Origin: Mobula hypostoma
Taxonomy: Eukaryota
DNA: 64,000 nt
Assembly: GCF_963921235.1 (NCBI RefSeq)
Contig: NC_086097.1
Location: 176,144,001 to 176,208,000, forward strand
Direction: 5' to 3'
In this document: positions 1-64,000 of the stretch, piece after piece
How positions within the stretch are numbered: position 1 is the first letter of the stretch
How the letters are laid out: each line of letters starts with the position of its first letter
The notes under the pieces: model-generated
Databases searched by the model: none
The model's input: the letters and a program-made list of their open reading frames with translations, nothing else
What the model was told of the DNA's origin: nothing
Position numbers and translations under genes: made by a program

Positions 1-120
1 AAGCAAGCAAGAGAGAGCGTGAGAGCAACCACAAGAGAGCGCGCATGCGAGAGAGAGCGAGAGCGCGAGAGAGAGAGCGTGAGAGAACAAGAGAGAAAAC
101 AAGAGAGAAAGCGAGAGCGC
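1..120. repeat. Imperfect (GA)n-rich microsatellite
   Basis: Run of gaga/gagc units. It explains the ERERER ORF at 19..270. Confidence 0.85.
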
Positions 121-462
121 GCCATGGCAGAGTGTTCCAAAAAATATAAAATGCACATCACCCCAGGCTACACTAAAGTGTACCCCTGCCTAATAGGGGT
201 CAAAATAATGACAGTGTTGCTCGCTGCACTGTTTGCAACAGTGACTTTTCTATTGCCCATGGTGGGTTAAAATGTAAAAGACATGTTAATTAACATGTGT
301 CATTCATTCATTAGCATAGCTAACGTTATTTAAACTAGCTGGCTAGCTGCTAAGGAGCTACTCTATTGCAGACATCCCACCTCTCCCAGAAGTTCTGGGA
401 GTCTCCCGCAAATTGATGGTGCTATCTCCCTGAAATGAGTTTTTGCAGGGTGGGATGTCTGC

Positions 463-1935
463 GCAAACTTTAGTGCCAATTTCTGTGAGGCTGTCTGGCC
501 TGGATGTGAGAGGCCATGTATGGAGTCAAAAACAATCCAATTCCAGTTTACAAGCATTATGGGGCAAGGGCAAGCAGTTGAGACATTGTTTGAGAAACCC
601 CATCTTCCCTGAACTTAATATCAGGCAACTTCAGGCCTATGACCGTCGTTCGGTAAGCGTGGACCTCTGGGTCAGCAGTTTGGTTGGCTCCCATGCCAGC
701 ATAGTCAACCCTGATGTGTATGGCCTCAAGGGCTGGCCGTGAGAGGCAATTGGCCACAGCATTATTTTTCCCCTTGATATGTTGTATATCAGTTGTGAAT
801 TCTGATATGTAGGCCAGGTGGTATTGCTGCTGTAGAGACCTAAGGTCTAATATTCTGGCCACCATGTGCATGAGGGACTTGTGGTTAATGAACACTGTGA
901 AATGGTGACCTGCTAGGAGAAAATGAAAAAGATGGACAGCCAGATAGAGACCCAGAAGGTCACGGTCAAACATGCTAAGCTTCCTTTTAGGGGAACAGGG
1001 CTGCCGGCTGAAGAAGGCGAGCAGCTGCCACACGCCTCCAACCAACCATTCATGCACAGCACCCACAGCATAGTCTGAAGCATCAGTAGTAATCGATATA
1101 GGTGCATTGGGGAGCGTGTGCCCCAGTGGGACTTGTTGGAAAGAGCTTGTTTGGTATCATCAAATGCCCTGGTCATGTCCTCTGACCAGTCAAGCACGAG
1201 ATTAGAGATATTGGCTTTTAACACACTATACAGAGGAAGCAAAGGTTCAGCAGTTCACAGAATAAAGTGGTGATGAAATTCACTATATGTAAAAACTCCT
1301 TTAGCTTTTTTAGTAGGGTGGGGTGGAGGGAAATCCAAAATAGTGGTTACTTTTGATAAGAGGGCTTTCATTCTTTCTGCAGAGATGCGATAGCTGAGTA
1401 AGTGAATGGTTGACAATCCAAATTGGCATTTAACAGGGTTAATAATCAACCCACATTGGCTTAAGCACTCGAAAAGTGTGCAGAAATGAGATATATGTTT
1501 GGATTTGGATGTACTGGCGATAAGTATGTCATCCAGGAAAACAAAAAGGAAATCTGAATCTTTTAATACAGAGTCCATCAGCTGTTGGAAAGCCAGCGCT
1601 GCATTTTTCAGCCTAAATGACAGGCACAAAAACTCAAAAAAGCCAAACCTGGTTATCACAGCCATTTTGGGAATGTCTTCTGAGCAGACAGCCACCTGAT
1701 GGTGGTCCCAAACTACAAACGTTTGTAGATCGAACTTGGAAAAAATTTAACTTTCTGGTTAAATGTACAGAGAAGTCCTGGATGTATGGCACTGGGTAAC
1801 AATCAAGGGTGGTGGCCTCACTAAGATATTGGTAATCAGCATATGAGTGGCAAACACCATCGGACTTAGGGACCATATGGAGATGTGAAGCCCAGGGGCT
1901 ATTCGGCAGGCGTACATTGCCAAGTCTTTCCATGT
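463..1935 (-). mobile_element. Degenerate Gypsy (Ty3) pol fragment: RT, RNase H, start of integrase Zn domain
   Basis: Frameshifted ORFs 1634..1933 (SPWASHLHMVPK), 1255..1695 (FGFFEF...LKNA...FLDDILIAS), 557..1066 (DRDLLGLY...HIKGKNNAVANCLSR) and 363..557 (IHGLSHPG). Confidence 0.9.
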
Positions 1936-2082
1936 GAATGACGAAACAGCATTAGCTACTCGCCAGTCCTCCAGGACTTCACCTGTGGCTTGTAAGGCCT
2001 CAGCAATCTCTTCACTAACCTGGGGTATATCCCATCAGGCCCTGGGGACTTATCCACTTTAATACCCTTTAAGAGACCCAAC

Positions 2083-3377
2083 GCGAATGGAGCATTGGCT
2101 GATAGGCAGAAAGCAAAGGGTGGGAATAAAGGTATCCTATCTTGATTGGTTGCCGGTTACTGGTGGTGTTCCGCAGGGGTAGATGTTGGGGCCGCTTCTT
2201 TTTACAATGTATTTCGATGATTTAGATTATGGATTAAATGGTTTTGTGGCTAAGTTTGCGGATGACACCAAGATAGGTGGAGGAGCAGGAAGTGTTGAAG
2301 AAACAGAAAGGTTGCAGAGAGCGCAAACACGAGGAAATCTGCAGATGCTGGAATTTCAAGCAACACACATAAAAATTGCTGGTGAATGCAGCAGGCCAGG
2401 CAGCATCTATAGGAAGAGGTACAGTTGACGTTTCCGGCCAAGACCCTTCATCAGGACTATAGATGCTGCCTGGCCTGCTGCATTCACCAGCAATTTTTAT
2501 GTAGGTTGCAGAGAGACTTGGTCAGTTTTGGAGAGTGGGCAAAGAAATGGCAGATGAGATACAATGTTGAGAAATGTACAGTTGTACATTTTGGAAGAAG
2601 TAATAATTGGGCAGATTATTATTTAGATGGGGAGAAAATTTAAAAACCGAAAGTGCAAAGGGATTTGGGGATCCTCGTGCAGGATACCCTAAAGGTTAAC
2701 CATCAGGTTGGATCAGCAGTAAGGAAAGCGAATGCTATGTTGGCATTCATTTCAAGAGGAATAGTGTATAAGAGTAAGGAGATGTTGATGAGGCTCTATG
2801 GGGCACTGGTGAGACCTCATTTGGAATACTGCGTGCAGTTTTGGGCCCCCTGTCTTAGAAGGGATGTACTGATGTTGGAGAAAGTTCAGAGAAGATTTAC
2901 GAGGATGATTCCTGGAATGCAGGGGCTAACATATGAGGAGCATTTGTCAGCTCTTGGACTGTGTTCATTAGATTATAGAAGAATGAGAGGGTATCTCATA
3001 GAAACATTTCAAATGTTGAAAGGGCCGGACAGAGTAGATGTGAAAAGGCTGCTTCTCTTGGTGGGTGAGTCCAGGACAAGAGGCCACAGTCTTAAAATTA
3101 GAGGGTTCCCAATTAAAACAGAGTTGAGGAGAAATTATTTTAGCCAGAGGGTTGTGGACTTATGGAATTTGTTGCCACATACAGCTATGGAGGCCTGATC
3201 ATTCAGGGTGTTTAAGGAGGAGATTGATAGGTACCTAATTAGTCAGGGTATCGAGGGATATGGGGAAAAAGCCGGAAATTGGAAATAGATGGGAGAATAG
3301 TTTAGCTCATGGTGGAGTGGTGGAGCAGACTCGATGGGCTGAATGGCCTACTTCTGTTCCTTTGTCTTGTGATCTTG
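2083..3377 (+). mobile_element. 5'-truncated CR1 LINE (RT C-terminal part plus 3' UTR)
   Basis: LGPLLF...KFADDTKIGG (2183..) and RPHLEYCVQFWAP...RTRGHSLK (2653..3198). Followed by a CR1-type 3' UTR and a cttgtgat tail whose last unit reappears at ~4876-4884. Confidence 0.92.
2322..2502 (-). mobile_element. Short Penelope-like (PLE) pLTR insertion with an inverted end
   Basis: 13-bp TSD aggttgcagagag (2309-2321 / 2503-2515). Perfect 46-bp inverted repeat (2367-2412 / 2457-2502). Hammerhead-like core on the minus strand at 2423-2458. Confidence 0.85.
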
Positions 3378-3384
3378 CGATTTT

Positions 3385-4873
3385 CAATCACAGACATTTT
3401 CAACATCTCCCTTAGTCAAGCTATTGTCCCCAGATGCTTCAAAACCTCCACAATCATTCCTGTAGCAAAGAAATCAGTTGTAGCCTGTCTGAATTATTAC
3501 CGTCTCATTGCCTTGACCCCCATAGTGATGAAATGTTTTGACTGGCTTGTCAAGCCTCATATCACAGCCAGCCTCCCCTCATCGCTGGATCCTCTACAGT
3601 TTGCTTATCCTCCAAATCGCTCTACGGAGGACACAATATCCACCACACTGCACACAGTTCTCTCTCACTTGGACAACACAGACACTTATGCCAGAATCCT
3701 GTACATTGATTTCAGTTCAGCGTTCAATACCATCATCCCGCAGAGACTAGTGGAGAAACTGTGGCTGCTTGGCCTTAGCACTGCCATGTGTCGCTGGATT
3801 CTGGATTTCTTGACAGAGAGACCACAGTCAGTCCGTGTTGGCAGGAACATCTCTGACTCCATCACGCTGAGCACTGGATCCCCACAAGGATGTGTGCTTA
3901 GCCCATTGCTGTTTACACTGCTAACACATGACTGTGCAGCCAGATTCAAGGAGAACCTGATCATTAAATTTGCAGATGATACCACAGTGGTGGGGCTCAT
4001 CAGCAAAAATGATGAAACTATGTACAGGGAGGAGGTCAAACACCTAGAGGGCTGGTGCAGGGATAACAACTTGATGCTTAATGTCACCAAAACCAAGGAG
4101 ATGATCATCGATTTCAAACGGTCTCAGCCTGAGCACACACCCCTCAGCATCAGCGGCTCCACAGTGGAGAGAGTGGAAAACATCAAGTTCCTTGGGGTGC
4201 AGATCTCGGACAATCTCACCTGGTCCAGGAACACCACTGGGATTGTGAAACGGGCCCAGCAGAGATTGCACTTTCTGAGGAAGCTTAAACAAGCATCGCT
4301 CCCCACTAACATCTTAACTACATTCTACAGAGGTGTGGTTGAGAGTGTGCTGACCTTTTGCATCACAACCTGGTACTCCAGCTGCAGTGCTGTTGACAAA
4401 AAAACCTTGCAGAGGGTGGTTAGGGGAGCAGAGCAGGTTATTGGTGTCTCCCTACCTTCTGTCCAAGACCTCTTTCAGAGTCGATGCCTCCAGAAGACAC
4501 GGTACATCATTAAAGACCCATCACACCCTCTCCATGAACTGTTTGTTCTTCTGCCATCAGGCAAATGTTACAGGAGCATCAAAACTAAAACCACAAGGCT
4601 ACTAAACAGCTTCCTCCCACAAGCAGTCAGACTGCTAAATAGCTGCTCTACCTGACTCTGCTTTGGACACTTTTAACTTGCACTGGACACTTACAACTTG
4701 ATTTTAACTGACATGTGGCTGTTGTGTTTTACTATTTATTGTTATGTTTATTATTGTGCTGCGTTTGTTATGTTATGATTGCACTGCTCCTGAGAAACAC
4801 TGTCTCATTCTGCCCTACAGAGTTGATGTACGGTTAGAATGACAATAAAGTTTTTTGAATCTTGAATCTTGAA
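3385..4873 (+). mobile_element. 5'-truncated Rex1/Babar-like LINE with an uninterrupted RT ORF, inserted in the CR1 tail
   Basis: ORF to 4655: [47 protein letters not shown]...NSFLP. Followed by 3' UTR, aataaa and a (ttgaatc)n tail. Confidence 0.9.
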
Positions 4874-6450
4874 ACTTGTGATCACTACCTCCTGCCTTAC
4901 TTCAAAATACCCTAGCATATTAATACTCTCAGCATTAATTTCCCTATCATCCTCTTCCTTCTCCTTGGTAAATACTGATGTAAAGTACTCATTAGGGACC
5001 TCACACACATCTTTTGCATCCAAGCAAATGATTCCCCTTTATCCTGGAGATGTCCCACCTTCTTGCTCCTGATGCATGTATAAAATGCCTTGGGATTCTC
5101 TTTAATGCTACATACCAAAGACTTTTCATGTCTTCCCCTGGCTTTCCTAATTCCCTTCTTGAGTTCTTTTCTGAATTCTTTATAATTCTCCAGGGGTCTC
5201 TTTGATTTTAACTTCCAGAGCTTTATGTACTTTCCCTTTTTCTTCTAGACTAAAATCATCACCTCCCTCGACATCCAAGGTTCTCTCACTTTGCCATCTT
5301 CATCCTTCATTCTGATTGGAAAGTACCTGTCTTGTACTCTGTGTAGTTGGTCTATAAATACCCTCCACATATCAGACATGGGCTTGTGATCTCTGTCCCC
5401 TTACCGCTCACCCACTGAAAGGTCAGTCAACTGGTGGCCAGGCCTGTTACCCAACACCAGAACCGGTACAGCACCTCCTCTCATTGGACAATCTAGATAT
5501 TGATTTAGGAAACCCCTGGCTGCATCCAACAAATTCTGTCCCATCTAGTCCATTTGCACTAAGAAAGTCCTGGTTTATATTATGGAATTTGAAGATCCCC
5601 CATGACAACATCCCTTTTATTTTTACACCTTTCCTTGGTCTGCCTGCATATCTGTTCCGCAATCACCTAGTGTTGTGTAATACAATCCTGCCAGAGTGAT
5701 TGCACTCTTCTTATTTTTGAGGTCTACTCATGTACGGTGGACTCAGCGGACAAGCCCTCCGTTATGTACCCTCTAAGTGCAGTGGTGATATTGTCCTTGA
5801 TTAGTAGTGCAGCTCCTCCCACCCCCCACCACCTTTTACCTCCCTCTCTATCTTTTCTAAAACATTGAAACCCTGGCACATTTATCACACATTCCTGTCC
5901 CTCTCTTCATCAAGTCATTGTAATGGCCACAACATCATAGTTCCATGTACTGACCCATGCTCTAACTTCATCATCTTTACACAAAATACTCCTGGTATTA
6001 AATACAAACACTCCAATCTATCCATCCTATCATATCTATGACTTTACTCTCGACTGCTTTTACTTGACCTGACACCGACCTTCCTCTCCTTCCCTCCACT
6101 TTCTGACCCGGTGCTCCAGTTGCCATTCCCCTGTCAAACTAGTTTAAACCTTCCGACTATTGAACCTCCTGGCCAGGATATCAGTTCCCCTTCAGTTTAG
6201 GTGCATCCTACTCCTCTCGTACAGGTCAATCCTGCCCCAGAAAAGGTTCCAATAATCCGAGAACCTGAAAATCTGCCCCTCAGCCACTCATTCATCTATA
6301 CCATCATCCTATTCTTGCCCTGATTACCGCATGGCACCTAGAGTAATCTGAAGATTACTACCTAGAAGGTCCTTCTATTCAGCCTCTTTCCTCACTTCCC
6401 ACCACTCTGGGTAGGAACTCTTCTCCCTTTCTATCTTTGTTATTAATGCC

Positions 6451-7013
6451 GGGGTGTATGGGGTGTCAGGGAGGGGTAACACCTCTGGTGGGGGAACATG
6501 TCGCGCCCCTTTCAGGCGGTTTGCCTACCTTTGGTCCCCACCTGGCACTCAGCTCTCACCTGTGGCTCCCCGTAGCTATTTGCAGGCGACAGCAGCCACA
6601 CACCAGGCAATGGCTTCGACAAGCCGGCTAAACCAGGTGAGGGTAGCTGATGGGTCTCAAACCCTCGGTGAGATAGGGAGCTGTCTATCCCAGCATGTGA
6701 AGACAGACTCTGGCGGATTGAGCGGACGAGACCAACGGAAGGTCCAACGGTCAAGAAGGCGGTCTCTGCAAGTGTTGCGGAACGTGTAGAGCAGGACAAG
6801 ACACAGAAGATGTCCTGGTCATCCACTGTGCTAGTCCCATCTCCAGCCATCTCGACTCTTGTCTTGCCACTGGATCCAGATGGGAATTGGGAAGAGAGGG
6901 TGAGGCTGACGCTGCGCAACTCTCCCTCACTTAAATCCAAATCATGCACTAGTCTCGGCACCATCACGATCATAATGGTGTCGAGGTCCTCATCGACGCG
7001 ATGGACGAACAAC
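6451..7013 (+). mobile_element. Non-autonomous retroposon (RTE-type SINE-like), copy 1
   Basis: 9-bp TSD attaatgcc (6442-6450 / 7014-7022) and an aac tail. Its 5' part is homologous to 8930-9317 on the opposite strand. The RTE assignment is inference. Confidence 0.65.
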
Positions 7014-7936
7014 ATTAATGCCAATGTGTACTTTGACCTCTGGCTGCTCACCGTTCCCCCTGAGAATCTTGCACAACTGCTCTGAGACATCTTGGATCCT
7101 AGAACCTGGGAGGCAACACATCATCCTGGTGTCTCTTTCACAGCCATAGAATCTCCTGTCCATTCCCCTAATTATCGAGTCTGTCGGGCCTGGTTGCTGC
7201 TGCTGTGCCGGATAGGTCTTTCTCCTGCAGCCATATCCAAAGGGGTATACTTATGGCTAAGAGGAATGGTAACAGGGGAGCTCTGCACCGACTGCTTATT
7301 CCTCTTATTTCTCCTGGTGGCCAGCCATCTGCTGTCTGGAGTTTGAACTCTGCATGTGATCACCTCAGGAAAAGTTTCATCTATGAGGTTATCAGCCTCC
7401 CAGATGGTCATAGGTACAGCTTCAGTTTCTTAACCTTATCAGTTAGGAGCTGAAGTTGGTCGCACTTCCTGACGAGAAGCCCAAATAAAACTCACTCTCG
7501 ATGAGACACACTCTTCTCAAATGAGTCACGCCCGATGAAACTTGTTTTTTTTTTTCAAATGGCACCCGCCCTGCATGTTCTCACTCGCTGATTCAAAGAC
7601 GGAATAGGTTCAATGTTGGAGTGAGTGCAGTTATCCACTCTGGTTCAGGAGCCTGATGGTTGACTGGTGGTGTGGGGCCTAGTGTTCCTGAACTCCTTCC
7701 TGATGGAAGCAGCCAGAACAGTGCACAGCTTGGGTGGTGAGAGTCCTTGATGATAGACGCTGCTTTCCTGTGATATTGCTCCTTGTATGTAGATCAGAAT
7801 CAGAATCAGGTTTACTATCACTGGCATGTGTTGTGAAATTTGCTCACTTAGCAGCAGCAGGTCAATGCAATACATAATATAGAAGAAGAAGAAGAAATAA
7901 AAGTAATAATAGTAATAAATAAATGAATAAATAAAT

Positions 7937-8613
7937 GGAGAAGATGGGCGGCGCGACGCAGCGCGCGCGACCACTCTGGTGGTGATGTCTGTTATTTGTC
8001 AAGTAGGGTGCCATGCACAATCCTGATTTGATGGAGACGGATGTGAGAGCACGGAGGAACATCTGGTGAAACTTCTGAAATGCCTGCTTCGCTGCTGCTG
8101 CTACTGTGTGGTCCAGAATCTCCGGAGGGGAAGGCCCCGAGTCCTCAGCTTTGCTTGTTGCTCGGTGGTGGGGGCAGGGTTGAAGTGCTCGGCAGAGGAT
8201 GGTGCTCAGAGAGGCTGTGTCAGAGGGGCAGGTCAGAGGCTTGAAGTTTTCGGATGGACTCAGAGTCTGCTGTGGTCAGGTGCTTCCAATGGTGCTGTAT
8301 CGGCAAGTTTGTGGCGCTTGGAGTTTCATGGCAGGGAGAATTTCTCCCTTCTGCTACCTGCGTGAGATGATGAGGCTGTCGGGACTTTGAGACTTTTTTT
8401 TACTGTGCCCATGGTCAGCTCTTTATCAAATTATGGTATTGCTTTGCACTGTTGTAACTATATGTTATAATTATGTGGTTTTGTCAGTTTTAGTCTTAGT
8501 TTGTCCTGTGTTTTCTTGTGATATCTTTCTGGAGGAACGTTGTACCATTTTTTAATGCATGCATTTCTAAATGACAATAAACGAGGACTGAGTGTCCTCA
8601 TAATCTAATCTAA
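7937..8613 (+). mobile_element. Non-autonomous LINE-dependent element (~680 bp), copy 1
   Basis: Begins ggagaagatgggcggcg. Ends with aataaa, hairpin gaggac-tgagt-gtcctc and a (taatc)n tail. Probable TSD aaataaat (7929-7936 / 8614-8621). Second copy at 41521-42171. Confidence 0.75.
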
Positions 8614-8801
8614 AAATAAATTACAGTATATGTATATCGAATAGATTAAAATCATGCAAAAACAGAAATAATATATTAAAAAAGTGAGGTAGTGTACAAG
8701 GGTTCAATGTCCATTTAGGAATTGGATGGCAGAGGGGAAGAAGCCGTTCCTGAATCACAGAGTGTGTGCTTTCAGGCTTCTGTACCTCCTACCTGATGGT
8801 A

Positions 8802-11800
8802 GTGGTAGCCCTTCGGATTCAAAGAAGACACAGAAACCTGTGCGTGATGGAGTTTTAAGTGGAACAGCCATTGCACAGGGGCAATCCCACTCTCTCGGCA
8901 GAAGAGACCTTGATCCAGTGGCATGGACAGCCGTTACGGCTGGAGACCTCTCCTGCTGCAGTGGATGACCAGGACGTCTAAGTGTCTTGTCGTGCTCTTA
9001 GCGCTCCACAATGCCTGCTGGGTCTGCCTTCTTGACCGTTGGACCATTAGTCGGTCTCCTCCACTCAATCTGCCAGGGCCAGACTTCACACGCTGGGATA
9101 GACAGATCCCCTACCTCACCGAGGGTCGAAGACCCATCGGCTACCCTCACCTGGATTGGCCCGTCTGCCAAGATGGTTACCGGGGTTTGGCCACTGTGCG
9201 TGTTACAGCTACTTGGAGCCACAGGTGAGAGCTGAGCTCCAGGTGGGGACCAAAGGTGGAAGAGCTGCCCTGAAAAGGGAACGTCAGGCCTCCCCACCAG
9301 AGGTGCTACCCCTCCCTATAGACAATAGACAATAGGTGCAGAAGTAGACCATTCAGCCCTTCAGCCTGCACCGCCATTCTGAGATCATGGCTGATCATCT
9401 ACATCGATACCCGGTTCCTGCCTTGCCCCCATAACCCTTGATTCCCCTATCCATAAGATACCTATCTAGCTCCTTCTTGAAAGCATCCAGAGAATTGGCC
9501 TCCACTGCCTTCTGAGGCAGCGCGTTCCACACCTCCACAACTCTCTGAGAGAAGAAGTTCCTCCTCAACTCTGTCCTAAATGACCTACCCCTTATTCTTA
9601 AACCATGCCTTCCGGTACCAGACTCTCCCAGCATCTGGAACATATTTCCTGCCTCTATCTTGTCTAATCCCTTAATAATCTTATATGTCTCAATCAGATC
9701 CCCCCTCAATCTCCTTAATTCCAGCGTGTACAAGCCCAGTCTCTCTAACCGCTCTGCGTAAGACAGTCTGGACATCCCAGGAATTAACCTAGTGAACCTA
9801 CGCTGTACCTCCTCCACAGCCAGGATGTCCTTCCTTAACCCTGGAGACCAAAACTGCACACAATACTCCAGGTGTGGTCTCACCAGGGCCTTGTACAAAT
9901 GCAAAAGGATTTCCTTGCTCTTGTACTCCATTCCCTTTGTAGTAAAGGCCAACATTCCATTAGCCTTCTTCACTGCCTGCTGCACTTGCTCATTCACCTT
10001 CAGAGACTGATGAACAAGTACTCCTAGATCTCTTTGTATTTCTCCCTTACCTAACTCCACACAATTCAGATAATAATCTGCCTTCCTGTTCTTGCTCCCA
10101 AAGTGAATAACCTCACACTCATTCACATTAAACGCCATCTGCCAAGTTTCTGCCCACTCACCCAGCCTATCCAAGACACCTTGAATTCTCCTAACCTCCT
10201 CATCACATGTCACACTGCCACCCAGCTTAGTATCATCAACAAACTTGCTGATGTTATTCACAATGCCTTCCTCTAAATCATTGACGTAAATCGTAAACAG
10301 CTATGGTCCCAATACCGAGCCCTGTGGTACCCCACTAGTCACCACCTGCCATTCCGAGAAACACTGCTACCCTTTGCTTTCTATCTGCCAACCAGTTTTC
10401 TATCCATGTCAATATCCTCCCCCTAATGCCATGAGCTCTGATTTTACCCACCAATCTCCTATGTGGTACCTTATCGAATGCCTTCTGAAAGTCAAGGTAC
10501 ACCACATCCACTGGATCTCCCGCGTCTATCTTCCTGGTTACATCCTCGAAAAACTCCAGTAGATTAGTCAAGCATGATTTGCCCTTGGTAAATGCATGCT
10601 GGCTCGGCCCAATCCTATCACTGCTATCAAAATATGACGCTATTTCATCTTTAATAATGGACTCTAGCATCTTCCCCACTACTGATGTAAGGCTAACAGG
10701 GCGATAATTCTCTGTTTTCTCCCTCCCTACTTTCTTAAAAAGTGGGATAACATTAGCCATTCGCCAATCCTCAGGAACTGATCCTGAATCTAAGGAACAT
10801 TGGAAAATGATCACCAATGCATCTGCAATTTCCAGAGCCACCTCCTTTAGTACCCTAGGATGCAGACCATCTGGACCTGGGGATTTGTTAGCCTTCAGTC
10901 CCATCAGTCTACTCATCACTGTTTCCTTCCTAATGTCAATCTGTTTCAGTTCCTCTGTTACCCTATGTCCTTGGCCCATCTATACATCTGGGAAATTGCT
11001 TGTATCTTCCCTAGTGAAGACAGATCCAAAGTACTTATTAAATTCCTCTGCCATTTCTCTGTTTCCCATAACAATTTCTCCCAATTCATTCTTCAAGGGC
11101 CCAACATTATTCGTAACAATCTTCCTTCTCTTCACATACCTAAAAAACTTTTGCTATCCTCCTTAATATTCCTAGCTAGCTTGCGTTCATACCTCATTTT
11201 TTCTCCCCGTATTGTCTTTTTAGTTAAGTTCTGTTGCTCCTTAAAAATTTCCCAATCATCCGTCTTCCCACTCACCTTAGCTCTGTTATACTTCTTTTTT
11301 AATGCTATGCTATCTCTGACTTCCTTTGTCAACCACTGTGGCCACTTTCCTCCCTTTGAATCCTTCCTTCTCCGGGGGATGAACTGATTTTGCACCTTGT
11401 GCATTATTCCCAAGAATTCCTGCCACTGCTGTTCCACTGTCTTTTCTGCTAGGATATCCGACCAGTCAACTTTGGCCAGCTCCTCTCTCATGGCTCCATA
11501 GTCTCCTTTGTTCAACTGCAATACTGACACTTCTGATCTGCCCTTATCCTTCTCAACTTGCAGATAAAAACTTATCATATTATGGTCACTACCTCCTAAT
11601 GGCTCCTTTACTTCAAGATCACTTATCAAATCCTGTTCATTGCATAACACTAAATCCAGAATAGCCTTATCCCTGATCGGCTCTCGTACAAGCTGCTCCA
11701 AAAATGCATCCCGTAGGCACTCTACAAACTCCCTATCCTGGGGTCCAGTACCAACCTGATTTTCCCAGTTCACCTGCATGTTGAAATCCCCCATAACTAC

Positions 11801-12872
11801 TGCGACATTTCCTTTGCCACATGCCATTGTTAACTCCCTATTCAACTTGCACCCAATATCCATGCTACTGTTTGGGGGCCTGTAGATAACACCTATTAGG
11901 GTCTTTTTGGCCTTACTGTTCCTCAGTTCTATCCACACTGACTCTACTTCACCTGATTCTATGTTCCCCCTTGCAAGGGACTGAATCTCATTCCTCACCA
12001 ACAGGGCCACCCCACCCCCTCTGCCCACCTTTCTGTCCCTTCGATAGCACGTATACCGTTGTACATTCAATTCCCAGGTCTGATCCCCCTGCAGCCATGT
12101 CTCCGTTATCCCAACAACATCATAGTTACCCATTCGCACCTGAGCTTCAAGCTCATCCGCCTTATTTATGACACTTCGTGCATTCAGATATAGAATTTTT
12201 AACCCATTTCTCCTCTCTCTGCTTAAATTGCTGCCTATTGTGCATAACCCAGCTTCCCGAACTCTCACCGGGCTATACGCCCCTTGAATTTTGTTGTCCT
12301 TCTTAAATTTACTTACTCTTTCTGCACATTTAACTTCATGTTCCATCAGACCATCTTTCTGCACGTGTATCCTCCTTATCACTCGTTCCGCCTCACCTTT
12401 CTCTACTTCACACTTAATATTCCGGAACCATGTAGTCCCCACCTGTCCTTTATACTTCATCTCGTTATCCTCACTCACATTCTGGATCCCTGCCCCCTGC
12501 AAATTCAGTTTAAACCACCCCCCCCCAAGCAGCACTAGCAAACTTTCCTGCAAGAATGTTAGTACCCATCCAGTTCCGGTGTAAACTGTCCCGTCGGAAC
12601 AGATCCCACCTTCCCTGGAACAGATCCCACCTTCCCTGGAACAAATCTAAAAACTTGAAGCCCTCTCTCCTACACCATCCTCTCAGCCACGTATTGATCT
12701 GTATAATCCTTCTGTTCCTCGCTTCGCTCGCACGTGGCACAGGTAGCAATCCTGAGATTGTTACCCTGGAGGTCCTACCCTTCAGCTTCGCGCCTAACTC
12801 CCTGAACTCACTACGCAGGACCCCCTCACTCTTCCTACCCACATCGTTGGTCCCTACATGGACACCCCATAC
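8802..12872 (-). mobile_element. RTE-type SINE-like element copy 2 (8802-9317 plus 12861-12872), interrupted by a CR1
   Basis: 11-bp TSD acctgatggta (8791-8801 / 12873-12883). Its 5'-terminal gtatggggtgtc, matching copy 1, is displaced to 12861-12872. Confidence 0.75.
9318..12860 (-). mobile_element. Long CR1 LINE: 3' part of ORF1 (SGNH esterase-like) plus frameshifted ORF2 (APE endonuclease, RT)
   Basis: ORF1: VHVGTNDVG...ISGLLP...DSLH. ORF2: LYLNARS...ETWL...GGGVALLV...MGDFN...SDHN (11132..), KSPGPDGLHPRVLKE (10335..), KFVDDTKLGG (9395..). (ctattgt)-type tail at 9318-9335. 21-bp tandem duplication at ~12596-12642. Confidence 0.95.
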
Positions 12873-13981
12873 ACCTGATGGTAACAGTGAGAAAAGGGCA
12901 TGCCCTGGGTTTTGGGGGTCCTTAATAATGGACGCTGCCTTTATGAGACACTGCTCCTTGAAGATGTCCTGGATGCTTTGTAAGCTAGTACCCAAGATGG
13001 AGCCGACTAAATTTATGACCTCTGCAGCTTCTTTCAGTCCTGTGCAGTAGCCCCCCACCCCCATACCAGTCAGTGATGCAGCCTGTCAGAATGCTCTCCA
13101 CAGTAGGTCTATAGAAGTTTTTGTTGACACACCAAATCTCTTCAAACTCTTAATGAAGTATAGTCACTGTCTTGCCTTCTTTATAACAGCATCGATATGT
13201 GGGACCAGGTTAGATCTTCAGAGATCTTGACACCCAGGAATTTGTATCTGCTTACTCTCTCCACTTCAGATCCCTCTATGAGGATTGGTATGTGTGCCTT
13301 CGTCTTACCCTTCCTGAAGTCCACAATCAGCTCTTTTGTCTTACTGACATTGAGTTCCAGGTTGTTGCTGTGACACCACTCCACTAGTTGGCATATCTCG
13401 CTCCTGTACGCCCTCTTGTCTCCATCTGAGATTCTACCAACGATGGTTGTATCATTATCAAATTTATAGATGGTATTTGAGCTATGCATAGCCACACAGT
13501 CATAGGTATAGAGAGAGTAGAGCAGAGGGCCAAGCACACACCCCTGAGGTGCACCAGTGTTGATCGTCAGTGAGGAGGAGATATTATCACCAATCAGCAC
13601 AGATTGTGGTCTTCTGGTTTGGAAGTCAAGGATCCGATTGCAGAGGGAGGTTCTGTAACTTCCCAATCAGGATTGTGGGAATGATGGTGTTAAATGCTGA
13701 GCTATAGTTGATGAACAGCATCCTGACATAGGTGCTAAAATTGTCCAGGTAGTCTAAGATTGTGTGAAAAACCATTGAGATTGCATCTGTCCGTTGACCT
13801 ATTGTGGTGATAGGCATATTGTAGTGGGTCCAGGTCCTTGCTGAGGCAAGAGTTCAGTCTAGTCATGACCAACCTCTCAAAGCATTTCATCACTGTAGAT
13901 GTGAGTGCTACCGGACAATATCCATTAAGGCAGCTCACATTATTCTTCTTAGGCACTGGTATAATTTTTGCATTTTTGAAG

Positions 13982-15530
13982 TGTAATGTTCACTGCTGAT
14001 GTAACGGTTTCTCTGTAGCAGAAATGTTTGGGTTATGGCTAGGAGATAACGGGGTTTGGTATGCAGAGGTTAGCCAATGAGGAAATGGTGTTCTTTCTTG
14101 CGTCTGGGAGCTGGGTTTTTGTAGCCTTTTGTCGAGGAGTGATGAAGAGGGAAGATGCATGTGGAGAGAGCTGGTAGGCTACCGGATGGAGTGGACTGGG
14201 ATCGGAGGGTCCAAAGGTCGGTGACATTTGGAGGAGATCGATGGTGGAAGGATGACTGCTGAGTGAGCTCAAACTGGGACTTTGACTTTGACTTGGTCCC
14301 TTTTTTTGTTTTGTTTATTTTCATTACTAACCCTATATTCATATCAAGATTCATGAAGTCTATCATTTAATTGCAAGCACAAAATATTCTGCAGATGCTG
14401 GGGTCAAAGCAACACTCACAACAAGCTGGAGGAACTGAACAGGTCGGGCAGCATCCGTGGAAAAGATCCGCTGATATTTCGGGCCGGAACCCTTCATCAG
14501 GACTGAAGAGGGAAGGGACAGAGGCCCTATAAAGAAGGTGGGGGGAGAGTGGGAAGGAGAAGGCTGGAAGGTTCCAGGTGAAAAACCAGTAAGGGGAAAG
14601 ATAAAGGTGTGGGGGAGGGGAAGCAGGGAGGTGATAGGCAGGAAAGGTGAAAAAGGAATAGGGGAAAGCACAATGGGTAGTAGAAGGAGGTGGGACCATA
14701 AGGGAGGTAGTAGGCAGCTAGGGGAGGGGGCAGAGTGAAACTGGGATAGGGGAAGGGAGAGGGAGGGAATTACCGGAAGTTGGAGAATTCAATGCTCATA
14801 CCAAGGGGACGAGCACCTCCGCTCCATCTGCCACAACAGACAGGTTCTCCTGGTTCCCACCCACTTCAACTTTGCTTCACATTCCCATTTGGATATTTCC
14901 AGACATGGCCTCCTCTACTGCCATGATGAGGCTAAACACAGGTTGGAGGAGCAACATCTCATATACCGTCTAGGTAGTCTCCAGCCTCTTGGTGTGAACA
15001 TTGAACTCTCCAACTTCCCTCCCTCTCCCTTCCCCTATCCCAGTTTCACTCTGGCCCTCTCCTAGCTGCCCACTACCTCCCTTATGGTTCCGCCTCCTTC
15101 TACTACCCATTGTGCTTTCCCCTATTCCTTCTTCACCTTTCCTGCCTATCCCCTCCCTGCTTCCTCTCCCCTACCCCTTTATCTTTCCCCTTACTGGTTT
15201 TTCACCTGGAACCTACCTGCCTTCTCCTTCCCACCCTCCCCCCACCCTCTTTATAAGGCCTCTGCCCCTTCCCTCTTCAGTCCTGATGAAGGGTTCCGGC
15301 TCAAAGCGCTGACCGATCGTTTCCATGGATGCTGCCCGACCTGCTGAGTTCCTCCAGCTTGTTGTGAGTGTCATTTAATTGCATATGGTGCACTGTCTGA
15401 TATTTTGCGTTGTGGGTTTGTAACTGGGGGTGCATCACACAGCATCCACACAAACGTGATTACCCAGTTTGGCGGGGCCGAAGGCTGATTCCCCTAGTCA
15501 AACATGAGTTGGGCGAGCCTGAGGGTTACA
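13982..15530 (+). repeat. 5' LTR of Gypsy A, interrupted by a PLE at 14376-15370
   Basis: Runs tgtaatg...gagggttaca. Aligns with 21228-21588 plus 26543-26720. Confidence 0.92.
14376..15370 (+). mobile_element. Penelope-like element: GIY-YIG C-terminus plus pLTR, with an inverted upstream pLTR
   Basis: 13-bp TSD tcatttaattgca (14363-14375 / 15371-15383). Inverted arms ~14413-14805 and ~14988-15370 give the twin ORFs MVPPPSTTHCAFPYS on both strands. The middle reads EHLRSI...THFN...HGLLYCHDEAKHRLEEQHLIYRLGSLQP. Confidence 0.9.
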
Positions 15531-15534
15531 ATTA

Positions 15535-15554
15535 TGGGGGCTACATCCGGGATT
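15535..15554 (+). promoter_or_regulatory. Primer-binding site of Gypsy A (tRNA-Pro-like)
   Basis: tgggggctacatccgggatt lies 4 nt after the LTR and resembles the tRNA-Pro PBS TGGGGGCTCGTCCGGGAT. Confidence 0.8.
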
Positions 15555-15639
15555 GATTCCACTGGATGCTGTGTGATCGCCCTGTTTAAATCAGTGCTGG
15601 TACGGATGCTGCTGGGGTGGGGTAGTGGTGTGCCTCTGT

Positions 15640-17038
15640 GTGATTGCCCGTAATTAATGCGTGCATGTTGAGTGGGGTGGATATTCATACTCCGGATGAA
15701 CTGTTAATTTGATTTTTGAGAATGGTTGAAGCTGTTGGCAAGGTTGAAATCGTAGCGCGAAAGTTAGATAAAATGGCAGGCTCAGAACTTGTTTTAGTTC
15801 AGACTAGCGCTGACATAATGGCGGTGGGACTGCCAGCGTCTATTGGTGACCCAGGTGAGGCGGGTCCATGGCCTGTCCATACTGTCAGGGAGGAGGAGAA
15901 GGGAGCCCAGCAGGCTGGGGCACAAGCTGAGTTGCCCGCAGTTGGGGGCAGAGATTTCAGAGACAGGGTTCTATCGTTTCTGAGGAGTGAGGGGAAAGAG
16001 TGGTTGGATTTGGAGGAGAGTTTAATCAGTCCCTGTCACCCAGTGAAGAGTAAGGGTTCTGAGTTGGCATCAGCCCTTACCTCCTTGGCGAATAAGTGGC
16101 CCAGTGCCCTGGCAGAGGGTCCCTGCTGGAAGTTAAGAATTTTCTCTGGAATAACACCCACCCCCGAGGGGGAAGAGGAGTATGAGACGTGGGTGGAGAA
16201 GACCTCTCAGTTGTTAGATGAGTGGCAGTGCTCTGACGACGAAAAGCGACAGAGATTGTTTGAAAGCTTGAAGGGGTTGGCGGCTGATGTAGTAAGAGGT
16301 GTGACGGTTAACTAACCCTCTGCGTCCCTTGCTGAGTATCTAGACTCATTAGAGAGCACTTTTGGTATGACAGGGAGCCCACTGGAGCTCCTGGGGGGGT
16401 GGGGGGCGGGTTTCAAAACATGTCAGGAGAAGGGGGAGAAGCTTTCCGCGACCTTTCTCGGCTAGAGAGGCAGCTAAATTGTTTGCAGCGCCGGGGGTCA
16501 TTCAGCGGCTGAAGTGGATGTTAAGGATGGATCAGATAGCCAAGGATGCTCAGTCCCAGGACATGATTGCTTGGGGTTTCTGACAATCCCATAAAATGCA
16601 CCCCCCTCCTTCATTTGTTCAGCTGAATAGAGAGGTGCGTGAGGAGGAAAACGCGTTGGGGCCGCGAGAGGATTCCGTCAGCAGGGTACAGTCCTTGGTA
16701 GTAGCCCCTTGTGGTGAAATGCCAGCCCAACCCGGGAAATGGTAAAGAAGATGGTGCAGAGATGAGGACTGAGATGTTCTGGGTGTTAGCAGCGGGTGTG
16801 GACCCTCCGTATGATAGGACTGGTAGAGAGGGGCCCCCCCGCAAGGGGACGGACTACGCAAAGGGCTGCGTGTGGCCGGGGTTCCGTGAGAAGAGGGGCA
16901 GCCGGTAGTGTGTTCTCTAACTGTGGGGAAGAGGGACACTTCCGGCCGGAATGTGAGCGGCAGGAAGACCCTCGGAGAGTGAGCTCCCGGGTATCTAAGC
17001 AGGGAGATGTGTCGGGAAACTTGGAGGAGATCCAGTAA
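15640..17038 (+). pseudogene. Gypsy A gag, PNMA/Ma-like capsid with a degenerate Zn knuckle (stops and frameshifts)
   Basis: KLRIFSGITPTPEGEEEYETWVE...EWQCSDDEKRQRLFESLKGLAADVV, followed by FSNCGEEGHFRPEC. Confidence 0.8.
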
Positions 17039-17099
17039 GGGAACGGCCTGGTCTCTCTGGGGGAAGACGTTCCCAGCAATGTACCAAGGAACTCCCGAA

Positions 17100-20000
17100 A
17101 GCAAAAGACCCTACGCCTGAAGGCTTAGTGTGATCACGCTCCAGTGTGTTGCTACAGATAGAGGGGATGTATGCTAAAGCCATACTTGACCCGGGTCGCA
17201 GGTCACATTACTGTACCATTCGTTTTACAACCAGTATCTGAAGCATTTACCCTTGACACCATTCAGTGCAGTGGAGATTTGGGGTAGCAGCGCTGGTGAT
17301 TATCCATACGACGACTATTTGTCAGTGAAACTGGAGTTCTCGGAGGCCGATGTGGGAGTGTCTGAGGTTCTTGATACATTGGTGCTGGTTTGTCCGGACG
17401 CTGTTGAGACAGGCGGCGTTTCAATTCTGGTGGGGATCAGCACCCCTCTTGTGAGGAGGCTGATGGGGACCTGCAAGGAGAAGGCGGATGAGAACTTTTT
17501 GGGGGCATTGTCCGTGCACCTGGTGTTTCGAGCTGCTTTTGAGGAAGTGCATGGCAGCATTGGGCCAGACACCGAATTTAAACGAGGGACTGTGTGGTTC
17601 ACCCAGTCGAAGCCAATGGTGGTACGGCCCGGGGAAGTAGCGAGAGTGATGGAGACCCCCAGATTTCCTGGAGTGCCTGAGGGTGAAGCCCTCTTAGTGG
17701 ACACTCCAGAAAACCATGACGGGGAGTCGGGATTTCTGACTGGGGTACTGGTGAGGCCCGAATTGCAGAAGGCCTCAGTTGTACAGGCAAGCAGGATGGC
17801 AGTGATCGTCAGGAACACTACAAAGAGGGAGGGCACCTTCAAGTGGGGGATGCTCCTGGCACAGTTGTTCCTGGTGATGGTAATGTCTAGTGTTCCCATG
17901 AAGTACGCTGGGGAGAAACTATTGGAAAAGGGGGAGAAGTTGCCTGCTGAGTCATTCAACTTTGGGGACTCCCCGGTGCTGCCAGGTTGGAAAAGTAGAG
18001 GCAGGATCAAGCAGTGGATCAATTGGGGGCTTCTGATGACGCCATACCACGTTTACTGTAACCTGACTGCTCTGAAGACAAATCAGCTGCCGGAATTAAG
18101 TCCAAGGGAAGGGGCAGCTGCTCAGCGAGATGATCCAGGCATTGGCACTATTTGGTCTGCGGTTGAAAAGGGAGGCATGGCTCAGGTGGAGAAGACGAAA
18201 CTCGCTTCAGTGCCTCCCTTACTGAAAGAATGGCCTCGGTTGGAGTTGAAGAACCAGATCTTATACCGGGTCACGTCACCCCCCGGACCGACCTCGGCGT
18301 TGCCAGCTGGTTCTGCCCGAGAAGTATCGGAGGATTGCGTTGAAGTCACTTCATGATGATTCTGGACATCTGGGGGTGGAAAAGACCTATGGATTGCTCA
18401 GAGACAGGTTTTACTGACCCCGAATGAAGTTGGAGGTTGAAGAATACTGCAAGTCGTGCATTTGCTGCATACGGTGGAAGACACTGCCTACGCAGGCAGC
18501 TCCTTTGTCCCACTTGCAGAGTGCAGGGCCCCTGGACCTGGTGTGTATGGATTTCCTGTCCATAGAACCTGATGCCAGCAACACGGCAAATGTCTTGGTT
18601 ATCAAAGACCACTACACGAGATATGCTCAGGCTTTTCCTATCAAGGACCAGAGGGCGGCTACAGTGGCAAAAGTGTTATGGGAGAAGTATTTGTTTATTA
18701 TGGCCTTCCCAGGTGGATACATAGTGACCAGGGATGGGACTTCGAGAGCAGACTCATCTATGAGTTACTGGGCATGCTTGGAGTTGAGAAGTCGAGGACC
18801 ACGCCCTATCACCCGCAGGGTGATCCCCAGCCTGAGCGGTTTAATCGGACCTTGCTAAACATGCTTGGGACCCTGGAGATCAGCAAGAAGAGCAGGTGGA
18901 GGCAAGAAGAGCAGGTATTGGGCATCTGGTTCATTGTTACAGCTGTACACGAAATGAAGCTACTGGGTACTCGCCATATTATCTGATGTTTGGGTGTGAG
19001 GCGAGGTTGCCCGTTGTCCTTTGTTTTGCGACTGACGAGGGTGACTTACCACCGAAGCCGTATCTGAAGTATGTGTCTGATATGAGGAGAGAACTGAAAA
19101 AGGCTTATGAGTTGGCTGGGGTTGCAGCTGCCAAGCAGAATCGTGGAAATAAGTCAAGTCAAGTCAGGTGTATTTATAAAGGACATTTAAAACAACCCAT
19201 GTTGACCAAAATGCTGTACAAACCATAACAGGTAGCTAAAATCACAAATACAAGAAACACAGATTTAAACAACAAGGCACACAGCTTATAGTCACAAAAT
19301 AAACAACACGAGCCAAAAATCAGCCACATCAGTAAGATTCAAATGCCAGTGAATAAAGGTAAGTTTTGAGCCTGGACTTAAAAGAGTCAATGGAGGGGGC
19401 AGATCTTAAAGGGAGGGGAATGCTGTTTCACAGTCTAGGGTCTACAACAGCAAAGGCGCAGTCACCCCGAACTTAAATTTAGATCGCGGGACAGCCAGAA
19501 GCCCCAATTCAGCTGACCTGAGGGACCTGGGAGTAGAATAATGGGTTGGAAGGTCTGTGATATGGTGGGGGGGGGCAGCTCATTTAGGGCTTTATAAACG
19601 AACAGGAGAACCTTAAAATCAATTCTGAACCATACTGGCAGCCAGTGGAGGGAGGCCAGGATAGGAGTAATATGGTCCCTCTTCTGGGCACCTGTCAGGA
19701 GCCTGGCTGCGGTGTTCTGGACCAGTTGCAGACAGGACAAGGACGACTGACTAATCCCAGAATACAGGGAGTTGAAATAGTCCAAGCGGGAGGATATAAG
19801 GGCGTGGATGACTTTGTCGAGATCTTCACAGAAATGACTTGATTTTCGCAATAGTATGAAGCTGGAAAAAACTGGCTTTTACTACTGCATTAACTTGCTT
19901 GTCAAACTTAAAGGCGGAATCAAATATCACATCAAGGTTTTTGACATGGGGTGTGACAAGGGTGGACAGGTTACCAAGACTGCTGGTAATCACTTTGATG

Positions 20001-20600
20001 GAGTCAGGGGGGCCAAATAGGACAGCTTCAGACTTGCCTTCATTCAGATGTAAGACGTTTTGTGCCATCCAACACTTTATGTCCTCAAGGCAGTTCATGA
20101 GGCTGACTCGATTTGACTGGTTGTTTGGTTTCAAGGGGAGATAAAGCCGTGCGTCGTCAGCATAACAATGGAAGGAAATGTCGTGCTTTTGAATGATTTG
20201 GCTGAGGGGAAGCATGTATATAGAGAAAAGAATGGGACCTAGGATGGAACCTTGTGGAACCCTGCAGGAGATACTAGCTGGAGAAGAGGAAAATTTGCCT
20301 ATGTTGATAGAGAAGCTTTGAGGTAGGAGGTGAACGAGGAGGAGGTATGATCAGAAGGTGAGGTTCTCCCAACTCCTGCCGGGAGTCCGAGTTCTCATAA
20401 GGAACTTGGGGCTACCTGGGAAACACAAGGTGGCTGACCACTGGGTGGCCACACTTATGGGGTGGAGAGTCAGATGCCAAACCTACCGGTTTTCTGGGTG
20501 AAACCAGAGGAGGGGAATGGGCCTGTCAAGATTCTCCATCAGAACCACCTGTTGCTGCTGGGACAAGAGGTGCAGGTAGACCCAGAGCTCGACTTGGAGC
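17100..20600 (+). pseudogene. Gypsy A pol remnant: aspartic protease, then integrase (HHCC, DDE), interrupted by L2
   Basis: Protease KAILDPG at ~17175. Integrase: HDDSGHLGVEKT...CKSCICC, DLVCMDF...DHYTRYAQAF, IHSDQGWDFES, PERFNRTLLNML. The frame KQNRGNK|RRYDQKV resumes at 20340. Confidence 0.85.
19154..20339 (-). mobile_element. 5'-truncated L2-clade LINE
   Basis: VPQGSILGPILF...FHCYADDARLYL (19826..20215) and HALISSRLDY...LQLVQNTAARLL...LHWLPV (19462..19851). (gactt)n tail at ~19151-19166. Confidence 0.92.
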
Positions 20601-22562
20601 CTGCACTTAGTGAGAGGACTCTGCGAAAACGCAGGGGACTGCAGGGCTCACAGCGGGAGAGGCTGGGCCGGGGCTCGCCCATGAGAGGGATACTGATTCA
20701 GAGGATGATGATCTGGATGTGTGGTACATGCTGCCTTTCGCTAACTCCCCATTGATTGAGGAAGAGACTCCTGTCCCTTCTCCCACTGAGTCAGGTGAAG
20801 TGGGGTGGGGGGGCTATCTGTGGGCAGCCTGGGTTACAGCGGGACCCTGAAGGAGAGGAAGCGGGGCCTGGACACGGGACAGAGTGCTCCGAGTTGCGAG
20901 GGGCATGAGTGATAGATCGAGGGAGGACTCGCCAAGTAGACCTGAAGTATCCCCAGTAGCATCTGAGCCTGAAGAGTTAGGTGAGGAGGTATGGAGGTCT
21001 CAGAGAATTAGGAAACCATGGGATAGGTTGGCCTATATAGCGCCTGGGGAACAGGGCATGATCTCTACAATTTTGGGGAGCTATGTCACTGCCCTTTGCA
21101 CCTGGATTGGGCAGGAAGGGTTGGCGAATTATCTCAACGTTATGAGGACAAGACTAAATTTGGTGGGGGGAGAATGTAATGGCTTCTTTGTAATGTTTCA
21201 CTGCTAATGCCAATGTAATGGCTTCTCTGTAATGCTCATTGCTGATGTAAAGGTTTCTCTGTAGCAGAAATGTTTGGGTTATGGCTAGGAGATAACGGGG
21301 TTTGGTATGCAGGGGTTAGCCAATGGTGTTCTTTCTTGTGTGTCTGGGAGCAGGGTTTTTGTAGTCTTTTGTCGAGGAGAGACGAAAAGGGAAGGCGCGT
21401 GTGGAGAGAGCTGGTAGACCACCGGACGGAGTGGACTGGGATCTGAGGGTCCGAAGGTCGGTGACATTCAGAGGAAATCGATAGTGGAAGGATAACTGCT
21501 GAGTGAGCTCAAACTGGGACTTTGACTTTGACTTGGGCCCTTTTTTTGTTTTGTTTATTTTCATTACTAAACCTATATTCAGACTAAGTGTGACAAGAAT
21601 ACACATAGATTAAGATGTTAGCCGGCCTGTGCTGGCACCAGTGGAATCAGCAGTTGGTCTGCCACCTGTCTTCAGGAGAGAGAGAGATAAGGAAAACAAT
21701 GGAGCAGCACTTGGAGATGTTAATTAAGGGGAAGGAGAGCTGTCAAGATCGGCTCCCCCTTTGAACCCCGAACTGTTTGAAGTGATGGACAGGCGATACC
21801 CCAGCAGGGGGATAAAAAGGGACAGGTTTGCTAAGGCAGGACACACACACGACACCCGAGGTAACGAGACCCTAGAAGCGATGCGTCTCTCACAAGTCGG
21901 TGGGAAGTTTTTGGACGGCTGATCGCGGGATCAAGCCATAGACGCTCAGGGTGGAAAGGCACGATCGGCGGGAACCTGGTGTGTGTCCACCCTTGCCTGG
22001 GTGCCAGGTTCACCGCAGAGAAACGATCGTATCTGGAAACGGAGGGGTCACGGTCGGTGACCTCAGATGACATCACAAAGGACTCACCCGAAAGCTGACT
22101 GCGAAGGTCTGTGTGGAAGCCTTGCATATTCATTCGTTTTGCTCTCTCTCTCCTTCCCCCACACTGTCCATCGCCACGGCAGCGATTACTGTGAACTGAA
22201 CTGAACTAAATTGAACTGAACTTGGCGTCACTTTGAAACTGGTCATTTACCCCTAGACAACGATAGAGTTTGATTGATCCTGTTATCTTAATTCTGTGTA
22301 CACGTATGTTTATCATTGCTGAACTGTTGCATTCATTATCCTTTTGATTAGAGTACTGTGTTGCTTGTTTCTTTAATAAAACTTTCTTAGTTCTAGTAAT
22401 CCAGACTCCAACTGAGTGATCCATTTCTGCTGGTTTGGCAACCCAGTTACGGGGTACGTAACATAAGTGCGGTTCTCGTCCGCGATTTTGAACGCTAAAT
22501 TTGGGATGGAGTAAATTGATTGGGTCAAAATTTACGAAAGAAAGAAAAGACAAACAGCAGAA

Positions 22563-23909
22563 ATGGAGGTTGAGGAATTTATAAAGGCGCCGACCTTGGA
22601 GGCATTAGAGGATGCCAGGAAATCGGATTTGGTAGCTGTGGCCAAACGGTTGAACCTTGCTAAGGGGAAGTCGACAATGAGGAGAGAGGAGATACACAGA
22701 GCTATCGTAGAGCACTATGTATCTAAAGGTGTGTTTCCCCAAGGCGAGCTGGAGGTAGTGTCTATTGAAAAACCTGCCGGAGACGCGGTACAGGTGCAGC
22801 TTGAAAAACTGAGACTCGAGCACGAGTTCCGGGTACGGCAGTTGGAGCGAGAAGAGAAGGAGAGAGAGTTAGAAAGGCAAGAGAAAGAGAAAGAGTTAGA
22901 AAGGCAGGAGAGAGAGAGGGAGTGACAGTTGGAGAGAGAAGAGAAAGAGAGGCAATGTGAGCGAGAAGAGAGAGAGAGGCAGAGGGAAAGGGAATTCGAG
23001 CTGGAGAAGTTAAGGATAAGGGCAGAGCAGGGGCCCGTGCCGAACCAAGGTGGAGGGTTCCGGGCGAGCCAGGAGGTTAGGCTGGTTCCCCCATTTGACG
23101 ATACCGACGTGGATCGGTACTTTCTCCATTTCGAAAAAGTTGCTACAAGTCAGGACTGGCCGAGGGATAAGTGGGCTGTTTTGCTTCAGATTGTACTGAA
23201 AGGGAAAGCCCAAGAAGCTTACTCAGCTTTGTCCACGGAAGATGCCCAGAGGTATGAGGTGGTGCAAGAGGCCATCCTCAGGATTTATGAGTTGATCCCG
23301 GAGGCATACCGGCAGAGGTTCCGGAATGCAAGAAAGCAGTGGGACTGCACATATTTAGAGTTTTCCCGTGAGATGCAGACATATTGTGAGCGTTGGTGCG
23401 CCTCGAAGGGGGTAGAGGGGGATTATGACAGACTGCTACAGCTGATCCTGATTGAGCAGTTTAAAGGTTGTGTCCCTAAGGGTATGAGACCCTACCTAGA
23501 TGAGAAAGAGGCAGCCACGTTAGCCACAACTGCTAAGTTAGCGGATGAGTATGCGTTGACGCATAAAATGAAGTTTGCCCCGAGTAAAGGTTACCAGAAG
23601 GGTAGTCAGGACGGCGGGGAGAGTCCGCCAGAAAAGTCAGAAAGTAAGCCGGGGACTAGTGAGAAGGATAAGGTAGACCGGGAGCAGTCTGGTAGGAAGT
23701 CTCCTGGGGTCGTCTGTTATAATTGCGGGAAAGTCGGACACTCTGCTTCCAGGTGCTTTGCCCCAAAGAAGGAGACGGGAAAAGGAAAAACGGCGATTTT
23801 GACTGGTTGTATCGAGCTGGTAAACAAATCGCTAGGACAGGACAGGACAGGTCTGCCAAAGTTCAGGAAGGGTGCGAGAGGTTTATCTCGGCCGGATTGG
23901 TGTCGGTGA
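22563..23909 (+). CDS. Element B gag: coiled coil, SCAN-like capsid domain, CCHC knuckle; one in-frame stop at 22923-22925
   Basis: ORFs 22563..22925 and 22929..23909 are in the same frame. Motifs VPPFDDTDVDRYFLHFEKVA, ELIPEAYRQRFR, LLQLILIEQF and CYNCGKVGHSASRC. Confidence 0.85.
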
Positions 23910-25550
23910 AGGAGGGGTTAAAACCAGTTCCAGTGCGGATCTGGAGAGACATGGGAGCGTGTCAGTCACTAATACTGAAGAGTATATTAGAGTTTAGCTC
24001 AGAGACCCAGACTGGGGAGGTCAAGGTCAAAGGTGTTGGGGAAGGGACAGAGTCAGTTCCTTTGCACCCGATACACTTACAAAGCAACCTGGTCTCTGGA
24101 CTAGTCACGATCGGGCTGAGGTCCGAATTACCGATGAAAGGCGTGGAGGTCTTGCTCGGTAATGACCTCGCCGGGGGAATCGTGTTCGAAGCAGTGAGAT
24201 TGATAGGTCAGCCTGCCAGCATTGAGGCCCCGCCCATGGACTCACAGGTTCATCACGGGACTGCGGTAGTAAATTTAGCTGAGACGTTTCTGCCAGCCTT
24301 GTACGAGAAGGGGGTAGAAAGTGAAAAGAAGGAGTGTAGTGAAACAAGAGGTAGTGAGGGAGCTGAGACAGACTTAGCATTAGCCAGGAAAGAATTTATG
24401 CAGGCGCAGGAGCGAGACGAGGGGCTGATGGTTTTGGCAGAGACAGCTTTGTCTGACACAGAATTAACAAGGGAACTAGTAGGCTATTGTGTGGAGGAGG
24501 AAGTGCTAAGGAAGAAAGGGAGACCAAGTACCGTACCCGCAGATGAGGAATGGGGGGTGGTGCAAAAGAGTTATGGGGATGAGATTTTTAACCTGGCCCA
24601 CAAGGTACCCCCCGGTGGACATTTTGCGGTGCTGGAGGAAACAGTTGGTGGAATCAAGAAAGAGGTTTACCGGCTGCCCAGGAGGGACGATGTTATTGAT
24701 TATGGCCGATGCGAACTGAGACGATCACAGGCTTTTGTTATGCTAACAAACCTAGTCGGTGTTAGCACGGAAATCAATGAAGCTAGGGTCCCCCTGATAA
24801 GAGAAAAAAACCATTTTGAAAAGATGAGTATGGTATCGACCAGATGGGAGAAGGCTATTGTCTTGGCCAGCTCTGCTGATAAGGTCTCTCCCTTAATCCC
24901 CGAACAAAGCGACTCTTTAGGAGAAGTAATTAAATGACTCACGCACGTGTGTTTGATTGTCCCGAGGTGATGCAAAGAACTGGGACATTGGGTGGTGTCT
25001 GTTACAATAGGTCAGCATAGTGAGCAATACTCATATAGAATGAGTAATGCAGTGACTAAAGGGCTGACGAACACAGAGGTGTGTATTGGCGATGTAATAC
25101 AGCTGTCTGAAGCCAGCTTGATAGTGAACCTTGAAAAAAATGAGTTCGGCCACACGAAGGTCACTTACCTGGGAATTGGGGTGACACAGGGGCAGCTGGC
25201 AGCGATGCAAGCTATAGTGCAGGCTATCTCTGACATCTCAACCCCGACAGACAAGAGGGCCCTCAGAAGGCTCTTGGAGATGGTGGGGTACTGTAGGAAG
25301 TTTTGCAATAACTCTGCGGTTACTACCCCTCCCCCTCCTACTAAGCCCTTGCGAGAGAAAACTGAGTCGGAATGGGACGACCCGTGTTATTGTGGTCCGG
25401 GACGAAACCCAATGAGAGGTTACATTGATCACAATTCATCAGTGTTTTTGGCCACTATGAAGTTTGCTAAGTTGGAGCCTGGTCTAAGGGATTATTAATA
25501 ACACATATAAAAGGAACAGAAAATGTGATGGCTGACTGTCTGTCAGGTGT
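23870..25550 (+). pseudogene. Element B pol remnant in the order protease, integrase-Zn, RT, RNase H
   Basis: Protease: RIWRDMGACQSL...LLGNDL. Integrase-Zn: EIFNLAHKVPPGGHF. RT: VNLEKNEFGHTKVTYLG...LRRLLEMVGYCRKF. RNase H: YIDHN and HIKGTENVMADCLS at ~25503-25545. Confidence 0.78.
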
Positions 25551-27639
25551 TGACAACTTCAAACTTGCTGTATTAGTCAAATAGCTGATAAAGATGTATA
25601 TTTGTGTGTATCAAATAATGTATTCATGTTTGTAATTTTTACCCCGGTAAAAATCCTTAAAGGGGGGGAAGTGTGACAAGAATACACATAGATTAAGATG
25701 TTAGCTGTACTGTGCTGGCACCAGTGGAATCAGCAGTTGGTCTGCCACCTGTCTTCAGGAGAGAGAGATAAGGAAAACAATGGAGAGGCATTCGGAGATG
25801 TTAATTAAGGGGAAGGAGAGCTGTCAAGAGCAGCTCCCCCTTTGAACCCCGAACTGTTTGAAGTGATGGACAGGCGATACCCCAGCAGGGGGATAAAAAG
25901 GGACAGGTTTGCTAAGGCAGGACACACACACGACACCCGAGGTAACGAGACCCTAGAAGCGGTGCGTCTCTCACAAGTCGGTGGGAAGTTTTTGGACGGC
26001 TGATCGCGGGATCAAGCCATAGACGCTCAGGGTGGAAAGGCACGATCGGCGGGAACCTGGTGTGTGTCCACCCTTGCCTGGGTGCCAGGTTCACCGCAGA
26101 GAAACGATCGTATCTGGAAACGGAGGGGTCACGGTCGGTGACCTCAGATGACATCACAAAGGACTCACCCGAAAGCTGACTGCGAAGGTCTGTGTGGAAG
26201 CCTTGCATATTCATTCGTTTTGCTCTCTCTCTCCTTCCCCCACTGTCCATCGCCACGGCAGCGATTAATGTGAACTGAACTGAACTAAATTGAACTGAAC
26301 TTGGCGTCACTTTGAAACTGGTCATTTACCCCTAGACAACGATAGAGCTTGATTGATCCTGTTATCTTAATTCTGTGTACATGTATGTTTATCATTGCTG
26401 AACTGTTGCATTCATTATCCTTTTGATTAGAGTACTGTGTTGCTTGTTTCTTTAATAAAACTTTCTTAGTTCTAGTAATCCAGACTCCAACTGAATGATC
26501 CATTTCTGCTGGTTTGGCAACTCAGTTACGGGGTACGTAACATTAGATTCATAAAGTCTATCATTTAATTGCATATGGTGTACTGTCTGAGATTTTGCGT
26601 TGTGGGTTTGTAACTGGGGGTTCATTACACAGCATCCACACAAACGTGATTACCCAGTTTGGCAGGGCCGAAGGCTGATTCCCCTAGACGAAGGTGAGCT
26701 GGGCGAGCCTGAGGGTTACAGAAGCAAGTGGGAGCTTCGTCTATAGCAGTGAGAGGTTGAAAATGCGCTTGAATACTCCCGCTAGTTGTTTGGCACAAAT
26801 TTTCAGAGCCTTACCAGGTACTCCAGTGGGACCTTCTGCCTTGAGAGCATTCACCATCTTTAAAGACAGCCTAATATCGGCCTCCAAGACAGAGATCACA
26901 GTGTCACCGGGTGCAGCAGGGATCTTCACAGCTATAGTAATATTCAACCTTTCAAAGTGTGCATGGAAGGCTTTGAGTTCATCTAGTAGTGAAGCATCGC
27001 TGCCATTCACACTTTTGGATTTCGCTTTGTAGGAAGTAACATCTTGCAAATCCTGCCAGAATTGTTGTACACCTCCAACCTCATTCAAAATGCTCTCTCT
27101 GCCCTTGAAACAGACTCTGCAATTCATACCTGGTTTTCTGGTACAGACCTGGGTCACCAGACTTTGAATGCCACAGATCTAGCCTTCAGCAGACGATGTA
27201 CCTCCTGGTTCATCCACGGCTTTTGGTTTGGGAATGTACAGCAAGTCTTTGTAAGCACACACTCATCCACACAGGTTTTAATGAAGCAAATAACAACTTC
27301 AGCATTTTCATCCAGATTCAAAGATGAGTCCCTGAATACTCAATGGTAGAGAGGACTTTAGCTGTGATAGACTGTGCTCTATCCATTATTTCTTATAGGC
27401 TTTTCAGTTCAAGTGCACAGGTGTTTCCATACCTGGACGCGATGCAACCAGTCAGTTTCCTCCCCACTGTGTATGTAAAGAAGTTGCCAAGGTTTCAGAT
27501 GTTAATCTTTACAATTACAAGGAAGTAAAGGGATTGTTCTGCCTTCTTTGTAATTGCATTTATGAGCTGGACCCAGGACAGATCCTTTGAAATGATAATG
27601 TCATAGAATTTAAATTTACCCACCCTCTTCAACCAGGCT

Positions 27640-29082
27640 TCAAGAAGGTGGCAATCTGCCTCAGTCCAGGAGCACATATTCACAGTGATGAAGTGCTTTG
27701 AAGATTGGTGACGAAACATATCAACTCCTGCCTGAGAAGTGACTTGGATCCACTCTGATTTGTCTATTGGAGCAACAGCTCCACAGCCAATGCCATCTCA
27801 TTGGCACTTCGCTCAATCCTGGAACATCTGGGCAGCAAAGATGCATACATCAGGATGTACTTTATCAACTACAACTCAGCATTCAACTCATCATACCCTC
27901 AAAACGAATCAGTAATCTTCAGCACCTTGGTCACAGTACCTCCTTGTGCAACTGGATCCTTGATTTCCTCACTTACAGACCTCTGCCAGTTTGGATTGCT
28001 CCTCCATCATCTCCATTAGCACAAGTGCTGTGTGTTTAGTCCCCTGCTATACTCCTTTACACTTATGACTGTGTGGCTAAGTAGAGCTCCAATGCCATAT
28101 TTGAGTTTGCTGACAATACCACTGTCGAAGGCTGAATCAAAGGTGATTCCACCTTTGATTTAGCATTTAGGAGGGAGATTGAAAATCTGGCTGAGGGGTG
28201 CCATATCGATAACCTCTTAATCAATGTCAACAAGACCAAGGAGCTGATTGTTGATTTCAGAAGGATGAAACCAGATATCCATAAACCAGTCCTCATCAGG
28301 GGATCAGAGGTGGAGAGGGTCAGCAACTTTAAATTCCTTGGTGTTATTACTTCAGAGAACCTGTCCTGGGTCCAAGATGTAAGTGAAATTATGAAGAAAG
28401 CACGGCAGCACCTCTACTTCTTTAGGAGTTTGTGAAGATCCGGCATGATATCTAAAAGTTTGACAAACTTCAAGAAATGTGTAGTGGAGAGTATAGTGAC
28501 TGGCTGCATCACGGCCTGGTATGAAAACACTAATGCCCTTGATTGGAAAATCCTATAAAAAGAAGTGGATACAGGCCAGTCTGTCACGGGTAAAACCCTT
28601 CCCACCATTGAGCTCATCTACATGAATCGTTGTCGCAGGAACACAACATCCATCATCAGGGACCCCAACCACCCAGGACATGCTCTCTTCTCACTGCTGC
28701 CATCTGGTAGAAGGTACAGAGCCACAAGACTTACACCACAAGGTTCAGAAACAGTTGTTACCCCTCAACCATCAGGCTCTTGAACCAAAGGGGATAACTG
28801 CACTCAACTTCACTTGGCCCATCACTGAGATGTTCCCACAAACTATGGAATCACTTTCAAGAACTCTTCATCTCATGTTCTCAATATTCGCTATTTCTTT
28901 CTTCCCTTCTTTGCACAATCTGTGGTCTTTTGTGCACTGGCTGAATGCCCAAATCTTTCATTGATTCTATTATGGTTATTATTCTATTATGGATTTATTG
29001 AGTATGTTCTTAAGAAAATGAATCTCAGGGTTGTATATGGCTGCATATATGTATTTTGATAATAAATTTATTTAGAACTTCG
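27640..29082 (+). mobile_element. Degenerate Rex1/Babar-like LINE
   Basis: YIRMYFINYNSAFN, LCNWILDFLT and HPGHALFSLLPSGRRYR, followed by a 3' UTR. Confidence 0.85.
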
Positions 29083-29694
29083 AGGTTACTGACCCTCTCC
29101 ACCTCTGATCCTCAGATGAGGAGGGGCTCAGATGGCTCATTGGCTTCCTATTTCCTCCTCCTGCGGCCAAGAATCAGCTTTGGTTTTTCTGATATTGAGT
29201 GAGTGGTTGTTGTTTTGGCACCATTCAGCCAGATTTTCAATTTCCCTCCTATATGCTGATTCATCACCACCTTTGATCCAGCTAACAACCATTGTATCAC
29301 CAGTAATTATGGACCCTCACCATCCGGGATATTTGTTATTTATTTATTTTGTGATTTACAGACGTTTTTGTGTCTTGCACTGTACTGCAGCACAAAACAA
29401 CTGTTTTCATAGCATATGTCAGTGATAGTAAACTAGATTCCGATTCTGAACAGCATCTTTCAAAAGCACTTCACTTACTGTAAATTACATTATGTGGTAA
29501 TGAAGGTTGCTGCGAGACCTTACCTCATTGCACAGCTTCCAAAGGTCAGTTTGGTTATAGATAACTTTGAGATGCTGCAAATGTTATTAAAACTTTTCCA
29601 AGCATTTCTGGTGCACTGGCAAATACTTCCTAAATATTTATGCGAGCAGATCCTTAATTGAAAATATAATGCAAATGATGGACTGTTTTTTCTT

Positions 29695-30335
29695 TGTCTG
29701 CTGCAAAAGGGAGGATGTTCCAATGACTACTCATTTCAATTTGACTTCCAATTCCCATTCTGACATATCAGTCCACGGCCTCCTCTACTGTCATGATGCT
29801 GCTAAACATAGGCTGAAGGAGCAACACCTCATACTCTGTCCAGGTAGACTCCAACCTGATGGCATGAATATCGATTTCTCCAACTTCTGGTAGCTTTCCC
29901 CCTCCCTTCTTCTCTCGTTTCCATTCTCCATTCTGGTTATGCTCTTACCCCTTCTCTTCCTGTCACCTATGCATCGACCTCTGGTTCCCCTTCTCCATTT
30001 CTTTCTTCCATGCTCCACTCTCCTCTCCTACTAGATTCCTTCTTCTCCACCCTTTATCTCTTCTACTCATCACCTCCCAGCTTCTTCATTCCTCCTCAAC
30101 ATATCCACCTCCCCCTCACCGGGTCTCACCTATCACCTGCCAGCTTGTACTCCTCCACCTCCCCCCATCTTCTTATTGTGGCCTCTGCCCCTTTCCTTTC
30201 TATGCACTTTTTTCCTGGCAAAGTGCCTCGTTCTGATTCATTTGTTGTTCATTTGCCCCATAGATGCTGCCTGACTTGTTGACTTCATCCAGCATTTTGC
30301 CTGTATTGCTCAAAGTTTGTAATACCTGCAGAATC
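29695..30335 (+). mobile_element. Degenerate PLE (GIY-YIG C-terminus plus pLTR)
   Basis: THFN...HGLLYCHDAAKHRLKEQHLI...LQPDGMNIDFSNF, then a pyrimidine-rich tract and catagatgctgcctgac. Confidence 0.82.
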
Positions 30336-30799
30336 TTTTGTGTTAATAATTTTCCAGTCAGACAGCTTTTTGATGGGTTTAGATACTTTTCCTGTCCCTG
30401 AGGGCCCATCAGCTTTTTTGGGAATTTACACAGCTGCATTGAAGCCTCAGGTAAAGTCAAAAAACAGGGCTAGGCAAGTGTTCACCCTGTCAGGTTCTGC
30501 AGGTCACCAAATAGGAATAGCACACAGCATGAACAATCAGCAAAGTTAACACTTAACGACCACACATACAGGTTAATTCACAATTACATCTTGTTGATTG
30601 ATTAATATTAGAAGTTAGCTCTGAGATAAGACTGAATCAAATCTTACCCAACAATGAAGGCTCACATAGAACAATACAACACAAGAACAGGCTCCTTGTT
30701 ACGCAATTTTATGTTAAACGAATTAAAGAAGTAATTAACTGCCTGACTGAACTAATCCCCTGGACCAGGTGGTCCACATTCCAGAGTTCTGAAAGTGGT

Positions 30800-31115
30800 A
30801 GGTAAGAATGATCTTTCAAGAATCACTAGATTCTAGCATGGTTCTGGAGGACTGGAAAATTGCAAACGTCACGCCATTCTTTAAGAAGGGAGGGAGTCAG
30901 AAGTAAGGAAATCATCAGATAATTCACTTGACTTCAGAATAACTTAGACAGTTTGGGAGAATGGGAAGAGAAGTGGCAGATTGATATAATGCAGGGAATT
31001 GTATGGTCATGCAGTTTGGTAGAAGGAATAAAGGTGTGAACTATTTTATTAATGGGGAGAAAATTCAGAAACCAGATTTGCAAAGGTAGTTGGGAGTCCT
31101 CATGCAGGATTGCCT
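30800..31115 (+). mobile_element. Degenerate CR1 RT fragments
   Basis: EDWKIANVTPFFKKG-like and WEEKWQ-like remnants. Confidence 0.7.
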
Positions 31116-32134
31116 AATGCAGGGTTTCTCATCCGGGGTTCTGTGGATCCTTATGATCCCACGAGAGGTCACTTGGGGCTCTGTGAGAGATCGTGATTAA
31201 GGAAAATAAACACTGTTCTTTGAAGCTCCATGCTGGTGCTTGCAGTGGTTGACAGTGACCGAGCAGCCCCGTTAGCAAGCTTGGTGGAGATCTCTCAGCC
31301 CATTACGGCAGTGCGCAGTACCACTGTGTTTACTTTGTTGAGCCCATTCTCAGTTTTTGACACGAGATAAGGGAGGCCGTTGATAATTGGTGAGTTCTGT
31401 GCTGCATGGAGGGGAGGATGGTAGGCTGACAAGAACCGTGAAATGCATTTTCTGATCAATAAATGGATTCTCCTAACTTGGACTGTGACGTCGGCCTCTG
31501 CCTCCTGAATTACCTCCCCCAACTTCCCCTTACGCGCCGCCAACTTACTCATGGGAGAGAACAAACTCCGATCAACTAGCAGCTCACCGATAGAGTAGCC
31601 CTTTAGTACTCAAAGTTCTTGGAGTAGAATTGCCTTTGGATCATTAAAAACAAATTTTGCAAAGACGAAAGCACCCTTGGTTGGCCCCCAAGAGGTTGCT
31701 GCGTACGCATGCACTGCTATCTTACCTGAAGCATCTGCAGAATCTCTTTTGATATCAGTAGCTTGCTGTAACGTACCTGTGATTCCTATGAGAAGCAGAC
31801 GTGATCATACCAAGTTAATGTTCCTGACATTTAAGAAGTTCTGAACCTGGCCAGCCCAATCCACCGCAGTCCCAACTAAACAAACGTATCAGAGCACATC
31901 CAAACCTGACAAATACAGTTGAATTGCCTTACCAGACTACAGCTGGTGCAGAGGTAATCTGTAGCAGAAAAAGTTGTAAAATCCTGTATAAATTCAAAGT
32001 AATTATTGTGCTTCAGTTTATTTTGATACATGATTTCTTGAAAGTGGAGTCACAGGTAGACAGGGTGGTGAAGAAATCATTTGGAACACTGGCCTTCATT
32101 AATCAGGGCACTGAGTATAGAACCTTATAGAAAG

Positions 32135-32435
32135 GGTAGCATAGTAGCGTAACGCCTAGCTTAATGCTTAACAGCACCAGTGATCAGAGTTCAGTTCCCA
32201 CCAGTGTCTGTAAGGGGCATACACATTCTCCCTTTGACTGTGTGGGTTTCCTGAAGTTGCATGGATTAGTAAGGGTTAGTACGTTGTGGGCACACTATGT
32301 TGGTACTGGAAGCACGGCAACAACTTGCGGATGCTCCCAGCACAGGTTCAAGACTGTGTTGGTTGCAAAGTAAGCAACACATTTTGCAGAATGTCTTAAT
32401 GTACGTGTGACAAATAAATTAATCTTTAATCTTTT
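32135..32435 (+). mobile_element. Degenerate tRNA-derived SINE within an old CR1 (32030-32820, 33515-33750)
   Basis: Box A/B-like head (tagcgtaacg; gagttcagttccc). Similar to the SINE at 45661. Ends in aataaa and a (ttaatct) tail. Confidence 0.55.
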
Positions 32436-32821
32436 CTAGGAGTTGGGAAATTATGTTGCAAAAGTACAAGATTTTGTAGGCTGCACTAGGAGTATTGTGT
32501 TCAGTCTGGGTCACTGCTGCAGGAAAGATGATATTAAACTTGACAGAGTGCAAAAAAAAACTTACAAGGATGCTACCAGTATTCAAGGGACTGACTTATA
32601 GGGAGAGGTTGAATAAGCTAGGATAATTTTCTTTAGAGTAAAAAACAATAAAGAGACCCATAAAGATGGAGCAAAGTGAAGGAATAATCAAAGATGTTGA
32701 GGGAAAAAGTTCCAAAGAATTAGGAGTATAAGTAGTAGACATGTATAAAATCATGAGGGTCATAGCTAAGGTAAATCACTCAGTCTTTTTCCAAGTTTGG
32801 GGAAACAAGAACTAGAGGGCA

Positions 32822-33510
32822 CATAGAACATAGAATAGTACAGCACAGTACAGTACAGGCCCTTCGGCCCACAATGTTGTGCCGACCCTCAAACCCTGCC
32901 TCCCATATAAGCCCCCACCTTTAATTCCTCCATATATCTGTCTAGTAGTCTCTTAAACTTCACGAGTGTATCTGCCTCCACCACTGACTCAGGCAGTGCA
33001 TTCCATGTACCAACCACTCTCTGAGTAAAAAACCTTCCTCTGATATCCCCCTTGAACTTCCCACCCCTTACCTTAAAGCCATGTCCTCTTGTATTGAGCA
33101 ATGGTGCCCTGGGGAAGAGGCGCTGGCTATCCACTCTATCTATTCCTCTTATTATCTTGTACACCTCTATCATGTCTCCTCTCATCCTCCTTCTCTCCAA
33201 AGAGTAAAGCCCTAGCTCCCTTAATCTCTGATGATAATGCATACCTTCTAAACCAGGCAGCATCCTGGTAAATCTCCTCTGTACCCTTTCCAATGCTTCC
33301 ACATCCTTCCTATAGTGAGGTGACCAGAACTGGACACAGTACTCCAAGTGTGGCCTAACCAGAGTTTTATAGAGCTGCATCATTACATCGCGATTCTTAA
33401 ACTCTATCCCTCGACTTATGAAAGCTAACACCCCATAAGCTTTCTTAACTACCCTATCCACCTGTGAGGCAACTTTCAGGGATCTGTGGACGTGTACCCC
33501 GAGATCCCTT
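32822..33510 (-). mobile_element. Young 5'-truncated CR1 3' fragment
   Basis: Uninterrupted RDLGVHVHRSLK...RPHLEYCVQFWSP...TRGHGFK (ORF 32889..33602), with a (ttctatg) tail. Confidence 0.93.
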
Positions 33511-34110
33511 GGCTCCTGTTTAAGTTGTAAGAGGAGAGATTTAGTAAGAACTTTTTTACACAGGGGTAGTAGATACGTATATGGAATGAGCTGCAATAAC
33601 AACTTTTAAAAGACATCTGGATGGATAAATGGACAGGAAACATTTTGAGGGATATGGGCAAACACGATGAACTTAGATGGGTATCTTGGTCAACATGGAC
33701 TACTGGTCAGAAGGGCCTGTTTCTATGTTGTACGGCTCAATTACTCTATTGCCTCACCTTTGTTTTTTTATGGTATCTGATCTTCTATTCAAATGACTTT
33801 TCCCATTCCTGGAGTACCCACCTAGTAAATACTCCTTTATTCTTTGTTGACCTTTTCCTTCTGAATCAGCAATTCTTGATATTCAGCTCCTTTTCCAAGC
33901 TTTCAATCCCTTTGAGGCCTGATCTCTTCATAGTCACCAGGCTTCCTTCTGTTGTAGCCCTTGGTCATTCTTGTTTCATATTGTTCCACCACTGGCAGCA
34001 GCTCATGAAGGGCATAGAGCTGGGACAGGAAGACTTGAGTTATAAGGAGAGACAGGATAGGTAGAGACTGTTCTCCCTGGAGGAAAGGAAGGTGAGGGTG
34101 ACCTTTTGAA

Positions 34111-35854
34111 CTATTCAGTTGTCTTTTAACAGCAGTAAACCATTCAGTAGTCGTTTCACCATTCATTCAGTAGTCGTTTAACAGTAGTAAACCATTCAGT
34201 AGTCGTTTAACAGCAGTAAGCCATTCAGTAGTCGTTTAACAGCAGTAAGCCATTCAGTAGTTGTTTAACAGCAGTAAACCATTCGGTAGTCCATTCAGTA
34301 GTTGTTTAACAGCAATAAGCCATTCAGTAGTCATTTAGAAGCAGTAAACCATTCGGTAGTCATTTAACAGCAATAAGCCATTCAGTAGTTGTTTAAGAGC
34401 AGTAAACCATTTGGTAGTCATTTAACAGCAGTAAACCATTCAGTAGTTGTTTAACAGTAGTAAACCATTCATTCAGTAGTCTTTTAACAGTAGTAAACCA
34501 TTCAGTAGTTGTTTAACAGCAGTAAGCTATTCGGTGTTGTTTAACAAAAGTAAACCATTCAGTAGTCGTTTAACAGTAGTAAGCCATTCCGTAGTCATTT
34601 AACAGCAGTAAACCATTCATTCAGTAGTCTTTTAACAGTATTAAACCATTCGGTAGTTGTTTAACAGCTGTAAGCCATTCGGTGTTGTTTAACGGCAGTA
34701 AACCATACAGTAGTTGTTTAACAGCAGTAAGCCATTTGGTAGTTGTTTAACAGTAGTAAGCCATTCCGTAGTCGTTTAACAGTAGTAAACCATTCATTCA
34801 GTAGTCTTTTAACAGTAGTAAACCATTCAGTAGTCGTTTAACTGTAGTAAACCATTCGGCAGTCGTTTAACAGCAGTAAGCTATTCGGTAGTCGTTTAAC
34901 AACAGTAAACCATTCATTCAGTAGTCTTTTAACAGCAGTAAACCATTTGATAGTTGTTTAACAGCTGTAAGCCATTCGGTGTTGTTTAACAGCAGTAAGC
35001 TATTCGGTAGTCGTTTAACAGCAGTAAACCATTCGGTAGTCGTTTAACAGCAATAAGCCATTCAGTAGTCGTTTAACAACAGTAAACCATTCATTCAGTA
35101 TTCTTTTAACAGTAGTAAGCCATTCCGTAGTCGTTTAACAGCAGTAAACCATTCGGTAGTCGTTTAACAGTACTAAACCATTTGGTAGTCGTTTAACAGC
35201 AGTAAGCCATTCAATAGTTGTGTAACAGCAGTAAACCATTCGGTAGTCCATTCAGTAGACCTTTAACAGTATTAAACCATTCAGTAGTTGTTTAACAGCA
35301 GTAAACCATTCTGTAGTTGTTTAACAGTAGTAAGCCATTCAGCAGTCGTTTAACAGCAGTAAACCATTCTGTAGTTGTTTAACAGTAGTAAGCCATTCGG
35401 TAGTCGTTTAACAACAGTAAACCATTCATTCAGTAGTCTTTTAACAGTAGTAAACCATTCAGTAATTGTTTAACAGCAGTAAACCATTCGGTAGTTGTTT
35501 AACAGCAGTAAGCCATTCGGTGTTGTTTAACAGCAGTAAACCATTCGGTAGTCGTTTAATAGCAGTAAACCATTGGGTAGTTGTTTAACAGCAGTAAACC
35601 ATTCGGTAGTTGTTAAACAGCTGTAAGCCATTTGGTGTTGTTTAACAGCAGTAAACCATTCGGTAGTCATTTAACAGTAGTAAGCCACTCCGTAATCGTT
35701 TAACAGCAGTAAACCATTCGGAAGTTGTTTAACAGCAGTAAGCCATTCGGTAGTCGTTTAACAGTAGTAAGCTACTCTATAGTCGTTTAACAGCAGTAAA
35801 CCATTTGGTAGTTGTTTAACAGCAGTAAACCATTTGGTAGTTGTTTAACAGCAG
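34111..35854. repeat. 29-bp minisatellite, about 60 units, consensus cagcagtaaaccattcggtagttgtttaa
   Basis: Head-to-tail units with point variants and recurrent ttca-duplicated units. No unique spacers. Confidence 0.97.
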
Positions 35855-37428
35855 GGTGGAAGCTGACTTTGCGCCCGTTCGTATGTGCTTTCAGGCTTTC
35901 ATTGCTTCTGCCCAACAGAAGAATGGAGATGAGAGAAACATTGAATGGGGTTTGCGGCCCATAATGAGATAGACAGAAGCACAAGCACATGTCAAAATTA
36001 AATCTGATGAGTTCCAGCCAACATTCTCCAGAATTTGAAATCAGAACCTTTTGTACTTAAAGCACTGTATCGACAAATTTCAACACACACTCAGCGATTC
36101 AGGAACAGCCATCCGATTCCTAAATGGACATTGAACCCTTGGACGCGACCTCGCTTTTTTAATATATAGTATTTATGATTTTTGCACGACTTTTAATCTG
36201 ATCACTATACATATACTGTAATTGATTTACTTATTTATTTATTATTATTTCATTTTGTATTTTTTCCTTCTATATTATGTATTGCATTGAACTGCTGCTG
36301 CTATGTTAACAAATTTCACGTCACATGCCAGTGATAATAAACCTGATTCTGATTCTGAAATGTAATGCAATTTGCCCTGCACTGATATTAATGAGAAAAT
36401 AAACTGTGACCATTCTCGTTAACTACACCCCTCATGGTGAGAGATGTAATTAGCATTTATGATGTAATTCACAGTTTATTTTTTCCCAGGGTAGGGATGA
36501 GGATTGCAAAATGAGAGAGCATAGGGTTTAAGGTAAGGGGAGGAGGAGATTTAAAGGGGACCTGAGTGGCAACTTTTTCACACAGAGGATGATTGGAATA
36601 TGGAATGAGTTGCCCGAGGAAGTGGTTGAGGCAGGTGCAATTATAACATATGAAAGGCATTTAGACATGGATATGAAATGTTCAAAGGGATGTGGGCCAA
36701 ATGCAGGCAAATGGGATGAGCTCAGTTAGGCAACTTAGATTGTATGGGCGAGTTGGGCTGAAGGGCTGTTTCTGTGTTATATGACTCTATGACTCAGTGG
36801 AACTGCAACATCTTCAATGTCTAAGTCTGTTTTGCTGCTTTGTGGCTGACAGCTTGGTGTATTTGATTACATTCAGTTGAACTCTGCTTTACCTGATCAC
36901 TTTTACAGATACACCCTGTGTGATTTGCAATCCATCAAGAGCTTAAAGTTCGAAGGGTAAAACATGCACATTCCATGAATGTACACCCAGTAAATTTTCA
37001 TCCCTCGTAGATATTGGAACATGTTAGTTACTGAGAAATAAATCAGTGGCATGGGAAAACTGGTGCTAAATTTGAACAACCAGTGCATGTTTATTTGTCA
37101 GCACAGAGTCTTCCTAGTTAATGTCAGTGCAAGGCAAATTGCTTTAAGTTTGTTGATAGAGTGCTTAAGTACAAAAGGTTAGGGTTTCTGATTTCAAATT
37201 CTGGAGAATGTTGGCTGGAACTCATCAGATTTCATTTTGACATGTGCTTGTGCTTCTGTCTGTCTCATTCTGGGTCCTATCCAGCAGTTCCAGGTCGCAA
37301 ACCCCATTCAATGTTTCTCTCATCTCCCTTCTTCAGTTGGGCAGAAGCAATAAAAGCCTGAAAGTACATACGATCCAGCTCAAGGTCAGCTTCCACCCTG
37401 CTGTTAAACAACTACCGATGGTTCACTA
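35823..37428. repeat. Inverted duplication: arms ~35823-36392 (with a ~280-bp LINE 3' insert at ~36080-36357) and ~37117-37428
   Basis: MCLCFCLSH appears on both strands (35787..35990 minus, 37161..37361 plus). ccagccaacattctccagaatttgaaatcagaa is present in both orientations. Confidence 0.88.
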
Positions 37429-38974
37429 GTTAGGGTTAAGATGAACTCTTTCCCTCACAATCGGTACTGGCCACAAAACTGTAATTCCACATACTGATCC
37501 ATGCTCTTAAATTTGCCATTCTTGTTCATAATGCTTCTCACATTAAAATAAACACATTTCAACCCATGCATTGCCATGAGACCCAGGAGTTTCTGTTGGT
37601 AGCAAAAGAGGATAAGAACTTGATAGAGGTGTACAAAAATATAAGAGGCATTAATATGACTGTTTGCATCACCACCTGGTGTGAAAACGCTAATGTCGTT
37701 TAATGGAAAATCATACAAAAAGTAGTGGATACAGCCCGGTCCACCATGGGTAAAGCCCTCCCCACCATTGAGCAGAGTTGTCATAGGAAAGCAGCAGCCA
37801 TCATCAATGAACCCTACCAGCCAGGACTTGTTCTCTTCTAGCTGCTGCAGTCAGGAATTATCTACAGGAGACTCAAGACTCACACCACCAGGCTCCTGAA
37901 CCAAAGGGGATAACTTCACTCAACTTCACTTGCCCCGTCATTGTAAAGTTCCCACAACCTATGGACACACTTTCAAGGACTCTTCACATGTATGTGGTTT
38001 GATAATAAATTTACTTTGAACTTCAATTGTGTAAGTAACCAGTGCCTTTTTCCCAGGGCAGCAAAGACCAATACCAGAGGACATCCTAGTGCGTGAGTGG
38101 AGGAAAATTTTGGGGCGATGTCAGAGGCATGTCTTTATAGAGTAAGTGGTGCCTGGAATGCACTGCCATGGTTGGTGGTAGAGGCTGATACATAAGGGAC
38201 ATTTAAGAAAATCTTAGGCACATGGATGAAAAAAAAAATGGAAGGTTATGGGCTGTGTAGGAGAGAAGGGTTGGAATGATTGTGGAGTAGGTTAAAATGT
38301 TGGCACAACATCATTTTGTGTTGTAATGTTCAACATTCTATGTTATAAGGTTGGGTGACTGGCAGAAACCGAAGAGTGGGAATACAGGGAACCTTTATAG
38401 TTGACTGCTGATGATTAGTGGATTTCCATGGGGTTCAGTTGTTTAGTTATGTCTCTCTTCTCGCTGTGAAAGGTGACACCTCTCTGCCCTTTACTTGGGG
38501 AGAGAGAGTGCCCGTGGTATGTTGAATTGTTGGTGAACCTCTGCAGATTATAGACTTCCTTGGGGGCTTTGCTATTACTTGCTTGGTGAGTGGAGGGTGC
38601 TGTTGCCTTTTTGCTGAAGTGAGTGGGGGAGGCGGAGGGTTGTTTCTTTGCTATTGCTTGTGCATGACAGGGGTGAGTAGGGGACTTTGGGATTCTAACA
38701 TTTTTACTGTCGCTCATTCTTTGGGGCACTCTTTTGTTTTCGTGGATGTCTGCAAAGAACAAGAATTTCAGGATGTAGTGTATATTTTATACATTTCTCT
38801 GATATTAAATGGAACTACTGAACTATTGAACTAAGCAATAGATATTGAGAACATAAGATGAAGAGTCCTTGAAAGTGGTTGTGGGAACATTTCAATGATA
38901 GAGCAAGTGAAGTTGAGTTAAGTTATCACCTCTGGTTCAAGAGCTTGATGGTTGACGGTAATAACTTGATCAAT

Positions 38975-40340
38975 TAGCCTGACTTCAGTGGTTGGGAAGA
39001 TGTTGAAATCAATTGTTGAGGATGAGGTTATGGAATATTTGGTCACACAGGACAAGATAGGACAAAGTCAGCATGGTTTCCTTAAGGGAAAGTCTTGTCT
39101 GATGAACCTGTTGGACTTCTTTGAGGAGATTACAAGTGGGATAGTAGGATAGACAAAGGGGATTCAGTGGATGTTGTATATTTGGACTTTCAGAAGGCCT
39201 TTGACAAGGTGCCACACATGATGCTGCTTACCAAGTTAAGAGCCCATGGTATTACAAGAAAACTACTGGCATGATTAGAGCATTGGCTGATTGGTAGGAG
39301 GCAGACAGTGGGAATAAAAGGATCCTTTTCTGGTTGGCTGCCAGTGATTAGTGGTGTTCCGCAGAGGCCAGTATTGGGACCACTTCTTTTTCTGCTGTAT
39401 ATAAATGATTTAGATGATGGAATAGATGGCTTTGTTGCCAAGTTTGCAGATGATATGAAGATTGGTGGAGGGGCAGGTAGTGTTGAGTAACAGGTGGGCT
39501 GCAGAAGGACTTAGACAGGTAAGAGAGTGACAAATGAAATACAATGTTGGAAGGTGCATGGTCATGCACTTTGTGGTAGAAGTAAATATGCAGACTATGT
39601 TCTAAACAGGGAGAAAATACAAAAATCTGAGATGCAAAGGGACTTGGGAGTCATTGTGCAGAACACCCAAAATGTTAACATGCAGGTTTAGTCAGTGGTG
39701 AGGAAAGCAAATGCAATGCTAGCATTTATTTCAAAAGGTCTAAAATACAAGAGCAGGTTGTGATGTTGAGGCTGTATAAGGCACTGGTGAGGCCCCACCT
39801 TGAGTATTATGAACTGTTTTGGGCTGTTCATTTAAGAAAAGGTGTGTTGGCATTGGAGAGGGTTCAGAGGAGGTTCACAATGATGATACCATGAATGAAA
39901 GGGTTATCATATGAGGAACTTTTGATAGATCTGGGTCTGAACTTGCTGGAATTCAGAAGGATGAGGGAAAATCTCATTGAAAGCTTTTGAATGTGGAAAG
40001 GCAGAGTAGATGTGGAAAGGATGTTTCCCATGGTGGGGGAGTCTAGGACAGGAGGGCACAGCCTCAGGATAGAGGGGTGTCCATTTAAAACGGATGCAGA
40101 GAAATTTCTTCAAACAGATGGTGGTAAATTTGGAGAATTTTTACCATAAGCAGCTGTGGAGGCCGGGTCATTGGGCGTATTTAAACTTGATAGGTTCTTG
40201 ATTGGACACGGCATCAAAGGTTAGAGGGAGAAGGCTGGGGAGTGGGGCTGAGGAAGGGAAAAAATTTGTTTGAATGGTGGAGTAGACTCAATAGGATAAA
40301 TGGCCTAATTCTACTCCTATGCCTTATGGTATTATGGTTT
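38975..40340 (+). mobile_element. Degenerate CR1 RT region plus 3' UTR
   Basis: SQHGFLKGKSCLMNLL, GVPQRPVLGPLLF...KFADDMKIGG, and a (ttatgg) tail. Confidence 0.9.
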
Positions 40341-40344
40341 AATA

Positions 40345-41270
40345 AACCTTTCCTGCTCCTGGTGATGTGAGCCCTGAGGCTGCTGTACCTTCTTCCAGAT
40401 GGCAGCAGTGAGAAGAGAGCATGTCTTGGGTGGTGGGGATCTCTGATGATGGATACTGCTTTCCAGCTACGATGCTTCATGTAGATGTGCTCAAAGATGG
40501 GGAGGCTTTATCCATGATGGACTAGTCAGTATCCACTGCTTTTTGAAGGACTTTCCATTCAAGGGCATTGGTGTTTCCATGACTTGCTGTGATGTAGCCA
40601 GTCATCATACTCTCCACTACACATCTATAGAAGTTTGTCAAAGTTTTAAATGTCATTCCAAATCTTTGCAAAATCCTAAGGAAGCAGTGGTGCTGCTGTG
40701 CTTTCTTTGTAATTTCACTTACGTGCTGGGCCTTGGACAGGTCCTTTGAAACAATAACACTGAGGAATTTAAAGCTGCTGACCCATTCCACCTCCAATCC
40801 CCTGATGAGGACTGGTTCATGGACCACTGCTTTCCTACCCCTGAAGTCTATAATCTGCTCCTTGGTCTTGCTGACACTGAGTAAGAAGTTGTTGTTCTGG
40901 CAGTACTCAGCCAGATTTTCAATCTCCTTCTTATATGCTGATTTGTCACCTCCTTTGATTCAGCCTACAACAGTGGTGTCGTCAGCAAACTTTGGAGCTG
41001 GCATTAGAGCTGTGCTTAGCCACACATTCATAAGTGTAAAATGAGCAGAGCAGGGTGGCTACATGGCTTTGTGGTGCACTGTGGAGATAGTGGAGGAGAC
41101 GTTGTTGCCAATTCGAACTGACTGTAGACTGCAAGTGAGGGGGTGATGATCCAATAGCACAAGGTATTGAGGTGAACGTCTTGCAGTTTATTGATTCATT
41201 TTGAGGGAATGGTGGTATTCACTGTAGTTGTAGTTGATAAAGAACATCCTGATGTATGCATCTTTGCTGC
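40345..41270 (-). mobile_element. Degenerate Rex1/Babar-like LINE
   Basis: ORFs 40214..40480 (LFSLLPSGRRY) and 40522..40827 (VEWVSSFKFL...LTNFYRCVVES). Confidence 0.85.
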
Positions 41271-41520
41271 ACTTGTTGGCACCTCCAGCAGTGCCAAACT
41301 TTAAGAATTGGAATTGGTTTATTATTATCACATGTATCCAGACACAGGGAAAAACATTGCTTGGAAATTGTTGTTACAGAACAGTGGTGATACACCTGAT
41401 TCTGAAACTGATCAGGTGCAGTTCAGGAACTTCCTCACACAGAATCTCTTCACACTGAATTCTACATTTTAAATCAGAGAATTATGCATGAAAGATAACA
41501 TTCATCATATGTATTATTTC

Positions 41521-42171
41521 ACTCCGGTGAAAGATATCTGTAATCTGTCAAGTAGGGTGCCGTGCACAATCCTGATTTGATGGAGACAGATGTGAGAGAA
41601 TGGAGGAACATCTGGAGAAACTTCTGAAATGCCCTTTTCGCTGCCACTGTTACTGTATGATCCGGAATCTCCAGAGGGGAAGGCCCCGAATCCTCAGCTT
41701 TGCTTGTTGTGCGGTGGCCGGGACGGGGTCGAGGCAGAGATGGTGCTTGGTGATCAGTGTCGAAGGGCTAGTCAGTGGCTCGAAATTTTCGGACGGACTC
41801 AGGGTCGGCCGCGGTCAGGTGCTTCCAATGCATCAACGGTTGTCGGTGCCTGGAGGTTTATGGCAGAGAGAGTTTCTCCCTTCTGCTGCCTGCTATCGGG
41901 GACTATCGGGAGTTGTTCGGAACTTCGAGACTTTTTTTTACTGTTCCTATGGTCTGCTCTTTATCAAATTGTGGTATTGCTTTGCACTGCTGTAACTATA
42001 TGTAACTAATTATGTCATAATTATAATCAGGTCTTGCCAGTGTTAGTCTTTGGTTTGTCCTGTTTTTTTTGTGATATCACACTGGAGGAACATTATATCA
42101 TTTCTTAATGCATGCATGCATTTCTAAATGACAATAAACAGGGACTAAGTGCCCTCATAATCTAATCTAAT
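41521..42171 (+). mobile_element. Non-autonomous LINE-dependent element, copy 2 (family of 7937-8613)
   Basis: Shares gtcaagtagggtgcc...cctgatttgatggagac, the 3' hairpin and the (taatc)n tail with copy 1. Confidence 0.8.
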
Positions 42172-42892
42172 GTATTAGGACTGTGGTTTGCCACAATATT
42201 ATTTTTGGCACTTCTCTGTGGCTGCAACTGCTTGGATTCTGATGTTTCTTTCATTTCTAATCACATATAGAATGATCTGCTTCAGTGTTATGCAATCAAT
42301 ATGTTTCATTATATCTTGGTACATGTGACAATTATAAACTAATTACCAATTACTACACTCAAACTCTCTTCTGTAACCATTCACCATAACCTTCAGTAAC
42401 CTGATCCTTCAAAATTCCTCAGCAGGCAGTTCAAAGCGCTGGGAAGTGGTCCTGGTGTCTTTGGTTTTTAGATATAAACAGACCCCTCTGCTTGCTCTTG
42501 TGCTGCTTGTCCAATGCACTTGCATTTTATTTGGTTTGTTAGGTATTCCAAGACTCCTTCACTTTCTTCAGCTGTTGGTGCAATGGGTGAGTTACTGGTC
42601 AATGATCTAGAATCCATTGAGTACATTTACACGGAGCACTGCCACGAGAAAGCAGCATCCATCATTAAAAACCTCTACTATCCAGGCCTTGCCATTTTCT
42701 CACTCCTACCATCCAGCAAGAGATAGAGAAGCTGTAAGTCCCAGACCACCAGGTTCAGGAACACCTGTTACCTGACAACCACCAGCCTCTTGAACCAGTG
42801 TGGATAACTTCATTCACCTCAACTCAGAACTAGTTCTACGACCTACAGACTCACTTAAAAGGATATTTTACAACTCATGTTCTTAGTATTAT

Positions 42893-44470
42893 AAAACCAT
42901 AAAATATAGGAGCAGAATTAGGCCATTTGGCTCAACAAATCTGCTCCACCATTCCATCACAGCTGATTCAATTTTCCTCTCAGTGAATATCTCCTGCCTT
43001 CTCACCATATCCCTTCATACCCTGACCAGTCAAGAATCTATCAACCTCTGCCTTAAATATACATAAAGACTTGGCCTCCACAGCTGCCTGTGGCAAAGAA
43101 TTCCACTGATTCACCACTCTCTGGCTAAAGAAATTCCTCTTCACCTCAGTTCTAAAATGATACCCCTCTGTTCTGAGGCTGTGTTCTCTGGTCTTAGACT
43201 TTCCCACCATAGGAAACATCCTCTCTACATCCACTCTATCAAGGCCCTTCAACCACTTGATAGGTTCAATGAAGTCACCTGATATTCTTCTGAATTCTAG
43301 TGAATACAGGCCCAGAACTATCAAAAGCTCTTCATATGACAAGTTATTCAATCCTGGATTCATTTTGTGAACTTCATTTGAATCCTCTTTAATTTCAGCA
43401 TATTTTTTCTAAGACAAGGGGCCCAAAACTGTTCACAATAAGTGAGGCTTCACAAGTGCTTTCTAAAGTTTCAACATTGCACCTTATATTCTAGTCCTTT
43501 TTAATGAATGCTAACATTGCATTTGCCTTTTTCACTATAGACTCAACCTGCAGATTAACTTTTAGGGAACCCTGCACAAGGACTCCCAAGGCTGCCTGTA
43601 CCTCATGTTTTTGTATATTCTCTCCATTTAGAAAACAGCCAACCCTTTCACTTCTTCTAACCCTTTCATTTCTTCTACCAAAGTGCACAACCACGCACTT
43701 CCCAACACTGTATTCCATTTACCATTCCTTTGCCTATTCTCCTAATGTCTAAGTCCTTCTGTAGCTCCTCTACTTCCTCAAATATACCTTCCCCTCCACC
43801 CATCTTCATATCATCTGTAAACTTTGCAACAAAGCCATCAATTCCATTATCCAAATCATTGACATACAACGTAAAAAGAATTGGTCCCAACACAGACCCC
43901 CATGGAACACCACTAGTCACCAGCAGCCAGTCGGAAAAGTCTCCCTTTATTCCCACTCTTTGCCTCCAACTAGAATCTAGCATGGATACTGCTTTATCCA
44001 TGCTAGAATCTTTCCTGTAAAACCATGGGCTCATATCACGTTACGCAGCATCATATGTGGCACCTGGTTAAAGGCCTTCTGACAATCCAAGTACACAACA
44101 TCAACTGATTTTCCTTTGTCTATCCTGCTTGTTATTTCTTCAAAGAATTCCAAAAGATTTATCAGGCAAGAATTTCCCTTGCAGAAAATGTGCTGACTTT
44201 GGCCTATTTTATCATGTGCCTTCAAGTACCCAAAGACCTCATCCTAATCAACTCCAACATCTTCCCTCACTGAGGTCTGAGTAACTGGCCCATAGTTTCC
44301 TTTCTTCTGCCCCTCTCCCTTCTTGAAGAGTGGCATGACATTTACAATTTTCCTGTCTTTGGGAACCATTCCAGGATCTAGTGATTCTTGAAAGATCATT
44401 CCTAATGCCTCCACGATCTCTTTAGCCACCTCATTCAGAACTCTGGGGTGTTCACCATCTGGTCAGGTGA
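42893..44470 (-). mobile_element. Degenerate CR1 RT region plus 3' UTR
   Basis: ORFs 44244.., 44031.., 43675.. (GVPWGSVLGPILF...KFTDDMK) and 42980.. (RNFFSQRVVNQWNSLP). Confidence 0.9.
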
Positions 44471-44611
44471 CTATTATTCTAATTTGCTTTGTTTATCTTC
44501 TTTTGCACATTAGTGTTAGTCAATAGTTGTCCTGTTATATACAGTTTTTTGCTGATGTATTTCTTTTTTTTCTGTAAATGCCTGCAAGAAAATTAACCTC
44601 AAGGTAGTAAA

Positions 44612-44815
44612 TGAAGGATTCTGCCGATGCTGGAAATCCAGACAACACATAGTAAATGTGGAGAAATAGCTGGTCAGGCAGCATCTATGGCAGGGAATAA
44701 ACTCTCAATGTTTCGGGGCAAGACCCTTCATTAGGACTGAAAAGGAAAGGGAAAGAAGTCACGACAGAAAGGTATAGGGAAGGGAAGAAGTACAAGCTGG
44801 CAGATAATAGGTGAA
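44612..44815 (-). mobile_element. PLE pLTR fragment with a mutated hammerhead core
   Basis: The minus strand reads agtcCTAATGAagggtcttgcccCGAAAcattg at ~44705-44738. Confidence 0.7.
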
Positions 44816-45660
44816 GAGTAACATATACATTCTTTGCTAATACAATTATTTTGAACTTTGAACTTTGCATTTATGATCTTCCTACAGGTAAGTCTCATCA
44901 TACTTAGCTACCCATTCCAGGCTACGGCACCACCATTTGTATATTAAAATGTTCCCCTATGTTTCCTTTGGACTGCCTTCGACCTCTAGTATTAGACACT
45001 TTGACCCTAGGAGAAAGGTACCTGCCTGTCTACTCCATCTATGACTCTTATGATCTTATAAATTGCCACCAATTTTCCTTCAGCCTTCAATGCTCCATAG
45101 AAGACAACCCAAGTTTGTCCACCCTTTTCTTATAAACCTTAATACTTCATTACGTAGGTATAGACACACTATGATCACTTTATACCACTATAATTTTGGT
45201 TCAAATCTTGTTATTTCTTGTACAACATGTATCATTTATATATGTTATGTTTAATATATGTCTATCATTGTATAATTTATGTATGTTATGTTTAATATAT
45301 GTTTTTCATCTGAACATTGGGCTTCTAATATTTTTAGTTGCACCTGTGCTTATACCGTACGTATTTGTGCATATGATAATAAACTCGACACAGTTCATAT
45401 TCTCTCATCTAAGCAGTCTCCTGGTAAAGTCTTCTGCACTCTTTCCAAAGTCTGTACATCCTTCCTGTAAATGCAGCCTAACTAAAGCTTTAAATAGCTA
45501 CAGCATGACTTCCTTAATATTCTGCTTAATACCCTGACCAATGAAAGCAAGCATTCCCAATGTCTTCTTTACCACACTATCAATTTTTGTAGCCTCCTGC
45601 AGAGACCTATGGACTTCATCCCCATGATACCTCTGTACATCAGTGTTGTTCAGAGTCTTG

Positions 45661-45962
45661 CCATGGTAGCACAGCAGTTAGCGGAACTCTATTATAGCTT
45701 CGGATATCAGAGTTTGGAGTTCAGTTCCGACTTCATCTGTAAGGAGTCTGTATGTCTTCCCTGTGGAATGCGTGGGTTTTCTCTGGGTCCTCCACTTTCC
45801 TCCCACAGTTCAAAGGCGTACCGATTAGTAGGTTGATTGGTCATTGCAAATTGCCCTGTGATTGGACTAGGGTTAAATCGGGGGTTGAGAGTACTGTGGT
45901 TCGAAGGACCAGAAGGGCCTATTCAAACCTGTATCTCTAAATTCAAAAATATGAATAAAATA
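45661..45962 (+). mobile_element. tRNA-derived V-SINE-like element
   Basis: Box A/B-like head and V-domain-like gggttttctctgggtcctccactttcctcccacagttcaaagg. Confidence 0.72.
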
Positions 45963-45976
45963 AATTAGCTGTGTAA

Positions 45977-47445
45977 CTTAAGGGTTCATAAGCCACCTGG
46001 CCCAGATGATCTGCATCCTAGGGTTTTGCATGGTGCCAGAAGATTGGAAAATTGCAAATGTCATTCCACTCTTTAAGAAAGGAATATGTTGGAGTCAATT
46101 GTTAAGGATGAGGTTATAGAGTACTTCTAATCTCCTCAATGATCTCCAACAGGTTTGTCAGGTAAGATGATCCCTTAAGGAAACTATGCTAACTTTGTTC
46201 TATCTTGTCCTATGTCACCAAGTACTCTATAACCTCATCCTTAACAATTGACTCCAACATATTCCCAACCACTGAGGTCAGACTAACTGGTCTGCTTTCA
46301 TTTCTGCTGCTTCCATCCTTTCTTAAAAAGTGGAATGACATTTGCAATTTTCCAATCTTCTGGCACCATGCCAGAGTCCAATGATTTTTGAAAGATCATT
46401 ATTAATGCCTCTAGAATCTCTACCACTATCTCTTTCAAAACCCTAGGATGCAGATCATCTGGGCCAGGTGGCTTATGAACCCTTAAGTCTTTCAGCTTTT
46501 TCAGCACCTTCTTCCTTATAATAGTAACTGTATTCACTTCTCTCCCTTCACATACCATGACATTTAGCACACTGCTAATGTCTTCCACAGTGAAGACTGA
46601 TGCAAAATACTTATTTAGTTCATGTGCCATCTCCTCTCCTTGTCCCCCATTATTATTTCTCCAGCCTCATTTTCTAGCAGTCCAATATCCACTCTCATCT
46701 CTCTTTTATTTTTATACTTGAAAAAGCTTCTTCTATCCACCTTGATATTGCTTACTAGCTTGCTTTCATATTTCATCTTTTCCCTCCTATTTGGATTTTC
46801 AAAAGGCACTTAATAAGGTGCCATACTTGAGGCTGCTTACCACTTAAGCATTACAGGAAAGTTACTGGCATGATTAAAGCATTGGCTTATTGGTAGGAGA
46901 CAGCGAGTGTGAATAAAGAGGTCCTTTTCTGGTTGGCTGCCATTGGCTAGCGGTTTTCCTCAGGGGTTGATGTTGGGACTCTTTCTTTTTATGCCGTATA
47001 TAAATGATTTAGATAATGAAATAGATGGCTTTGTTGCCAAGTTTGCAGATAATGTGGAGATAGGTGACGATGCAGTAGTTTTGAGGAAACAGGAAGGCTG
47101 CAGAAGGACTTAGATAGATTAGGAGAATGGGCAAATAAGTGGCAAATGAAATACAATGTTGGAAAATGAATGGTCATGCATTTTGATAGTAGAAATAAAT
47201 GTGCAGACTATTTTCTTAATGGGGAGAAGATCACAAAATCTGAGATGCAAATGGACTTGGGAATCATTGTGCCAAACACCTGAAAGGTTAACTTGCAGGT
47301 ATAGGTGGTGAGGAAGGCAAATGTAAAGTTAGCATGCATTTCAAGAGGTCTAGAATACAAGAGCTGGGATGTGATACCGAGGCTTCATAAGGCACTGCTG
47401 AGGCCTCACCTTGAGTATTGTGAACAGTTTTGGGTGCTTATCAAG
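45977..47445. mobile_element. Rearranged CR1: plus-strand mosaic 45977-46126, minus block ~46127-46789, plus block ~46790-47445
   Basis: Minus ORF 46298..46630 (GPDDLHPRVLKE...EDWKIANV). Plus-strand DFQKAL...KFADN...RPHLEYCEQFW. Confidence 0.8.
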
Positions 47446-47669
47446 TGGGTTGCTCTGTACAGTATGGTGCTGAGCTCTGAGGTGGTGCTGAAGCCACACT
47501 CATCCATTTCATAAAGGGTGAAATTTGTTTTGATCGCCTGTTCTAACTCAGCTATCTGATTCCACAGTTCTGCCTTTGATTCTTCAACCTGGTGTCTGCT
47601 TTTGATGTCAGTAACCATACTGCTTTTACTTATGAATGGTTCCAAGTATGCACCTGATTCAGCTCAAAA

Positions 47670-47890
47670 AAGCACAGAGGATTCTGCAGATGCTGGAAAT
47701 CTGGAGCAACACGTACACATTACTGGAGGAACTCAGCAGGCCAGGCAGAATCTATAGAGGGGAATAAGCAGGTGATGTCTCAGACTGAGAAACAGTCTTG
47801 ATAAAGGGTCCTGGCTTGAAATGTCAAGTTAATTCTCCTTGGTGGAAGCTATCTGATTTGCTGAGTTCCTCCGGCATGTTGTGTGCTATT
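47670..47890. mobile_element. Degenerate short PLE with inverted arms
   Basis: ggaggaactcagca ... tgctgagttcctcc inverted pair, with a decayed hammerhead-like core at ~47794-47830. Confidence 0.65.
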
Positions 47891-48204
47891 CAGCTTCATT
47901 AACTCTTAACAATTTTTTTATTGATGTACCATAGAAAACATGCTATCCGGATGGTATGGAATGCTTGGTATGGAAAATATTCTGCTCAAGGCCGTGAGAA
48001 TCTATAGAGAATTGTGAAGACAGTGCAGTCCATCACAGAAGCCAACTTCCCCTCCAATGTCTCCAACTGGGAATTCAGGAAAAAGCTCTTCAGGCAGGTG
48101 GTGGACAGAGAGCAAAACATTGCTGCCACTGAGGGGAAAACCAGGGACATAAGGATGTAATTGAGGAAATCCTTGGATAAGGTCTTATTGCTGTAACAAT
48201 AGAA

Positions 48205-48915
48205 AAGAGTAAACAGCTGATGATTTGGGCCAAGACCCTTCATCAGGACTGAAGAGAAGTCAGAGTGAGAAGGTGGGGGGGGGGGGAGGAAGAAATACAA
48301 GATGTCAGGTGATAGGTGAAACTGGGAAAGGGGGAGGGGGTGAGGTAAAGAGCTGGGAAGTTGATTGGCTGGAGAAGCGGGGATCTGATAGGAGAATAGA
48401 GAAGACCATAGAAGACGGGGAAGGGTGAAAGAGCACCAGAGGGAGGCGATGAGCATGTAAGAAGAGGAGATGTGAAAGGGAACCAGGAATGGGGAATGGT
48501 GAAGGAGAGGAGAGGATGGGGACAATTACCAGAAGCTTGAGAAATTGACGTTCATGCCATCAGGTTGGAGGCTACCCAAACAGAATATAAGGTGTTGCTC
48601 GTCCAAGCTGATTGCGGCCTCATCCTGGCAGCAGAGGAAGCCATGGACTGACATGTCAAAATGTGAATGAGAAGTAGAATTGAAATGGGTGGTCACCAGG
48701 AAATCCTGTTTTTTGTGGTGGATGAAGTGAAGGTGCTTGGCGAAGAAGTTGCTCAATTTACGTCGGGTCTCACTGATATACAGGAGGCCACACCAGGTGC
48801 ATCGGATATAGTAGATAACCACAAGAGACTCAAAGGTGGTGTTGCGTCACTTGGAAGGACTGTGAGGGGCCCTAAATGGTAATGAGGGAGGCATTGTAGG
48901 GGCAGGTGTAGCACG
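48205..48915 (-). mobile_element. PLE fragment: GIY-YIG endonuclease plus pLTR
   Basis: ORF 48526..48822 reads VIYYIRCTWCGLLYISETRRKL...HFN...LGSLQPDGMN. CTGATGA core at ~48215-48250. Confidence 0.88.
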
Positions 48916-50583
48916 TGCCAGTTCCAAGTCTTATTTCCGTGTTGGGTAACTTGATGACTCCAGTTTCTTCTTTGGGAAGACCACTTGTTTTGTAAATAGA
49001 AAAGTTAAGGATTTACAGTATAATTCCACCTTGTTAGGCATCAAATCAGACAAGATTTTAGTAAACTTCATCTTGGAGTCTCAGTGGTTGTACTTCAGAT
49101 GTAAATATCTTGAAGTGGAAAGATAATTTTGGAGAATTGCAGCAATGGCAGTTTATTAGGGTGTGGTAATAATTATATGATGCTTACACTATATTTTTTC
49201 TTCAATGCTGAAACTCATAACACACCCTTTCAATGATTAACTTCTGAACTGTGCCGATTAATTCAGTGTGTCACATAGAAACAACTCATCATAAGTTGCA
49301 TGGTTCTGAGATATCAGCATTTCTATAAATGACTTACCTCATTAACCTTGAGAGTTGTGTTTCAATAATCTGGACAGAACTGTTTTATAAATGACTGGTA
49401 AATCAATCATTGCCACTGTCCTAAATTCTGTAGTCATTAATTTTGATTGTTAATAAACCAATGATTCCTCCAACCTGGCCTTCTGGAGCACATCCCCACT
49501 TTCAATTACCATACAACTTACTGATGGCTATATTTTATGCTTCATTAATATCTCCCTCTCTCTTCCCCCTCTCCTTTTCCTCTCTTTCTCCTCTCTCTCT
49601 CCTTCTTTATCTTTAAGAACCCAGGACAATTCTCATCTCATTACTACCATCAGGGAGGAAGTACAGGAGCCTGAAGACCTATACTCAATTTCAACAATTT
49701 CTTCCTTTCTACCATATTTCTCAATGGTTCATGAGCCCATGGACACTACCTCATTAGTTTTGCTCTCTTTACACTGTCTTTATTTTTTATATTGCAGTTT
49801 GTATGTATTGCACTGCACTGCTGCTGCAAAACAACAAATTTCAGAACATTTGTCAGTGATAGTGAACCTGATTCTGATTCTGCTGTTGCATCTGCCTCAA
49901 CCACTTCATCCGACAGCTCATTCCATACACATACTACCCTTTGTGTAAAAAGGTTGTCCCATAGATCCCTATTAAATCTATCCCCTGCCACCTTAACCGA
50001 ATGCCCTGTGGTTCTTGATTCTCTGACTATGGGCTAAAGATGGACTTTCCTTTCCAAGGGGGAAAAAAAATCCCATACCGACTAGCCTCTTCTTTTAACT
50101 CAGTCCCTTGAGTGAGGACAACATCCTTATAAGGTTTTTCTGTGCTCTTTCTGGTTTAACAACATCAGGGTGATTAAAACTGAATACAGTACTTTCAGTA
50201 CAGTCTCACCAATATTTGTACAACTACTCCATGACCTCCTAACTTTTATACTCCAATACCCTAATTGAAAAAGGTCAGCTTGCCAAAAGACTTCTTCACC
50301 ATCCTGTCTACCTGTGATTTTACTTTCATGGAACTATGTATCTGAACTTTTGGGTCCCTCTGTTCTATAATATTCCCCAAAAAGTCCTACCTTGATTTGA
50401 CCTTTGAAGTGCAACACCTCACATATATCTGAATTAAACTCCATTTGCCATTCCTTGGCCCACTTTCTTAGCTGATCAAGATTCATGTTTGGTAACCTTC
50501 TTCACTGTCCACTATATCAGCGACTTCAATATCATTTGCAAATTTACTGAATATGCTTTGTTCATTCTCATCTAAATCATTGA

Positions 50584-50943
50584 TCATCATCGTCATTACA
50601 CATCGTGTCGTATGACGTGAGAGACCATGGTCTCCATGATAATGATTGTTCTTGGCAAATGTTTCTACAGAAGTGGTTTGTCATTGCCTTCTTCTGGGCA
50701 GTGTCTTTGCAAGATGGGTGACCCAGCCATTATCACTACTCTTCTGTGGTGGCATAACCAGGACCAGACGTTCATACGACCATCCACCATTTGCTCCCAT
50801 GGATTCACTTGACCCTCTTGACCCAAATGGTAGGGGAGGGAGTAAGCAGTACTACACCTTGCCCAAGAGTGATCTGCAGGTTAGTGGAGGGAAGGAGTGC
50901 CTTCAATGTCCTTTTGTAGAGACATATTTCCACCTGCCACCCA
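50584..50943 (-). mobile_element. SINE-like insertion (probably RTE-dependent) within an old minus-strand CR1 (~49890-51050)
   Basis: 10-bp TSD aaatcattga (50574-50583 / 50944-50953) and a (gat)n tail at the left end. Confidence 0.65.
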
Positions 50944-52992
50944 AAATCATTGAAACAATGGGCCAAGCACATCCCTACTAATGAGCCTCCATTCTGAGAA
51001 GGTACCTTCCATTATCACTCTCTGCTTTCTATCATTGAGCTAATTGTGTATCCAATTATAAACACAAGAAATTTTGCAGATGCTGGAAATCCAAAACAAC
51101 ACCCACAAAATACTTGGGTAAATACAGCCCGACCTGCTATGTTCTAGAATTTTGTGTCTGTATCCAATTAGCCAGCTCTCCCTCGTTTCCATGATATCTA
51201 ACCATGGATTCCTTAAGATCTAAACCTGCATTCCATGCACATGATACTTTCACAATGGAAACATCTCAACGTCTACCCTGTCAAACTCCCTTAAGATTTT
51301 ATATGTTTGAATAATTCCACCCTCATTCTTCTCAACTCCGGGAATACAAACTCTATTGTACAGCTGTCTAGCTTTTCTTAATAGGACAACTTTCTCATTC
51401 CAGGCATTAGAGACACAAGCGACTGCAGATGCTTGAATCAACAATAATAAGCAATCGGCTGGAGGAACTCAGCAGACTGAGTAGCATCTCTGGGAGTGGG
51501 GTGGGTGGGGTGTGGTGGGGGGGGGGAATTGTTGAAGTTTCGGGACAGGATTTACAGGAATTAGCCAAGTGAATTGCCTATGGACTGCCTCTGATATTAT
51601 GAGTTCTTTTTTATAAAGGAATCTAAACTACGAATAGTATTTTAGTTGCAGCCCTGCCAACACCCAGCCCAACCCATTTCAGCAAAGTCCAACGTACAGT
51701 TTGTCTTCTCAACTACTTGTTAAACCTGCCTGCAAGCATTTTCTGATTCATGCACCAGAACACAGAAATCCCTCTGGACTTCACTCACATGCAGTCTCTC
51801 TATTTAAGCAATGGAGAGGGATGATACTAAAGAGGTGTATATAATTAATAAGGGCATAGATAAGGTGAGTACACACTGACCTTTACCCACGGTTGGGAAT
51901 CAAAAACTAGAGGGCATACATTTAAGGTGAGAGGGGAAGAATTAAAAAGGACCTGAGGGACAACTTCTTTTTGTGTAAATGGAATGTATTGCCGGAATAC
52001 GTGGTAGTGGCAGGAACATCTGCAACACCTAAAGGCACTTGGTACATGGATAGAGAAGGGTCAGAGCAGTGGTTTCCGAAGTAGGTGATATCACCCCCTT
52101 GGGAATGTTGGGAGTTTCTCAGGGGACAATAAAGATATAGGGGTTGGTACAAAGGAGCAGATGAGAGATTACAAGCTTAATTTAAGAAATGAATTATTTA
52201 TTAATAAACATTTGATCCTCTTTGCCTCATAATTGATTACAATGATCACATAATCCCCTCATCTCTTTCTTTCTTTTTAAATCTTTTTATTGAATAAGAA
52301 TACAAAAGGTAAGCCATATAGGCACTAATACACTGTTAGAATATAATAAAATTACAGGAGATATTAAAACAGAAAAGAAATGATACAAACAATGTAATTT
52401 AAACATAAAATAATAAGGTAACATAATAGTATACTAATTTTATATAATATATATATATCAATAGAAAAAGGAAAAAAAAAACCCAAAAACCCACCGTGCA
52501 ACTAAACTAAAAGCAAAGCAAAGCAATGGGCTAACTTGGAAACAAGTAGAGTTAAAAGACTTAAAATCACGTCCTCAAACCCGACCTCCATTAAAAACAG
52601 TAGAAAAAAACAAGAAGGGAATATAAATATGGAGCAAAAAGGGGAAGAAAAAAAATTACATTAAATGAAAATATTGAATAAAAGATCTCCAGGTCTGTTC
52701 AAATTTAAGTGAGAAATCATAAAGATTGCTTCTAATTTTCTCCAAATTCAAGCATAATATCGTCTGAGAAAACCAAAAAAAGGTAGATGGAGCATTAAGC
52801 TCTTTCCAATGTTGTAAGATACATCTTTTCACCATTAAAGTAAGAAATGCAATCATTCTACGGGCTGAAGGAGAAAGATTACTGGAAATTTTAGGTAATC
52901 CAAAGATAGCAGTAATAGGGTGAGGAGAGATATTTATATTCAATACCTTTGAGATAATATTAAAAATGTCTCTCCAAAAAGTTTCCAGAGTA

Positions 52993-55849
52993 TTGCGGGG
53001 AAGGCGGATGAGTTGAGGGCGTGGATTGACACGTGGAATTATGATGTTGTAGCAATTAGTGAAACTTGGCTACAGGAGGGGCAGGACTGGCAGCTTATAA
53101 TTCCAGGGTTCCGATGTTTCAGATGTGATCGAGGCAGAGGAATGAAAGGTGGGGGAGTAGCATTGCTTGTTAGGGAAAATATTACAGCAGTGCTCAGGCA
53201 GGACAGATTAGGGGGCTTGTCTACTGAGTCCTTATGGGTGGAGCTGAGAAACAGGAAAGGTATGGCCACATTAGTGGGATTGTATTACAGACCACCCAAT
53301 AGTCAACGAGACTTGGAAGAGCAAATCTGCAGAGAGATAGCAGGCAACTGCAGGAAACATAAAGATGTGGTGGTAGGGGATTTTAATTTTCCATACATTG
53401 ATTGGGACTCCCATACTGTTAGGGGTCTAGATGGTTTAGAGTTTGTAAAATGTGTTCAGGAAAGTTTTCTAAATCAATATATAGAGGGACCAACTAGAGG
53501 GGATGCAATATTGGATCTCCTGTTAGGTAACGAATTAGGGCAAGTGACAGAAGTCTGTGTAGGGGAGCACTTTGGTTCCAGTGATCATAACACCATTAGT
53601 TTCAATTTGATCATAGACAAGGATAGATCTGGTCCTAGGGTTGAGGTTCTGAACTGGAAGAAGGCCAAATTTGAAGAAATGAGAAAGGATCTAAAAAGCG
53701 TGGATTGGGACAGGTTGTTCTCTGGCAAAGATGTGATTGGTAGGTGGGAAGCCTTCAAAGGGGAAATTTTGAGAGGGCAGAGTTTGTATGTTCCTGTCAG
53801 GATTAAAGGCAAATTGAATAGGAATAAGGAACCTTGGTTCTCAAGGGACATTGCAACTCTGATAAAGAAGAAGAGGGAGTTGTATGAAATGTATAGGAAA
53901 CAGGGGGTAAATCAGGTGCTTGAGGAGTATAAGAAGTGCAAGAAAATACTTAAGAAAGAAATCAGGAGGGCAAAAAGAAGACATGAGGTTGCCTTGGCAG
54001 TCAAAGTGAAGGATAATCCAAAGAGATTTACAAGTATATTAAGAGCAAAAGGATTGTAAGAGATAAAATTGGTCCTCTTGAAGATCAGAGTGGTCGGCTT
54101 TGTGCGGAACCAAAGGAAATGGGGGAGATCTTAAACAGGTTTTTTGTGTCTGTATTTACTAAGGAAGCTGGCATGAAATCTATGGAACTGAGGGAATCAA
54201 GTAGTGAGACCATGGAAACTGTACAGATTGAAAAGGAGGAGGTGCTTGCTGTCTTGAGGAAAATTAAAGTGGATAAATCCCTGGGACCTGACAGGGTGTT
54301 CCCTCGGACCTTGAAGGAGACTAGTGTTGAAATTGCGAGGGCCCTGGCAGAAATATTTAAAATGTCGCTGTCTACGGGTGAAGTGCCGGAGGATTGGAGA
54401 GTGGCTCACGTTGTTCCGTTGTTTAAAAAAGGATCGAAAAATAATCCGGGAAATTATAGGCCGGTGAGTTTAACGTCAGTAGTAGGTAAGTTATTGGAGG
54501 GAGTACTAAGAGACAGAATCTACAAGCATTTGGATAGACAGGGGCTTATTAGGGAGAATCAACATGGCTTTGTGTGTGGTAGGTCATGTTTGACCAATCT
54601 GTTGGAGTTTTTCGAGGAGGTTACCAGGAAAGTGGATGAAGGGAAGGCAGTGGATATTGTCTACATGGACTTCAGTAAGCCTTTGACAAGGTCCCGCATG
54701 GGAGGTTAGTTAGGAAAATTCAGTCGCTAGGTATACATGGAGAGGTGGTAAATTGGATTGGACATTGGCTCGATGGAAGAAGCCAGAGAGTGGTGGTAGA
54801 AAATTGCTTCCCTTAGTGGAGGCCTGTGACTAGCGGTGTGCCACAGGGATCAGTGCTGGGTCCATTGTTATTTGTCATCTATATCAATGATCTGGATGAT
54901 AATGTGGTAAATTGGATCAGCAAGTTTGCTGATGATACAAAGATTGGAGGTGTAGTAGACAGTGAGGAAGGTTTTCAGAGCCTGCAGAGGGACTTGGACC
55001 AGCTGGAAAAATGGGCTGAAAAATGGCAGATGGAGTTTAATACAGACAAGTGTGAGGTATTGCATGTTGGAAGGACAAACCAAGGTAGAACATACAGGGT
55101 TAATGGTAAGGCACTGAGGAGTGCAGTGGAACAGAGGGATCTGGGAATACAGATACAAAATTCCCTAAAAATGGCGTCACAGGTAGATAGGGTCATAAAG
55201 AGAGCTTTTGGTACATTGGCCTTTATTAATCGAAGTATTGAGTATAAGAGCTGGAATGTTATGATGAGGTTGTATAAGGCATTGGTGAGGCCGAATCTGG
55301 AGTATTGTGTTCAGTTTTGGTCACCAAATTACAGGAAGGATATAAATAAGGTTGAAAGAGTGCAGAGAAGGTTTACAAGGATGTTGCCAGGACTTGAGAA
55401 ACTCAGTTACAGAGAAAGGTTGAATAGGTTAGGACTTTATTCCCTGGAGCGTAGAAGAATGAGGGGAGATTTGATAGAGGTATATAAAATTATGATGGGT
55501 ATAGATAGAGTGAATGCAAGCAGGCTTTTTCCACTGAGGCAAGGGGAGAAAAAAACCAGAGGACATGGGTTAAGGGTGAGGGGGGAAAAGTTTAAAGGGA
55601 ACATTAGGGGGGGCTTCTTCACACAGAGAGTGGGGGGAGTATGGAATGAGCTGCCAGACGAGGTGGTAAATGCGGGTTCTTTTTTAACACTTAAGAATAA
55701 ATTGGACAGATACATGGATGGGAGGTGTATGGAGGGATATGGTCCGTGTGCAGGTCAGTGGGACTAGGCAGAAAATGGTTCGGGACAGCCAAGAAGGGCC
55801 AAAGGGCCTGTTTCTGTGCTGTAGTTTCTATGGTTCTATAGTTCTATGG
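52993..55849 (+). mobile_element. CR1 LINE, almost complete ORF2 (two frameshifts), inserted in the L1
   Basis: ORFs 53013..54059 (endonuclease), 54119..54709 and 54826..55767 (RT, KFADDTK), with a (ttctatgg) tail. The L1 frame WSCPT|LETFW rejoins across it. Confidence 0.95.
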
Positions 55850-56871
55850 TAGTAGGACAAGACCAAAACATATGAGTTAAAGAGGCTATCTGCCCTGAAC
55901 ATCTATCACAAAAAGGATTAATATGATAATAAAAACGAGCTAATTTATCTTTGGACATATGTGCTCTATGAACAACTTTAAATTGAATTAGGGAATGTTT
56001 AGCACAGATAGAGGAAGTATTGATTAATTGTAAAATCTGCCCCCAGTCATCCACGGAAATGATAGAGCCCAATTCCTGTTCCCAATCTAACCTAATCTTA
56101 TCAAATGGAGCTTTCCTAAGTTTCATAATAATATTATAAATCATAGCCGATGCACCTTTCTGACATGGATTAAGGTTAATTATAGTATCTAAGGTATATG
56201 TAGGAGGAAGCATTGGAAAGGAAGAAAGTATAGTACTTAGGAAATTTCTAACTTGTAGATATCTAAAAAAAATGTATTGTTGATAAATTATACTTATTTG
56301 ATAATTGTTCAAAAGACATAAGGGAACCGTCTAAAAATAAATCCAAAAACCGTGAAATACCCTTAGTCTTCCAAATTTGAAAAGCACGATCCGTGAAAGA
56401 GGGAGGAAAAAATATGTTACCTAAAATAGGAATCGCTAGCCCAAATTGGTTAAGATCAAAAAATTTTCTGAATTGAACCCAAATATGTAAGGTATATTTA
56501 ACTATTGGGTTAGAGACCTGTTTGAGACGTTTCAAATCAAAAGGAAGAGAGGAACCTAAAATAGAGCCAAGTGTATAGCCCTGAGCAGATTGTAATTCCA
56601 ATACTACCCATTTAGGAATGGATAGTATATCCTGGTCGAGTAACCAAAATTTCATATGTCGAATATTAACTGCCCAATAATAGAATCTAAAGTTAGGTAA
56701 TGCTAAACCTCCATCTCTCTTGGCTTTCTGTAGATGTATTTTACCCAGTCTTGGGTTTTTATTTTGCCAAATAAATGAAGAAATTTTTGAGTCAACTTTA
56801 TCAAAAATTTTGGCAGAAAAAACATCTTAACTGCATTAATACAACCAATCAAAGTTAAATATAATGGAAAC

Positions 56872-57052
56872 AACAGGAATTCTGCAAATGCTGGAAATTC
56901 AAGGGCCCCTCCCCCTCCAACTTTCAAATCCCTTACTCACTCTTCCTTCAGTTAGTCCTGATGAAGGGTCTCGGCCTGAAACGTCGACTGCACCTCTTCC
57001 CATAGATGCTGCCTGGCCTGCTGCGTTCACCAGCAACTTTGATGTGTGTTGC
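56872..57052 (+). mobile_element. Short PLE pLTR insertion with an inverted 5' segment
   Basis: 17-bp TSD ttaaatataatggaaac (56855-56871 / 57053-57069). Same family as 2322-2502. Confidence 0.88.
56954..56989 (+). ncRNA. Minimal type I hammerhead ribozyme motif
   Basis: agtc-CTGATGA-agg(gtctcgg)cct-GAAA-C-GTC^-gact. Stems I and II pair and the core is complete. Stem III is reduced to the palindrome ACGT. Confidence 0.82.
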
Positions 57053-57295
57053 TTAAATATAATGGAAACCATTTAGATGAAAGTTGAGTAATATGGTCAA
57101 TTAAGGGTAAAAAATTAATCTTAAATAAATCTTTGTGTTTACAAGTGATTTTAATCCCAAGATATGAAAAATAATTATTAATCAATTTAAACGGAAAGTT
57201 GTGATATAAGGGAAGTTGTTTATTAATCTGGAAAAGTTCACTCTTACTAAGATTTAATTTATAACCTGAAAAAAGACTAAATTGTGCTAATAAAG

Positions 57296-59446
57296 CTAAA
57301 ACAGCAGGATGGATTTTTGAGGATTAGAAATATATAAAAGTAAATCATCAGCATAGAGTGATATTTTATGGGACTTTAAGCCCCGAGTTATCCCAGTAAT
57401 ATTTGGAGATTCTCGAATGGCAATTGCAAGAGGTTCTAATGCAATATAAAATAATAAAGGACTAAGAGGACAGCCTTGTCGAGTACCTCGAAAAAGAGGG
57501 AAAAAAGGTGAGCTTAAAGAGTTAGTACGGACCGAGGCTACAGGAGAATGACATAACAGTTTAATCCAGGATATAAATTTTGAGCTAAAATTAAACATTT
57601 CAAGCACCTTAAATAAGTAAGGCCATTCTACTCTATCAAAAGCTTTCTCAGCATCTAAAGAGATAACACACTCAGGAACATTTTGTGAGGGGATATAAAC
57701 AATATTTAACAGTGTACGTATGTTATAGAAAGAGTAACGACCTTTAATAAAACCCGTTTGGTCTTCCGAAATAATAAAAGGGAGTACTTTTTCTAATCTG
57801 TTTGCTAATAATTTAGAAAAAATTTTAGAATCAACATTTAATAAAGATATTGGTCTATAAGATGCACATTGAGCAGGATCTTTATCCTTCTTTAATATTA
57901 GAGACATTGACGCTCTATTGAAAGATTCGGGAAGTTTACCCAGTTTTAATGAAGCCTCGAAAACCCTACAGAACCACGGGATTAATGAAGATGCAAAACA
58001 TTTATAAAATTCTGTGGTAAACCCATCAGGGCCAGGAGCTTTCCCCAGGTTCATAGAGGAAATAACATTCTTAATCTCATCAGTGGTAATGGGAGTATCT
58101 AGAATAGAAGACATATCCTGTGAAATCTCAGGGAATTCTAGGTTATCTAAAAAATCATTCATATATTTAGAGTCTCGAGAGGACTCTGATTGATATAAGG
58201 AAGAATAAAAATCAAAAAAGGTTTGATTAATCCCCGCATGATCAAGTATCAGACGATCATTTTGATTATTAATCTGATTAATTTGAGACTTAGTATAATT
58301 AGATTTCAATTGGTTAGCCAACAGTTTGCCAATTTTATCACTGTGTACATAAAATTCACTTCTTGTTTTCTTTAATTGGTTTACAATCAAGGACGAAAGT
58401 AATAAACTGTTTTCCATTTGAAGTTCAGTTCTTTGTTTATATAACTCCTCAGAGGGAGCTGTAACATATTTCTTAACAATTTCCTTAATCTTGTCCACAA
58501 TTACCAACTCCTCCTGCTTCAGCTTCTTCCTCAAAGCAGCAGAATACGAGATAATCTGACCACGAATATAAGCTTTAAAAGTATCCCAAAGAATGTTCAC
58601 AGAAATATCCTCTGTATAGTTGATTGTAAAAAAAAGATCAATCTGTTCATTCATAAAGTTAACAAAGTCCGAGTCCTGAAGCAACAGCGAATTAAAACAC
58701 CAGTGTCTATTATTTTGTGTATTGGCCTGGATTTTAATAGAAAGCTTAAGTGGGGCATGATCCGCAATGGTTATAGAGTCATAATCACATTTAATCACTG
58801 AAGAAATAAGATGAGAGTCAATAAAGAAATAATCAATTCTTGAATAAGAATGGTGAACATGTGAAAAAAAAGAAAAATCTTTTTCCTGAGGATGCAAAAA
58901 ATGCCAAATGTCCGTCGACCCAGAATCAGAGAGGAATGAATTAATCAAAGTTGCAGATTTATTAGGTAAGGTCTGTAGAGGAGCTGAACGGTCCAAAGCT
59001 GGAGATAAACAGGTATTAAGATCTCTGCCCCAGATCAATGAAAACTCATTCAAATTCGGGAACTGATTGAATAATGATTTATAAAATTCCGGACAGTCCA
59101 TATTGGGAGCATAAACATTAACCAAAATTACCTTTTTATTAAATAGTAAACCACTAACCAGTAGAAATCTACCATTCGGATCAGAGATAATATCATGTTG
59201 TATAAAAGTAACTGAGGAATCTATGAAAATAGAGACGCCTCGAATCTTAGCGTTAGAGCTCGAATGAAACTGTTGTCCCTTCCAGAATTTAAAAAAACGT
59301 AGTCTGTCCCCCCTCTGCACATGGGTCTCTTGTAAAAATAGAATTTGTGCTTTAAGTGTCCGGAACACTTTAAAAACTTTTTTCCTTTTAATAGGATGCT
59401 TAAGACCATAAGTATTCCAGGAGACAAAATTAATAATAGACTCCAT
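57296..59446 (-). pseudogene. L1 ORF2 (APE endonuclease plus RT), open for about 716 codons, then frameshifted
   Basis: FVSWN...LQETH...NVYAPN...SRIDYFF...DHAP, KAPGPDGF, YRPISLLN, SLDAEKAFDRV, GTRQGCPLSPLLF, YADD. Confidence 0.92.
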
Positions 59447-60526
59447 AAACCCTAAAGTCAACCCACAAAAAGGAGGATTGATGATAGGCTTGACCCACGA
59501 ACCCGGAAAGGGAACAGAACAAGCAAGAGATACCGGGAAGGAGAATGCAACCAATACTTCAATAGTGTAAATAGCCCAAGAAGAAAAAAACTAAAACGTG
59601 AAGCCCCTCCCACCAACCCCCACCCCATGACCCCAGGGCTAAATCTAAAACAGACCAGCCGGAAAGAAGCAAGCACTAAAACTACCCTCATGACTTCCAA
59701 TAGATGCTCACTAAAAAAGTGTAAATATAAAAAAGATCAGCAAATTATAAAACAGTAAAAGAATAAAAAAAGTAAATCAATTAAAACAAACACTTAATAT
59801 AACAGAAAAAAAGCCAGAAAATATAAAAAAAATGCAACAAACCCCAGACCCTATGAATAAACAAAAAAAAATGAAATTATTAATATAAACTAGTTATAAA
59901 AACCTACAAAAAAAGTAGATTTAAAAACTACAAAATTTAAGGCCTCAAAGGAAATACTTAGAATGACGTTGAGGAAATAACCACCCAAGATCCCCTGGGA
60001 AAAAGAAAGGAATGACGCAAATAGAAAGCTCATCTCTAGGTAACTCACCATTCTCTTAGACTTTGCTTGGAGCGTGTTAAATTTGTTGAAAAGCAATGTG
60101 ACATTTCTGTACTTGGTATGTCATGAGAAATCTGGACTGAAGAAATTGTGTTATTTCCAGGCATGGGCCATGTGTTAGTGCAGTTCACTACTAATGTGCA
60201 GTGTTAGCTAGTACAGTTCCCATACGCTAATCATGAAGTTATGCAGTTCCTGTGAATTCGGTTATGGCATTCAATGGGGTAAAGTTCAAAATCTGCCCTG
60301 TCCAATTGACTTGACTGCATTTCTCTAGACCATGGCCAACCAAGAGATCATTGCCCCACCTTATGTATCTTCACACAGAGTCAGGTTTTATCTGAACTAT
60401 GATAATATCACGGCTTTCCCCTTTATTGATCATAGCGCTCGAGGCTGGACTTAAACAGCAGGTGATTGACCATGGCCATTAATCCACAACAAAAATGGCA
60501 GAAGAGGCCGAACAAAAACACAAGTT

Positions 60527-60820
60527 ATAGAGTCATAGAAAAGTACAGCACATAAACAGGCCCTTTGGCCCATCTAGTCCATGCTGAACCATTTAAACTG
60601 CTTACTCCAATCAACCTGCAATGGGACCATAGCCCTCCATAAACCTATCATCCAAACTTTGCTTAACCTTTGAAATCGAGCTGGCATGCACCACTTGTGC
60701 TGGCAGCTCATTTCACACTCTCATGACCCCCTGAGTGAAGAAGTTTCCCCTCAGGTTCCCCTTAAAATTTTCACCTTTCGCCCTTAATCAATGACCTCTG
60801 TTCTAGTCCCAGGCAACCTC
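60527..60820 (-). mobile_element. CR1 3' end fragment
   Basis: TRGH...FFTQG-like remnant, CR1-type 3' UTR and tail. Confidence 0.75.
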
Positions 60821-60829
60821 ATTGTAGAC

Positions 60830-61620
60830 AGTATAGTGTGGGGTATCTGAAATATGGATTTATACCACCCCCAAATAGCCAACAGCAGCAAATGTGTCTC
60901 AGCTTTTGCAAGTGAAGCAATGAAACCATCCAGCCTCCTTGAACATTTGAAGAGAATACACTCTGATAAAGCAAACAAGAACTTGGCTTATCTTCAGTCA
61001 CTTGTGAAACTTTCAGAAATGGGAAACACTTCAAAACATGCTTGCCAGCAATTCACAACAAAACAGTAATGGTTTGCATGCCTCAGTGAACATTTCATTG
61101 TTCATTGCCAAGTCTAGAAAATCCCATGCAATTGGAGAACTGATTCTGTCAGCAGTAAAAGTGGTTCTGGGTTTGGTTTTGCATAAGTAATCAGAACAAA
61201 TAATTAAAGTGCTTCTGCTCAGTGACAACTCTTTTCAAAAGCAAATAGATGAAATGTCTGAGAATGTGGAAGACACATTGTGCAACAGTACAACAGAATT
61301 TGCTCTGCAGTTAGATGAGTCCACTTTCCCAGGTAATGAATATTTGCTTCTTGGTTATGTTCAATTCATAAAAGATGAACACATGGTTCAAGAGTTGTTA
61401 TTTTGCAAGAGGACTAGAAGCAGATATGAAGGGGGAGTCAATATTTTGAATTATTGAGCAATTTTTCAAAGAGAAAGACATAATGCTCACTGAAGTTCAT
61501 GCTTGTGCAACAGATGGGTAATAGTAAACATGTTTACCATTCACTGTGTAATTCACAGAAAAAAATCATCACAAGAAAACCCAAGTAATCAGCTGTACAA
61601 ATGATTAAATACTGTTATTA
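60830..61620 (+). mobile_element. Fossil hAT (Charlie/Buster-like) transposase
   Basis: MKPSSLLEHLKRIH, LSDNS...IDEMSENVE...FALQLDEST, ACATDG and IHCVIHR. Confidence 0.8.
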
Positions 61621-61624
61621 CAAT

Positions 61625-63330
61625 GTCTTCTGCATCTTATGCCCATCCATTTATTTCCATATTGTTGGTCTATTCTCCAGGTCATTAATGTAAATAGTAA
61701 GCAATGAAGGTCCAAGAACCTATCTCTGTGGAATTTCACTAGTGACTTCTCTCCAGCATGAGAAGGAGCTATTTATTCCATCTCTCTTGTTTTCCATGTG
61801 ACAGTCAGTTTTCAGTCCATGCCAACACACTTCTTCAAGTATCCTGAGCTCTTCATTGATGCACTAGCCTCTTTTGCAGCACCTTGTCAAATGCTTTTTG
61901 GAAATCTAAATATATGACGTCTACAGCTTCCCTGCTATTACTTGTTCCGTCACACTTTCAGAACTCCTGAGCAAGTTTGTCATTTGCCTATCATAAAACC
62001 ATATTCACAAGGTTTAATTATGTTCAATGTTATTATGTAATTAGCCATTTCCTCTTTGACGGTTGATTCTAGCACTTTGCCAAAATAGAGTTTGAACTAT
62101 TTTACCTCTTACAAGTGAGCTACATAGGCTGCTTTCCAATCTCTGGTATCACTCCTGACATAACGAGCTCTGAAAACTTTTGGCCAATGGCTCCACTGTC
62201 TGTGCAGCCACTTCCTTCAATGGGCACAAACCATCAAGTGTCACCCATTTGTCAACCCTCTTGAATATTTTATTCCTTGTAAGTGGGATTATTACCAACT
62301 CCTCCCTGTCACTTGAAGTTAGCCTGCCTATTACCTTGGGCAGTTCCCCATGGTGAAGACTAATGAAAAATAAAGATTCAACACCTCTTTCATTTCATTA
62401 ATTCCTGTTATTAATTTACCCGGTGCATTCTTTAGCAAACCCACACCAACCACAGCTACCTGCAAAAAAAAACCTTCTGGAAGATCTCAGTTGATCAAAC
62501 ATCATTCTATGTCTACAGCCTTGGCCATCTTCATCCTATTTATGCATTCACAGAAATTCTTAGTATTTGTTTTGCTCTTGTACGCATTTTTCCCTCAAAA
62601 TCATTTTTCTCCCTTCTTGTGAGCTTTTTAGCCTTTTGCTGCTGAATCTTATCACTTTGCACCTTAACTTTAGCCCTCACGTCCTTGTTAATGCAGATCA
62701 TGCTTCTTTTGTGAGGAATCTCTTTTTCCTATTGGGATCAATTCCTGCTGAGTTTGCCAGACCAGCTGTTTGAATATCTACCATCCTTCATCCACTGACC
62801 TACATATATCTCTTAGCTTATTTTCCCAATCCACCTTGATACCTTTAAGAAATCCCTGAGGATGGATGAGATCTATCTATCTATATGATCCACATCCCTC
62901 CATTCCGCCCCCCCACATATTCATGTGTCAGTCTAAGAATCTCTTAAATTCCACTATTGTATTTGCTTTCAACATCACACCAGGCAGTACAACTGAGGCA
63001 GCCATTAAACGTTGTAGAAAAACATTGCCCCTCCCATCTTCTTTAACTTTTCCCTTCTCAACTTAAATGCACGCTCTCTTGAACTTAGTATTTCTACCCT
63101 GAGTGAAAGAATCTGACCATCTACCTTATATATGCCTCTCACAATTTTATAAAGTTCTATTGGGCTCCCCTCAGCTTCTGATGATCTAGAAAAAACAATC
63201 CAGCTCTTTCCAGCCTCTCCTTATAGCACATACTCTCTAATGTAGGCAGCATCATGACAGACCCTCTCCAAAGCCTTCACATTCTTCCTCTAATGAGGCA
63301 ATTGAACTGAACACAATACTCGAAATGAGG
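61625..63330 (-). mobile_element. Highly decayed CR1 fragments
   Basis: The minus strand shows YLDFQKAFDKV (~61880-61915) and a 3'-region remnant (~62880-63330). Confidence 0.6.
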
Positions 63331-63534
63331 CCAAACCAAAATTTCATACAGAAGACCAATAAAGGCAGAGCAGTAGATTTACATATGGACTTTAGGAAGT
63401 CATTTAACACTGTAATGTGTTTTTCTGATGAGAAGCATATGACCACTGGTTAGCCTCTGGAACTGGTGCTAGAATATACAGTACACCTGTATCTGAAAGG
63501 TCCAACGGCTGGTGAGTCAGTATCTGGCAAAAAC

Positions 63535-64000
63535 CACACCACGAAGACAAAAGAACACTCCAAGCAACTCCGTGAAGAGGTTATTGCAAAGCACAAGTTA
63601 GGAGATGGATACAAGAAAATATGCAAGCCAGTGGATTACAGTTAAGTCACTCATCAAGAAATGGAAAGAACATGGCACAGCTGTAAATCAGACTAGAGCA
63701 GGCCGTCTTCAAAACTTGAGTGACCGTGCAAGAAGGAGACTAGTGAGGGAGGCCACCAAGAGACCTATGACAACACTGGAGGGGTTACAAGCTTCAGTGG
63801 CTGAGATGGGAGAGACTGTGCATACAACAACTGTTGCCCAGGTGCTTCACCAGGCAGCTTTATGGGAGAGTGGCAATGAGAGATTCACTGCTGAAAAAAA
63901 TTCACATGAAATCTTGGCTAGAGTTTGCCTGAAGGCATGTGGGAGACACTGAAGTCAGCTGGAAGAAGGTTCCATGATCTGATGAAACCAAAATTGAGCG
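63535..64000 (+). mobile_element. Tc1/mariner transposase fragment (N-terminal HTH to first catalytic D), running off the window
   Basis: KTKEHSKQLRE...GDGYKKI, VKSLIKKWKEHGT...RRLVREATKRPMTTLEGLQ and WKKV.*SDETKIE. Confidence 0.88.

Follow-up and report, generated by a model that had tools for sequence, protein, structure and literature searches.

The segment at positions 56872-57052 of the window (the whole 64,000-nt stretch of contig NC_086097.1 from Mobula hypostoma that was analyzed) is very probably a 5′-truncated, two-armed insertion of a Penelope-like element (PLE), likely of the Neptune type, that entered a decayed LINE-1. The hammerhead motif carried by this insertion would be the standard minimal ribozyme of the element, which was brought along with the copied DNA and is likely inactive on its own. 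The motif class, its link to PLEs, and the layout of the insertion have all been published previously.

Anatomy of the insertion and its LINE-1 host

The insert measures 181 bp and is located between exact 17-bp direct repeats. A preliminary description of this DNA gave the same length. The insert is not one colinear piece and is composed of an inverted tail of 32 nt, two filler bases, and a body of 147 nt. The tail (56872-56903) lies on the minus strand with respect to element sense, as judged from its order in other copies of the window and from the loose ends of contigs. It is colinear with the body in window copies at 2.3, 14.4, 44.6, 47.7, and 51.0 kb and inverted in the 181-bp insert, and loose ends behind position 57058 (149 and 256 contig records) read the tail in sense. 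The body (56906-57052, plus strand) is a 5′-truncated piece of the pseudo-LTR without an ORF, and it ends exactly at the tail boundary. At the head-to-head junction, the two filler bases (56904-56905) are likely untemplated. Related contigs begin to match at 56906, and letters other than those of the insert precede this position in 18 and 59 contig records. Joints that lead from 56901-56903 to 56954-56957 are present in both comparison organisms, A and B (one to two contigs each among the joints listed), which points to the existence of tail-only arms elsewhere as well. There is no tandem repeat at the locus, and the insert contains only one motif.

The two copies of the flanking repeat (56855-56871 and 57053-57069) are identical, cannot be extended, and consist mostly of A/T (14 of 17 positions). 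Apart from a minisatellite at 34109-35854, which is built from about 60 units of 29 bp, this is the sole 17-mer repeated at a distance of 50-600 bp in the window. The last four bases of the left copy match the element tail in register and could be derived from the element. As a result, the sequence is consistent with a true duplication, or cut stagger, of 13-17 bp.

The insertion resides in a decayed LINE-1-type ORF2 on the minus strand (55851-59446; endonuclease, RT, and zf-RVT), which is frameshifted near both 57308 and 56270 and has a deletion at about 56805. When 198 bp (the insert plus one repeat copy) are removed in silico, 82 of 95 LINE-1 ORF2 relatives, these being the relatives of at least 1000 aa among the 120 listed, show a gapless match through the junction. 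Removal of 181 or 215 bp instead leads to stops. Because the LINE-1 frame is restored in this manner, the earlier proposal that the perfect 17-bp repeat is a real target-site duplication proved correct. Moreover, four joints in organism B contigs (one contig each, among 15 listed of 88) omit 199-203 bases at the site, and these contigs presumably represent paralogous, empty LINE-1 copies. The host flanks differ from the organism B majority at 14 listed positions in 586 bases. Two additional observations concern the host. It lacks about 14 codons near 56805, just downstream of the insertion site, and related contigs carry the missing sequence. In addition, P0023, a Hypanus sabinus protein annotated as 'IQ calmodulin-binding motif-containing protein 1 isoform X1', shares 70% identity with the RT region of the LINE-1, and it is likely that this annotation absorbed LINE-1 sequence.

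The insertion was also called recent in the preliminary description on the strength of its perfect repeat. By itself, a perfect 17-bp repeat bounds age weakly, with simple arithmetic giving a 95% bound of about 9% change per copy. However, the insert differs from related copies at only two or three of 179 element positions (56887, 57001, and possibly 57003), where the comparison organisms are possibly other species, and this suggests that the copy is indeed fairly young.

Several other features share the window. Nested near-perfect inverted repeats (94-100% identity, 46-62 nt each) at 45967-46497 lie in a LINE that looks like a CR1 type and resemble a foldback duplication. Inverted arms of 124 and 89 nt (92-97%) that are separated by about 1.1-1.3 kb at 35836-37416 possibly belong to a small DNA transposon. 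Finally, ORFs at 15713-18356 and 22926-24937 resemble, by eye, the gag/protease regions of Gypsy-type LTR retrotransposons.

The hammerhead motif and its 10.1-11.1 pair

The 36-nt motif at 56954-56989 (plus strand) reads as a minimal type I hammerhead in which the conserved core nucleotides C3-A9, G12-A15.1, U16.1, and H17 are all present. Stem I (56954-56957/56986-56989) comprises four base pairs, or five with the addition of a U·G pair between 56953 and 56990. C3 corresponds to 56958 and the C3-A9 segment occupies 56958-56964, whereas the GAAA portion of the core is located at 56978-56981. A palindromic segment (15.1-16.1/15.2-16.2) at 56981-56984 is present and there is no helix III, with the predicted cut falling directly after C17 (56985). 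An extra nucleotide, A56965, is positioned between 9 and 10.1, and stems I and II are able to form. These features confirm the preliminary spelling of stem I, the full core, and the predicted cut after C56985, along with the assignment of the motif to the minimal, helix III-less type I hammerheads of PLE pseudo-LTRs.

A different outcome was obtained for stem II, which had been drawn as agg/cct. This register has a pair probability of 0.02, versus 0.73 for a computed fold in which A56965 is bulged and four base pairs follow (56966-56969/56974-56977), including G10.1·U11.1. The folding model thus indicates that the bulged-A register is most likely the one used, in which case the 10.1-11.1 pair is G·U.

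Measures of how unusual the motif is give a mixed picture. The core pattern is matched twice in the 64-kb window and never in 100 shuffles, and a descriptor demanding both stems has one match in the window (56954-56989) versus one in 300 shuffled windows, with both strands searched. The covariance-model search that the preliminary description had proposed as a check returned nothing for this motif, as no Rfam hammerhead family matches 56954-56989 at the gathering score or at E ≤ 10. Its folding energy is likewise unremarkable (z -0.09).

Minimal hammerheads of metazoan PLEs were described in 2014 by Cervera and De la Peña (PMC4209133), and the ray motif shares with that description the type I architecture, the lack of helix III, the palindromic 15-16 segment, the extra base between 9 and 10.1 that is part of the published consensus, a stem I of 4-5 bp, and a location in the pseudo-LTR of elements found mostly as dispersed, single, truncated copies. 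In contrast, G10.1-C11.1 is called highly conserved in the same report, whereas G·U occupies this position here and in most closely related copies. Also, stem II is 7-8 bp long in the reported Schistosoma families and 4 bp long at 56954-56989. In the searchable text of the supplement to that report, figures aside, there is no shark, skate, or Callorhinchus entry.

The departure at position 11.1 appears to be a property of the subfamily. Among contigs of organisms A and B, T accounts for 82-84% of depth at 11.1 in the closest relatives. The corresponding base in metagenome minimal hammerheads is C in 117 of 133 matches and T in 8 of 133, where the search pattern fixed both G's of 10.1-10.2 and left 11.1 free. 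No majority difference from related copies is found inside 56954-56989 among the differences listed, and the one other change listed within the motif (56982) reaches 7-8% of depth. Alignment of contigs may be biased toward the reference letter, yet a non-reference majority of 92-97% appeared at 57001. On these sequence comparisons, the copy is intact relative to its own subfamily, and it is the subfamily itself that departs from the usual G-C at 10.1-11.1. Because G·U at this pair also occurs among members of the PLE minimal hammerhead class, the assignment of the motif to that class stands. We also considered whether U11.1 might be a private mutation caused by CpG decay and rejected this idea, given that its share of depth far exceeds that of the other listed CpG change (56982). 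A G10.1·U11.1 pair would be expected to lower hammerhead activity, and a search of the open literature found no paper with a measurement of this effect.

Many contig records match only positions 56954-56990 and then enter the flanks of other subfamilies, with 337 and 548 records diverging before this block and 496 and 769 diverging behind 56990. The sharing of the block between differing flanks suggests that it was subject to past selection, and 5′ breakpoints may add to the upstream pile. Covariation was examined at two levels. Stem I/II covariation, which the preliminary description had named as a test among family copies, is not seen among the seven window copies, which are few and decayed (0 of 8 pairs change on both sides). 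It does emerge across Penelope families. For the copy plus 52 distinct metagenome motifs of the same length (from the 133 matches), six of eight pairs covary, with 34 cells versus 11.0±2.8 after shuffling, although one family dominates this set and the comparison is not a probability. Pairing across families amounts to 78%, versus 10-47% with the register slid.

Parent element and route of insertion

An RT with a C-terminal GIY-YIG domain is absent from the 181-bp copy, persists as remnants in copies of related subfamilies, and is present in homologues. In two copies of the window (48.2-48.9 kb and 14.8-15.4 kb), remnants of the GIY-YIG C-terminus lie 264-281 nt upstream of the hammerhead. A tblastn search with P0001, a Hypanus sabinus protein, gave matches at 48532-48913 (E 2e-40) and 14811-15014, and the window copies match this protein at 61% identity. 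P0001 has a CX4CxxC linker before its GIY-YIG motif (Pfam GIY-YIG E 0.002, below the cut-off), and RVT_1 is found in 17 of 21 longer relatives of P0001. Pfam left the three endonuclease remnants of the window unrecognized. A CX2-5CxxC linker is present in both P0001 and P0002, and the second half of the linker aligns to window positions 48839-48913. This linker is characteristic of Neptune and is also found in Nematis, and it is seen in the proteins of relatives rather than in the 181-bp copy. The endonuclease-bearing window copies belong to other subfamilies, which are related to the insert at 85% over 47 nt and 75% over 75 nt. We infer the clade through this indirect link, by which the parent element is probably of the Neptune type.

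Canonical EN+ PLEs of the Neptune clade, as described by Craig et al. 2021 (PMC8557442), resemble the ray family in their 5′ truncation, an inverted truncated partner, a tail of 30-40 bp on one end only, a hammerhead in the pseudo-LTR, and relatives with a CX2-5CxxC linker plus a GIY-YIG domain at the C-terminus. The 181-bp insert differs in being an extreme minimal case, with one arm reduced to the tail and no remaining ORF. The role of hammerheads for PLEs is called unclear in that article. Titles and abstracts in the open literature on twin priming in Penelope, hammerheads in cartilaginous fish, and Penelope in batoids include no paper on the ray family.

The family is very abundant. Contig records numbering 34,543 and 83,795 (organisms A and B, respectively) match an 801-bp stretch, mostly on the element, and this depth is not a copy number. 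More distant comparisons come from 123 metagenome loci (2 of 64 parts), which served as out-groups only. Of the 123 loci examined, 14 match PLE proteins, and in 10 of these the same hammerhead is located 90-201 nt downstream of a PLE endonuclease match on the same strand. A blastn comparison of the 123 loci with the insert gave no similarity at E ≤ 1e-3, and viral contigs produced 0 matches to the family pattern. In four metagenome loci (L001, L038, L040, and L098), two minimal hammerheads sit back to back, one on each strand, with about 10 nt between them, which corresponds to head-to-head arms joined at the edge of stem I, like those of the window's family.

The one-tailed, two-armed layout of the 181-bp insert recurs in window copies at 2.3 kb and 14.4-15.4 kb. 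The former (2309-2515) is a two-armed copy of the family with a 13-bp duplication and a longer tail on one arm, and the junction with its inverted arm of about 50 nt falls at the outer border of hammerhead stem I. The latter (14363-15383) is a head-to-head copy of another subfamily, in which two inverted arms of about 400 nt surround a GIY-YIG remnant. It likewise has a 13-bp duplication and a tail on one arm only, and its transcript would form a long hairpin. Longer 5′-truncated PLE copies with decayed GIY-YIG C-termini are present at 48214-48913 (minus strand) and 29696-30340 (plus strand).

A route for the insertion can be proposed by analogy with PAc, a Poseidon element of Anolis (Frangieh et al. 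2024, PMC11167929), whose protein cuts and extends both strands, favors A/T-rich DNA, initiates at two start sites on either side of the tail, and relies mainly on unprocessed RNA as its template. The RT/GIY-YIG protein of the ray element would cleave the two strands of an A/T-rich target at positions 13-17 bp from each other. At the outer start site, the top-strand end would then prime and copy only the 32-nt tail, and the bottom-strand end would prime at the inner start site and copy 147 nt, through the hammerhead cut site. Subsequently, the two cDNAs would be joined head to head with two filler bases. The ribozyme of the parent element would process precursor RNA only when dimerized within tandem transcripts, probably helped by protein.

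Several features of the insert agree with this scheme, which is carried over from an element of the Poseidon clade. As with PAc, there are two putative start sites at the tail bounds, extension on both strands, an A/T-rich target, and an apparently uncut template. The body arm begins at the inner site and extends 80 nt beyond the cut site. Because the copied DNA runs through this site, the template RNA would have been either uncut at position 56985 or re-ligated. The inner start is located 67 nt beyond the cut, compared with about 85-92 nt in PAc. Aside from the difference in (inferred) clade, PAc is reported to start without target homology, whereas short matches between target and element exist at both ends of the ray insert, at four of four bases on the left (in register in two of five other copies) and five of the first six bases of the right repeat copy. 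These matches, in this one case, suggest assisted priming.

Activity of the copy and alternative readings

The preliminary description raised the possibility that the copy is catalytically competent, which the present analysis does not support. There is no intact partner in cis, the modeled 10.1-11.1 pair is G·U, and minimal monomers in the published work are reported to lack cleavage, with weak cleavage by dimers (PMC4209133). Only one other core-intact copy is found in the window (at about 2.3 kb), and it lies on the opposite strand at a distance of 54 kb and has the 10.1-11.1 pair and the first pair of stem I broken. By analogy with the published monomers, a lone copy is likely inactive.

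Computed folds point in the same direction. An active dimer can be drawn without steric conflict, but its computed energy of -11.5 kcal/mol exceeds that of the best dimer (-26.7 kcal/mol) by 15 kcal/mol and that of two monomers by 7 kcal/mol. The predicted ribozyme fold also vanishes in its flanking context. However, the folding model assigns stem I a probability of at most 0.16 in 11 of 11 PLE-linked motifs of other hosts as well, and so the predicted misfolding does not discriminate. A hairpin formed by 56939-56951 and 56958-56969 was considered as an evolved off-switch and rejected, as stem II was also lost in 185 of 200 trials in which the upstream 47 nt were shuffled.

Perhaps the copy nevertheless works in vivo, with a plus-strand transcript that pairs in trans with another transcript of the family, or that is folded by protein, and is cut after C56985. 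The core is intact without a majority difference among those listed for the motif, the 36-nt block is common to subfamilies with differing flanks (496 and 769 loose ends behind 56990), and partners in trans could exist because the family is very abundant. Furthermore, cleavage by the anole element's ribozyme is reported to occur only with the element protein (PMC11167929), and one of nine dimers from Xenopus showed very good cleavage in vitro (Li, Clavereau and Pollet 2026, 10.64898/2026.07.22.740005). We nonetheless regard this reading as quite improbable, given the G·U pair and the energetic cost of the active dimer noted above. In addition, the known dimer mechanism concerns tandem copies in one RNA (PMC6155905), the anole RNA-seq as reported has no RNA ends at the cut site (PMC11167929), and the window has no recognizable host-gene ORF of at least 200 aa.

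Another reading holds that the unit is a non-autonomous retrozyme monomer that arose from a small circular RNA through hammerhead cleavage and ligation. If a circle had been re-ligated, the copied DNA would contain the cut junction unbroken, as is observed here. Non-LTR retrozymes are also short and non-coding, carry type I hammerheads, derive from PLE pseudo-LTRs, and are reported to be present in one chondrichthyan genome (10.64898/2026.07.22.740005). But those units are tandem, whereas the locus has no tandem unit, and the insert is arranged head to head with a tail and a target-site duplication rather than as a permuted monomer. Related copies also reach upstream into the endonuclease ORF and have variable 5′ ends, as 5′ truncation predicts, making a retrozyme origin very improbable. 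Lastly, the view that the motif is a chance match, or that the flanking repeat is no insertion scar, could draw on the missing Rfam match and a folding z of about 0, but is refuted by the shuffle controls, the cross-family covariation, and the restoration of the LINE-1 frame.

As a single locus, the truncated Penelope-like insertion matters little, since very many such truncated copies exist and their motif class has been known since 2014. What it offers is a clean record, in which the exact duplication is fixed by a coding host and the junctions agree with a model of PLE integration with two start sites and an uncut template. The whole family, rather than the 181-bp copy, is the test bed for the role of the ribozyme. 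It is tempting to speculate, though we consider it unlikely, that a very strongly amplified ray subfamily spread with a ribozyme weakened by G10.1·U11.1, whose conservation across subfamilies still exceeds that of its flanks and which was kept as a protein-gated switch or binding site and not as a free cutter, and that tail-only insertions reflect two-ended priming at both start sites, aided by target matches of 4-6 bases, on uncut RNA. If this were true, the very large number of copies in such a genome would allow both the weakened ribozyme and the two-ended priming to be tested directly.
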